From Piromyces finnis finn (Eukaryota; Fungi; Neocallimastigomycota): a stretch of 64,000 bases of DNA. Under the pieces are notes generated by a model that made no database searches, had not been told where the DNA came from, and was given only the letters and a program-made list of their open reading frames with translations. The stretch spans positions 383,868 to 447,867 of the forward strand of contig MCFH01000048.1 in the NCBI GenBank assembly GCA_002104945.1, given 5' to 3'. The position numbers and the translations under genes are program-made. Shown piece by piece: positions 1 to 64,000 of the stretch (position 1 is the stretch's first letter; every line of letters begins with the position of its first letter).

Positions 1-1250
1 ATTTAAGAAAAATAAGACCAAGAACGAAAATCCCGAAGAATTTAAAGAAAAATTCTCCAACTTCATGGCTAGAGTTAAACCGGATTACAGTCAAGGCTCC
101 CGCGAAGAACAGTACTACTACTACAAGAAACACCCAAGAATCTATAATCTAAATATCAAGAACTCAGTTTTCTTTCGACCAGAGGGTTTCAAGGGGCGAT
201 AAGTCCTTGAAATCCAAAGCAATCAGGGCTTCAGGAAAGTATTCAAGGATCATCCACCTCGATACGTGGGCAAAGATCAAGGCCTTGAATACCTTAGAGA
301 TCTCAAGGCGTATCTACAGACCTATACGTCAAACGTGAAAGAGTCTCAAATAAGGGATGCTGTTCTTGAGAGGGGAGGTAAAGAAGTAAAAGCATTGTAT
401 AAAAACGTATTCTTGAAGAGGCTGGATAACCAATCTATTAAATGGAATGACATCGTAACTTGGAAGAAACTTAACTTATTCGTCTACCATTTTGAGAAGC
501 AATTCTGAGAACGAACCATCGAAGAACAAGAAAAATTCTGTAGGACTATTCGTCCGTTAAAGGTAACCAGCGAAGAAAACGTAGAGAACCTAATAGAAAC
601 AATAGAAAAGTATGCCGATAATTTAAATAAAACTTTCTAAAGCTGTTTCCTTAAATTAACCAAGAACTGCTCGAAATCGGTTATAAAGCCATGCCTTGAA
701 AAGTTGACTCAATTACCTACTTATGACCCATGCGAAGATTTCGATGAGCAAAACGCCAAGAACAAAGAAATCTACGAAGAATTAGTTAATATATTACTCT
801 CGGAACTAGCAAAGGAAGAAGGATCTAAAAATCTTAGAGAAGATATCAACTTATTTATGGCTACCGAAAAAGAAAAGCCTAGTAAAAAACCTACCAGAAA
901 GGAATCTCATGTACCTAGAACAACTAGTTATAATTCAAACAATAAAATTCTCCACCAACCCTATTCCCATAGGAATAAGAAAGGTAAGAAACCATATCGT
1001 CAGTCTCATAATATTGACGAAAACATTTTAGATGAAAACATAACAGAAAAGGATAAATTTTCAACTGAGGAAATCAAGGCTCGAAACACCTCATCAACCC
1101 GAAATTTTGAGGAAGAATGCATTATAATAAGGCACTCATCATGGACAATGCCTTTAATGCAAAATATGGTATAGTATTACTAGATTCCGGATCCGCAGGT
1201 AACTGCATAGGATCTAATTTATAAAGGAACTTAAAGTTAAAACCTATCTC
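1..1250 (+). pseudogene. gag: Degenerate copy of the integrase-less multi-ORF retroelement: end of ORF C, gag and start of the aspartic protease
   Basis: Translation (RVKPDYSQGSREEQYYY, YLRDLKAYLQTY, IRDAVLERGGKEVK) is collinear with 16905-17555(-) and 32880-34031(+). Protease motif IVLLDSGSAGNCIG lies at ~1170-1212. Contains stops and frameshifts. Confidence 0.85.
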
Positions 1251-1555
1251 AGTATGTTCTTCTACAACTTGTTTTCTCTGTTTCCGAGCTAATAAAGATT
1301 CTTCTTCTTCATCACTTTCACTTCCGTTATTTTCTGACTCAAGGTTGGTATCATTTAGCGTACTAACTATTGCATTTGCTTCACTTCCTGACTGTTATCC
1401 ACTTTTAATGACATCCGGGATAATGCGTCAGCTAAAATATTCGCTTTTCCAGGTTGATATCTTACTTCTACCATATTTTGGCTAAAGTCATTAACCCAGC
1501 GAGCGTGTTTTGAAGTTTGATGTTCATTTTTATTAATGATAGCAACTAACGGAAG

Positions 1556-2266
1556 TGTAAAGATATAAGATATATCTTTAAATTATTTAACAATTAATTA
1601 ATAACTGTTAAATAAAAATCTTGATATTTTAATGAGAATTATTCATAAAATTTATTCAATAAATTTTATGGAATAATTAAATAATAATTAATTTTAAAAT
1701 ATCAAGGTTAAGAAATGAAATTTGGATAAATATTTAAATTAATGGATAATTAAATTTAAATATTTTAAATATTCAAATTAAATCTTAAAAAGTTTTTATT
1801 TAATTAAAATTAGTTTAATAACTTTAGGTAGTTTTAAAATAAGTTTTTTTAATAAAAAATATATTATAAATAGTATTATTAATATTAAAATAATATATAA
1901 ATAATGCATGGACTGTATCCAATTTGCAGTTTACTCAAATTGAATCAAAAGTGTATTTAATTTGTTTTAGTTTAGTTTTATTATTTATTTAAATTTGTAT
2001 TAAGTTAGTTTTGTTTATTTTATATTAAATATATGTATAATTGAATGAAAAATATATAAAATGAATGTAAATGAAAAAACATATAAATACATGTATTTTT
2101 TCCAAATTTTAAATAAACGTAGTTGTTATTGACTATTATATAGTTAATAACTTTTAAAAAGAAATATTAATTGAAAATTTTTATTTATTTTAGTGTTTAA
2201 ATTTTTTTTTTATTTTTTGTGTTTTATTGTAAAATTAATAATCTGTTTTAAAATTATTATTTTACA
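1556..2266. mobile_element. Solo LTR (family A, ~710-800 bp), opposite orientation to the 2818 copy
   Basis: TGTAAAG...TTTTACA termini with 5-bp TSD GGAAG (1551-1555, 2267-2271). It splits the RNase H of the host gypsy. Confidence 0.9.
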
Positions 2267-2817
2267 GGAAGGTAGTCAGTATATAAAATAGTTTTGTACG
2301 GATTTCCTAGAACATAATGACGAAATTCCATCAGGCAATAATGAGCAGCGGTACCTTCCAGTTCAGTAATAGGGTAGTTTAATTCAGCTTTCTTTAAGGC
2401 ACGACTAGCATACTTTATAGGATGCTACCCCGTCCTCCAAAAGTTGCAATAATACGCCGCCAATACCACTGAAACTGGCGTCAGAGCGAATAATGAAAGG
2501 AATATCATAACGAGGGAAACACAGAATAGGGGCAGAGGCCAAATATTCTTTAGCAGCTACGAACGACGAATTACACTCAGAATCCCAAATAAACTTGGCG
2601 TCTTTTCTAAGGAGTTTATTCAAGGGAGCAGTAATGGAAGCAAAGTGATCAATAAATTCCCTATAATAACCAACCATACTAAGAAAAGAACGAAGTTCAG
2701 TAACAGATTTAGGAGGATCTAGTTTGAGTATATCATCAACCTTAGATTTAATAGGAAGAAGACCATTAATAGAAACAACATGACCCAACACTTCAACTTC
2801 CTGTAAGCAAAAGTGAC

Positions 2818-3544
2818 TGTAAAAGTTTATAAAAAAACAGATTATAAAATTTTACAATAAAACATAAAACACGAAATAAATAAAAAGAAACAAAAAAAAC
2901 AAAATCTTATTTAAAAATATCTCTTTTATTAATTTTATTTAGTTATTAACTAAATAATAGTCAATAACAATTACATTGTTTTAACCAAGAAATTTTACAT
3001 GTATTTATATTTTTTGTAAATTATATTTTAATATACTATTCTATTTAATTATACATATATTCAATATAAAATAAACAAAACTAATTTCATACTAATTTAA
3101 TTAAATAATAAAATAATAAAACTATACTAAAACTAATTAAATACACTTTTAATTCAATTTGAGTAAACTACAAATTGAATACAGTCCATGTATTACCTAT
3201 ATATTAATTAAATATTAATAATACTATTTATTATTTATTTGTTATTAAAAATGCTAATTTAAAACTACGCTAAAGTTATTAAATTAATTTTAATTAAATA
3301 AAAAAACTTTTTAAGATTTAATTTGAATATTTAAAATATTTAAATTTAATTATCCATTAATTTAAATATTTATCCAGATTTCATTTCTAACTTTGATATT
3401 TTAAAATTAATCTTTATTTAATTATTCCATAAAATTTATACAGTAAATTTTATAAATAATTTTTTCATTAAAATATCAAGATTATTATTCAATAATTATT
3501 AATTAATTATTAAATAATTTAAAGATATACTTTATATCTTTACA
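2818..3544. mobile_element. Solo LTR (family A)
   Basis: TGTAAAAG...CTTTACA termini with TSD GTGAC (2813-2817, 3545-3549). Removing it restores RT ...KVNIEKCH|FCLQEVEVLGHV. Confidence 0.92.
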
Positions 3545-5361
3545 GTGACACTTCTCAATGTTGACCTTTAAACTATTATCGCGAAGGATCTGGAAAACCT
3601 TTTTGATATCACGAAGATGTTGTGAGTAAGGAGAATAAATAATTATGTCATCCATGTATACTTGAATACAAACATTGAGGAGGTCAAAGGAGATACGATT
3701 CATCTCTCTTTGAAAGGTCGCGGGCGCGTTTGTTAAACCAAAAGGCATGACCACGTAATCAAAATTTCCAAAACGCGTAGTAATAGCTGTAATACATTGA
3801 TCTTCTGGTAGCATAGGAATTTGGTGGTATTCACTGAACAGATCTAAGGCCGTGAAAAATCTTGCACCAGTCATTGATTCAAAAGCTTCTCTAATGTTGG
3901 GAATAGAGTAAGCATCCTTTACAGTAATATTATTGACTTTTTTATAATCTGCACAAAAACGCCATTTATTGTGCTTCTTAGGAATCATCACAATGGGAGA
4001 AGCTCAAAGAGAATGGGATGGAACAATAAGGCCTTTATCTAGTAGTTTTTGAAGTTCACCTTTAAGAGCAGCTAGCTGAACTTGTGACAACTTCCGAACT
4101 TTAGCTTTAATGGGTTTAGCGCCATCGACAAGTTCAATGTGGTGTGACCGGAGTTTTGAACGTTGAAGGTCATCAGTGGAACAAGCAATAACATCACGAA
4201 AAGAAAATAGAAAATTTTGAAAATCATCTACAACAATCGGTTCTTCAGAATTATATGAAGGAATAAAATTATGTAGTTCCTCAACTTTACCTAGAATTAA
4301 ATCCTCCTTATTAAGAATAGGCTCGTCCTTGAGAGCAGCTACAATTGGTTTCCTATCAGAAGAGAGGAATAAGTAACAGTAATAGCACAAAGAGTTAAAA
4401 GAATTAATATCAATAATAGGAGTGAGAGGTTCCAGAGTACCTTGACATATCTTAACACAAACGGTTTTATCGACTGCATCAACAATAATACATTGATCAT
4501 GTTGAACTTTCAAACCAATCAGAGCATCATAAAATACGTCGTCATTATCACAAATGCGGAATAGGACCGGAAAGGTATGAGAACCAATACACGCATTGAG
4601 TTCAACCAAATCAAAGGTACGAAGATTATCATCAGCCATAGCCTGTTGAATTTTACTGTAGACTTGGCCTTCAATTTTGAAGTCGTTTATATTATCTAAC
4701 AAGAATTTCCTAGAAACCAAGTTAATATTACTGCAGGAATCGACTAAAAGAAAAGTCTTATGTCCATTCAGTAAGGCATGAACTACTGCAATGTCGTGGT
4801 CTTTTACGGCACCAGACACATAGTCGTGATGAGGATTATTAACGACTTGTAGTTCCAGCGGCTTATTATCCTGTTCAGCCATACCCATAACAATAGAGCT
4901 AGAAGGAACACGTTCCTTCTTTAAGTTGTTGACAAGATCCATACCAGATTGATTGGATAATTCCAAGAGTTGTGCGAAAGTCACATTAGCCTTAGTATTT
5001 TTCAAGTCTTCGCAGATATCATATCTATTTGTCCCTTGAGATAACTTCATTACTTGTACAGTTTTCTCTTTTGGGCCTAAGGGCTGTATAAGTGCGCTTC
5101 CGATATTAGGAGAGGAAGTAATAGGACTTTTACTTTTCTTTTCACTTTTCAGCTTTGAAACATTTTTAAAATATACAGATTTAACATGACTCTCGGACTT
5201 ACGGACAGCTGGAGGTGCCTGGGTTTGCTCCAAATCCATTTCAACACTACTTACGTTTGGGGACGAGGGGAGTTCGAACGCATGACCTGGGGACTGGGGT
5301 TCGAGACAGTGCCCGTTGCACCATTGTGGTGATTTTCCTGAAAATTTTTTGAAAAGGCAAG

Positions 5362-6141
5362 TGTAAAATATTCTAAAGTTCAGGTTTGTATACAACACTA
5401 AACTAACAATTAAACTAATTATTTTTAATAATAATTTTTATTTATTTATTTATTTATTTTTAAAACTATACTAACTAAACAACCGTTGATTACTTTACCG
5501 TGAAGGTTATTTCACCAGAGCCCTCACTAGGTAATCAATTAATATTTTTTATTATTTAAAAACGACTAAACTAATTATAAACTAATGTTAATTTATCTAA
5601 ACAAAATTAACCTATACGATTTTCCAACTATCGTTTCAATAGTTGAAAAATTTTCTTTATTTATACTTTTTAAACAAATTGAATAAATTCTAATATACAT
5701 GTTTTAATATTATAATTTTACATTGTTTACATTTATACATTTATTAAAAGAAATTATTTGTATTAAACTATTTAAATTCAATTTATTTACTAAAGAATTT
5801 TCTAAACTTAAAATTAGAAATAAATAAATTAAATATATGGTTAATTATATTTCAAACATATATTTAATTTATTTATTTCTAATTTTGAGGCTTAGTTTAT
5901 AAAAAAAATTTTTTATTATCTAAAATATTTATTGGTTAAAAATTATTTAATTTAAAATTTTATTTTATCATCAAAAACTTTATCTTATCATAAAATTAAA
6001 TTTTACATAAATTTATGTTAATGTATTGTGATATAAATTTTTGTAATTAAAGAATAAAATTTACGGTACATTAATTTAATACATTATACATTATTTTAAA
6101 TACGTATTAAATACATTATTCTATTAATACAATATTTTACA
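5362..6141. mobile_element. Solo LTR (family B, ~780 bp)
   Basis: 11-bp terminal inverted repeats TGTAAAATATT/AATATTTTACA and TSD GCAAG (5357-5361, 6142-6146). Inverted homolog at 24180-24961. Confidence 0.9.
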
Positions 6142-7445
6142 GCAAGATTCGCCTGGGGGCGTGCCTGAGATGGTTGTGAACTCACCGGAGATGTAGTAGT
6201 ATCAGAATTCGAGGAGGTGAGAGAGTTGCGCCTCTTCATTTAGCTGATTCCTCCTCATTTGTAGAATCTATAATCCTTTTAACTACAGCAATTATATCCT
6301 TTTTGACCGTAGATTCCGATGATGAGTGACCCATTTGGTTACTGGAGGTGGATCGACCTCCATTTAGTGATTTAAACGACCACAGTCTTTTTGGAGGTGT
6401 CCTGGTTCTGGTTGATGGTAGCGATAACACACTTTTTGGGAAAAGTTACCAGACGCATGAGGGGTATTCCTAGGCTGAGTGTAAGATGAATTATACCTGT
6501 TTTGATACTGATTTGGAGGATTATAAGCAGGATAAGGAGTGTAATATTCAGATTGATGATAAGTGGCATAACCATCTCCCATTGGTGCAGAAGGCCTGTT
6601 GTTGAAATAAGGTTCTGGGTAACTAGGTCCAGGAGTCTGGACAGAAGCAACCGGTGTTGAAGGATAATTGTAACTGGAATTATTAGAATATCCATAAGAA
6701 TAAGGGTTAGGATTGGAATAATGACTATCCATCGGACGATATTGTGGTGTATAAGCACCATGAGGATTATAACCGGGAGTAAAGCTATTAGAATAAGAGG
6801 CGTATTCCAGTATTCATGGTTCTTTGCAGTTTGGCAAGCCTCATCAATAGTTGCAGGCTCGTGAATGGTGAGGGCATGTTGTAGTTCTGGACGACTACGG
6901 ATAGCATGCATATAGTCGTACACAGAAACTCTGGGGCAGTATTCCGCATCCAAAGAATGGTAAAGGTCCAAAAATCTATTATTGAATTTATCCACTGTTT
7001 CGTCAGGACGAATAACCATAATCTTTAATCGGCGAAAACCGTCCTGTTTGTTGTTCCAATAGGCTAACCTATTCCTAATTGATGGCATACATTCATCCAA
7101 AGAGGGTGGCCTGTTCCACATGCGTTCAAACCTAATTAGTTAATCAACAATTTCTGGGAAATCGATACAACCGACAATGGTATCGAACTTTTCATTCTCA
7201 TCAACAATACCTTCTTTAGAAAACCATGCTTCCATCTGACTTTTCCACACATCTTCATTGCAATGGGTTTTGTCCAAGATAGGAAGTCTATAATACGAAG
7301 GTCTATTAGCCATAACAAAAATTTACTGAAATTTAAAGGGTTAGGTATTAATGAGTAAACAGAATTTTTTTTTTAATAATTATTTTTCTACTTATTTAAC
7401 TTAAAATAATATAACAAACTAATTATTTAATATATTTTATTTATC

Positions 7446-7487
7446 AAGTTTTCGACCTCCACTTCGGGCCCTCACTAATAAATACTT
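7446..7487 (+). repeat. 42-bp direct repeat, left copy
   Basis: AAGTTTTCGACCTCCACTTCGGGCCCTCACTAATAAATACTT, identical to 9859-9900. Confidence 0.97.
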
Positions 7488-7498
7488 AAAAAAAAAAA

Positions 7499-8611
7499 AT
7501 GGTGCGTAATAAAGCAAGACAATTGGCTCAAAATTTAGGACGTAGAGCAAGAGATAGGATTGTACGAAGAAATCGTAGGATTGGCAATAGACAATTCGAA
7601 TCAGTTAAAGGAAATGCTGCTGGTACAATCCATACTACAACACGTATGATAGTACGTAGAACACCACGCGAACAACGATTTTTACGCAAATTGTTTAAAA
7701 CAAACCCTACTAAAAACAAATATATAAACAGATTTGGTTTTTCTTGGATGGGTGCTGGTGCAGCCTCAAAAACTATTTGGTATAGTGTTTGTCATTTAAA
7801 GTTCAATAATTTATGTACTTATTTACAAGGTCGTAAAATCTTACCGACACAGAGTATATAAGGGGTTTCTGCTACAGTAACCAATGATAAAGCAGTGGGA
7901 AATTCCCCATCAGCTGGTATTTACGTTGGTAAATGTACATTCCATTACGAATTGTACAACCCAACTAATTATTTAATGACTGTATACATATACGATTTAA
8001 TTTGTAAATGTGATACACCACATCAAATAGCATATTCTGATGCTGGTAATGATGGTAATAGTGCCCCTGAAGCTTGTATGCAAAAGGGTTCAAAATCCAT
8101 GACCGATGGAGGTTCTACCCCAACATGGCAAATTGCAGACCCTACACTCGAAATGGGTACATATTGGAATACTGTTGGTATGAAACCAACGGACTATCAT
8201 TTATTTAATATGATTTGGAAAGTCAAAGGAATGAAAAAAATCATTTTACCACCTGGATCATCACACCATCACGTGGTTATATACAACCCAAAAAAGAAGA
8301 TAACCAATGCTAGTTTATTATACCCTAGAGAAACTAGACATACTAATAATAAAATGGGTATTGGTGGTATTACACAAGCAACTTTATTTGGTTTTGAAGG
8401 TCAAGTTGCAACTGAAGACAATCAACGTAGTGATGGTACAATTATAGGTACATTACCTGGTAAATTATTAGTTAAATGTATTAAAAAGGTAAATATATGG
8501 GATCTTCCATGTAACTATCAATCGGTAACATCTGAAGATGACTTAGTAGTATCATGGACTAAACCAACTATATTCTCTGATTTAGTAGAAGTCAATGCAA
8601 TGTCTACATAA
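7499..8611 (+). pseudogene. cap: CRESS virus 1 capsid protein (~370 aa, one in-frame TAA at 7859-7861)
   Basis: ORFs 7499-7861 and 7895-8611 are in the same frame. Arg-rich N-terminus (RRARDRIVRRNRR) is typical of ssDNA virus capsids. Position is opposite a Rep. Confidence 0.8.
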
Positions 8612-8612
8612 G

Positions 8613-8643
8613 AACACGTGACATACAACTAAGTTAACGTGTT
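8613..8643 (-). promoter_or_regulatory. Candidate origin stem-loop of CRESS virus 1
   Basis: AACACGT...ACGTGTT stem, extendable with a bulge. The loop reads TAGTTGTAT on the minus strand, a weak nonanucleotide-like motif. Confidence 0.35.
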
Positions 8644-8895
8644 TGATCCTTATGAGCCGCAGGCTCTAGACCCTGGCCGTTGATTATCACATGTTTATAT
8701 CTCATGGCGATCATGTGATGATCACGTAATGAGTCACACCCTCCCACTTATCCATAGCCAAGTGGTTCTGAGAGGATTGTTTCCTACTCTGGACGGACGG
8801 CTCTGGGGGAGTAGGAGGAACAGATTTTTTTATTTTTTTATTTAACACAAAATGTATACAACACAAATGTAATGTAATGTAAAATTTAATAAACT

Positions 8896-9888
8896 TTATT
8901 TAATATAATTTATTTTGTAAAACAACACATGTACAATTTTTTTTAAAAAGTTTAAGTGTTCAATGTTTAAATTCTTATATAAATCTTCATTGGATAACCA
9001 AATCATTGGTTTTCCCCATTTAACAGTTCTTTTACCACGATATTTATCTGTGAGAGTAAACTGTTTTTGACCCCCAAAGAAACACTTCCAAGAGGGTAAA
9101 AACTTGGTGATATCACTAGAAAAATCGTCTAAAATAATGTAGTCGGCTGTATCATCCCAGTCGTCCATGTTTAGGAGGTTGTTAAAATACATATGTTTAC
9201 CTAAGGACCTGGCCCATTCAGTTTTACCTGAACGACTAGGACCTATTAAAATTAAAGATTGTGGTCTGGACCATTCTCCATATCTACGTAGATTTTCCAA
9301 CCAACCTTGAAAGTAGCAAAGCTTCCACATGGCCAACTCTTCTGGTAACTTAAAGTCACCTTGAGTGTATGGCGAGATGTATTCAGCTTTAGGTTCAGTT
9401 GGAAACATTTTTTTAATGTAAGCAATCCAATTTGAAAAGTGGTTAGCAAACCTGGAAGCAAAACCCTCTTCGTGGAGTCTAGCGATTACTTGATTTTGAG
9501 TCAAACGTTCACTGAGATAACGTTCCCAGTTTGGTTCTTTAGAATCATCACTTCCTTCAACTAATTCCTCTTTGTAATCAAAAGTACAAAGTGGTTCTTT
9601 ATCCTCTTTTGTGAGATATTTGATCATAGGTTCGATGCTTCTTGATCCATTTCGCTTTACAGTAGAAATATGTGGATGTAAACCACACATATCAAAGTTA
9701 AATTCGTTGACAGTTACTCTTTTAGTAAATCTAATATACACGTGAAAATGTCTACGACCAGTCACATGACCTACCTCTTCGGCTACCATTAATTTATCCA
9801 CATGAGCATCAGCAATTACTAATAATTGTAAACTTGCGTATAATTCTTCTTTTGTAATAAGTTTTCGACCTCCACTTCGGGCCCTCAC
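8896..9888 (-). CDS. rep: Geminivirus/genomovirus-type replication initiator protein (HUH endonuclease + SF3 helicase)
   Basis: Motif II HFHVYI, GRS-like FDMCGLHPHI, motif III YLTKED, Walker A GPSRSGKT, Walker B ILDD, TDKYRGK, motif C IWLSN. Motif I is not recognisable and the start (GTG) is uncertain. Confidence 0.95.
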   Translation of the reverse strand: MRARSGGRKLITKEELYASLQLLVIADAHVDKLMVAEEVGHVTGRRHFHVYIRFTKRVTVNEFNFDMCGLHPHISTVKRNGSRSIEPMIKYLTKEDKEPLCTFDYKEELVEGSDDSKEPNWERYLSERLTQNQVIARLHEEGFASRFANHFSNWIAYIKKMFPTEPKAEYISPYTQGDFKLPEELAMWKLCYFQGWLENLRRYGEWSRPQSLILIGPSRSGKTEWARSLGKHMYFNNLLNMDDWDDTADYIILDDFSSDITKFLPSWKCFFGGQKQFTLTDKYRGKRTVKWGKPMIWLSNEDLYKNLNIEHLNFLKKIVHVLFYKINYIK

Positions 9889-9900
9889 TAATAAATACTT
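9859..9900 (+). repeat. 42-bp direct repeat, right copy
   Basis: Identical to 7446-7487 and overlaps the GTG start called for Rep. Confidence 0.97.
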
Positions 9901-10730
9901 TATTCTAATAGTGGATTAGAATGGTGATATTTCTTTAATAGCTGCCGGAAGCACTCTACTCTCCTAATGAATATTTAAGAACTGATATGGTAGCTACCAA
10001 CTCTTAAATAACCTCAATAAATAACTGGAGTAAATATACTAAACTTTTATAATTTATACGCAAGCGTTGTAGCTGTCTAGTATAAACTACTTAATTATAT
10101 TATATTATTAAAAGAATAATAACTTTTTATATCCTTTTCTACTTCTAAGTAGTAAAGGAGGAAAATAACAATAAAACTTCTTAAAAATCGAAAACATTAT
10201 TCTTTCTATCCCCGATATCTCCACCAAGTTGATACGGGTTAATTTTATGTAGAAAGAATTAAACTTTAAATAATATATGTTTTATTAATAACTTTATTTA
10301 TAACGTTCCAATATTTCTATTTTGTCTAAATACTAAAACGTTCTGTCGTTGTCAAATATTAAAATTCTAACTAAAACAAGAAGCTATTTTTAATAATATT
10401 TGTTCTAGTCTATTTATACTAATGAGGCTTACTTAATAATTAATTGTCCAATTATTAGGCTAGAACTATATGGATCATTCATTTACATTATTCTTTTACG
10501 TTACATGATATTACATTTGTCGTACATTTGCATTACATTCTTATACATTGTAGAAATAATTAATATTATAATAAAACTATATAAATTTAATATTAGGAAA
10601 AATTACTAATATAATAATATGTTCAAGTCACATATTATTTTTATATCAATGACGTTAATTGTTCTTGTTACTCCTCGTGATTTGAACTTGTTGATGCTTC
10701 TTCTAAAGATTGATGGATGGATGATTGTTC

Positions 10731-12049
10731 TTATGTGGTTTCTTCTAATTCTTTTGTAATAATATTATTACAAAACCAAGTGTTTTTTGGGGTGGAACGG
10801 TTTTTTGGAGTGTAAAGGTCGTCTTCTCCTAATTCAATGATTGTCATGTTTTCCTTTATATATCTTCTACAAGAAGGGAATTGTACCTGGTCTTCAAATC
10901 TGTTATTGTTTATCCAGATTAAAGGCTTGCCGTTGTAGATTTCCATCTTTCTGACGTATTTGTCAGTGATAGTGGTTACTTTCTGTGAGCCGATCCAAGC
11001 CTTATAAAATGAGAGGTCTACTGGTTTTTCAAAAGTTAGTTCAAAATCGTCCATTATGTTGTAAGAGTCCTCATTGCTGAAGTTTAGGGCGTTCCAGATG
11101 TTCTTAAAGTAAGAGTAGTTTCCCAGAAGTGTTAATAAACTGGTTTTTCCTGAACGAGATTTTCCAGTTATCCAAAGACCTTTTGGGCGTTTTTCTAGCT
11201 TTGTTTTGTCTTCGTGATATTGTTGAATCCATTTTTTAAATAGTCTAAGTAGTGTTTTAATTCAATTGGGATTATAAATTTCTTTTCATAATCCCTTTCT
11301 GGTTTTAAACTCCCCTTTGATTTTACCATGGAATTGAGAAAAGCATTCCAATTTAGAAAGTTTTTAGCGAAGGCGACGTAAAGTTTCTTGCTTGCTTGAA
11401 ATTTTTGATTATTTCTTCTCTTGAAATATTTGGGTTTTGAATTAATTCATCACGAATGAATAAAGCCAATTTTTCGCTATTGTCTTCTTTTTCCTTTTTT
11501 GATTTTTTTTCAAGAGAGGTCATTTTTTCTTTGTAATCGAAGTTGTGAACTAACTGCAATGGTTCTTTTGTGACGTACTTTAGAATTGTTAATTCCGAAG
11601 CTGTTGCTCCATCTGGATGATGTTCTCCTTTATATCTTATGTTTGGATGTGCGGAGCTTATTTCTGAGTATGATGATGGGTTGTTTTTAAATAAGTCTTT
11701 TACGCCATGTTCCCATTCAAATGAGGAACAGAAACCTTTTTGAAAATATTTGCCTTCTGAGTTTTTTTTCCTTCAAAGCGTAAATCTTCTCTGGAATTTG
11801 AACGTCGAAGTGGCGGACATTTCTTGTGTAAAAACCTGATTTTTTTGATCATCTGTAGTTTAAGTAGCAGTGATATTGGTTATGAATTTCTCCTTGTTCA
11901 TGACCCTTTTCTTCGCTGATGAGATATTCCCATTGATTGTCTTCTTTAAGTTTTTCTTCTATTTTTTGAATTGTCAATAATTTGTTAAAGTCTGATGGAA
12001 AGGTTAGAAGTAAAACCTTTTTGTGATTTATTATAAATTTTGTTGACAT
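10731..12049 (-). pseudogene. rep: CRESS virus 2 Rep (one TGA and about three frameshifts, at least two in A-runs)
   Basis: Motif I LLLTFP, motif II-like QYHCYL, GRS RHFDV...HPNI, motif III YVTKE, Walker A GKSRSGKT, Walker B IMDD, TDKY, motif C WINN, assembled by hand across frames. Confidence 0.92.
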
Positions 12050-12062
12050 GGGTTTGGTTAAT

Positions 12063-12127
12063 GTGCGTAAAAAATGCGTAAACCCTATAATATTTATTTA
12101 ATATTATAGGGTTTACACATTACGCAC
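12063..12127 (+). promoter_or_regulatory. Rolling-circle origin: hairpin with TAATATTAT nonanucleotide and iteron-like repeats
   Basis: Perfect 17-bp inverted repeat 12078-12094/12100-12116 and outer GTGCGTAA/TTACGCAC arms. TAATATTAT at 12099-12107. TGCGTAA repeated at 12064 and 12075. Lies between the divergent rep and cap. Confidence 0.88.
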
Positions 12128-12291
12128 GCAATTTTTATATATATGTTTTTAATTTTTAAAATTTCCTTTTATGGTGTAGAATATTCATTTTTTATGATTT
12201 TTTTAATTGGTTAATTTTTCAATTTTTTTTCATATAAATAGGCCACATTCGCCAATTTTTTTGACCAATCTTTTTTAATAATTAATTTACT

Positions 12292-13185
12292 ATGTCATCC
12301 TACGGTAAATATAGTAAATATCGTAAGATGAATTATCCATCCAAAAGTGGATATGGATCATCCCTAAAGAAACGTACTTATTCACAATATCGCCAATCTA
12401 AGCAAGGAAATGACTCACTTTCTTTTGTTGTCAATTGTAATCATGTTTTTTCTGCTTTTTACAATCCTTCTGATGAATCTGGTACTGCTTGTATTAATGT
12501 ATGGGATGTATTACAACGCAATTCTAATTTTGCCTCTTTGAAAAACATGTATGATCAAGTTCGTATTGACGGTCTTCGTGTAAAATTATCTGTTACTGAT
12601 GCTGTTACATCTATTTAACAAATTTCTCAAGTTAAGAATATTATAATTTATACAGCTTGGGATCGTACTGGTTTATCTCGTAACTAATATGTTGCTTATA
12701 GTAACGGTAATGAAGTAATTGCTGACACTGATGCAGATTCTGATGATTTAATGTATTTCAGAACACGTATTGGTAGTGGTATTGTCAATGCTAATGGAGG
12801 TGATAAGAGTATATTAAATTCCTTCCAAAGATGGAGCAAGTATTTATCTATCTATCCAAATCTCTCTAATGAAAAGGGTCAATATGTAGCCACTTCTGAT
12901 ATTGAAAGATTTGTTTCTCTCAGTAATTCCAAAACTGGTGTCAATACTGTTTCTAATTTTTATAATGATGGATGTCTTTTAGATGCTATTAATTTCTCTA
13001 ATCCTGTTATTCCATTTGAAAGTTCATCTGTTAGATTCAAACCTTGTCTTCTTGTTGGTGTTTTCAGTAATCAAGTTGATACATCATCTGGTTTAATTAC
13101 ACAATATGGAGCTACTAGTCCAGTTATTTTCAATGGTGAATTTTCTATTTCCTGTACTTTCAAGAACCTCAAGGGAGCAAGGTAA
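12292..13185 (+). pseudogene. cap: CRESS virus 2 capsid protein, unspliced form (297 aa; in-frame TAA at 12616 and 12685)
   Basis: ORFs 12292-12618 and 12751-13185 are in one frame. Basic N-terminus, jelly-roll-like MYDQVRIDGLRVKL, AWDRTG, FKPCLLVG, ending TFKNLKGAR*. Confidence 0.8.
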
Positions 13186-13238
13186 ATATATAATAATATA
13201 TTTTATTTTTATTTTTTAAAATACTAATTTTTCATTAG
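13182..13238 (+). other. Predicted 57-nt spliceosomal intron joining the capsid to the downstream ORF
   Basis: Donor AG|GTAAAT, near-pure A/T body, branch-like TACTAAT at 13222-13228, acceptor CATTAG|C. Splicing removes the capsid stop and gives in-frame KGA-S-NSS-MGGND. Confidence 0.8.
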
Positions 13239-15932
13239 CAATTCTTCTATGGGGGGTAACGACGAAATGAGAAATAATCAAATTACCGTGTCAGCTAATG
13301 AACAATTAATGGAAACTGATCAAACTGTTACAGCTTCTGATATATCTTTTGCTAATTATAATGGACTTACTCGAGCAGTTGTAAATGCTGAACCTTCTGA
13401 AAATGATTATAAATATGTTGAAATTACTGATTTGGTCAACTCCCCTTATGTTTTAGATAACCCTAAAGGAAAAAGATATTGTTCCTCTGTAAGATTTAGA
13501 ATTAAAAAGGGTGTTGAATTGACACCAATACAACTTCCTGGTATTATTCTTGAACTGAAATCATCTGAAGCTCGTGGAACATGGGGATGGGGATTGTTTA
13601 AAACACCTGAAACCACAGATGCTACTGTTACTGATGAACTTGGTGTAAATAGTAATGCTACTTTAATTACTTGAGATCAATTTTCTCAAGGATAGGCAAA
13701 TCAACAAGTCTCTCTTAAGAAGGGAGAAGTTATTACTATTGTTAAATCCACTCCTAATGGTAATGAGGTTAAAACTATTCATAATGATACAGCTTTTGAT
13801 AAAGTTATTAAATTTGGAGAGAAGGTTCTTTATTTTGTTCAAAAAACTATTTCATTTGGTCAAAGAGTTGCTGATGTTGTTGTTAAAGCAATTGATGTTG
13901 TCAAGAAGGTTAAATGGGTTTGGACTGCTATTAAATTTAGTGTTTCACTTGCAGCTGTTATTATTGATGATAATGAAGTTTTAGTTGTTGATGAAAAGGA
14001 ATATATTGGTTTCTCTGCTGACACCTTTGATTTCATTTCTCTTGAAAATTGCTTTTTTTTTTTCTTTAGTGAAATTTCATCTTTTAGTCATGAAGGATCT
14101 TCAAGTAATGATTTATTACTTGATAATTCTCTTAGAATTACAAATAATGGAGTTTATTCTGTTAAGGATATTGTTAATTCATTTTCTTCTCATTCTGGTA
14201 GAAATTATGATGGTTGGAGTAAGGAATCTAATTTACTATTGATGTTGATGTTGGAGATATTACAAGAACCCACGGTGAACAGAATGTTGTAACTGTTAAA
14301 AAAGAAACTATGATTAAATCGGATAACGATATGGATGTTGCTTCTTCACGTTAATTTAATGGTCGTTATTTAATTACTTCTCTTAACGATACAAAAGATA
14401 TTATTGAAAACGAAGTTATTATGGGAAATGATGATGTAATGACTCTTGATGCTGGTGATGGAATATATCCTGTTGTAAAATATGATATTTCTAACGTTTT
14501 AACTAGAGAACATTATGATTATAAAGATATTAATGGACAGTGGGTTGAATTAAATAATAATCAACTCTATACAGTTCCGTTATATGATAATAGTAAGGGA
14601 TTTGTTGGTTCTAGGGAAGTTTCATTTAAAGTCAACGTTCCTCAAAATGTATTGAAGGAATATTTTTCGAAAGCCATTTCAAATAATGGATCTTTTACCA
14701 TTCGAGCACCTGATGGATTTGATGGTATTAAGGAAATTTCTTTAAATGTTGATGTTCCTACTAACAACAATAATGTTGTTAATCAAAGTAAAACAATTTC
14801 TGTTTCATCTAATGGTTCCGTTACTGTGGAACCTGATCAAGGATTTTCTGGTTTAAATAGTGTTATTATTAATATCAATGTTCAACCTAGAGTTCAGGAA
14901 CTTGAAGAAACACTTAATACAAATGATCTTTGGACTATTACTCCTGATGAAGGATATGATTATTTTTCTTCTGTTAAGGTACATGTTGATGTTCCTGAAA
15001 AATTACTTGAATTTATGTCAAATAAAAGAATTACCTCAAATGGTAGTTTGAAAATTGAAGATTTAATGAACGATGAAAATTCTGATGGTGTTTCTAAGGA
15101 TTCAACTGTTGTTGTTGATGTTCCTGTTCCTTCTGTTCAGAGTAGTAAATATACTACTTTGTCCAGTGGTGGACAATATGTTATTAGACCTAATTCTGGA
15201 TATGATACGATGTCCCAAGTTACAGTTAAAGTTGATATTAAAGATCAAGAAAGTCCTAATGTAGCTACACTTGAAGAAAATATTAGTTCTAATAATTCTT
15301 ATATACTTTATCCTCCTGAGGGATATGATTATTTATCATTCGTTAAGGTCGGCGTCAATGTTCCGGAAAAACAACTTAAAAAATTAACTCGAACTATTAC
15401 TTCAAATGGTTGTTAATGTAAAATCCATTCAATTTTAATTGTGATGGATTTGATGAAGTTGAACTTATGGTTAACGTTCAACCTAAGTTAACCAGCATTC
15501 CTGTTATGTATAGTTCGAATGGTACATATGTTCTTGACCCACCAACAGGTCACGATGGTTATAGTAAAATCAACGTTGAAGTTAACGTTCCTTATTCTCA
15601 TAATTTACCTAATTTGGATCATTTTATTTATGGAACTACTAAATGGTATTTAGCATTTTTCCAAGCTGGTACTTCTGATGGTAGAGTTTTTAATTTGAAT
15701 TCTGGACATACACTTATTAAAATTACTAAATTTGACAGTTATTATGATATTGAATGTGCTTCTGTTCCTCTTAATTACACAACAACTCACTGTTACTTGT
15801 TATAGTAATTCTATCTGTGGTGTGTTTAATGGTGCCCCTGCTAATTTTACCATGACAAACGCCTACAGTTCCGTATTGCCCAGGAAGTTTATTGAAATAT
15901 TTAGTAGTAACCAAATTAAGATAACTTCATGA
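13239..15932 (+). pseudogene. Capsid-fused fibre/spike-like extension (~900 aa) with ~9 repeats of consensus (I/L)xxNGxYxxxPxxGYDGxxxVxVxVxVP
   Basis: Continuous coding signal across ORFs 13249, 14421, 15467 and 15732. Interrupted by TGA 13672, TAG 13693, TAA 14352 and frameshifts near 14230, 15415 and 15790. Confidence 0.75.
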
Positions 15933-16784
15933 ATCAATAAGAAGTTTTTTTTAATATTATCGACTAAGGCTATAACTATACCTAAGTCGCCATTTTTAAA
16001 TTTGGTATTATGGATTGTCATATTATTATAAAAATTAAAATCATCATTAAATATATAGAATTAACAAATTTTAATTTTTCTAGTTTAATGTTCTTAGTTC
16101 ACTTTTAAGTTTAGGACAAATATCAAGAATTTGAGCAAAAGAAATGTTACACTTGATATTAGCTCTAATCTTAAGTTAGTTTAAATAATTAAATAATATT
16201 AATAGTTTATTTATTTATTCATTATTAGCTTTTAATGGCTCCTAAGTATCTTTTAATTTCTTGATAAGTTATACAACTTATCAAAGTAAAAGGAGCGATG
16301 TAAGAAACATAGATAAAATCTATATAATCTATCTATTTTCTATTAATTAATTAATATTTATTATAATATTTATTATTACTTATTATTTAAATACATTAAT
16401 TTAATACATTGATTAAATACATTGATTTATTACATCAATTTAGTTGTATCATTTTAACCAATCCATGTATAATGTAATAAATTAATATAAAAGAATAATC
16501 TTGATTTCTCAAAAGAGAATCAAGATTTTTGAGAAATCAAGAGTTATTATTATATAAATTTATTGAAAAATAAAGAATTAATTATTTAAAAGGAATATTT
16601 TGTTTAATGTGTGTTTTAATATTTATGTGTTGATATTTAATATTTTTATATATTAGTATTTTTATAATAAACTCAAAATTAATAATTTTATTTTCTTTCT
16701 CAAATTAATAATAGTTAATTAGTTTATTATTAATTTGTAAAAGAAGTTATTTATAATTTATTTATAAGTAACTTCTTACATTTT

Positions 16785-16905
16785 GTCACAATAACATATA
16801 TAAAATTTTAAAAAATTTTTTTTAAAATTTTAATTAAAAAATTTCAAAAGTATAAAATTTCTAATCTTTGAAATTATTAAATTTTATTTTAAATATATTA
16901 ATTGT
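16785..16905 (+). repeat. Fragment related to the 5' end of the chromovirus LTR at 54136
   Basis: TGTCACAATAACATATATAAAA...AAAGTATAAAATTTCTAAT shared with 54136-54300. Confidence 0.7.
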
Positions 16906-19270
16906 TTAACCTCTCTTCCTCCCCTTTCGACAATAGCGTCACGTATTTGGGATTCCTTTACTTTCGGAATGTAGGCCTGTAAATAAGATCATAAATCTCT
17001 GAGGAACTCATATCCGTAATATTTTCCTTTGTACCTAGATGGTGTTTCATGAAATACTTTTCGGAAGCCCTGGTTGTTCTGGAGTTCAAGGGCGGACAAA
17101 TCCTTGAAGTCCTCTGACCGAAAGGATACCGTGTTCCTAAATTTAGGGTTATATACACGAAGATGTTAACTGAGATAATAGTACTGTTCTTCTTTAGAGC
17201 TAGTACTGAAATCGGGCTTAACTCGGGAAAATAAATCGTTCAATCTTTCTTTAAATTCCTCTTGGGATTTATTTTTAACCTTATTTCTTTTAAAATAGTC
17301 TTGTTTTTCTTCTTCATTATTGAAACATTCATTGAATCTGTTTGTGGAATTTTTAACTTTATCGAATAATCTTCTAGTTAAAGAATCAGAGGAGTTCGAA
17401 CTAGAGGTTGAATTATTTCTGCGAGAATCATTAGATATAGATCTTCTGCCTCGATTTTCTTGTTGTGTCTCTAATTGTTCTATGCGTTTATATAGTTGTT
17501 CCAATTCTTTATGAGTAAAGTCTCTTTGACGATTTTCCTTTTCGATATTAGCCATTAAGTCACTTCATTAAAATCTTCCTCTATGCGTTTACGGTTTTCT
17601 TGGATTTTTAAATTAATCCTTTTGTATTGAGCTCCTTCTCTTTCATCAAGCGTTGAAGTCCCTATAAAGGATGTATCTTTGCGAAATTTAGAAATATTAC
17701 TAAGTATAATTTTATACTCTGGATGCTCATTTTGTGTATGCATTAAGTAAAACTCGTTGATAAGAGTATTTATTATTTTTTCGCATTTTTCATTTTTCGG
17801 TTTTAGGGTAATTTGAAATGTATTAAAATCATTTTCTATTTTGAATAGATATTTTGTTTTGGAGTTGCGTTGAAATAGAAGTTTATATTCATTATTGATA
17901 TCTTGTATCCTTAAGTGTTTAATCTTGCTTAATTGTTTTTTGAGATTAGTGATTTCTGATAGACATTTATTTAACTTTGGATTTTTACAATATTTCTGTA
18001 ATTCTTCATATTTATATAATAAATCTTCGTACGGTGAATTTAATTCCTTAAGTTTTGTCTGTGTTTCGTTTTGAGATGTGTGTGAGCTAGTCAATTTAAT
18101 CTCTTCTTTGTTGACTTCTGCCTCAAATTCCAAAGTTTTAAGTCTTTCTTGTAATTTAACTTGGAGTGTAGTATTATCTCCTAAACTTGTCTTTAATTTA
18201 TTAAATTCATTATCTATATTGATATTGGTTAAATCTTGTTGTTTATAAAATTCTTGATATTGATTTTGTAGATTGGACACCAGTTCTTTGGTATCTGTTC
18301 TTATGCTCTGTAGTTTTTCCACCATTTCGTTATTTATAATAGTGGTAATATTTTCTTTAAACACGTTGGTTTCAGTAATTTGATTATTTATTTTGTTAAG
18401 TTCGTCCTTCACCATATTAACTTAGATTTTTAAGATGTTAATTTCCCATTGAGAGTTTCTTATATCCTCGTTATGGGAAGTAGTAGCTTGTTCTAAAGGT
18501 ATGAGATGTTCAGACTTCACTGTAGTCGTTCTTACCTGTTGGATGTTGTCTTGTAGTTGTTCTATAGCATCATTCAATTCAGTGGGTTTAATTGTATTAT
18601 TACTGATATCATTAGCGAGTTGTTGTACTGCTACGCTTTCAGCCTTGTTAGCTATTTTAGCTTCTAAAGCGATAATTTTCTTTTCATTTTCCGTGATTCC
18701 GGCTTGCAGGGAGGTACTTAGGATAGCCGTAAGTGTAGCAAATTGTGCGATCATTTGTTCCATAAAATTACGCATCATATCTTGCATTTCTATTTTAGTG
18801 TTTGAGTTGTCTTCTTTAAGTTCTTTATAAATCTTATCGGTTGCCAGAAATACTTTGGCACCTGAATTTTCCTTATTATAACTTAAAATTTGACCATTTC
18901 CTCCATAACTGTTTTTTATTTCGTTTTCTAAAGTGGGTTTATTGGTTTCTTCGGGAACCGTTGTATCAAAATAATTTTCTACAGGATCAAATGGCATCTC
19001 AGAGTTGTTTTGTTCTTGCTTCTCGATGGTGTTCTTACCTTTCCCTTTCAAGATTTCATTAACTTCTATATCAAGAATATTAGTTATTGATAGAGTTAAT
19101 GTTTCGCCTTCAATCTCCATTTTGAATGGTTAGAAGCAGTTTACGTGTTAGATCCTTCCTTGGCTTTCTGTTTAAAATTTGATGTCAACTTCTACGATTA
19201 ATCTAGGTTGCTTCTCGGGTAATTTTATACATAATCTAATCGGATTTGTAGACCAGTAATCGTGAAATTA
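16905..19270 (-). mobile_element. 5' part of the integrase-less retroelement: ORF A (19120-18422), coiled-coil ORF B (18415-17555), ORF C/gag start (17555-16905, truncated)
   Basis: ORF A is homologous to 37875-38567. ORF C continues through stops into YLQAYIPKVKESQIRDAIVERGGREVKQ, matching gag at 266 and 32973. ORF B/C overlap as TAATG. Confidence 0.8.
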
Positions 19271-22200
19271 TCTTAATTTTATTTTTGAACGGTAATAACT
19301 TGAATTGGGAACTTTGCGCCTTCTAAATGATGTCTCCATACATCAAAGGCGGTAATAACATCCAGAAGCTCCTTATCATAGATAGTGTAATTAGCTTCAG
19401 CTTTGTTCAAAGATCTTGAGTAAAATACTACAGGATGTAACATATTATCTTTATCACTAATTTGTGAGAGAATGCATCCTAACGTAAAGTCACTAGCGTC
19501 TGATTCAACGACAAATTTTTTGTCTGAGTTTGGAAAGATAAGTAATTCGTCATTTTTAAAAGCCTGTTTAAGTAGATAGAAGGACCGTTCAGTTTGAGTA
19601 TCCCAATTGAAAGCAAAGTTACCTTTTAGCAGCCTATGAAGAGGTTCCATTATCTCGGCAAAGTTTTTTATGAACTTTCTGTAAAAGTTGCATAAGCCCA
19701 AAAAACTTCTGGAGTTCTTTTAAGTTTTTTGGCGTTGGCCAACTCAAGATTGATTTTACCTTGTTAGTGTAAAAGGTTTTATATATCAAAACAGATTATA
19801 AAATTTTTTTTTACAATAAAACAATAAACACAAAATAAACAAAAAGAAACAAAAAATAAATTATTAAAAATATCTCTTTTATTAATTTTATTTAGTTATT
19901 AACTAAATAATAGTCAATAACAATTACATTGTTTTAACCAAGAAATTTTACATGTATTTATATTTTTTGTAAATTATATTTTAATATACTATTCTATTTA
20001 ATTATACATATATTCAATATAAAATAAACAAAACTAATTTAATACTAATTTAATTAAATAATAAAATAATAAAACTAAACTAAAACTAATTAAATACACT
20101 TTTAATTCAATTTGAGTAAACTACAAATTGAATACAGTCCATGTATTACCTATATATTAATTAAATATTAATAATACTATTTATTATTTATTTGCTATTA
20201 AAAATGCTAATTTAAAACTACGCTAAAGTTATTAAATTAATTTTAATTAAATAAAAAAACTTTTTAAGATTTAATTTGAATATTTAAAATATTTAAATTT
20301 AATTATCCATTAATTTAAATATTTATCCAGATTTCATTTCTAACTTTGATATTTTAAAATTAATCTTTATTTAATTATTCCATAAAATTTATACAGTAAA
20401 TTTTATAAATAATTTTTCATTAAAATATCAAAATTATTATTTAATAATTATTAATTAATTATTAAATAATTTAAAGATATATTTTATATCTTTACAGTCA
20501 GGATCTATTGTAAGACCATTAGAAGAAACATTGAACCCTGTAAAGATTATTAAATAATCAATATTTTAATGATTTATTTAATAATCTCCAAGAAAAAAAC
20601 TAATTTCTCAATCACAAAGATTTTTATTGTGTTACGTGAACCAAAGTTATTCATCACTTAGTGTAACACATAAAATTTATAATAAATAAAGTTCAAAAAA
20701 TTAATGAAAATCTCTTAAAGGATTTTCATAAAGATTTACATTAAAATTTTTGTCATTTAATATTGTGAAATTAAATTATTATATTTTAAGATTCTTAAGG
20801 ATAGTTTTATATTGAATAGCAATATAAATAAATTGACTATTAAGTAGTTAATAACATTTTAATAAAATAATAAAACTATAAATCAAAAAAAAGTGTCTTT
20901 AAAAAAAAGAAATTTAGTGTTATTGAAGTTTTGTTTAATCTAGTGTTTTACAAAGCTTTACAGAACCCTATAAATATGTTGACTTAACGTGAAAGTCACG
21001 TTTCTCGAGTTTCACATAAAGGCCATTATCGATGAGGAGTTGAAGTATGTTTTCAGCATATTTGATATGCTCTTCAATATTATTTAAGTAAATAATTATA
21101 TCATCTAAATAGACTTGAGCATAAGAATCTATAATGTCTGAAAGCACATCACGTATGAATCTTTGGAAGACCGAAAGGCATTACAAGATATTCATAATGT
21201 CCAAGCGGAGTTCGGAAAGCAGTTAAATATTTATGGCCTTCCCTAACACGAACTAAGTTAAAGGCTGATTTAAGATCAAGCCTAGTGAAGATCAAAGCAC
21301 TTTTGAATGATTCAATCAAATCATTAATCTTTGGAAGAGGATAACCGTTCCTGATAGTAACTGCATTCAAATGGCGGTAGTCCACACATTATCGAAGTGA
21401 TACGTCATGTTTTTTCACGAACAAGACAGGAGCACCGGCTGATGACTTAAACTTTCGGATAAAACCATTTTCAAGGTTTTCATTAATATATTTTTTTAAT
21501 ACTTCTAATTCGACAACCATTAATGGATATATGTGACCAAAGTTTAATTGACTATATTGGTATTAAGGCAATCGAAATATCATAAGCTCGATGAGGCTGA
21601 AGTTTGTCAGCTTCCGCCTTTTCGAACACCTTCGTTAACTTAAAGTAATATCTCTTTATAATATCTTCTTTGGCTTCGGCTTTACTGGCAGATATATCCT
21701 AGACCCTCCATCTATGATAGTTCTCATTTCTATCATAGAGTTACACCAGTTATAATTGTGATCTTGAATTTCTTCTGCGATTATCATTATAAATATTATA
21801 AACCATTGTAACTGTATCATTATTTGATTTAAAAACGAATTTATTACCTCTACATGACTTGCAATGATCATTAGAATAATAATCCAAGAAATATATTTTG
21901 TTTTTTTTAAAATTAATAAGATTTATGAATTGCAAGCCATTCCCTTCCTGGAATTCCATAAATTCTGTGAATTTGAAGATTATCAATAAAAAATTTGTAA
22001 TCCTCAACATGATCCATTAATGAGCTTCAATGGGGCAGTAACATATCTAATAGCCATGTTTTTACTATTGGGAAGCTGGATATTTATGGGAGAGGTAAGA
22101 CCTTAAGTTAGTATTTTTTTGTTGGTAGCAAAGATTCAGCAGAGTAAATTAAAATATTACATTTGATGATTTTTTTCCTTTATTTGAATAGTGAAAACAG

Positions 22201-22935
22201 TTGTCATTGAGGTTTTGCTATTAGGAGTGTAAGTTGATAAAATTTCACTCTTAGCCTTTCCCTTTCTTTGAACAATGTGAACTTATTTTTTACTTTAGTT
22301 AAATCGTGCTTCTTCCTTCCAAAATATTTATGATATTTTCCATGAATTTTACTTGGTTTATGTCTGATGTAACTTTCTAAGTAGCATTTCTTATCGATCT
22401 CTATGATAGCATTGGTAGCCTCAAACAAGATGCTTGGTTTTTCAATCTTGTTATACTCTTCGCAGACTCGGTCTAGTAGGCCTTTTCCAATAATATTGAT
22501 GAACACTTCGTCTTGCCATCCTATCCTACTTGTGATGCGGCGGAATTCAATAGTGTAGTCAGTTACTTTACCCATCTGTTACTGTTTCAACTTCCATAAC
22601 TTTTCCATAAAAACATATTTTTCTTTTCTACTATCCCTTATATCAAAGTTCCTTAAAAGTAGTTCCTTAAAGTTATCATAGCTTAAATTCTTCAGAGTTC
22701 CATCGGCTAATAGAGATAGCCCCCATTTACTAGTGGTTCCATAACTTGTTTATGATGAAAGAAATAAGTTAGGCGCGTCTTGAGTTCATGATTCTTTTGC
22801 AAGAATCCCAATAGGCGAGAGGAATGCTGGTAGAATATCAGTTAGGGTAGCTATTAATTTGGAAATTTCAACAGTTGCATTATTGCTCTTTGGAGTATTT
22901 TCTTGAATATCTTGACTATTACTACTAAACTCCAT
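19270..22935 (-). mobile_element. Degenerate Ty3/gypsy element (gag, RT, RNase H), interrupted by a solo LTR and another AT-rich insertion
   Basis: gag 22935-22204, [19 protein letters not shown] (21149-21385), RNase H VESDASDF/DKELL (19279-19701). Confidence 0.88.
19768..20496. mobile_element. Solo LTR (family A)
   Basis: TG...CA termini and near-perfect TSD GTTAG/GTCAG. Removal restores IDPD|KVKS. Confidence 0.88.
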
Positions 22936-23082
22936 ATTATCTATATTATAAATTTTAAAAATAAAATAAGATCAGTGTAGAATAAAATATTATTAATATT
23001 ATTATATTTATGTTACTAATACTGTAGTACTGTAGGATATCTTAATTGTAAAATTGTTGATGATGTTTTATAATAATACATC

Positions 23083-23121
<39 letters not shown>

Positions 23122-23378
23122 TTGGAAAACATAACTTTATATATATTTACAATAGTATTTAATTAATTGGATAAAAATATTTTTTTATTTGATTAGTAAT
23201 AGTTTTTTTTTACAATACTAAAATATTTTATATATATTAATATTATATTATATTTATTTATTTTTATAAAATTTATATTGTGAATTGAATCTTTAATATT
23301 AATGAATAATAATTATTAAATAACTTGATGTATGCATAGTTATTATTGTAATTATTATTATTATATTTTTTTTATAAT

Positions 23379-23800
23379 TGTGAAATAAATTTAATTAATA
23401 ATTTTATTAATAAAGTTAACAAAGAGAAAAAGTTACATTGTAAGTTTACAATTATATAATAAGATGTGAGGTCATGTGATAATAGAAAATAAAATAAATA
23501 AAAAACAATTATCTCTAAAATACGAAGACATTACGTTTACAACACCTTTAATACATGTTTACATTTTTATAAGTTAGTCACGTGTATTCATAAATATATG
23601 ATATAAAAAATAAAATTATGTGTTCATAAATGTTCACACTCCCCCTCAAATTAGATTTTCTTTATGAATATCTTATTTGTATATTCAAACATTCTTGGAA
23701 CAGGTAGATCTTTAGTTAGAGTCGGCTAGCATTTCCATGGTGTTTTTATATTCTATTTTAATTTTGTTTTTACTGTAACGCTTCTTAGTTTAATTTTATA
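23379..23800 (-). mobile_element. Ty1/copia 3' remnant: RNase H end, PPT and 260-bp LTR (family C)
   Basis: MLAD(S)LTKDLP at ~23700-23740, PPT TTTGAGGGGGAG, LTR 23379-23638 homologous to 44365-44636 and 48359-48623. Confidence 0.85.
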
Positions 23801-24179
23801 TTGATTAAGAAGCTTTGTTGATTCAACAGGTTTACACCCAAAAAAAAATAATTTATTTAAAAAAATATATATTTTGTTGATTTTATTTTTTCAAAAGAAA
23901 AATTTTATTTTTTTTTTAATTTTACATCTATTTATATTTTTTTCAATATTTAAACAATCCAATCAAAAAAATATAATTCTAAATCTTTAATTTGATTTGA
24001 TTAAATAATTTAATTAATAAAATCTAAGAAAAATAATGAAACATTAATTATATAAAACAATTACTAATTAATTTTGTTGGAAACAGTATGAATCAAACCT
24101 ATGATAGTTTGATTCAGTCTTAGTACTTTACAACTAGGACAAATTTCTAAATTTAATAATAAACAGATTCGTTACATTT

Positions 24180-24961
24180 TGTAAAATATTGTATTAATAG
24201 AATAATGTATTTAATACGTATTTAAAAACAATGTATAATGTATTGGATTAATATACCATAAAATTTTATAAAATTTATATCGCAATACATTAACATAAAT
24301 CTATGTGAAATTTTAATTTATGATAAGATAAAGTTTTTGATGATAAAATAAAATTTTAAATTAAATAATTTTTAACCAATAAATATTTTAGATAATAAAA
24401 AATTTTTTCATAAACTAAGCCTCAAAATTAGAAATAAATAAATTAAATATATGTTTGAAATATAATCAACCATATAGTAAATAAATCAAAACTTTATTTT
24501 TAAGTTTAGAAAATTCGTTAGTAAATAAAGTAAATTTAAATAGTTTAATATAAATAATTTCTTTTAATAAATGTATAAATGTAAACAATGTAAAATTATA
24601 ATATTAAAACATGTATATTAGAATTTATTCAATTTATTTAAAAAGTATAAATAAAGAAAATTTTCCAACTATTGAAACGATAGTTGGAAAATCGTATAGG
24701 TTAATTTTGTTTAGATAAATTAACATTAGTTTATAGTTAGTTTAGTTTTTTTTTAAATAATAAAAATTATTTATTGATTACCTAGTGAGAACTCTGGTAA
24801 AATAATCTTCACGTTAAAGTAGTCAACGATTGTTATAGTTTAGTTTAGTTTAAATAATTTAATAAAGAAATAAAGTGTAATAATTAAAAATAGTTTATAG
24901 TTTAATTGAGTTTAGTTAATAAAGTGTATACAAATCTGAACTTAGTTTAGCTTATTTTACA
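24180..24961. mobile_element. Solo LTR (family B), inverted relative to 5362-6141
   Basis: TGTAAAATATT...TATTTTACA termini and TSD CATTT (24175-24179, 24962-24966). Confidence 0.88.
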
Positions 24962-27900
24962 CATTTACAATATTGTTGATTATGAAATGGTAATGTAAGT
25001 TTGTCACGAATACTAGTGAAATTTGCAATTTCAAGATCACTTGAAATTGTGAAATTTCTTATAAAATTTCAAAATCAATAATATTTTATTTTCAAATAAA
25101 TTATAAAATTATATTAAGAAATATTTAAAAAATTTAGAAAAGGTTAAGATATGACCTTAACCCTTAATATTTTTTATAATAAATAACTTTAACCCTTATT
25201 GTCATAACTTAATAACGAAAAAACAATCGTAACTTGACAACGAATGGCAATTTTGGATAATTGTGTTTTGGGAAATTGTGGGTTCTTAGAAAGCCACGCT
25301 CGAAATAAACAACATATCTTAAAATCAGGTCAATATCTCTGCTGGTTCACGAGATATTCCAATTTAAAGATATTTTGTTAGTAATGATTAAAGTAATGAT
25401 TAATTGTTTATTCAGAGAATGATCACCCCTGATGTATCAAACATAAATCATTCACTCAAAGGATGAAAATTATTGCTTTAATTAAATTAAAATTATTTTC
25501 CGGAACTAATTAACTTTATTTTATAATAATTATTTCAATAACATAACTTATAATCTTTGAATTAGAAGATTATAATTATTAATATTATAATACAATGAAT
25601 TATATTATAATTAAGAAATAATTAATATTATAAGTATTATAAACAATAGTTATTTTTAATAATTAGCAATAAGTCTTAAGTTTAGTTGTAGTATTATTAT
25701 AAAATATATTATGAATATAATCATGTATTGAAAAGTTAATTTATTATTAAATATAAAGTTACAGATAGTATAAATAGTTTAGAATATTTTATAAATTTAA
25801 TTCTTCGTAAAGACTATTACTTATTACATTAATACTTTACTATTAAATAATCTTATTATTATATTTTATTAATATATTTGTAAAAGTATAAAATTTAAAA
25901 CAGATTTCATACTTAAAACAAAACAATTTTTATTAACACAAAAATAAAAAAATAAAACATTAAATTTTTATTTTAAGAAAACATTTTATTTAAACTCTTA
26001 AAAATATTATTAGCTATATAATAGTTAATAATTAAAAAATTGAAAATAACAATTACATCGATTTAACAAATAAAAATTACATGTATTTATATTTTTTCAT
26101 AATTATATTCTAATATATTATTCTATTTAAATAAACATATATTTAATATAAAATAAACAAAACTAATTTAATTAAATAATAAAATAACAGAACTAAACTA
26201 AACTAATTCATTATACTTTTAATTCAATTTGAGTAAACTCAAAATTGAATAAAGCCCATGTATTTTCTATAAATTAATTTAATATTATCAATACTATTCT
26301 TAATATATTTCCTATTGAAATATAAATAAATCTATTTTTAAAACTAAGTTAAAATTATTAAACTATTCTAAATTTAAATAAAAAAGTATAATCTATTCTA
26401 AAATTAAATAAAAAGTATTTGAAAAATATTTTAATTATTTAAAATATTTGAAATATTTAAATTTAATTAAAATTCTTTTATTCCTTAAACTTAAATATTT
26501 ATCTTAATTTAAATTTAACGGAATTATTATAAAATAATTTATTATTAAATTATTCCATAAAATTTACTCAAAAATTTTATAATCAGTTTTACTAAATATT
26601 AATTTATTATTTAATAATTAATAATTAATTATTAAATAATCTAAAGATATATATTATATCTTTACAATCTCGCCCTTTAAGTCGAGCTCCTGCGAGATTA
26701 TTTTCTTGAAGAAATTTAAATAACAAATGGTTACTACTTTTTCTAAATCATAACATTGTTAAAAAATATATAAGTATTTAATTTATTTATACTCTTATTA
26801 TCATTCTTGTTACTTATACATAATTCTAATAATTTATCTAAAACTTAATCATCAAGAATCCATTTGTTTTTATATTCAGATTATGGTTATTTATAAATTG
26901 TTTTCTATTAACATTTTTATTTAAGTATTCAAAACAAAACATTTACTTAAGTTTCAAATTTTTATTTATTCAATTCTTCTTGATCATCATGACTTTTATA
27001 ATCTTCTTATGCATGATTAAAATTCTATTTTACAATTTTAATACTTTTTATTAATACTTATAATAATCTGTTCAACTTTCTTTGATTTATTAGCTGAAGA
27101 AATTTCAATATTAAATTTTAAATTAAATCCATAGTTTGTATAAAATTGAAATTGATTGATTGATTACAATAAAATATTATAAGTAGATTCCAATATAACA
27201 ATCAATTCGATTTTATTAACCAACGGAGATATTGGAACAATATCTCGTTCACCCTCTCATTTAAATGAAAAGTCTGTGATAAAATTTATATTAAATATAT
27301 CAAACAGACAATTCTAAAATTATAAAGAAAATAGCATTAAAAGAGTATTAAATGTTTTTTATTATTGTACAAGCTTTAAACCAAGTGGAACTTATTTTTT
27401 TTAAAGGTTATTATTAAGCAAATAAATATAACAAAATTCTTAGTAATAAAATATTTGTAAAAAAATTAACATTCATTAATAATAATGGAAAAACATCATT
27501 CAATAATTATATTAACTATACCACTATTTTTTTTTAATCTTATTATTAAATAAACAAAAGTGGTATCAAGTCATCAAGTAAATACTATAATTTAATTAAC
27601 AAATTTATCATTTTTAGACGTTTTTAAAATACTTTTAGCATATTTATAATTCTCTTTTATTTTATAATTTATCAATATATGGTATTATAAAATTATTTCT
27701 TTTTTAAAAATTTAACAATGAATTCATAAATTTAAATATCATCAATAAAACATCACAGAATTGATATAAACATATACATAATGTTGTACTAAATATTATT
27801 AATTATAAAGTAATTAAAATACTTCATCAAAAGCATCACTTAAAATATTAAAATAGAGCTGATACATTTTTGAATAAAAGGTATGATAATAAATTAAAAA

Positions 27901-29344
27901 TGCCATATAAAGATTAAAGCAATTTTAAATTCATCACTTTATTTAATTCTTACTAAGCTATTGATATATTTAAATTTAGTTTAAAAACATATTTTACTCC
28001 ATTTATCTTATTTATTGATTAAAGGAATATATGAATTTCAATAATTATATCATTTAATTTCCTACAATCAATATATAGTAATTATAGTTATCAATCTCAT
28101 TATACTTCCATTAAAAAGAATTGTATAAAGATTAAAATCTTTTTTTTTCCTTTATAAAGTTCGTTTTATTAAGTACATAAAAACTATTCATTTATTAAAA
28201 ACTCTTATAATTATTATACATATTACATTAATTTATATTTGTTTTATTCATTATATTTATTACATTTATCATATTTATTAACTTATTATATTTATTAATT
28301 TATTCTATTTATTACATTTATCATATTTATTAACTTATTCTATTTATTACTTTATTCTATTTATTACATTTTATTATATTTTTTTTTCATTTGTTGTATT
28401 TATTAATTCTATTTTTTTTTAATTATTATTAATACTAACTATTATACTATCAAGTTGTTACTATTACTAAAACTATTCCTCATTAATTTCTATTATAGCT
28501 ATTTCTAATTCTACAATACTAATACATTACAATCATATTTATTTTTTAAATTACATTTACTATAATTAAAATTATTTAGATAACATTATTTTCCATAGGA
28601 CGAATGTACTTAACATTTTGTTATAATCCTCCACAATTCAGTAATTCATTAAGTTTCTTTTTAAAACATTGGAATTTTCAAATTTATTATTTCATTACTG
28701 AATTGTTCTTCTTTCTTGTTTCTTTTTATTTTCATTTTATTCTTTATAAAATCCAGATAAATGAAATTAAGAACAGATCCAGAATAGATTAATTTTCTAG
28801 CTCTGATTTCACTACCATCATATTATTAAGAATAAAAAATATTACACTCATTTCTTATTATATATTTATTTAACTTAATAATTATTCAATCAAAACTACT
28901 ATATTAATTTATTCAAGTTATTTGAATCTTTTAAATATAAAACTTACTTCTTAATAAAAATATAAACTTATTAACTAGATATACAATAACTTCTTTATAA
29001 AAAATTCTTTATTTAATTAATTTATTTTAATTTATTAAATATAAAAAACATAATTTATTTAACAACTAAATTTGTAAAGCCTCCTCATATTGAATTCAAA
29101 TTATTTTAATTATTTATTCTTAATCATTTGTTTAATAAATTATTTAATAAACTATTACAATCAAATTATCTTAATTTACTAAATATAAAAATAATTTTTT
29201 TTTTTAATAAATGTATAACTTTTTAAATAACTAAATTTGTATTGACTTTTGTTGATAAATTCAAATCAAATTAAAAATGCTTTAAATTTATATTCTAATT
29301 ATTAAGAATTTTCTATTTAGTCAAATATTCAGTTATATAAAATA

Positions 29345-30880
29345 CACCTTTATATAAAAGAAGTCGACCTGACTCCATCATATCAACTGGTGTTAGCGAA
29401 TTCTTTATAAAGTATAAAGTAAGTTATTACAATGAAATTAAATTTTTAAGTTCGTTTTCGTATTACTTCAAAATATTTTAATATATTATATAATATATTT
29501 CTTAATTGTATTTATCTAATTTAATTAATAATATATTATCCTTGAATATATTATATTTATTTAGTTAGTTAATCGAATTTATATTGTATCTTCATATTAA
29601 AGAAGTCGACCTGACTCTATCCTTTAAAGAAAAGGTGTCATCGAATTATTTATTTAGTATAAAATTAAATTATTTTAAAAGTAATTTTAAATATCAAATC
29701 ATTTTCTAACTTCATTAAATTAAATTATATATTTCAAATTTTCAAGTTAAATTAATTTATAGTATTTTCAATTTAATTTATTATATACTATTTCCCAAAA
29801 AGATGTCGATCTGACTCTGTCCTCTAAAAAGGTGTCATCGAAATCTTATTATAATAAAGAATAATTTATTTATTTAACTAACTTTACACATTTATTACTT
29901 TTACTTTTATTGTAAAATTTTAATTCATTTCTTAATTTTAATTTATTATATACTATATCTAAAAGATGTCGCTCAGACTCTATCCTATCAAAAGGTGTCG
30001 AGCGAGGTCTTTTATGTATATAATAAATTCATTTCAAATTTACTTATTATATAATCAAATTTTAATTTGTTTTAATTATATATTCAATTTAATTTATTAT
30101 ATACAATATCTAAAGATGTCGCTCAGACTCTATCCTATCAAAAGGTGTCGAGCGAGGTCTTTTATAGTATATAATAAATTTATTTCAATAAGATAACTTA
30201 TTCCTCAACTACTTTTAATTAATAAATATCAAAATTTTAATTTTCATATTTCTCAATGTATTTTAAATAAATCTAAAATTATTATATACTACGTCTAAAA
30301 GATGTCGCTCAGACTCTATCCTATCAAAAGGTGTCGAGCGAGGTCTTTTATAATATATAATAAATATATTTCAATAAAATAACTTTTTCCAATAAGTGAT
30401 ATTTACATTTTAATTCACTTATTTCTCAATTTCATTTTAATTAATAAATATCAAAATTTTAATTTTCATATTTCTCAATATATTTTAAATAATTCTATAA
30501 TTATTATATACCATGTTTAAAAGATGTCGCTCAGACTCTATCCTATCAAACGGTGTCGAGCGAGGTCTTTTAAGTATATAATAAGTTCATTTCAAAATAA
30601 CAATTAATAATTCATTCAAATAAGTGAAATCAACATACTAATTCACTTATTTCTCAATATATTTAAATAATTTTAAAATTTTATTAACTTTTTCTTAATT
30701 TTCTTTCTTTTTAAATAAGTTTTAATTTTCTTACTTTGCAATTAATTTTTTGATTTAATTTACTCTTTTAATTGTATATATCCAATTTAATTTATAATAT
30801 ACTATGTATAAAAGATGTCGCTCAGACTCTATCCTATCAAACGGTGTCGAGCGAGTTCTTTTTATAGTATATTATAATTA
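29345..30880. repeat. Array of 8 conserved hairpins (~52-nt core, ~90 nt with outer stem) separated by AT-rich spacers
   Basis: Cores start at about 29357, 29599, 29798, 29961, 30112, 30297, 30519 and 30810. Consensus AAAGATGTCGCTCAGACTCTATCCTATCAAAAGGTGTCGAGCGAGGTCTTTT. Confidence 0.93.
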
Positions 30881-30979
30881 AATTTAATTTTAAAAGAGTT
30901 TCATCAATTTAAAAACAAGAGTATTTCATAAATATATTTCTATTAGTATTACAGATAAATTTTATATATAAAGATTTCA

Positions 30980-31330
30980 TTGTTCCATACAGTAGAGTTA
31001 CACTTATTCCAATTCCAATATAAAAAGGAAAGTTTCACAGAGTAGAAGTTCCACAAGCAAAGTTCCACGAGATTCGTTCAAAAGAATTCCACGAAGGAAG
31101 GATTTCACAAGGTAGTGTTCCACAAGTAGGTAAAAATTCCACAATTATAGTTCCACAAAGTAGTGTTTCACAAAATTTATTTAGAATTTCACAAAGTAGG
31201 GTAACACAAAATTAATGTTACACTGACAGAAGTTACACCATAAATAGTTCCACAAGGTAGGCTTCTCAAGTAGACAAAAAAAAATTTCCGAAGAGAAAAA
31301 ATTTCCGAAAAGTTCCAAATTTTCTACGGT
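30980..31330. repeat. Degenerate short-motif array, about 15 copies of (G/A)TT(C/T/A)CAC
   Basis: GTTCCACAA and variants recur every ~14-25 bp, often preceded by AGTAG. Confidence 0.85.
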
Positions 31331-31410
31331 AGCAATTCCCAATGTTGTAACTTCAGAAAATAAAAATTGTTTTATTATTAAATATAAAACGTGTTTTTTA
31401 ATAAGAAAAG

Positions 31411-31421
31411 GTAATTGTTAT
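31411..31421 (-). promoter_or_regulatory. Self-priming PBS of the non-autonomous element
   Basis: Minus-strand ATAACAATTAC directly follows the 5' LTR and is complementary to GTAATTGTTAT inside that LTR (31599-31589). Confidence 0.8.
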
Positions 31422-32590
31422 TGTAAAAGTATAAAATTTAAAACAGATTTCATACTTAAAACAAAACAATTTTTATTAACACAAAAATAAAAAAATAAAA
31501 CATTAAATTTTTATTTTAAGAAAACATTTTATTTAAACTCTTAAAAATATTATTAGCTATATAATAGTTAATAATTAAAAAATTGAAAATAACAATTACA
31601 TCGATTTAACAAATAAAAATTACATGTATTTATATTTTTTCATAATTATATTCTAATATATTATTCTATTTAAATAAACATATATTTAATATAAAATAAA
31701 CAAAACTAATTTAATTAAATAATAAAATAACAGAACTAAACTAAACTAATTCATTATACTTTTAATTCAATTTGAGTAAACTCAAAATTGAATAAAGCCC
31801 ATGTATTTTCTATAAATTAATTTAATATTATCAATACTATTCTTAATATATTTCCTATTGAAATATAAATAAATCTATTTTTAAAACTAAGTTAAAATTA
31901 TTAAACTATTCTAAATTTAAATAAAAAAGTATAATCTATTCTAAAATTAAATAAAAAGTATTTGAAAAATATTTTAATTATTTAAAATATTTGAAATATT
32001 TAAATTTAATTAAAATTCTTTTATTCCTTAAACTTAAATATTTATCTTAATTTAAATTTAACGGAATTATTATAAAATAATTTATTATTAAATTATTCCA
32101 TAAAATTTACTCAAAAATTTTATAATCAGTTTTACTAAATATTAATTTATTATTTAATAATTAATAATTAATTATTAAATAATCTAAAGATATATATTAT
32201 ATCTTTACATATATTATTTAAATAAAATAAAGAAATTATTTTAATCACAATATATAATTTAAATATTCATTTATAAAACAATTAAGATTATTTTAATAAA
32301 ACATTTTTTCTAACCTAGTTATCTTTTAATTTTTTATTTAATTTAATATTTTAATATTAAACTATAAGTTTAGTAAAGCTTTTATAACGTTGATATGTTT
32401 TAACTTCGTATTTATTTCAGCGCTTTCTATTATCTTTTTGCTTGCCTTGTTGTCGGTGAGCAAAGTTATATTTTCATTATAATTAAAAATTTCATCTATC
32501 ATATTTTTAATCCATAAAATTTTCTTTGTGTTCATTGAAGTACTTGTAAAGTTTTGTAAAACACTAGATTAAGCAAAACTGCTATAACAC

Positions 32591-32722
32591 TTATTTTCTA
32601 AAATACACTATTATAAATTTTTATTATATTTATTTATTTTCTAAAATACACTATTATAAATTTTTATTATATTTATTTATTTTCTAAAATACACTATTAT
32701 AAATTTTTATTATATTTATTTA
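32591..32722. repeat. Tandem repeat, 3 x 43 bp
   Basis: TTATTTTCTAAAATACACTATTATAAATTTTTATTATATTTAT with period 43. Confidence 0.9.
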
Positions 32723-32879
32723 TTTATTAATGGGTTTTTTATTAGAATGTTATTAACTCTGATCTTTTCCCATGTTCCAAGTTGGATATTATTTCTATTC
32801 ACATCAAATATATCATTGATCTGGTTAATAATATCCTTGCAATCGGTGAGATCCTTGGCTTTTAAAGAATATACAAGAG

Positions 32880-35800
32880 ACAAAGCCTGACTTTAGCAAA
32901 GGGTCTAAAAGTGAACAATACTATCACTATAAGACTCATCCAAGAATATACGACTCAAGAACCAATCCCATCGTGCCCTTTCGCCCAGTGGAATTTCAAG
33001 ATTTACCCCTTGAGATTCAGCAGAGTATATCAGGGTTCAGGTCTCTATTTAAGGTGCCAGCGCCAAGGTACAAAGACAAACATAACGGTTATGAATACCT
33101 ATCTAGTCTCAAAGCATATTTACAGGCCTACTGCCCCAGGGTAAACGAAATTCAAATCCGGGACGCTATTATTGCTAGGGGAGGCAAGGAGGTCAAACAA
33201 TGGTTTGAAAACGTATATAAGAATAAATTGGATAATAAAGAACTAGAATGGAATGAATCCACCACCTGGCAAAAGCTTAATAATTTTATTTATCAATTCG
33301 AAAAAGAATTCTGTGAACTCTCCCTTGAGGAACAAGAAAATAAATGGAAAACATTGAAAATCCATAACCTTAACATGGAAAGTTTAGAACAACTCATTGA
33401 AAATATTGAAAAATTTGGGAATAATATTAATAAATCTTACTTCAGTAGATTCATTAAACTCTCAAAAGCCCTACCTACTAATTTCGCCGAAGAATGCTTA
33501 GAAAAACTACCAAAATTACCCATTAAGGACCCAAGAGAAGATTTTCAGGAACAGAATGAAGACAATAAAATCATATATAAAAACTTTATCGAAATCATAT
33601 ACAAAACAATTGCAGAAATTGAAGGTAGTAAAAGCATGAAGGAAGATTTAAAATCGTTTGTCCATCAAAGAGAAACAACAAATAAGGTAAGAAAAGAACA
33701 AAACACTAAATACGCCCATACGTATAAAAGTAAACCGGAAACCAGAATCAAATACCATAAAACGGCAAGCGAAAAGGGGAGGCAAAACCCTAAACAAATC
33801 ACGAGAAAGAATATTTTAGATGATAACATTAAGGATAAACAAAAGAGTAAACTAACCCAGGAATTTATCCATAACACTATCGAATCGATTAAGAATTCAA
33901 AATATCTCAACAATCCAAAATTCGGAGGAAGAATGCATTACAATAAGGCAGTAATCATCGACAATAAATATACGGCAAAGTATGCAATAGTCCTTTTAGA
34001 TTCCCGGATCCGCAGGAAATTGCATCGGTGAAAATATTGTTAAAAACCTAAATGTTAAAATATTCACTAACAATTCTACCCACACAGTACAATCTGGCGA
34101 AACAATCATCGAAATAAAAGAATATTGTTATTTAACAGTCGGAATTGAAATTAAACTTGGATTATATTACTTTACTAACATAAAATTCAATATTATGCCT
34201 ATAAGCGGACCCTTCCATCATCAACAGAAAAATTTCTATTTTGACAAAATTATTCTAAATGATGATTTATTATTCCAAATGAAGAAACGTCACCTCGAAG
34301 CTAGATACTTCCCATACTTCCTAAACCATGAAGAAAATAGAAAAGAAGAATTTAAGGAAATTATTCAAAGGAGAAAATTCGTAATTGACAAAACATGGGA
34401 TAAAGAATACCTTGACGATAAAGGAAGAATTATTAAGAATAAACAAAAAACGAACACTTATAATAATCATATCCACAATACAGAAACGATTACTCTTACT
34501 CCCGAAGAAAAACTCAAGATAGAAGAAAAATTGCTACAACAAAAACAAACCAACCAGAAATTTATCATATCTACTGATCATAAGAAAGGGTTAGAAGAAT
34601 ATATTATTAACGAAATCGAAAATCTACCGAAAGAATTACAGGGCTACAAACAAGTATTCGAAACCCCTCCAAAAGGTAAAATATTCGATAGGAAATCACA
34701 AAAACTTAATGCTTATTTACCTTATGACAAAGAAAAGGTAAAGAGGCTTCCGATGATGCCTCACATAAATCTGGACCAAGGACAGGAAAACGCTTTGGAA
34801 GAGGAATTCAAGGAACTTGAGGAAAGTGGGAAAATCGAAAAAACAAGGGCAAGCTCGGCATGCAATGTCTTCAATGTCCCTAAGAAGGATGGAACCTTCC
34901 GAACCGTATTTAATTATGTAATGGTCAACAATTGTCTTCATCACAATAACTACCCGATACCCAAAATAATCGAACTAGTGCATAGAGCGGCACAATATAA
35001 GTACCACATCTTGCTAGATTTAAGAAATGCATATAATCAAATCTTCTTAGAGCCCAAATATCGATTCTTGACAAGTTTTCGTTTTAAAAATCAAACCTAC
35101 CAATGGAAAGTCCTTCCGTTCGGGCTATCCACTGCACCATCTATATTTCAATCCATTTTGAATTTATTACTTAAAGAACACCTTAATAAGGGAATTGATA
35201 TTTACTTAGACGATTTTCACATCTATGCACAAAGTAAAGAAGAATGTCTAAATCTATGCGCCTACACGCTTGGTAAATTCAAGGAAAATAACTTTTACTG
35301 TAAGTTAGAAAAATGCCTATTTTTTCCCGATTCTTTCGAATATCTAGGTTACAAGATAAGTTATGAGAAGATACGCCCAATATCTAATAAAACATTAGAT
35401 ATCAAGAAATGCAATACACAAAAGGAATATCAAAAACTTTATGGTTTTCTTAACTACTTTAAGGATTATGTTAATAATTTCACTGAAAAAACAAAGAATA
35501 TTTCTCTAGGATTATCTAATAAAACCACCACGTGGACTAATGAAATGGATAAAGAACTTATTTATTTTAAAAACTTAATCCCTAACCTTCCAGACTTAGC
35601 CCCATTCAAACCTAACCATGACATTTTTATCCTAACCGACGCATCGGATATCGGAATCGGAGCCGCCATTTTTCAAGTGAGGGACCAACATGTACATGTT
35701 CGAAACTACGTTTCAAATAACGTATACAAAACTAATATTAATCGTGAAACAATCGAGAATTTATTTGGTCATAAGAAATGGACGTATTCCGGACATTATG

Positions 35801-36480
35801 GACGTGAAAAGAACCATCCCGATAAAGCTAAAAATCGTGAAGATATTAATCCACCAACCAAATTAAACGAAATTATGAATACCCTAGAAATTAAAAAGAA
35901 CAAATTAGAAGAACTAAAAAAGTATTTAAAGCCCATTGGATTTTATTCAAGAAAACTCAACGCAACAGAAAGAAAATATTCAACCTTTGATAGAGAATTA
36001 CTGGCACTTTCTGAAACCTTACTTCATTATAAACTCCTACTACGACAAGGACAGAAGATATACTGCGCAACAGACCACAAAAACCTTGTAATTTATATAA
36101 ACTCGGGCTCAAAAGTCGAAACGAATAGAAAGTTAAGACTCTTTGAAAATATATGCAATTTTAGTATAACACTCTGCTACATTGAAGGCAAAGACAATAA
36201 GATAGCAGATTTACTTTCCAGATTCATTAGTATGGAAAATAATAACCATAGCAATGATAACGTGGATAATACTCAAGAAATTCACAATACAGAAGAATTC
36301 CATACATTAGATTTTAACCTTAACCCCATAGATTTAGAGTCGAACAAAGAAGAAAACGAAGTGAATAAAGAAAAGGAAATGGAACCCAATAAAGACGTAG
36401 ATTTTAAGATATTCATGGCTACAGTAGATTCTTTATTACAAACAAACAAATCAAAAAAAACTCAAGGATTACTTATATAA
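32880..36480 (+). CDS. pol: gag-PR-RT-RNaseH polyprotein of the integrase-less retroelement (5'-truncated; one extra C in the protease codons near 33995)
   Basis: gag ORF 32973-34031 runs to LLDS. Removing one C gives LLDSGSAGNCIG in frame with 34195-36480. RT has LDLRNAYNQI, WKVLPFGLSTAPSIFQ, YLDD. RNase H has TDAS, ELLAL, TDHKNL, ADLLSR. No HHCC/DDE before the stop. Confidence 0.9.
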
Positions 36481-37036
36481 ATGGTACGAAAATCAACAAT
36501 TATTGTTCAACAGTCTCAAGGAACAGTTAGTCAACCTACTAAAAGAAAACACCCAATTGGAAAATAAATATCAGCAACAACTAAACCTAAGATGTTTGGA
36601 CTTAAAAGAAGTTCTTAGTAGAAAGGAACAATTCAACCAAGAACTAACAAAGGTAAAAAAGGAAATCCAACTTATTCAGGAAGGGACAAATAATATTGAA
36701 AATAAAAAGAAACTCGACCGGTTAAATTAAAAAATAAATGATGTTCGATATGACTTGAATCCTAAAGCCGAAAGGATAGAACTTACGAGAAAAGTGAACA
36801 AATCAGAAAAAGAATTAGAAAATTTGCAGAAACTCATAGAACAAATTGGAAATAAAATCGAAGGAATAAATAAAAGAATAGATACATTAGTAATTGAAAA
36901 TGAATTAAAGGAAATATTTCCCGCCGCAGAAATCTTAATTAGTAATAACATTAAGAAAAGAAAATTATCGAATTTTGAGATTGAAATTGATTTGACCAAA
37001 GAACAAGGCAGAATGTCACAAGGACAAATTAAATAA
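36481..37036 (+). pseudogene. ORF D, coiled-coil protein immediately after pol
   Basis: ORFs 36503-36730 and 36755-37036 are in one frame with one TAA between them; heptad-rich. An ATG at 36481 directly follows the pol stop but is in another frame. Confidence 0.6.
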
Positions 37037-37874
37037 CCTATTATATTAAATAAATAATTTTAATATATCTTTTATTAAACTCTAAAAACTTTATTAGTAA
37101 TAGCTTTAGTAATTATTATATAGTTAAATATTATGTTTTATTATAAATACATGTAAAATGAATTAGTTTGAAAACTAGTTTTTTCTAGTTTTTTCGTTAA
37201 TCACTAAAATTAATTAGTTACAGTTTTCAGTAAAAAAGAGTTATACTGAGGACTAAAAGATTAAACCAATAAACAAGTTTTTTAACATGATAAATATAAA
37301 AACAATTTAAATAAAGAAAATAAAAATTAAAATAAATATAAAATTAAAATTTTTACAAATATAGTGTAATTTTACTAGAATAAAGATTAACGTGATAAAC
37401 TCCCAATCCGAGGCTTATTACTCAATCTTTACTTTAATTCAAATTACGTTAAAAGAAAACTTATTGCGAAATTGAATTAAAACCCAATTTAAAATACGAT
37501 CCAAGATTGTATTTTATATAGTTACAATTGAAAGAATAAGCCTAACCAAAGATTTTAAAAGTCTTAAGGAACCGGAACATTTAAAAAAACTAGAAAAAAC
37601 TTTCTAGTGAAATTGATAAAATTCCAGGAAATAAAGACTCGATTAGACTTATTATAGGCCAGAAGTAAGCCCTATTAAAACTTTAGAATCATTAATAAGA
37701 CCAAGAGGCAACCTAAAAAATAAAGGTGTTAAATAACATTTTACTTTCGAAAATCAGTCGAAGAACACCATCTGAAGACGAAAATCATCAGATTCTATTT
37801 TTCACATTTCAAAAAGAAAATCAATACATATCTTAGAAAAAGACTTTCTACTTTACGGCACTCGATTTCAAGAA

Positions 37875-38567
37875 ATGGAAAAACACGATTCCAAGGGAAA
37901 ACAACCCGCTGGACAAGAAATTCCAACTGAAGGATTAAAATCTCCCGAACGAATGGAAATCGAAAAAGTGGATCAAGATTCAAAATCAAGTATGTCAGGG
38001 GTGAACGAATACCTCGAAAAACTTTCCGATGACGTTGAGAATGCAAAAACGTTGGAAACTGAAATCAAAAACACATATGGCGGAAACAATCAAATTCTTG
38101 ATTACAATCCAGAAAACAATGGAGCAACCTTACTAGCCTCCATGGATAATATGTATAAAGAACTAAGTAACAAAAATAACGAAACCGAAACAAGAATGCA
38201 AACCATGATGAATAATTTCATGGAGCAGATACAAGCCCAATTTATGAATCTTACCGCCACCATAAATGCGACTTTACAGACTTCAATAACAGAGCAAAAT
38301 AAAAAGATCGAGCAAATAGATACAAAAATGGCCAACAAAGCCGATAGTTACCAGGTACAAAATTTAGCAAATGTTATAGATCTCAACACTGTAAAGCCCA
38401 CAGATTTAAACATCGCAGTAAATGAGGTACGCGAAGAACTTCAACAGAGTCAGTTAAATACTGCGAAGTCCCAAGATTTACTACCACTCGAGCTTTTTCA
38501 ACCAATAGTTGAGATAAGCAGTCTTCTTTTTTCCATACAGGATCTTCATTTTTGCATAATATTGTAA
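37875..38567 (+). CDS. ORF A of the integrase-less retroelement (next unit), C-terminally truncated
   Basis: LETEIKNTYGGNNQILDYNPENNGA and MQTMMNNFMEQIQAQF are homologous to 18422-19120. Confidence 0.8.
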   Translation: MEKHDSKGKQPAGQEIPTEGLKSPERMEIEKVDQDSKSSMSGVNEYLEKLSDDVENAKTLETEIKNTYGGNNQILDYNPENNGATLLASMDNMYKELSNKNNETETRMQTMMNNFMEQIQAQFMNLTATINATLQTSITEQNKKIEQIDTKMANKADSYQVQNLANVIDLNTVKPTDLNIAVNEVREELQQSQLNTAKSQDLLPLELFQPIVEISSLLFSIQDLHFCIIL

Positions 38568-39235
38568 GCAGTTGTAAAGACATCAAACGCCTCAACTTGA
38601 TATCTTTAATGTAACTTAAGTCATAAATATTATTGTTTAAGGTACACGAATTATATTACAGAAAAAGAAAATGAGTCATAATTTATTTATTAATAATTAA
38701 AGTTTAAAACAAAATAAATTATTAATTTATTTTTAATGTTTAATAAATAAATTAAAATTCTCAATTCAAACCCCTAGTTTTAGTATTGTTTTGTAATAGA
38801 AATATATATATAGTATATAATTATTAAATGATTAATATATCAAGAATACATGGGCATATATTCAAAATGAATAGTACTTAATTTGAATTGCCAATTGTAT
38901 TTTACTAAAAATAGTTATAGTTTAAATATTTATTAATAATTAAGATTTTAGTGCAGATTTTAAATAATAATATATAAGAAATAAATAGTTATAATATAAT
39001 ATAAATAGAAGATATTTTTTCATAATTTTATCGATGTAATTGTTATTAATAAATTTCTATTATAAAAGATATTTTTTTAAAACAATTTTATTTCTTATTT
39101 TATTCATTTAGTGTTACTGTAATAGAATAGATATCCTAATCTATTCTTTCTGTGTCAGCATTACAGCAGTTTTAAGATATCTAATGTAATTTAATGGCTC
39201 TTGACTAACATTGTTGCTGATGATAATGCATGCTA

Positions 39236-42200
39236 ATGCGTCTTCAGCTTCCGCCTTTTCGATATCTTTCTCTAAGTCCTTAATTGTCTTGAGTGTTTTT
39301 TCAGAAGGAGGTTTTTCCTTCTCTCAAGATTTTTCTTTAAATTTCCAATAACATCCTCATTTGAGTACTTAATAATTTTTGTAGCTCTCAGGATGTTATT
39401 AATATGGAATTCCCAATTCTCGAAGTTGTTCTTGTTAAGAATTTCTTCGGTTCTTAATTTGGTTTCAGCAGACATGTCGTAGGTAGTATTAAAGTTGAGA
39501 CTCTTAATCTATTGTTTTGTTATAAAAAAGTTTTTATTTATATTTATTAACAAGTAATTATTTATATTTATATAATAAGTAATTACTGATTATATTTTTT
39601 AAAATTATTTGAAAATTTATTCTTATTTATACTAAAAGTGGCTTATGCCTTTAATAATGAATAGTTTAATACAATGAGTTTAAACGTATTTGAAGTATAC
39701 AACAAAGTTATCAATAATCTAAAAATATCTTTCAATTATTTTTAATTTCGTTTACACTTATTTAATCTTTAATTTAATTCATTCTTTGTATTCTAACATT
39801 AAATTTTAATAGTTAAAATGCTTTATTATTAAAATATAATTTTATTTTATTAATATTAATATGTTATGGTAATTACAAAGAATTAATTAATAGAAAAATT
39901 AATAAATTTTACTATAAAATGTGGCTAGTTATAAAACTAAAAATTATTATTCACAAATGTTCTTAGAACATGTGGATTACTAATATACTACTAATTATTA
40001 TTAATACATTAAATTATTTTAACACATATTTAATTTATTCTAAAATATTCTAATATTCCCTCTCAGACCAGAATGTTTTCTTGTTAAAAATTTGGTCTGT
40101 AAATTTTGACATTTTTGGTCTATTAAAATTTTTGGTAAGCATTTTTTATGAATTGATATATTCTAGTTTGTTTTTTTATTTTTAATATTATCTTTATTGA
40201 AAAATAATTTTATTTCTATATTTTAATTTATTATTAAGTTCTCCGTTTTCAATGATTGTTTTGCTTGCTAAATTATCTATGTAAATTGCAATTGATTTTT
40301 TATAATTGAATAATTCTTTTAAAATGTTCTTAATCCATAATACTTTTTCAGTACATTCAACCATGGCAATATATTCAGCTTCGGCAGTAGATATAGCAAC
40401 CACATTTTGTTTTTTAAATTTCCAGCAAATAGGATCATTGTTCATAAGAATTATGTACCTGGAAGTAGATTTTCTATCTTTAGGATCGCCTCCAAAGTAT
40501 GCATCAGTGTATACTACAATTTCCCCCTGTCCTTTATATTCAATTTTATAATTTTTAGTATAATTTAAATATTTTAATATATTTAATACCTTATTCCAGT
40601 CAGCTTTAGTTGAATGTTATGAATTTCTTGCTACTTTGTTGACTGTGAATGTTATATCCGGTTTACCACAATAAGTATATTAAAGATCCGACACCACTTT
40701 TGTATACGGTTTTGTCAAAATTTTCTTCTTCATATTTTGTTGAATAATCATCAGTACATGGAATTTTTTCTTTTTTGAATATTTTTAACTTTGAATTTTT
40801 CTAATATATTTTTAATGAATTGAATTTGATTAATAATTAAAATTATTGCGTTCAATATTTATTCCTAAAAGATATTCAGCAAGACTACATTTTGATTTTT
40901 TAAATGCTTTCTTTATTTTGTTTATTATTTCATGAATACTTTCATTTATTCCTGTTATTAATAGGTCGTCTACATAAACACCTATAATGCAAATTAATTT
41001 ATCCCACCATTTTCTTAAAAATACACAGTTCAGAAATTTATTGAATGAATTGATTATTTTAAGGAAATTACTAAATAAAAGATTCCATTGACAACCAGAT
41101 TGTTTTAGACCATAGAGAGCTCTATTGAAAAGCCAATATCCACGTCCATTGTTAATGTCACCTGAAGGGATAGAAACGTATATTTCTTTATCAAGTGGTG
41201 CATTAAGATAAGCTGCTTTAATATCAAGTTGCATAATAATCCAATTAAATTTTGCAGCAATAGCTATAATAAATTTTAAACTATCAATGTTTAAAATAGG
41301 AGAAAACATAAGTTCAAAATCTATACCTTTTCTTTGTGTGAAACCCCTTGCAACAAGTCAAGCTTTATACTTATTTATATTACCATATTAATCCTTTTTA
41401 ATGGTAATAATCTATTTGGTAGAAATAGCTGATTTTCAATAGGAAGTTTTTTAACAAAGGTCATAATATTATTATTATATAAAAATTTGATTTCTGTAAA
41501 GAATGTGTCTTTAACAATAAAAAAATAAATTATTATATTTACTAAATAACTTAGTAATATTAACACTAAAATATTCTGTAAATTATTAATTTATAAAAAT
41601 ATTATTAAAAATACACAGAATTTAACTTAAGTTAGTGTTTAATAAATAATTTATTAATAAAATTTCAATTTTTTAAAATATTAGGGAAAATTCACTTATA
41701 TTTATACTAAAAATTTATTAAATTAATTTATAAAATTTTTCAACTTAAATTTTTTAACCAATCAATAATCTTCATATAAAAAAAATTATTTTAAAAAATA
41801 AAATTATAATTGTAAAATAGAATTTATGAGGTCTCGAACTAATGTCATTGAGACCCAAAGTCCAAAGTCCTAGTGTAAAGATATAATATATATCTTTAGA
41901 TTATTTAATAATTAATTATTAATTATTAAATAATAAATTAATATTTAGTAAAATTAATAATAAAGATTTTAGAATAAATTTTATGAATAATTTAATAATA
42001 AATTATTTTATAATAATTCCGTTAAATTTAAATTAAGATAAATATTTAAATTTAAGGAATAAAAGAATTTTAATTAAATTATGTTTTAAAGGGTTAGTAT
42101 TTGAATTATTGATTACTAAATCATTTGTTTTATTAATATCATCATCATTATTATTATCAATTAAATGCTTTTTCTTAGAGGTATTAATATCTGATATATT

Positions 42201-43245
42201 TGATGATTGAATATAGTCGTCATCACTAGAAACACTAAGAGATTTAAAACTTGAATCAATTTCATTAATAATATTATCTGTATCTTTTTCTAGAATAACT
42301 TCTTCATTATTGATAGAAATGTTTGAGTTATGCTTATTTTTTTCTTTTGAGCCATTTGTTTCATTATATATGTCTAATTTGTCTTTATTATTTGAGTCTT
42401 CATTTTAATTGATTATTGAGGATTAAAGTATATAATTATCATTATTAAAATATTAATAGAAAGCTTTGCAATGTTTTTGTAGGTGTTTCTTCATCAAACA
42501 CTACATCTCTTACTAATTGTATATTATAATTTTTTAAGTCTAAAATCATATAGCAATTAGATTCCATGTTAAAACCAACAAAAACTCCTTTAATTACATT
42601 ACTTTAAATTTTAATTTATCTTTAGAGAAATCCATATAATAAGCTATACATCCAAATACTTTGATATATTTAAGATCAACCATTTTACTATAAAATAATT
42701 CATTTTGGATTTTATTTTCTATACCTTTATGTGGTGTTATATTATATAAAAGGTTGGCATATTTAATAGTATAATCCTAAAATTTCAGTTCCCATTTTAC
42801 TTGATTGTAGTAGAGATTTTGTACAACTGATTAATGTATAATCAGAGATTCCATTATTTTGAAGGTTGTATGGAGGAGAAAAAATTTTTAATAATACCAT
42901 TTTCCTTGCAATAATTAAGAATTTCCTTATAATATCGTACCTTGATCAGAATGAAATATTTTGATTTTATACTTAAACTGATTTGTTAATATGTGATAAA
43001 ATTAATAATTGTCCCAGGAATTTCGGATTTTCCTTCTAGTGAAAAACCCAACTTTTTTTTAGTAAATTCATCTATAAAGGTTAATACATAAATTTTACCC
43101 GTAAATGATTTTTGGACTGGACCAATTACATCTGAATGTATTACCTCTAAAATTTCAGTAGCCTTTAAAATTTTGGAATTATGAGGTTTTCGGTTTAACT
43201 TTGCTATTTTGCAGTCAGTGCATTTAATTAGACCATAACTCAAAA
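39236..43245 (-). mobile_element. Two tandem Ty1/copia elements sharing one LTR (39513-40055): integrase/RT/RNase H of the first, PBS and gag start of the second
   Basis: Integrase IHSDVIGP (42986-43243), RT LDIKAAYLNA/YVDD (40830-41309), RNase H STAEAEY (40194-40445), PPT 40056-40066, PBS 39496-39510, gag MSAETKLRTEE (39475). Nested LTR fragments at ~41490-42080. Confidence 0.85.
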
Positions 43246-46216
43246 TAAGTTATAGTTTAATTAATTACTTCACCAAAATTCTAAAATGAAATTAATCCTT
43301 AACACTGCACATATATTTTGATTATTGAAAGAAAATAATGAACTTTAATTAATATAGATCAAAATATATAACATTTGTTAAATTAATTGTTAAATTAAAT
43401 ATTTAATAGCTTCTTTAGTAAATTACACTTTAAAAGTAAACAAATATAATAATTCATGTTATAAAATAATATAATTAAACACTTTTACTAAAATACTAAA
43501 AATAATCATTACTTTAATTAATTGTAAAATAAACAACCTTTTATATTCTTTAACTTTTAATTATTTCTTTTATTGTTATTTCTACTTTTATTAATTTTAT
43601 TATTTTAATGTAAATAGTTTAAATTTAAAAGAAAATATAAATACATGTAAATATTCTTATTTTAATCATAATCATTATTATTAACAAGGAAAATAGTTAA
43701 GTTAATATTTTTATAATTTTAATAATCATTTTAAATAAAATTTTAAATATTTAAATATTAGAAAAACGAGTGTTTCTAATAAAACAATTTAGTGTTGTAA
43801 CAAAACAATTTTATTAATTTTTATAAAAACAATTTCAAATTTTAATTCATATAACTTATATAGTTATAATTAAAGATATAATATAATAATCACTTTTTGA
43901 AGTAAAATTCAAAATTAAGATTATTATCAAATTATATCACTTTTTGATTCGGGAAGATATTATCTTAATTCTATAAATGAATATAGAAAGTGATAATATC
44001 TGTATCTAAAATTTAATAAATAGAAATAAAGAAAATAAAATAAATAATTTTTATACTTGTTCATTTGCAAGTCTTTATTAGTTTAAAATATAAAATTATT
44101 TTATTTAATTATAAAATTTTAATATTTAATAACACTTGTATTATTAAATATATATATGTTATTATTATTTAATACATCTCGTATGTATATAATTATAATT
44201 ACAAATATTATTTTATATAAATTATATATTTAATTTTACTGGATTATTAGGAACATTTTTAAAATAAAGCAATTCTAACACCATTTATACATTTATATTA
44301 TTTTAAAGTATTATATTAATAAACAATAATTAACTATTTAATTAATAAACAAATAAATAAATAAGTTACAAAATAAATTTAATTAATAAATAATTTTATT
44401 TATAAGGTTAACAAAGAGAAAAAGTTACATTGTAAGTTTACAGTTATATAATAAGATGTAAGGTCATGTGATAATAGAAAATGAAATAAAATAAATAAAA
44501 AATAACTATCTCTACAACACGTAGACATTACGTTTACAACACTTTTAATACATGTTTATGTTTTTATAAATTAGTCAAGTGTATTCTTAAATATATGAGA
44601 TAAAAAAATAACATTATGTGTCCATAAATGTTCACACTCCCCCTTAAATTAGATTTTCTTTAAGAATATCTTTATTTTTGAATTTAAATTTATATTATCA
44701 TTAATATCCATACTATCTGAGTTGGTAAAAGTATCATGTGTAACGTTAGATTTTTGCTAGAATTATGACGTGGATTATTTGAATTATCATCCAATAGAAT
44801 GTTTTCATTTTTATTTTGAATTTTTGAGTCAATTTTTGGAAAATTTTTATTTATAAAAATTTTTTCACTATGATTAATATTTAAATTATCAGGAATATTT
44901 TCACCAGCATTATTGGTATTCGAAACATTTTTGGTGGTCAAATTTTCAGTTAAGGAATCATTATAATTATCAGGATTTTTAGAATTTTTATCATTAATAG
45001 CTTTATCAGGAGTTTTACAGCTATTATCAATATTTGATCCAGGAGAAGGGTAAACATGATTATTTTTATTTTTAATATTTGAAATATAAATATTTTTCTT
45101 TCCAAAATTGCAATTATCATTTGCAATTTCTTCTAAAACTTTTAGAATATCATCAGTAAATTTATTTTTATTAAACTTCGAATTTGAATTAATATTTTTG
45201 TTTTTCTTATTTGGAGTGTCATTTTCTAAATTACTGTGTAAATTATTTTTTAAATTACAATTTGAATTTTTATCAAATTTTATTGAACTATTATCTTTTG
45301 GTTTTGTATTTCTATTATTTTCTTCCCTCTGAGAATTCGTCTTGGTTCTATATTAGTTTCTTTCATTTCTTTATCAGTTTTTTCTTCTTTCTTGTCATTA
45401 TATTTTAAATTTTCATTAACCGGGTCCTCGTCCATAGCACTAATATTATCTTCTTCTATATTATTTTTAAATTAAATATTTTCATTATTCTTGGAAGTGG
45501 TCCTTTCTGTATTATTATTTTCATTATTTATATTTAAATTTTTATCCGTAGTGTTGTTCTTGTTGTCAACAATTTTCTTTTTTATACCTTCTGTGTTCTT
45601 GTTGTTATTCATTGATTCTGAGGGGTCCCTTTTGTCATAATTTTTAATGTTATATGAATTAGTGAAGGAGAAATACGGATCATTTATATTTTTATTTTTA
45701 TAAGTATAATGTGTCGGCTCATCTTCACATCATTCAATTTCCCTTGAATAGTGGATTTTTAGCTTCTCATCACATATCTCCATAACGACGTACGAGTGAT
45801 GTACTTGAACCCAAGAAAAATTCCTTTCTTCGCGTTTGGTGCGAATTTTGATTTGTTCAGTGTATAGTCCTTAAAGCAGCAAATACATCCAAACACTTTT
45901 AAGTATTTAAGATCAGCTTCCTTGTTAAAGAATACTTCATCTGGAATTAAATTATCGTTGCCTTGATGTGGTATTTTGTTGTAAATATAACAAGAATATT
46001 TAATAGCAAAACTCCAAAAGTCTTCAGATAATTTAACCCAATATAAAAGTGTTTTAGCAGAATTTTGAATAGTTTGGTTTATTCTTTCTGCTTTTCCATT
46101 TAATTCATGTGTAAGGAGGTGAGTTTATCTTTGTAAAAGTATAAGAATTTTGAATAGTTTGGTTTATTCTTTCTGCTTTTCCATTTAATTCATGTGTAAG
46201 GAGGTGAGTTTATCTT

Positions 46217-47013
46217 TGTAAAAGTATAAAATTTAAAACAGATTTTATACTTAAAACAAAGCAATTTTTATTAACACAAAAATAAAAAAATAAAACATTA
46301 AATTTTTATTTTAAGAAAACATTTTATTTAAACTCTTAAAAATATTATTAACTATATAATAGTTAATAATTAAAAAATTAAAAATAACAATTACATCGAT
46401 TTAATAAACAAAAATTACATGTATTTATATTTTTTCATAATTATATTCTAATATATTATTCTATTTAAATAAACATATATTTAATATAAAATAAACAACA
46501 CTAATCTAATTAAATAATAAAATAACAAAACTAAACTAAAACTAATTCATTATACTTTTAATTCAATTTGAGTAAACTCAAAATTGAATAAAGCCCATGC
46601 ATTATCTATAAAGCTATAAAGTAATTTAACATTATCAATACTATTCTTAATATATTTCCTATTGAAATATAAACAAATCTATTTTTAAAACTAAGTTAAA
46701 ATTATTAAACTATTCTAAATTTATATAAAAAAGTATAATCTATTCTAAAATTAAATAAAAAGTATTCAAAAAAATATTTTAATTATTTAAAATATTTGAA
46801 ATATTTAAATTAAATTAAAATTTTTTTATTCCTTAAATTTAAATATGTATCTTAATTTAAATTTAACGGAATTATTATAAAATAATTTATTATTAAATAT
46901 TCCATAAAATTTATTCAAAAATTTTATAATCAATTTTACTAAATATTAATTTATTATTTAATAATTAATAATTAATTATTAAATAATCTAAAGATATATA
47001 TTATATCTTTACA
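46217..47013. mobile_element. Solo LTR (family A)
   Basis: TG...CA termini and TSD ATCTT (46212-46216, 47014-47018). Close to the LTRs of 25879-32209. Confidence 0.92.
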
Positions 47014-47111
47014 ATCTTAGATATACCGTTTTCCTTACAATACTTTATTACTTTACTGCTGTTATACTCTTTAGCGCCATCTGTGTTGAATGTTTTGACT
47101 TTATATTTGTC

Positions 47112-47545
47112 TGCAAAGAAATGTGTTCTTAACAATAAAAGAAATTTATAATAATTTTCCAAAATAACTTAGTAAATTTAAAACACTTAAATTAACTGTT
47201 AATTATTAATATTTAAAATTATTATTAAAAATACACAAATTTTAACTTAATAGGTTAGTGTTTAGCAATAATTTATTAATTAATAAAAACACAATTTTCT
47301 TTAAATATTTGAAAAAATTCACTCGTATTTATATTAAAATTTTTTAAAATTAATTTAAAAGATTTTTTACAACTCAAATTTCTTAACCAATCAAAGAATT
47401 TCATGTTGGTAAAAAATCAAAATAAAAATTAAATAAAATGAATTAAAAAAGAAAGTAATTTAAAAGTCTCAAACTTAAGACATTCGGACCAAAGTCTTAG
47501 TTACTAACCACTAAGACAACTTCTTTATTTCTACCATTCGTTACA
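47112..47545. mobile_element. Solo LTR (family D, 434 bp)
   Basis: TG...CA termini and TSD TTGTC (47107-47111, 47546-47550). Removal restores NNTFDK|YKVKTF. A related sequence lies at ~41490-41870. Confidence 0.82.
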
Positions 47546-50500
47546 TTGTCAAAAGTATTATTGACATTCTTTAGTAATTCAATAATGATGTTCGGTGCTT
47601 CAGATCTTGATTTAAGAGTATAAATCCAAGGTTTTCTTGAATATTCATCCAGCATAGTCATAAAATATTTCTTATTGTTTACGGATGAATTAAATGGGCC
47701 TGAAATATCGGAGTGAATAATCTCTAGAACTCTTCCGGCCTTTGGTACGGTCTTGTTATGAGGAGACCTCTTCATTTTTTGATATTTTACAGTCTAAGCA
47801 ATGAGTTACTTTAACTTTGTGCTGATTTAGATATTTTTTCAGATCCTTTTGGTAGAAATGGTCTAATCTCTTACGCCATATACCTAAATCATCTTCAAAA
47901 TTTGCAATGAATGGTTCATTTTTATTTTTATTAATGTTTATGAGTTTAATTTTGAATTGGTTTAATTCATTTGTAAAGTTGCTACTTGTATTGGCATCCT
48001 CCCCCATAGTCTTAGTGAGGGTTTTGTAAACGGAAGCGAGGATGTTATTAGTACGGTAGCTAGCAATAATCTTCACAATAACCATAGTGTAATCATCTTT
48101 GAGATTAAAGTTTATCTCAAAACTGTTGTCTTTGATGGTTCCAACGATGTCATGTTCAAAGTAATTAGTTAGACCCTGTCTAGAAGCGGCTACCTTAATT
48201 AAAGTACACCAGGTTTCAAAGTTGGACTTTCCATGAAGACGTTGATTATTGGCTAAAATTAATTGTTAGGACATACTAAAAATTTTAAACACACAAAATT
48301 TTGTTTTGAAGTTTTCTTAAGAAATTTTATTATTGATTAGAGTTTAAGACTCTTAATCTGTGAAATAAATTTAATTGATAAATAATTTTATTTATAAGGT
48401 TAACAAAGAGAAAAAGTTACATTGTAAGTTTACAGTTATATAATAAGATGTAAGGTCATGTGACCATAGAAAATAAAATAAATAAAAAATAATTATCTCT
48501 ACAACACGTAGACATTACGTTTACAACACTTTTAATACATGTTTATGTTTTTATAAGTTAGTCACGTGTGTTCATAAATATATGATATAGAAAAATAAAA
48601 TTATGTGTCCATAAATGTTAACATAAGTAATTTCTTGTTTACATTTATAATTTTAAATTAATAATTTATATAAATATTTTAGTATTAATTTAATTACTAT
48701 TAATCTGTGTTTAAAATAATGTTATTATAATAATATTTAATTTAGAAATTTAACTGTTTATCATTTTTTGATATGCTACTCATAAAAAAACATAATAAAA
48801 ATTAGCTGAATAAACACAACTTAACCCATAGTGATTTACAATAAAAATAACTAATGATAACCCTTTAAAATGAATGAATAATAATTTTATAAAAATATAA
48901 TCCTTTCTTTAAATAAATAATATTATCTTTATTATATAATAAATTCTGAATAAAAACGACTTAATAGAGATGATAATAAAATAAATTATTAAATAAAATA
49001 AAACGACTTAATCCAAAAATGTATTAAAATAATAATAAAATAATAATAATAAATAAAAATGAATAAATAAACTAAAAATAAAATGGTATACATCAAATTA
49101 TTAATTCTAGTGTTTTATTCAAGTGTTCTTTAGAAATTCTTTTAAATTTATATATATAAATTAATAAATAAATAATTGAATAATTATCACTAAAAGTGAT
49201 AAATTTAAAACCTGGAAATAGAACAATAACAATAATTTTAAGATAAAATACAGAACTTTTTTATGTTTCTGTATAAAATGTGTGCTTATAATAATTGATA
49301 TTTTTAATATTTTAATTTTGTTATAATTTTATTTTAATTTTATTTTAATATTATTTTAATTTTAAATTTTAATTGTTTTATTCAAGGTATTACACATTTA
49401 ATGATAGTTAATGGTAACTTATAATTTTTCTAAATTTAAACATTTTGAAGTAATAAGAAAATCAAATAAGTAATATTCTATAATATTTTATAATACTAAG
49501 ACATGATTTTGATTTATTCTTTTAATTTTAATAAATAATGATAATAGTAATAATAATATTTAATAGTTAAAAATAATAATACAATTAATAAATGAAAATG
49601 TATAAAAGGAAGATATAACTCTTCTTTATAAAAATCAGATAATAAATGGAGAATAAAAACGGACAATAAATAGATAATAAATAAATTATAAAATATAATA
49701 AAGAGATAACTTAAACATAATAAAAGAGTTTATTTTCAAGTTTTGAGTGATTTATTTGTTAATTATAAAACATATTTTATTTTAAATTTATTGTTTCATC
49801 ATAAATCCTAGAATTTATTATTTATTAAAAATACTATATTATTCAAAAATATATCGGTCAACGCATCATTTTGATAAATAATGAAATTAATAAATATAAA
49901 ATTATTATTAAACCTGATTTTTAAGTTAACCCTAAAAGTAACTTAAAACAAGTTATAGTTTAATTAACTACTTTACCAAAATTCTAAAATGAAATTAATC
50001 CTTAACACTGCATATATTTCAATTATTGAAAGAAAATAATAAACTTTAATTAATCGAGATCAAAATGAATAACTTTTGTTAAATTAATTATTAAATTAAC
50101 TATTTAATAACTTCTTTAGTAAATTACACTTTAAAAGTAAACAAATATAATAATTCATGTTATAAAATAATATAATTAAACACTTTTACTAAAATACTAA
50201 AAATAATCATTACTTTAATTAATTGTAAAATAAACAACCTTTTATATTCTTTAACTTTTAATTACTTCTTTTATTGTTATTTCTACTTACTTTAATTAAT
50301 TTTATTATTTTAATGTAAATAGTTTAAATTTAAAAGAAAATATAAATACGTGTAAATATTCTTATTTTAATCATAATCATTATTATTAACAAGGAAAATA
50401 GTTAAGTTAATATTTTTATAATTTTAATAATCATTTTAAATAAAATTTTAAATATTTAAATATTAGAAAAACGAGTGTTTCTAATAAAACAATTTAGTGT

Positions 50501-52599
50501 TGTAACAAAACAATTTTATTAATTTTTATAAAAACAATTTCAAATTTTAATTCATATAACTTATATAGTTATAATTAAAGATATAATATAATAATCACTT
50601 TTTGAAGTAAAATTCAAAATTAAGATTATTATCAATTTATAACACATTTGATATATAATTAAATTTATATAATCATAAATTTAATAATTATATATTATAA
50701 TAATAATAATAGTATTAATAGTAAGTATTAAAACACAGATAGTTAAAAATTAAAATAATTAACATGTATAAAATTATTAAATTAAAAATTATAAATATGA
50801 ACTTTTAGTTTATTTTATTGTTTATTTATTTTTTAAATTAAATAGTTTATAATTATACTTTAAAATAATAATTTTGTATAAATAGTAATTAAAAATTTAA
50901 AACTGTTCCTAATAATCAGCCAAAATTAGATATATTATATTAAATTAAATGATTACTAATTATCCAAGAGAGAAAAATTAGATATTTATTTTAATAAAAC
51001 AATATTTTATAATACATACAAGATGTATAAATTTTTAATTATTTAATAATACTAGAGTTATTAAATAATATTATAGTTTTATAATTAAATATAATAAACT
51101 TTATATTTTAAAAGCTAACTATCACTTGTAAATAGACAAGTATAAAAATCATTTATTTTTTTTTCTTTATTTTTATTTATTAAATTTTAGATACAAATAT
51201 TATTATTATCTATATTCATTTATAGAATTGTAAAAATATTTTCTATGTATTACATTATGATATACTACTCACACAAAAATATAATAAAAACTAACTGAAT
51301 ATATACGATATGAAGGTATTAACTGGATATATAACAAATTCAGATAATATCTATAATGAATTAAACATAAGAACTATAATTAAATAATTTCAATAATTCT
51401 TAATGAAAATGACTATTACTAAAAATAGAGCTAAACTATTTAGGTGTAACAACTATCATACATAAATTAAATAATTTTAATTATATAGTAGTTTAACGAC
51501 AAGTTTTATTATTAAAAAATAATTTTTAGAATAATTATAACTAAATGTACATTGATCAAAAGTTCTCTTTCTACAAAGAATATGATTAACCAGTCTTCCA
51601 GCTCTAAATCTAACAAGAAAAAAAATTCACATTTCAACAACCACAAACCATTTATCAGCAACAATAATAACTCCCAAAAACATAATAATAATTATAATAA
51701 TAATAATTACAAAGCTCAAAAAATTAGTTCAAAAAACTAAATAACGAACTTTCAGTGGTACTTCAATTGAACTTGATGACCTAAACTTTCAGTCAAAACT
51801 ATTTATCAGTAATAAATTCTATTTCATTAATTTTAAGAAAAATTCTTATTAGCGGACTATATTCCGACAGATTTATTATTTGGAAATATATTCATGTCCA
51901 AATATGAAATTTATTATAACTATAATAAAAATTATTCAAATTCAAATTTAAAATATGATTTTAACAAAAAGAAATTTAATATGAAGCATGCTACTAAATT
52001 TTCAAATTTAGAATAATTCATTTCTCATAATAAAAATGATATGAATGTTACGCCTATTACTTCTTCAGGTGTAAAAAACTAAAAAAATAAAATAAAAATT
52101 ATTCCACCACTTTATATAATTTAAAAATAAAATTCATAAACTCTATTTCAAATCCAAAACCCATAGTAAGAAGAAAAATGATCGATCCCGTAAATTTAAA
52201 CTTAAACGTCCCAAAATTTCTAAGAAAGTTATATTCAATAAAAATAATTATGATACATATAATTATAGTTATTTAATTCATACCTTCTTATCCGAAAAGT
52301 CAGAAGAAGTAAGTAATTTAGAAGAATATATTATTGAGGATATTCCAGAATATACTATTTAATAAAATATTATATTATTCAAAAATATATCGGTTAATGT
52401 ATCAATTAAAAATATATGTAACTTTTTATTTTCTTGTTGTCTAGTAATTTATTTTTTTAATATAATCATTTATTACTTGAATAAAAATTGGTATAATATA
52501 TTCTAGCAATTTTAATTAAAGTAAGAAAGCCACTATTATACTAAAGTATAGTAATTGTATTCGACTTTTAATGGGATACCGAGTCAAAAATCAAATTTT

Positions 52600-53005
52600 T
52601 GTCATGGGATAAAATTATGATCTCCATTAGTTGCGCTGACCCTCATGGCCTGTCTTATAGTTTCTTCAGCATTGACGCTCTTAACTGTTGCTTCAAACCT
52701 TTTGAACATTGACCATTGCTAGCCAATAACATAAGACATTATTTTGGTTAGAAGTTCCGCTGTTACCGTCAAGAATGGTGTTCCTTCGTAAGTGCCCGAT
52801 TGAATCTGACACTTGCAAAGTTCTTTCCATTCCCTTGAATTGTAATTGATATTGTTAAAACTTCTTCTCCCAAGAAGGAATTTAAATATTTTAATGTATA
52901 CACTAGAATAATCATACACATTAATATTCTTGTGTATGATTAATAATGTGTATAATTATTAAAACTATTACTATTATTAATAATATATTAAAATTATTAT
53001 AAAAC

Positions 53006-53046
<41 letters not shown>

Positions 53047-54000
53047 TATATTATATTACTATTACTATTACTATTACTATTACTATTACTATTACTATTA
53101 CTATTACTATTACTATTACTATTACTATTACTATTACTATTACTATTACTATTACTATTACTATTACTATTACTATTACTATTACTATTACTATTACTAT
53201 TACTATTACTATTACTATTACTATTACTATTTATTACTATTACTATTACTATTACTATTACTATTACTATGATTATTATTGATAGGACTGTTGGAATTAC
53301 ATTGATTAAAAAATTTAATAATTTGGACTATGGATTTGTAATATTTAATATGGATATCTCTAAATGTTGGACAATCTAATAACCAATGCTTAATATTTTG
53401 ATAACCACTCTTGCAACATGGACAGTAGTTTGGTCAAACTGGATCAACAAAATTAGCAGACTTTGCAACTCTAGCATCCAACTTATATCCACTTCTTGCT
53501 TTCAATAGGCAAGTAGAAACCCAAGACAAACTTTGAGTACTCATAATATAATTTAATAAAATCTTTAGTTTCAATAAATTTATTATCATCATAATATTAC
53601 GCTTTGATTGAATTTCCTTTGAGATCTTTCCAATAAAAGTTTTTAACTGATTTAGCATCTCCATGCTTCTTTAATTTTTTATCAAGAGTCCTACATAATT
53701 TTCACCATGTATACCATGTATATTTTCTAAATTTAGGAATGTAATTGACAAGGTATGAAATAATATATTTTGAGTTTTTCTACTTGTTAAAACATCTAAT
53801 CTGAGCTAATGTGCATTTTGCTAACAATGAATGAATATTCAAATCTTTTGAAATAGAATATATAGATATAAACGATACAGCTTTATGAACACCAGCTATA
53901 ATTAGGAGAAAAGAGGAAAGCCAACTTAACTTCATCATTACTAATATCTTGGCTGGTATCTTATTCATCAAACATAAGGGTAATGGCAAAATTATTTCTT
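52600..54000 (-). pseudogene. 5'-truncated non-LTR (LINE-like) retrotransposon ORF2 C-terminus
   Basis: LLKARSGYKL followed, through a stop, by CPCCKSGYQNIKHWLLDC, a CX2CX8HX4C motif typical of LINE ORF2 ends. Contains an expanded microsatellite. Confidence 0.6.
53005..53272. repeat. Compound microsatellite (TAT)n-(TACTAT)n
   Basis: Directly visible; would encode NSNSNS.../NNN on the minus strand. Confidence 0.97.
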
Positions 54001-54051
54001 TAATAAAATAAAATTATTACTTTGATAAAAAAAAAATAAAAATTAAAATTA

Positions 54052-54123
54052 AGGGGCGTTCCGGATTTGAACCGAAGACCTATTGATCTGCAGTCAATTG
54101 CTCTACCGCTGAGCTAACACCCC
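54052..54123 (-). tRNA. tRNA-Cys (anticodon GCA), intronless
   Basis: GGGGTGT-TA-GCTC-AGCGGTA-GAGC-A-ATTGA-CTGCAGA-TCAAT-AGGTC-TTCGG-TTCAAAT-CCGGA-ACGCCCC-T forms a cloverleaf with U73 discriminator. T-runs follow downstream. Confidence 0.97.
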
Positions 54124-54752
54124 ATTTTTGTTGTTTGTCACAATAACATATATAAAAATTTAAAAAATTTGGACACATGGAAAAAATTAAAAATTTTTTT
54201 AAAATTTGAAAATTTGAAAATTTGAAAAAATTTATTTTTTAAATTTTTATTAAAAAATTTCAAAGTATAAAATTTCTAATATTTGAAATTATTAAATTTT
54301 TAAAATTATTAAAATTTTATTATTAAAAATTTTATTTTAAATTTATTAACTATTTACAATAATTATATTAATTATTAATTTATAAAAATTAAATATTTTA
54401 TAATTAGACAATAATTAATTAAAATTAAAAAATGTAATAATTAAAATTGTTCATGTATAAAAAGAACAAAAATTGACAAAAATTACGAAGCTTTAGCGTT
54501 AGTAATTTTTTAACTTAAAGTTAATAAAATTTATAAACTCCTATAAAACCTAAAACTTTAAAAATTTTAATATTTTTAATAACTTAATATATGCTGATAT
54601 TAAGTTATTGCTAAAATAAAAATATTATTTAAATTTCTTTATATAAATATTATTAGCTTTACGCCTTCAATAGGAAAGCGTATTATATTTATTAATTAAT
54701 ATAACTAGTGTGCTTACCACACTTTTCTTTAATAAAAAATCGCTTTTTGACA

Positions 54753-54763
54753 TTACTAACGCT
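54753..54763 (+). promoter_or_regulatory. Self-priming PBS
   Basis: TTACTAACGCT is the exact reverse complement of AGCGTTAGTAA at 54495-54505 in the 5' LTR. Confidence 0.85.
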
Positions 54764-54833
54764 TATTATAAAAGTGCGCTAAGCACCAATTAGTTAGTAA
54801 TTATTAATAACTAAATATAATAATTAAAGTTTA

Positions 54834-57800
54834 ATGGAAAAATCTCCACTTACACCTATTAAAGTGGATACAAAAGAATTTTTTAACCGCCTACAAACTA
54901 CCAAGAGAGAACGTTCCCCAGGAAATACTCCCGTAAGAAAATCAAAGATGCCTAATCATTCCGGACAAACTAATGCTTCTACGAGTAATCCTACTCAGAA
55001 GCCAACTACTAATGAGGATCTCAAGGCCCTCATTGAGTCTTTAACTGCTACCTTAACTGGGAATATCAATCAGTTAAAGGTTGATATTCAAGCTACCAGA
55101 AGGGAAAACGAAAGTCTCAATGATCGTTTGACTGTTTTGGAAAACTCTACTCAAGTTATTATGGGTAAGATGACTACCTTAGAAGTCAACGATGCTAGGA
55201 AAGACAATCAACTCGCTGATATCAAAGCTCATATCAGCAAAGCTACTCAAAGAGTTGATGAGTTGTCTACTCCCGTTACTCCTTCTGCTGCTACTCCTCA
55301 CGAACCTGACGGTGACGTCATCATGGGAGATGCTTCGCCTCCAAACGTCGCTGAAAAAATGCTTTCTTACTCAGGAGAAAGTATTCAACTACGCAGATTC
55401 ATCCGTCGATGCGAACACCACTTCTTAAGACACATCAAGTTCTATGGAAACAATGAAGCTATGAAAGTAAACTTCATTGAAGATTGTCTTACTGGTGATG
55501 CTGCAGATTGGTACGATGTTGAACAAGCAGACTTCCAGGAATCTCATCCGAATAGAAAGGTTCTTTACGAAGCTTTGAGTAAGAGATTCCTTAACCCGAA
55601 GGATATCAACATCACCAAAATCGACCTGATGAAGCTCAGACATAGTTGGGGAAAAGCTTCCGAATACTTAGGAAAATTCTCCCAATATGTCAAATTAATT
55701 GGATGTTCCGAAGACATTCAATTAACCATCATGCTTTTCCAAGTTAGACCTACCGTGAACCACGCCTTTAGTAAATTAACTTCGGATAGACAGACGTTAG
55801 AAGAACTGAAGAATCTTCTAATCAAATATGATGCTTCCAAGGATACTTATTACGATGATACTTTGGAAAGACAAGCTAACTACAAGGACAAAGAGCCCTT
55901 AATAGCTAATTTATTAGGTATTCATGGCAGTCTTTATTCCAAGAACCCTAACAAGACTAACAATCGTAATAACAACCAAAGGAATAACAATAACAACAAC
56001 CGCCCGTCTAACCAAAAAGGAAAAGGCTCCAGTAACTTGGATAGCAAGTCTAGTACCCAAAATCCCAATAAAAGTACTAAACCTAATAATGGTACTTCAT
56101 ACTCCAGCTATCTCTGTGAAGTAGAAGAGCAAGATATCTTAGAGCTACCAAATCCTGATCCGGAGAAGTATCCCATCGTGAAGACTAGTGTAAAAACTTC
56201 TAAAGGATCTAGACAGGTTATCACTTCGTCTCTCTTAGATTCCGGCTCTACTACCAATGTAATCCATATGGATTTAGTGAAGAAACTAGGAATTAAGACC
56301 ATACCAGCTGATACTGTTGTAAAGGTCATGGGAGGTAATGTCCTAATGCATTACATCACAGAAGAGTTCAACATTGTAATGAACTTATCTTCTTTAGGAG
56401 GAACCCGAGAAGAGGTTCGTCAATACAAACTTCGATGCCACGTAGCTGATCAGCTTCCTTCTTCGATTCTCCTAGGTTCTAAGTTCATGAAAACCAACTT
56501 CTTCTGTATCTTAACACAACCTGACCATTCCTTTACAGTTAAAATTGGTCCTGTTCCTTTCTCCAACCATAATGGATCTGAGATTAAATCTCCTAACTTT
56601 AGGAATGATTTGAAGAAATCTACACCTCTTCATGAAGTTATGTTTATCACAGAACTCGAAGACTCAAATCTGGATAAATCAACTTCCATTCCAACAGAAA
56701 CAGTCTTCATAGCCGATGATCAGAATCCTGAACTAGTAGAATCTATCAACGGTATACCTTTGGAATATGAAGATTTATATGAAGCCTTCAATGAAGAACG
56801 AGCCGATGAACTTCCTGAACATCGTGTATATGATTGTTCTATCGATTTGAAACCTAATGCTTCATTATTTTATGGGCCAATTTATCCAACTACTCCTACT
56901 GAACGTCAATTTATTAAGGAGTATATTGAAGAAAACTTGAATAAAGGATTCATTAGAAAATCCCGATCTCCTGCTGGACATCCAGTTCTACTCCAAGATA
57001 AGAAGGATGGTAGTCTCAGATTTTGCGTTGACTATCGCAAGCTCAACGACCAAACTATCAAGAATGCCTATCCGCTACCTTTAATCCTATCAGTCTTTGA
57101 ATCAATGAAAGGTGCTAACTATTTCACTAAGTTAGACCTCAAGTCAGCTTATAATTTAATTAGGATTAAAGAAGGTGACGAGTACAAGACTGCATTCAGG
57201 ACGGCATTTGGTCACTTTGAGTACTTAGTAATGCCTTTTGGACTAACTAATGCTCCTGCAGTTTTCCAAGCTTTCATTAATGATATCTTTAGTGATCAAA
57301 TTAATAAGTACGTTCAAGTGTACTTGGATGATATCATTATCTACTCCAAGACCCTTGAAGAACATGTTCAACATGTTAGAAATGTTCTTCAATTAATCAT
57401 TGAAAACAACTTAGTTGCGAAACTCAAAAAATGTGAGTTTCACAAAGCTGAAATCGAATTTTTGGGTCACGTAATCAGTAAGGAGGGAATCAAAACTGAT
57501 CCTCACAAAATTGAAGCAGTTAAGAACTGGCCTATCCCCACTACTGTGAAAGAAGTTCAGTCCTTCTTAGGGTTATGCAATTACTACCGTCGCTTTATCT
57601 CTAACTTTTCTAAAATTGCAAAACCATTATACAACTTAACTAAGAAAGGCGTCACTTTCATATGGACAGACGAGTGTAATAGAGCATTTAATCAACTTAA
57701 AGAATTTCTTACTTCAGCTCCAGTTTTACTTTGTCCTGATCACGATAAACCATTCATAGTTGAATGTGACGCAAGTGACTTTGCTATCGGGGGAGTACTT

Positions 57801-59717
57801 TCACAAAAAGGTGATGATGGAGACCTGCATCCAGTTTATTACTTTTCTAAAACCCTTCATGATGCAGAACTTAATTACTCTATCACCGAAAAGGAACTCT
57901 TAGCAATTCGTCAAGCTTTTATCGAATGGCGTCACTTACTTCAAGGTGCAAAATATCCTATTACCGTTTATTCAGACCATCGAAACTTGCTTTTTGCTAC
58001 CAAACCGCAACTTCTATCCCAAAGGCAAGCTCGTTGGCAAGAATACTTTGCTACCTTTGATTTCAAGATTATCTATCGACCAGGAAAGAAAAATGGTAAA
58101 GCTGATGCTCTCTCTCGTAGATCCGACCATATGCTCACAATTGGTGAGGATATAAGTGAATCGTCCTTACTTAAACCAACTCAATTAGAAGGATTCAACG
58201 AAGATGAATGCTACTTCTCTATGGAAACTAGCTTCATTGACGACATTAAGCAGTGCTACCTTCAAGATGAAACCGCTTGTCAGATTCTTAAGGATCTTGA
58301 AGTTCCAAATAGTGATCATCCTTGGATTCTTCAAGATGGCCTTTTAATAAGAACCAAACATCCGGAGCAAGTATATGTTCCAAGTCAACTAAGACTCTTA
58401 GTTATTAAGCTCAACCATGATGCACCCACTGCCGGTCACTTGGGAGTCGATAAGACTTATGACATTCTTAGACGTAATTTCTATTGGGTTAATATGTGTC
58501 AAGATGTCGAGTCTTATATTCGAAGCTGTAGTGTATGCAAGGCAATGAAAGCCGATCACCATGCTCCTTATGGTAATATGATCCGTGTCCCTCTTCCGGA
58601 ACTTCCATGGCAACACCTACAAATGGACTTTATCACGGACTTACCATCAAGACCTTGTAACTCTACCTTACCATTCGACTCTACCAATCCGAACCACCAT
58701 CAAGGTACCATAATGGTTACTACTTGCTACTTAACTAAGATGATACACTTAGTTGGGTTCAAACATTTACCCACTGCTAAGGAAACTGTTACTGCTTTTC
58801 TTAACCATATTTTCAAACTGCACGGATTCCCCTTATCTATTGTTACAGACCGTGGTACTCAGTTCGAAAGTCGTCTTTGGTCCCACTTGATGGAATTCTT
58901 TAATATCGATCACCACTCTGCTACTACTGGCCATCACCGCACTGTTGGACAAGTAGAACGTAACAACGACTACGTTGAAACTTATCTTCGTTGCTACTTA
59001 GCTCAATTTGATGATCTCAGTTGGATGGATCATTTGTACTTAGCTGAATTTTGCTACAACAATTCCATCCATGCTTCCACCAAGCAACCACCATTTCTCT
59101 CCGTTTATAATTATCAAGTTCACGCAAATCCACAAGTTGCAGACCTTGTTTCTTCTTTAGGACTTCATCCCCTCATCGATAGCTTCTCCCATAATTTAGC
59201 TGACCTTAAGCATACTCTCGAAGTCAGTCGTACCCGTTATCTCGATGAAAAGGATAAGCACCTTTATCACAACTTTAAGCGCTTCAAGGTCCACGATCTT
59301 GTTTGGCTTCGCAAACCCGCTAATTATCATCCTCCATTAGCGTTCAAGCTCCAAACCCGCAAGTATGGTCCATACAAGGTCACTGGTGTCGATGAATCTA
59401 AGCTCAACTACCGCCTTGATTTATCTACCTCACCTTTCCCTCGTGTCTACCCCGTATTCCACATCAGTGAACTCGAACCATATCATCCCACTCCTCACCA
59501 TCTATTGCTCAACCATCCCAACTCCAATGAAATCACCAAGATCCTTAGTTCTCGTAAATCGGGTCATTTTTACGAGTACTTAGTCACTTTTACTGACTTA
59601 TCTCAACGTTGGATCAATGCTGACACCATTGATAAGGATGACTACTACAGCACCCTTTTAGCTGATTACCAATGTCGCGCTTACCAACAATTCACCAATT
59701 CCGTCCCAGATTCTTAA
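54834..59717 (+). CDS. pol: Gag-Pol polyprotein, 1627 aa (gag, PR, RT, RNase H, integrase, chromodomain)
   Basis: PR LLDSGST, RT YLDD, RNase H CDAS/DHRNL, integrase HHCC (H..GH..CSVC) and DDE core, GPY motif RKYGPYKV, C-terminal chromodomain-like EITKILSSR...YEYLVTF...RWI. Confidence 0.97.
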   Translation: MEKSPLTPIKVDTKEFFNRLQTTKRERSPGNTPVRKSKMPNHSGQTNASTSNPTQKPTTNEDLKALIESLTATLTGNINQLKVDIQATRRENESLNDRLTVLENSTQVIMGKMTTLEVNDARKDNQLADIKAHISKATQRVDELSTPVTPSAATPHEPDGDVIMGDASPPNVAEKMLSYSGESIQLRRFIRRCEHHFLRHIKFYGNNEAMKVNFIEDCLTGDAADWYDVEQADFQESHPNRKVLYEALSKRFLNPKDINITKIDLMKLRHSWGKASEYLGKFSQYVKLIGCSEDIQLTIMLFQVRPTVNHAFSKLTSDRQTLEELKNLLIKYDASKDTYYDDTLERQANYKDKEPLIANLLGIHGSLYSKNPNKTNNRNNNQRNNNNNNRPSNQKGKGSSNLDSKSSTQNPNKSTKPNNGTSYSSYLCEVEEQDILELPNPDPEKYPIVKTSVKTSKGSRQVITSSLLDSGSTTNVIHMDLVKKLGIKTIPADTVVKVMGGNVLMHYITEEFNIVMNLSSLGGTREEVRQYKLRCHVADQLPSSILLGSKFMKTNFFCILTQPDHSFTVKIGPVPFSNHNGSEIKSPNFRNDLKKSTPLHEVMFITELEDSNLDKSTSIPTETVFIADDQNPELVESINGIPLEYEDLYEAFNEERADELPEHRVYDCSIDLKPNASLFYGPIYPTTPTERQFIKEYIEENLNKGFIRKSRSPAGHPVLLQDKKDGSLRFCVDYRKLNDQTIKNAYPLPLILSVFESMKGANYFTKLDLKSAYNLIRIKEGDEYKTAFRTAFGHFEYLVMPFGLTNAPAVFQAFINDIFSDQINKYVQVYLDDIIIYSKTLEEHVQHVRNVLQLIIENNLVAKLKKCEFHKAEIEFLGHVISKEGIKTDPHKIEAVKNWPIPTTVKEVQSFLGLCNYYRRFISNFSKIAKPLYNLTKKGVTFIWTDECNRAFNQLKEFLTSAPVLLCPDHDKPFIVECDASDFAIGGVLSQKGDDGDLHPVYYFSKTLHDAELNYSITEKELLAIRQAFIEWRHLLQGAKYPITVYSDHRNLLFATKPQLLSQRQARWQEYFATFDFKIIYRPGKKNGKADALSRRSDHMLTIGEDISESSLLKPTQLEGFNEDECYFSMETSFIDDIKQCYLQDETACQILKDLEVPNSDHPWILQDGLLIRTKHPEQVYVPSQLRLLVIKLNHDAPTAGHLGVDKTYDILRRNFYWVNMCQDVESYIRSCSVCKAMKADHHAPYGNMIRVPLPELPWQHLQMDFITDLPSRPCNSTLPFDSTNPNHHQGTIMVTTCYLTKMIHLVGFKHLPTAKETVTAFLNHIFKLHGFPLSIVTDRGTQFESRLWSHLMEFFNIDHHSATTGHHRTVGQVERNNDYVETYLRCYLAQFDDLSWMDHLYLAEFCYNNSIHASTKQPPFLSVYNYQVHANPQVADLVSSLGLHPLIDSFSHNLADLKHTLEVSRTRYLDEKDKHLYHNFKRFKVHDLVWLRKPANYHPPLAFKLQTRKYGPYKVTGVDESKLNYRLDLSTSPFPRVYPVFHISELEPYHPTPHHLLLNHPNSNEITKILSSRKSGHFYEYLVTFTDLSQRWINADTIDKDDYYSTLLADYQCRAYQQFTNSVPDS

Positions 59718-60829
59718 TCTGGACCCAACTTATTAGTACCCCACCTACTAGTGTCTACCACCCTTACTCCTTCACTACCCACCAATCGCCACTATCCCAC
59801 CTACTACCCACAACTCCGCTACCCACTAGTCGCCACCACTACAACTACCAACCACTATTCCGCTACCCAACCACCCTCTTTCGCCTTTGCCCTCAACCCT
59901 CAAATTTCGCAACCTTTTCCGCACCCCAAAATCCGCTTCCCCTCGAGTCATATCATTTCCCTAACCTTCACGTGTAGTCTCCATTTCTGAAGAATCCACG
60001 TGATACCCTCTCAACTTTTCTTGAACACTTTTACACTTCACTTTTTCAACACTTAGATTTTTTTTTCAAAAATTGAGAATTTCCATTTTTTGAAAATTCT
60101 CAAAATTTTTCTAAGTGTCGTGGAAGTGTCCATGTCCAAATTATTATGACGTGCCAGTGTCCATAATTTTTTGGGTCGTCCGGCGAAACGACCCTTAGGA
60201 CGGGCAGTGTCACAATAACATATATAAAAATTTAAAAAATTTGGACACATGGAAAAAATTAAAAATTTTTTTAAAATTTGAAAATTTGAAAATTTGAAAA
60301 AATTTATTTTTTAAATTTTTATTAAAAAATTTCAAAGTATAAAATTTCTAATATTTGAAATTATTAAATTTTTAAAATTATTAAAATTTTATTATTAAAA
60401 ATTTTATTTTAAATTTATTAACTATTTACAATAATTATATTAATTATTAATTTATAAAAATTAAATATTTTATAATTAGACAATAATTAATTAAAATTAA
60501 AAAATGTAATAATTAAAATTGTTCATGTATAAAAAGAACAAAAATTGACAAAAATTACGAAGCTTTAGCGTTAGTAATTTTTTAACTTAAAGTTAATAAA
60601 ATTTATAAACTCCTATAAAACCTAAAACTTTAAAAATTTTAATATTTTTAATAACTTAATATATGCTGATATTAAGTTATTGCTAAAATAAAAATATTAT
60701 TTAAATTTCTTTATATAAATATTATTAGCTTTACGCCTTCAATAGGAAAGCGTATTATATTTATTAATTAATATAACTAGTGTGCTTACCACACTTTTCT
60801 TTAATAAAAAATCGCTTTTTGACATTGTT

Positions 60830-63031
60830 TTTGATAAATAATGAAATTAATAAATATAAAATTATTATTAAATCTGATTTTTAAGTTAACCCTAAAAGTA
60901 ACTTAAAATAAGTTATAGTTTAATTAAGTACTTTACCAAAATTCTTAAATAAAATTAATCCTAAACACTGCATATGTTTTGATTATTGAAAGAAAATAAT
61001 AAACTTTAATTAATCGAGATCAAAATATATAACTTTTGTTAAATTAATTGTTAAATTAAATATTTAATAACTTCGTTAGTAAATTACACTTTAAAAGTAA
61101 ACAAATATAATAATTCATGTTATAAAATAATATAATTAAACACCTTTATTAAAACATTAAAAATAATTATTACAAAAGATATAATATAATAATCACTTTT
61201 TGAAGTAAAATTCAAAATTAAGATTATTATCAAATTATATCATTTTTGTATAATAATTCCACTATAAATTATTATATAATAGAATTATTAACTACAATGT
61301 CAAGAATAGAAGACGATTAAAAAATAAATTAAATATTCAAATAAACAATTTTAAAATCAAATTTATATTTCAAAAATTATAAAACACTTTTAAAAAATAA
61401 TTGAAAGATCACTTGAAAAAATTTAATATTGAAAAGGGTTAAGGATCACAAAAATTTATTTTTCAATAAATTAACCCTTGAGAAGAAAATGCACTATACG
61501 AAACTAGTGATAACTTCTGAATCTCGTGTCCTATTTTCCTTTTCTAGAGACTTCAAATCAACTTTATTAGAAAGTACTAGTTGAGATCTATATTCTCACA
61601 AATTTTCAGCTAATTTAGACCACTAGTTCTTGAGATATAGCTATTTAAAGATTTAATTAGTTCCAATAAATATATATTAAAATGATTAATATTAATTTAT
61701 ATAATTAAAGTCATTATTCAAGTCATCCAACTTTCTATAAATATTTCAATTTAAAAATTCTCCATTATTATTAAATAAGGTTAGATAATAAATATTCTTA
61801 ATTACAAACCTAATCAATTATAAAAATTAATAATTTTTCAAAATTTATATTTTATTTATGGTGTTTTTGAAATATATTGCATCATTTATGATACGCTACT
61901 TACATAAAAACATAATAAAAACTAACTGAATAAGCACGATGTGAAGATATTAATTGAATTTAAAATAAATTCAGATAATATCTATAATTAATTAAATATA
62001 AAAATTATAATTAAATAACTTCAATAATTATTTTAAAACACCTTTAAAAGTCACCCCTTTTGATATTTGATTGAGTGTAAGGTTATGACTTCAAAAATTT
62101 AATATCAATACACTATAACCCTTAGCCAAAAATAAATAAATACAAAACAAGGCTTAACTCGCCAAAAACGAGCTACGGCTGTAAGTACTACGGCTTTAAG
62201 GTTAGATTTATTAGAAGGCTTAAAGGAAAAGCTACATTTTGGTCCTTCTAACTGGTCATTTAAGTAAGATATGATCATTTAAAAATTTTAAGAGATAAAT
62301 TAAAATCAGTATGATATCAAGTATGGATCATAAACACTTGACTAAAACTAAAAATATCAATAGGAATTTTAGTTATATTAATTTAATTAATGATAATGAA
62401 ACAGTTAACACCTATAAATTGAATAATTTTAATTCTTATAAAATATGGATCAAATGTTTAAATGATTAATCATATGCTTATTTTATTTTTTTGTCATAAC
62501 AAACAAACAAAAAATCTTATTACTTATTTAAGTATATTATTATTAATATACTACATGTAATACTTTATTCTTATTACTATCAATTGACTAATCTGAACAA
62601 AGAATATAAAATAGAATGAATTGAATTCGATTTTATAAAATTATGGTCTCCATTGGTTGCGCTTGCCCTCTTGGTCTGTCTTACTGTTTCTTCAGCATTG
62701 ACGCTCTTAACTGTTGCTTCAAACCTTTTGAACATTGACCATTGCTAGCCAATAACATAAGACATTATTTTGGTTAGAAGTTCCGCTGTTACCGTCAAGA
62801 ATGGTGTTCCTTCGTAAGTGCCCGATTGAATTTGACACTTGCAAAGTTCTTTCCATTCCCTTGAATTGAAATTGATATTGTTAAAGTTTCTTCTCCCAAG
62901 AAGGAATTTAAATATTTTATTGCATACATTAAAATAATTATACACATTAATATTCATGTGTATAATTAATAATATGTATAATTATTAGAACTATTACTAT
63001 TATTAATAATATATTAAAATTATTATAAAAC

Positions 63032-63079
<48 letters not shown>

Positions 63080-64000
63080 TACTATTACTATTACTATTAC
63101 TATTACTATTACTATTACTATTACTATACTATTACTATTACTATTACTATTACTATTACTATTACTATTACTATTACTATTACTATTACTATTACTATTA
63201 CTATTACTATTACTATTACTATTACTATTACTATGATTATTATTGATAGGACTGTTGGAATTACATTGATTAAAAAATTTAATAATTTGGACTATGGATT
63301 TGTAATATTTAATATGGATATCTCTAAATGTTGGACAATCTAATAACCAATGCTTAATATTTTGATAACCACTCTTGCAACATGGACAGTAGTTTGGTCA
63401 AACTGGATCAACAAAATTAGCAGACTTTGCAACTCTAGCATCCAACTTATATCCACTTCTTGCTTTCAATAGGCAAGTAGAAACCCAAGACAAACTTTGA
63501 GTACTCATAATATAATTTAATAAAATCTTTAGTTTCAATAAATTTATTATCATCATAATATTACGCTTTGATTGAATTTCCTTTGAGATCTTTCCAATAA
63601 AAGTTTTTAACTGATTTAGCATCTCCATGCTTCTTTAATTTTTTATCAAGAGTCCTACATAATTTTCACCATGTATACCATGTATATTTTCTAAATTTAG
63701 GAATGTAATTGACAAGGTATGAAATAATATATTTTGAGTTTTTCTACTTGTTAAAACATCTAATCTGAGCTAATGTGCATTTTGCTAACAATGAATGAAT
63801 ATTCAAATCTTTTGAAATAGAATATATAGATATAAACGATACAGCTTTATGAACACCAGCTATAATTAGGAGAAAAGAGGAAAGCCAACTTAACTTCATC
63901 ATTACTAATATCTTGGCTGGTATCTTATTCATCAAACATAAGGGTAATGGCAAAATTATTTCTTTAATAAAATAAAATTATTACTTTGATAAAAAAAAAA
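60830..64000. repeat. Second copy of the block at ~49870-54040 (dispersed AT-rich repeat, LINE-like fragment at 62630-63965, microsatellite at ~63030-63240)
   Basis: 60830 matches 49870. 62630-64000 matches 52600-54036, with identical ORFs 63398/53434 and 63744/53780. Confidence 0.9.

Follow-up and report, generated by a model that had tools for sequence, protein, structure and literature searches.

Luteoviruses and poleroviruses produce a major coat protein and a minor, C-terminally extended coat protein from one gene via a leaky in-frame stop. Splicing in the Genomoviridae is known in Rep and is not known at the end of the capsid gene. Orsay virus, a noda-like RNA virus of nematodes, makes a jelly-roll capsid protein both alone and as a CP-delta fusion with the next ORF, and CP-delta is described as a minor part of the virion, forming a fibre with beta repeats and amounting to about 5% of the capsid protein (PMC5344674, PMC7565637). 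Amongst ssDNA viruses, the Acheta domesticus densovirus has a minor capsid protein encoded by two ORFs that are spliced together (PMC10267136). Genomoviridae genomes span 1.8-2.4 kb and carry Rep and a single capsid gene (PMC10224137), and a gemycircularvirus-like contig has been reported from a Pecoramyces transcriptome (PMC9501391). In the literature within reach of the search, which covered few subscription papers, there was neither a CRESS virus with a spliced capsid extension nor an account of the group described here; the string "splic" is absent from the accessible portion of PMC11945456, and both "splic" and "intron" are absent from that of PMC7493932.

The locus described here lies in a window of 64,000 nucleotides from the anaerobic gut fungus Piromyces finnis and is proposed to resemble Orsay virus in making a capsid protein in two forms, one plain and one greatly lengthened at its C-terminus by the following ORF. 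Whereas Orsay virus is an RNA virus that uses a ribosomal frameshift, the join here would be made by a spliceosomal-type intron in a DNA virus, with likely several alternative exons; the capsid ORF and the next ORF share a frame here and are separated by a 57-nt gap with stops and intron signals, and the extension has no sequence likeness to Orsay delta. Instead of the single leaky stop directly before the extension that typifies luteovirus read-through, the gap holds two in-frame stops (at 13183 and 13225), and the 58- and 112-nt gaps of relatives shift the frame. The part added in the densovirus is N-terminal (VP1u/PLA2) and the genome linear, in contrast to the proposed C-terminal addition in a probably circular Rep-encoding genome. 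The element resembles the Genomoviridae as a (here probably circular) Rep-encoding DNA virus of (in this case likely) fungal hosts with a geminivirus-like Rep, but is at least 5.3 kb long compared with about 1.8-2.4 kb (or 1.3-kb segments) in that family.

The viral element and its affiliation

The element comprises a broken Rep on the minus strand, a hairpin, a capsid gene on the plus strand, and then ~2.6 kb more coding sequence (Table 1). A single 5,294-nt contig of sequencing run X1, which may be the source sample, reproduces the whole span without any difference or gap. The stops and frame changes are therefore unlikely to have arisen during assembly, and sequencing error was rejected as the origin of the breaks on the strength of the same contig. 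Both flanks of the span coincide with a pile-up of repeat-like short contigs in this run. The window is very A/T-rich, with abundant LTR-retroelement remains and AAT microsatellites, and no host gene was recognised among its listed ORFs. Because the capsid gene contains two internal in-frame TAA codons (12616 and 12685) and the extension three stops and two to three frame changes, the window copy is a fossil, incapable of making these proteins now. Relatives measure 5.6-7.4 kb or more, and one of them (L004) has a terminal repeat of 141 nt, as a circular genome would be expected to show; the window copy itself is integrated.

Table 1. Features of the viral element (window coordinates)
Feature	Position	Strand	Basis or remark
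Integrated CRESS DNA virus remnant	10621..15914	.	Approximate span; ends may be cut
Broken Rep (endonuclease and helicase), at least 4 pieces in different frames	10731..12049	-	tblastn
Hairpin between Rep and capsid, TAATATTAT at 12099-12107	12064..12130	.	Two 31-nt arms with 84% complementarity and a 5-nt spacer
Capsid gene, exon 1, 297 codons, single jelly-roll, basic N-terminal arm	12292..13185	+	Homologues, model
Putative intron, 57 nt, phase 2, spliceosomal-type: GTAAAT donor, TACTAAT branch motif, TAG acceptor	13182..13238	+	Sequence signals, relatives
Putative exon 2, termed domain A, of about 270 codons, interrupted by stops at 13672 and 13693	13239..14045	+	Homology
Further candidate acceptor in phase 2 (T11-CTTTAG), at the domain A/repeat boundary	14053..14069	+	T-run, score, position
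Disrupted coding region with beta-type repeats of about 37 aa each and a non-repeat end	14070..15805	+	Repeat profile

Three traits place the element in the Cressdnaviricota. The Rep pieces match the Reps of relatives L004 and L011 (tblastn, E 1e-35 and 7e-22), and through matches to intact Reps the HUH endonuclease and SF3 helicase can both be recognised. These pieces also match the Rep of a neighbouring element, itself assigned to Pfam Gemini_AL1_M (24.4 bits), while the window's own pieces gave nothing above the Pfam cut-off. The hairpin is likely the replication origin: its TAATATTAT resembles the geminivirus nonanucleotide, and TAGTATTAC occupies the corresponding place in L001 and L002. 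Finally, the capsid model is a jelly-roll (pLDDT 84) that matches both CRESS capsids and solved single jelly-rolls. As regards the Circoviridae, some capsid relatives carry a precomputed PF02443 assignment and the L001 Rep matches Viral_Rep; matches of the window Rep are confined to the gemini-like group, and the window capsid has no match in Pfam.

Two of the three top structural matches of the capsid model are capsids of unclassified Cressdnaviricota, A0A7G8LJ22 (594 aa) and A0A6M4B900 (771 aa), with E values of 2e-20 and 3e-17; both are far longer than a bare shell protein, at 19-23% identity to the window capsid. Amongst solved structures, the model aligns with 6rpl (Z 9.8, rmsd 4.2, 168 residues) and with the Orsay capsid 4nwv_C (Z 9.8, rmsd 3.5, 155 residues), the latter tied with many other jelly-rolls. 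In the structural alignment, model residue 297, the last of the capsid, pairs with Orsay residue 214, and a construct with the Orsay spike domain begins at residue 215 (PMC5344674).

The capsid homologue search returned 53 homologues, and 260 representatives of the virus group were found at E <= 0.001. No relative was detected when a viral contig collection was scanned with the capsid, two capsid alignments, and Rep, and GenBank phages contained no match to the capsid or the repeats. Three fungal gene models contain this capsid: ORX78300.1 of Anaeromyces robustus (capsid plus six repeats, on a 118-kb contig), OUM70096.1 of Piromyces sp. E2 (junction at the same column, on a 590-kb contig), and one from Pecoramyces. 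Past its junction, OUM70096.1 is a homologue of the second ORF of relative L002 (E 8e-19). These gene models are predictions, and they are distinct from the window copy (about 30% and 24% identity for two, with the third differing at the junction). Together these sequences make an anaerobic gut fungus the likely host of the virus.

The probable intron at the capsid end

The capsid stop lies inside the donor, AGG (13180-13182) being followed by TAA (13183-13185) with GTAAAT starting at 13182, and TACTAAT (13222-13228) and CATTAG (13233-13238) follow. Joining 13181 to 13239 continues the capsid frame through Ser into NSSMGGND. All of this agrees with the sequence-only reading, which was also right about the length of 57 nt but not about an A/T-only composition, the stretch being 93% A/T (2 G, 2 C) with a longest A/T-only run of 41 nt. 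The AG at 13238 is the first after the donor, and an ad hoc acceptor score places it at the top of the 116 AGs between 13186 and 15914. The pattern GTA..CTRAY..AG appeared in 0 of 200,000 shuffles of the 57 nt, a test devised after inspection of the sequence. The roughly 900 further codons expected from the earlier reading are reachable, but after the join the frame closes again at 144 codons; a length of about 855 codons, ending at 15805, or of 897, ending at 15932, requires passing stops at 13672, 13693, and 14352, and the frame changes near 14236, near 15415, and possibly near 15800.

Twelve related loci were fetched, of which four have a donor (L001, L002, L004, and L009), two lack a junction (L007 and L011), and six are of a joined type. 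In each of the four, NN/GTAAGT occurs two bases into the last capsid codon, matching the position and phase of the window, and no other GTAAGT or GTATGT hexamer is present in the scanned span of L001, L002, or L004. An A/T-rich gap leads to a same-phase AG after 57, 60, 108/112, and 58 nt in L001, L002, L004, and L009, respectively. When AGs within 20 nt of the donor are disregarded, the next one opens a frame of 126-332 codons in four of five cases (window included); in L004 this AG leads to a stop, and an AG 4 nt further on opens 205 codons. The first acceptor of L002 falls outside the top five of its locus by the ad hoc score.

The ends of the capsid proteins carry the same signal. Amongst 54 proteins including that of the window, 51 bear the end motif: 38 stop at the window's last column, seven continue with Y-V and an intron-like tail as expected from GTATGT, three have other short tails, and three belong to a distant clade. 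None of the 38 that end at this column has a last residue lacking a G-ending codon (background 33%), and ten different residues occur there. In a wider set of 150 representatives at 50% identity, 123 reach the end of the profile, 12 lack the motif, and 84 are short; 78 of these 84 are compatible with a G-ending codon and six end in N or I, while 35 end in V, which may be structural. These donor and end counts are not independent, as kin share donors. Conservation of the arrangement in relatives, on which the earlier reading depended, holds for GT/AG and for phase, but the stop at the donor is not universal (7 of 45 donor-type close relatives are GTATGT-type and stop-free). A donor, a branch motif, an acceptor, and conserved position and phase are all present, as in a GT-AG intron. 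Both the intron and the fusion of the capsid to the next ORF thus have good support and are very probably genuine.

Candidate downstream exons and competing explanations

Domain A is homologous to ORF2 of L001 (E 2e-5) and to the extensions of the natural fusions P0106 (E 1e-7) and P0108 (E 2e-5), and a hydrophobic-moment scan finds an amphipathic stretch near 13790-13920. The second candidate acceptor contains the only T-run of at least seven in 12292-15914; its AG at 14069 ranks third of 116 by the ad hoc score and sits where ORF2 ends in L001, whose own second acceptor comes next, and its use in the virus is presumed from these features. The AG at 15320, second by score, was rejected as an acceptor since it is a GAG within a repeat unit, and further introns at 14236 or 15415 were discarded since the frame changes there fall within repeat units and the sequence is not intron-like.

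At least six repeat units were found using a profile of nine seed units from relatives, and the repeat region is homologous to ORF3 of L001 (E 1e-31), the nearest fetched relative. This region is a putative stalk or fibre; the spike or fibre role earlier ascribed to it gained no support from family, structure, or homology searches. The extensions gave no match naming a function in Pfam, PHROG, PDB, or phage sequences (that of L003 matched one PHROG of unknown function, and a Big_9 match in the window had no passing stretch), and two extensions searched against the ESM Atlas gave no usable match. A monomer model of the repeat region was of low confidence (pLDDT 37), and a three-copy complex scored 0.00 (alignment not used).

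Several relatives suggest that more than one downstream ORF can follow the capsid. The unjoined L009 and the joined L010 are 99.6% identical over 1,073 nt and diverge at the exact base before GT, past which L010 resumes in phase 2 with 328 codons of a repeat-bearing exon different from the post-intron exon of L009 (in L010, an N and a frame slip immediately precede the junction). ORF3 of L001 and the last ORF of L011 (the latter with TACTAAC) have their first Met at 322 and 206, respectively, and in both loci the phase-2 acceptor upstream ranks first by the ad hoc score; more than one acceptor-led ORF per genome is seen in L001, L002, and L010/L011. ORF4 of L001 and L002 is taken to be a separate gene, since its first Met comes early, a TATA-like box is present, and no acceptor is conserved. 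P0125 (688 aa) consists of capsid P0123 (329 aa, 99.4%) followed by P0124, a downstream protein that gene callers list on its own; a single 90% cluster contains this fusion with both of its parts, the 329-aa capsid and the 325-aa downstream portion being called on other contigs. From these sequences, the family looks like one with a single donor and several acceptors.

The preferred reading, which is probably correct, is that one donor is combined with several alternative 3' exons, yielding a shell protein and extended minor subunits, i.e., a switch with at least two capsid forms. A single transcript would give rise to a short shell protein alongside one or several minor subunits greatly extended at the C-terminus, the downstream ORFs presumably serving as the alternative 3' exons. 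The short capsid would be made by leaving the intron in (window, L001, and L009) or by using an acceptor with an immediate stop (L004, L002, and the joined-looking L003, L005, and L006). In the window, acceptor 13238 would add domain A (and, if all were in one frame, the repeats, for ~1150-1190 aa in total), and splicing to 14069 would attach only the repeats (~870-920 aa); the ~1200-aa fusion originally suggested is an upper bound, and L001 divides the same material into two ORFs. Retention as the source of a 297-aa major capsid, the mechanism first put forward, fits the window copy, L001, and L009, but is too narrow and would be one of several routes, given that 7 of 45 relatives have no donor stop, P0110 runs in frame through the intron-like segment on retention, and several loci have stop-giving acceptors. 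The capsid would meet its extension where the final strand of the jelly-roll ends, the attachment site of protruding domains in other viruses; the extensions are therefore predicted to face outward, and they may act in attachment or entry.

The main rival, constitutive splicing, is considerably less probable; under it every subunit would be extended (perhaps to be cleaved later), and the 297-aa form would be an appearance created by unspliced DNA. The tandem acceptors of L004 (1375/1379, TAG/ATAG/) and L002 (3956/3960), each pair 4 nt apart with the first site giving capsid plus stop and the second a fusion, argue against it, as do the contigs L003, L006, and L005, in which a stop and the next ORF are offset by 4, 4, and 5 nt and which look like products of first acceptors such as that of L004. 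Neither L005 nor L006 is the unspliced donor form, because their last codons lack a terminal G. Six loci (L003, L005, L006, L008, L009, and L010) appear to be transcripts, because each begins inside the capsid gene or at most 50 nt from its ATG and none contains Rep. The short-tailed joined forms L008, P0024, P0035, and P0039 and the multiple acceptor-led ORFs per genome are likewise hard to reconcile with universal extension, whereas stop-free donors, P0110, and the fact that stops are common in any A/T-rich intron would be compatible with it.

Long fusions weigh on the side of constitutive extension. A long-protein search found 29 proteins of 525-956 aa with this capsid, comprising 15 of the L012 clade, nine other direct fusions, P0110, two with internal insertions, and two fungal gene models, and many fusions of 370-640 aa exist among distant representatives; a weak search with the close-clade alignment for longer proteins found 0 among 7,998 scored candidates of 602-2000 aa. 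All 15 proteins of the L012 clade are fused without an intron (14 of them 857-956 aa, on contigs of up to 11 kb), so a short form is not obviously needed.

It is improbable that joined and unjoined forms simply represent different genomes, produced by intron gain or loss or by recombination at the capsid end, with frames of the L003/L005/L006 type joined by ribosomal frameshift as in Orsay virus. The precise divergence of L009 and L010 at GT, with resumption in phase 2, is against it, and the offsets of 4, 4, and 5 nt vary and match the tandem acceptors of unjoined loci. Against it also is the continuation of L007 and L009 into unrelated eukaryote-like coding sequence, which suggests run-on as in transcript assemblies. 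The DNA contig L012, with its direct fusion, and the joined P0107, recorded on a 12,372-nt contig that may be DNA, are nevertheless examples of what this explanation would predict, and the JGI contig records carry no molecule type. In an unrooted capsid tree of 60 selected rows, short, Y-V, and joined forms are intermixed.

Least probable is a separate downstream gene read from its own ATG (13249 or 13267) across a plain intergenic spacer. The ATG at 13249 that would have marked such a gene is not conserved (the distance from acceptor to first Met ranges from 3 to 322 codons in relatives, and is 123-322 in L003, L005, L011, and L001 ORF3), the first Met of L001 and of L009 comes only after the conserved start of domain A, and homologues are fused to capsid in P0106, P0108, and P0125. 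In favour of a separate gene are an ATG four codons past the acceptor in the window and three in L006, the separate listing of P0121 and P0124 by gene callers, and the possibility of a free form alongside the fusion, as may be the case for delta in Orsay virus.

Implications for viruses of anaerobic gut fungi

If the switch between capsid forms is real, the production of a minor extended coat protein by alternative splicing at the last codon of the capsid, with a choice of exons, would have no counterpart among CRESS viruses in the literature searched, and ORFs annotated as separate hypothetical proteins would be capsid exons. The integrated copies in three fungal genera point to the likely host of a widespread, unnamed virus group. 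A broader proposition, for and against which the chances seem evenly balanced, is that a large undescribed CRESS group of anaerobic gut fungi uses a splice-controlled capsid cassette, in which one donor could be joined to any of several exons (domain A, a repeat stalk, or others) and tandem acceptors 4-5 nt apart or intron retention would set the share of plain shell. Most fungal viruses have no extracellular route, according to reviews (PMC10224137). If the cassette proves true, virions would be a mosaic of swappable outward parts, implying a true extracellular entry route in fungal viruses. Such a route would become directly testable through extensions carried on the capsids of rumen-fungus viruses.

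Other integrated elements in the window

A second integrated CRESS element occupies window 7448-9900, ~700 nt from the main element (the decayed CRESS DNA virus remnant), and contains a convergent pair of genes, one coding for a capsid-like protein that differs from that of the main element and the other for an almost unbroken Rep. Elsewhere in the window, positions 54136-60826 represent a young and perhaps intact LTR element, since the retrotransposon ORF is uninterrupted and lies between two identical 619-nt repeats.

Features of the additional elements and of the related contigs L001 and L002
Feature	Position	Strand	Remarks
Second CRESS element, capsid-like gene	7501-8611	+	one TAA at 7859
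Second CRESS element, gemini-like Rep	9915-8896	-	almost unbroken
Second CRESS element, bounding 40-nt direct repeat	7448-7487 / 9861-9900
Retrotransposon ORF	54828-59717	-	1,629 codons, no interruption
Fourth gene	L001 5661-7070; L002 5516-6937		~470 aa; TATA-like box of its own

Capsid variants and provenance of the related contigs

Some members of the main element's capsid family (P0111, P0112, and long representatives, e.g., P0190) reach 440-555 aa, a length resulting from a large internal insertion and not from a C-terminal extension. Exon 2 of the main element (domain A) encodes a basic, strongly amphipathic stretch (window 13790-13920; hydrophobic moment 0.63) with counterparts in its homologue L001 ORF2 and in the natural capsid fusions P0106 and P0108; this could be a membrane-active segment. 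The 4,649-nt capsid-fusion contig L012 is catalogued within a bacterial MAG, where it is likely a binning contaminant. The relatives L007 (957-1449) and L009 (1507-2081) are probably chimeric assemblies: in each, the viral part is followed by a eukaryote-like coding sequence that is unrelated to it and lies on the opposite strand.

Gene content and Rep types

The fourth-gene products of L001 and L002 share 74% identity, and Pfam and PHROG searches returned no match for them. Both contigs encode a circovirus-like Rep (Viral_Rep; L001 191-1633, L002 171-1559), while the main element, L004, and L011 carry a gemini-like Rep. One capsid family therefore occurs with two unrelated Rep types, which suggests Rep swapping.
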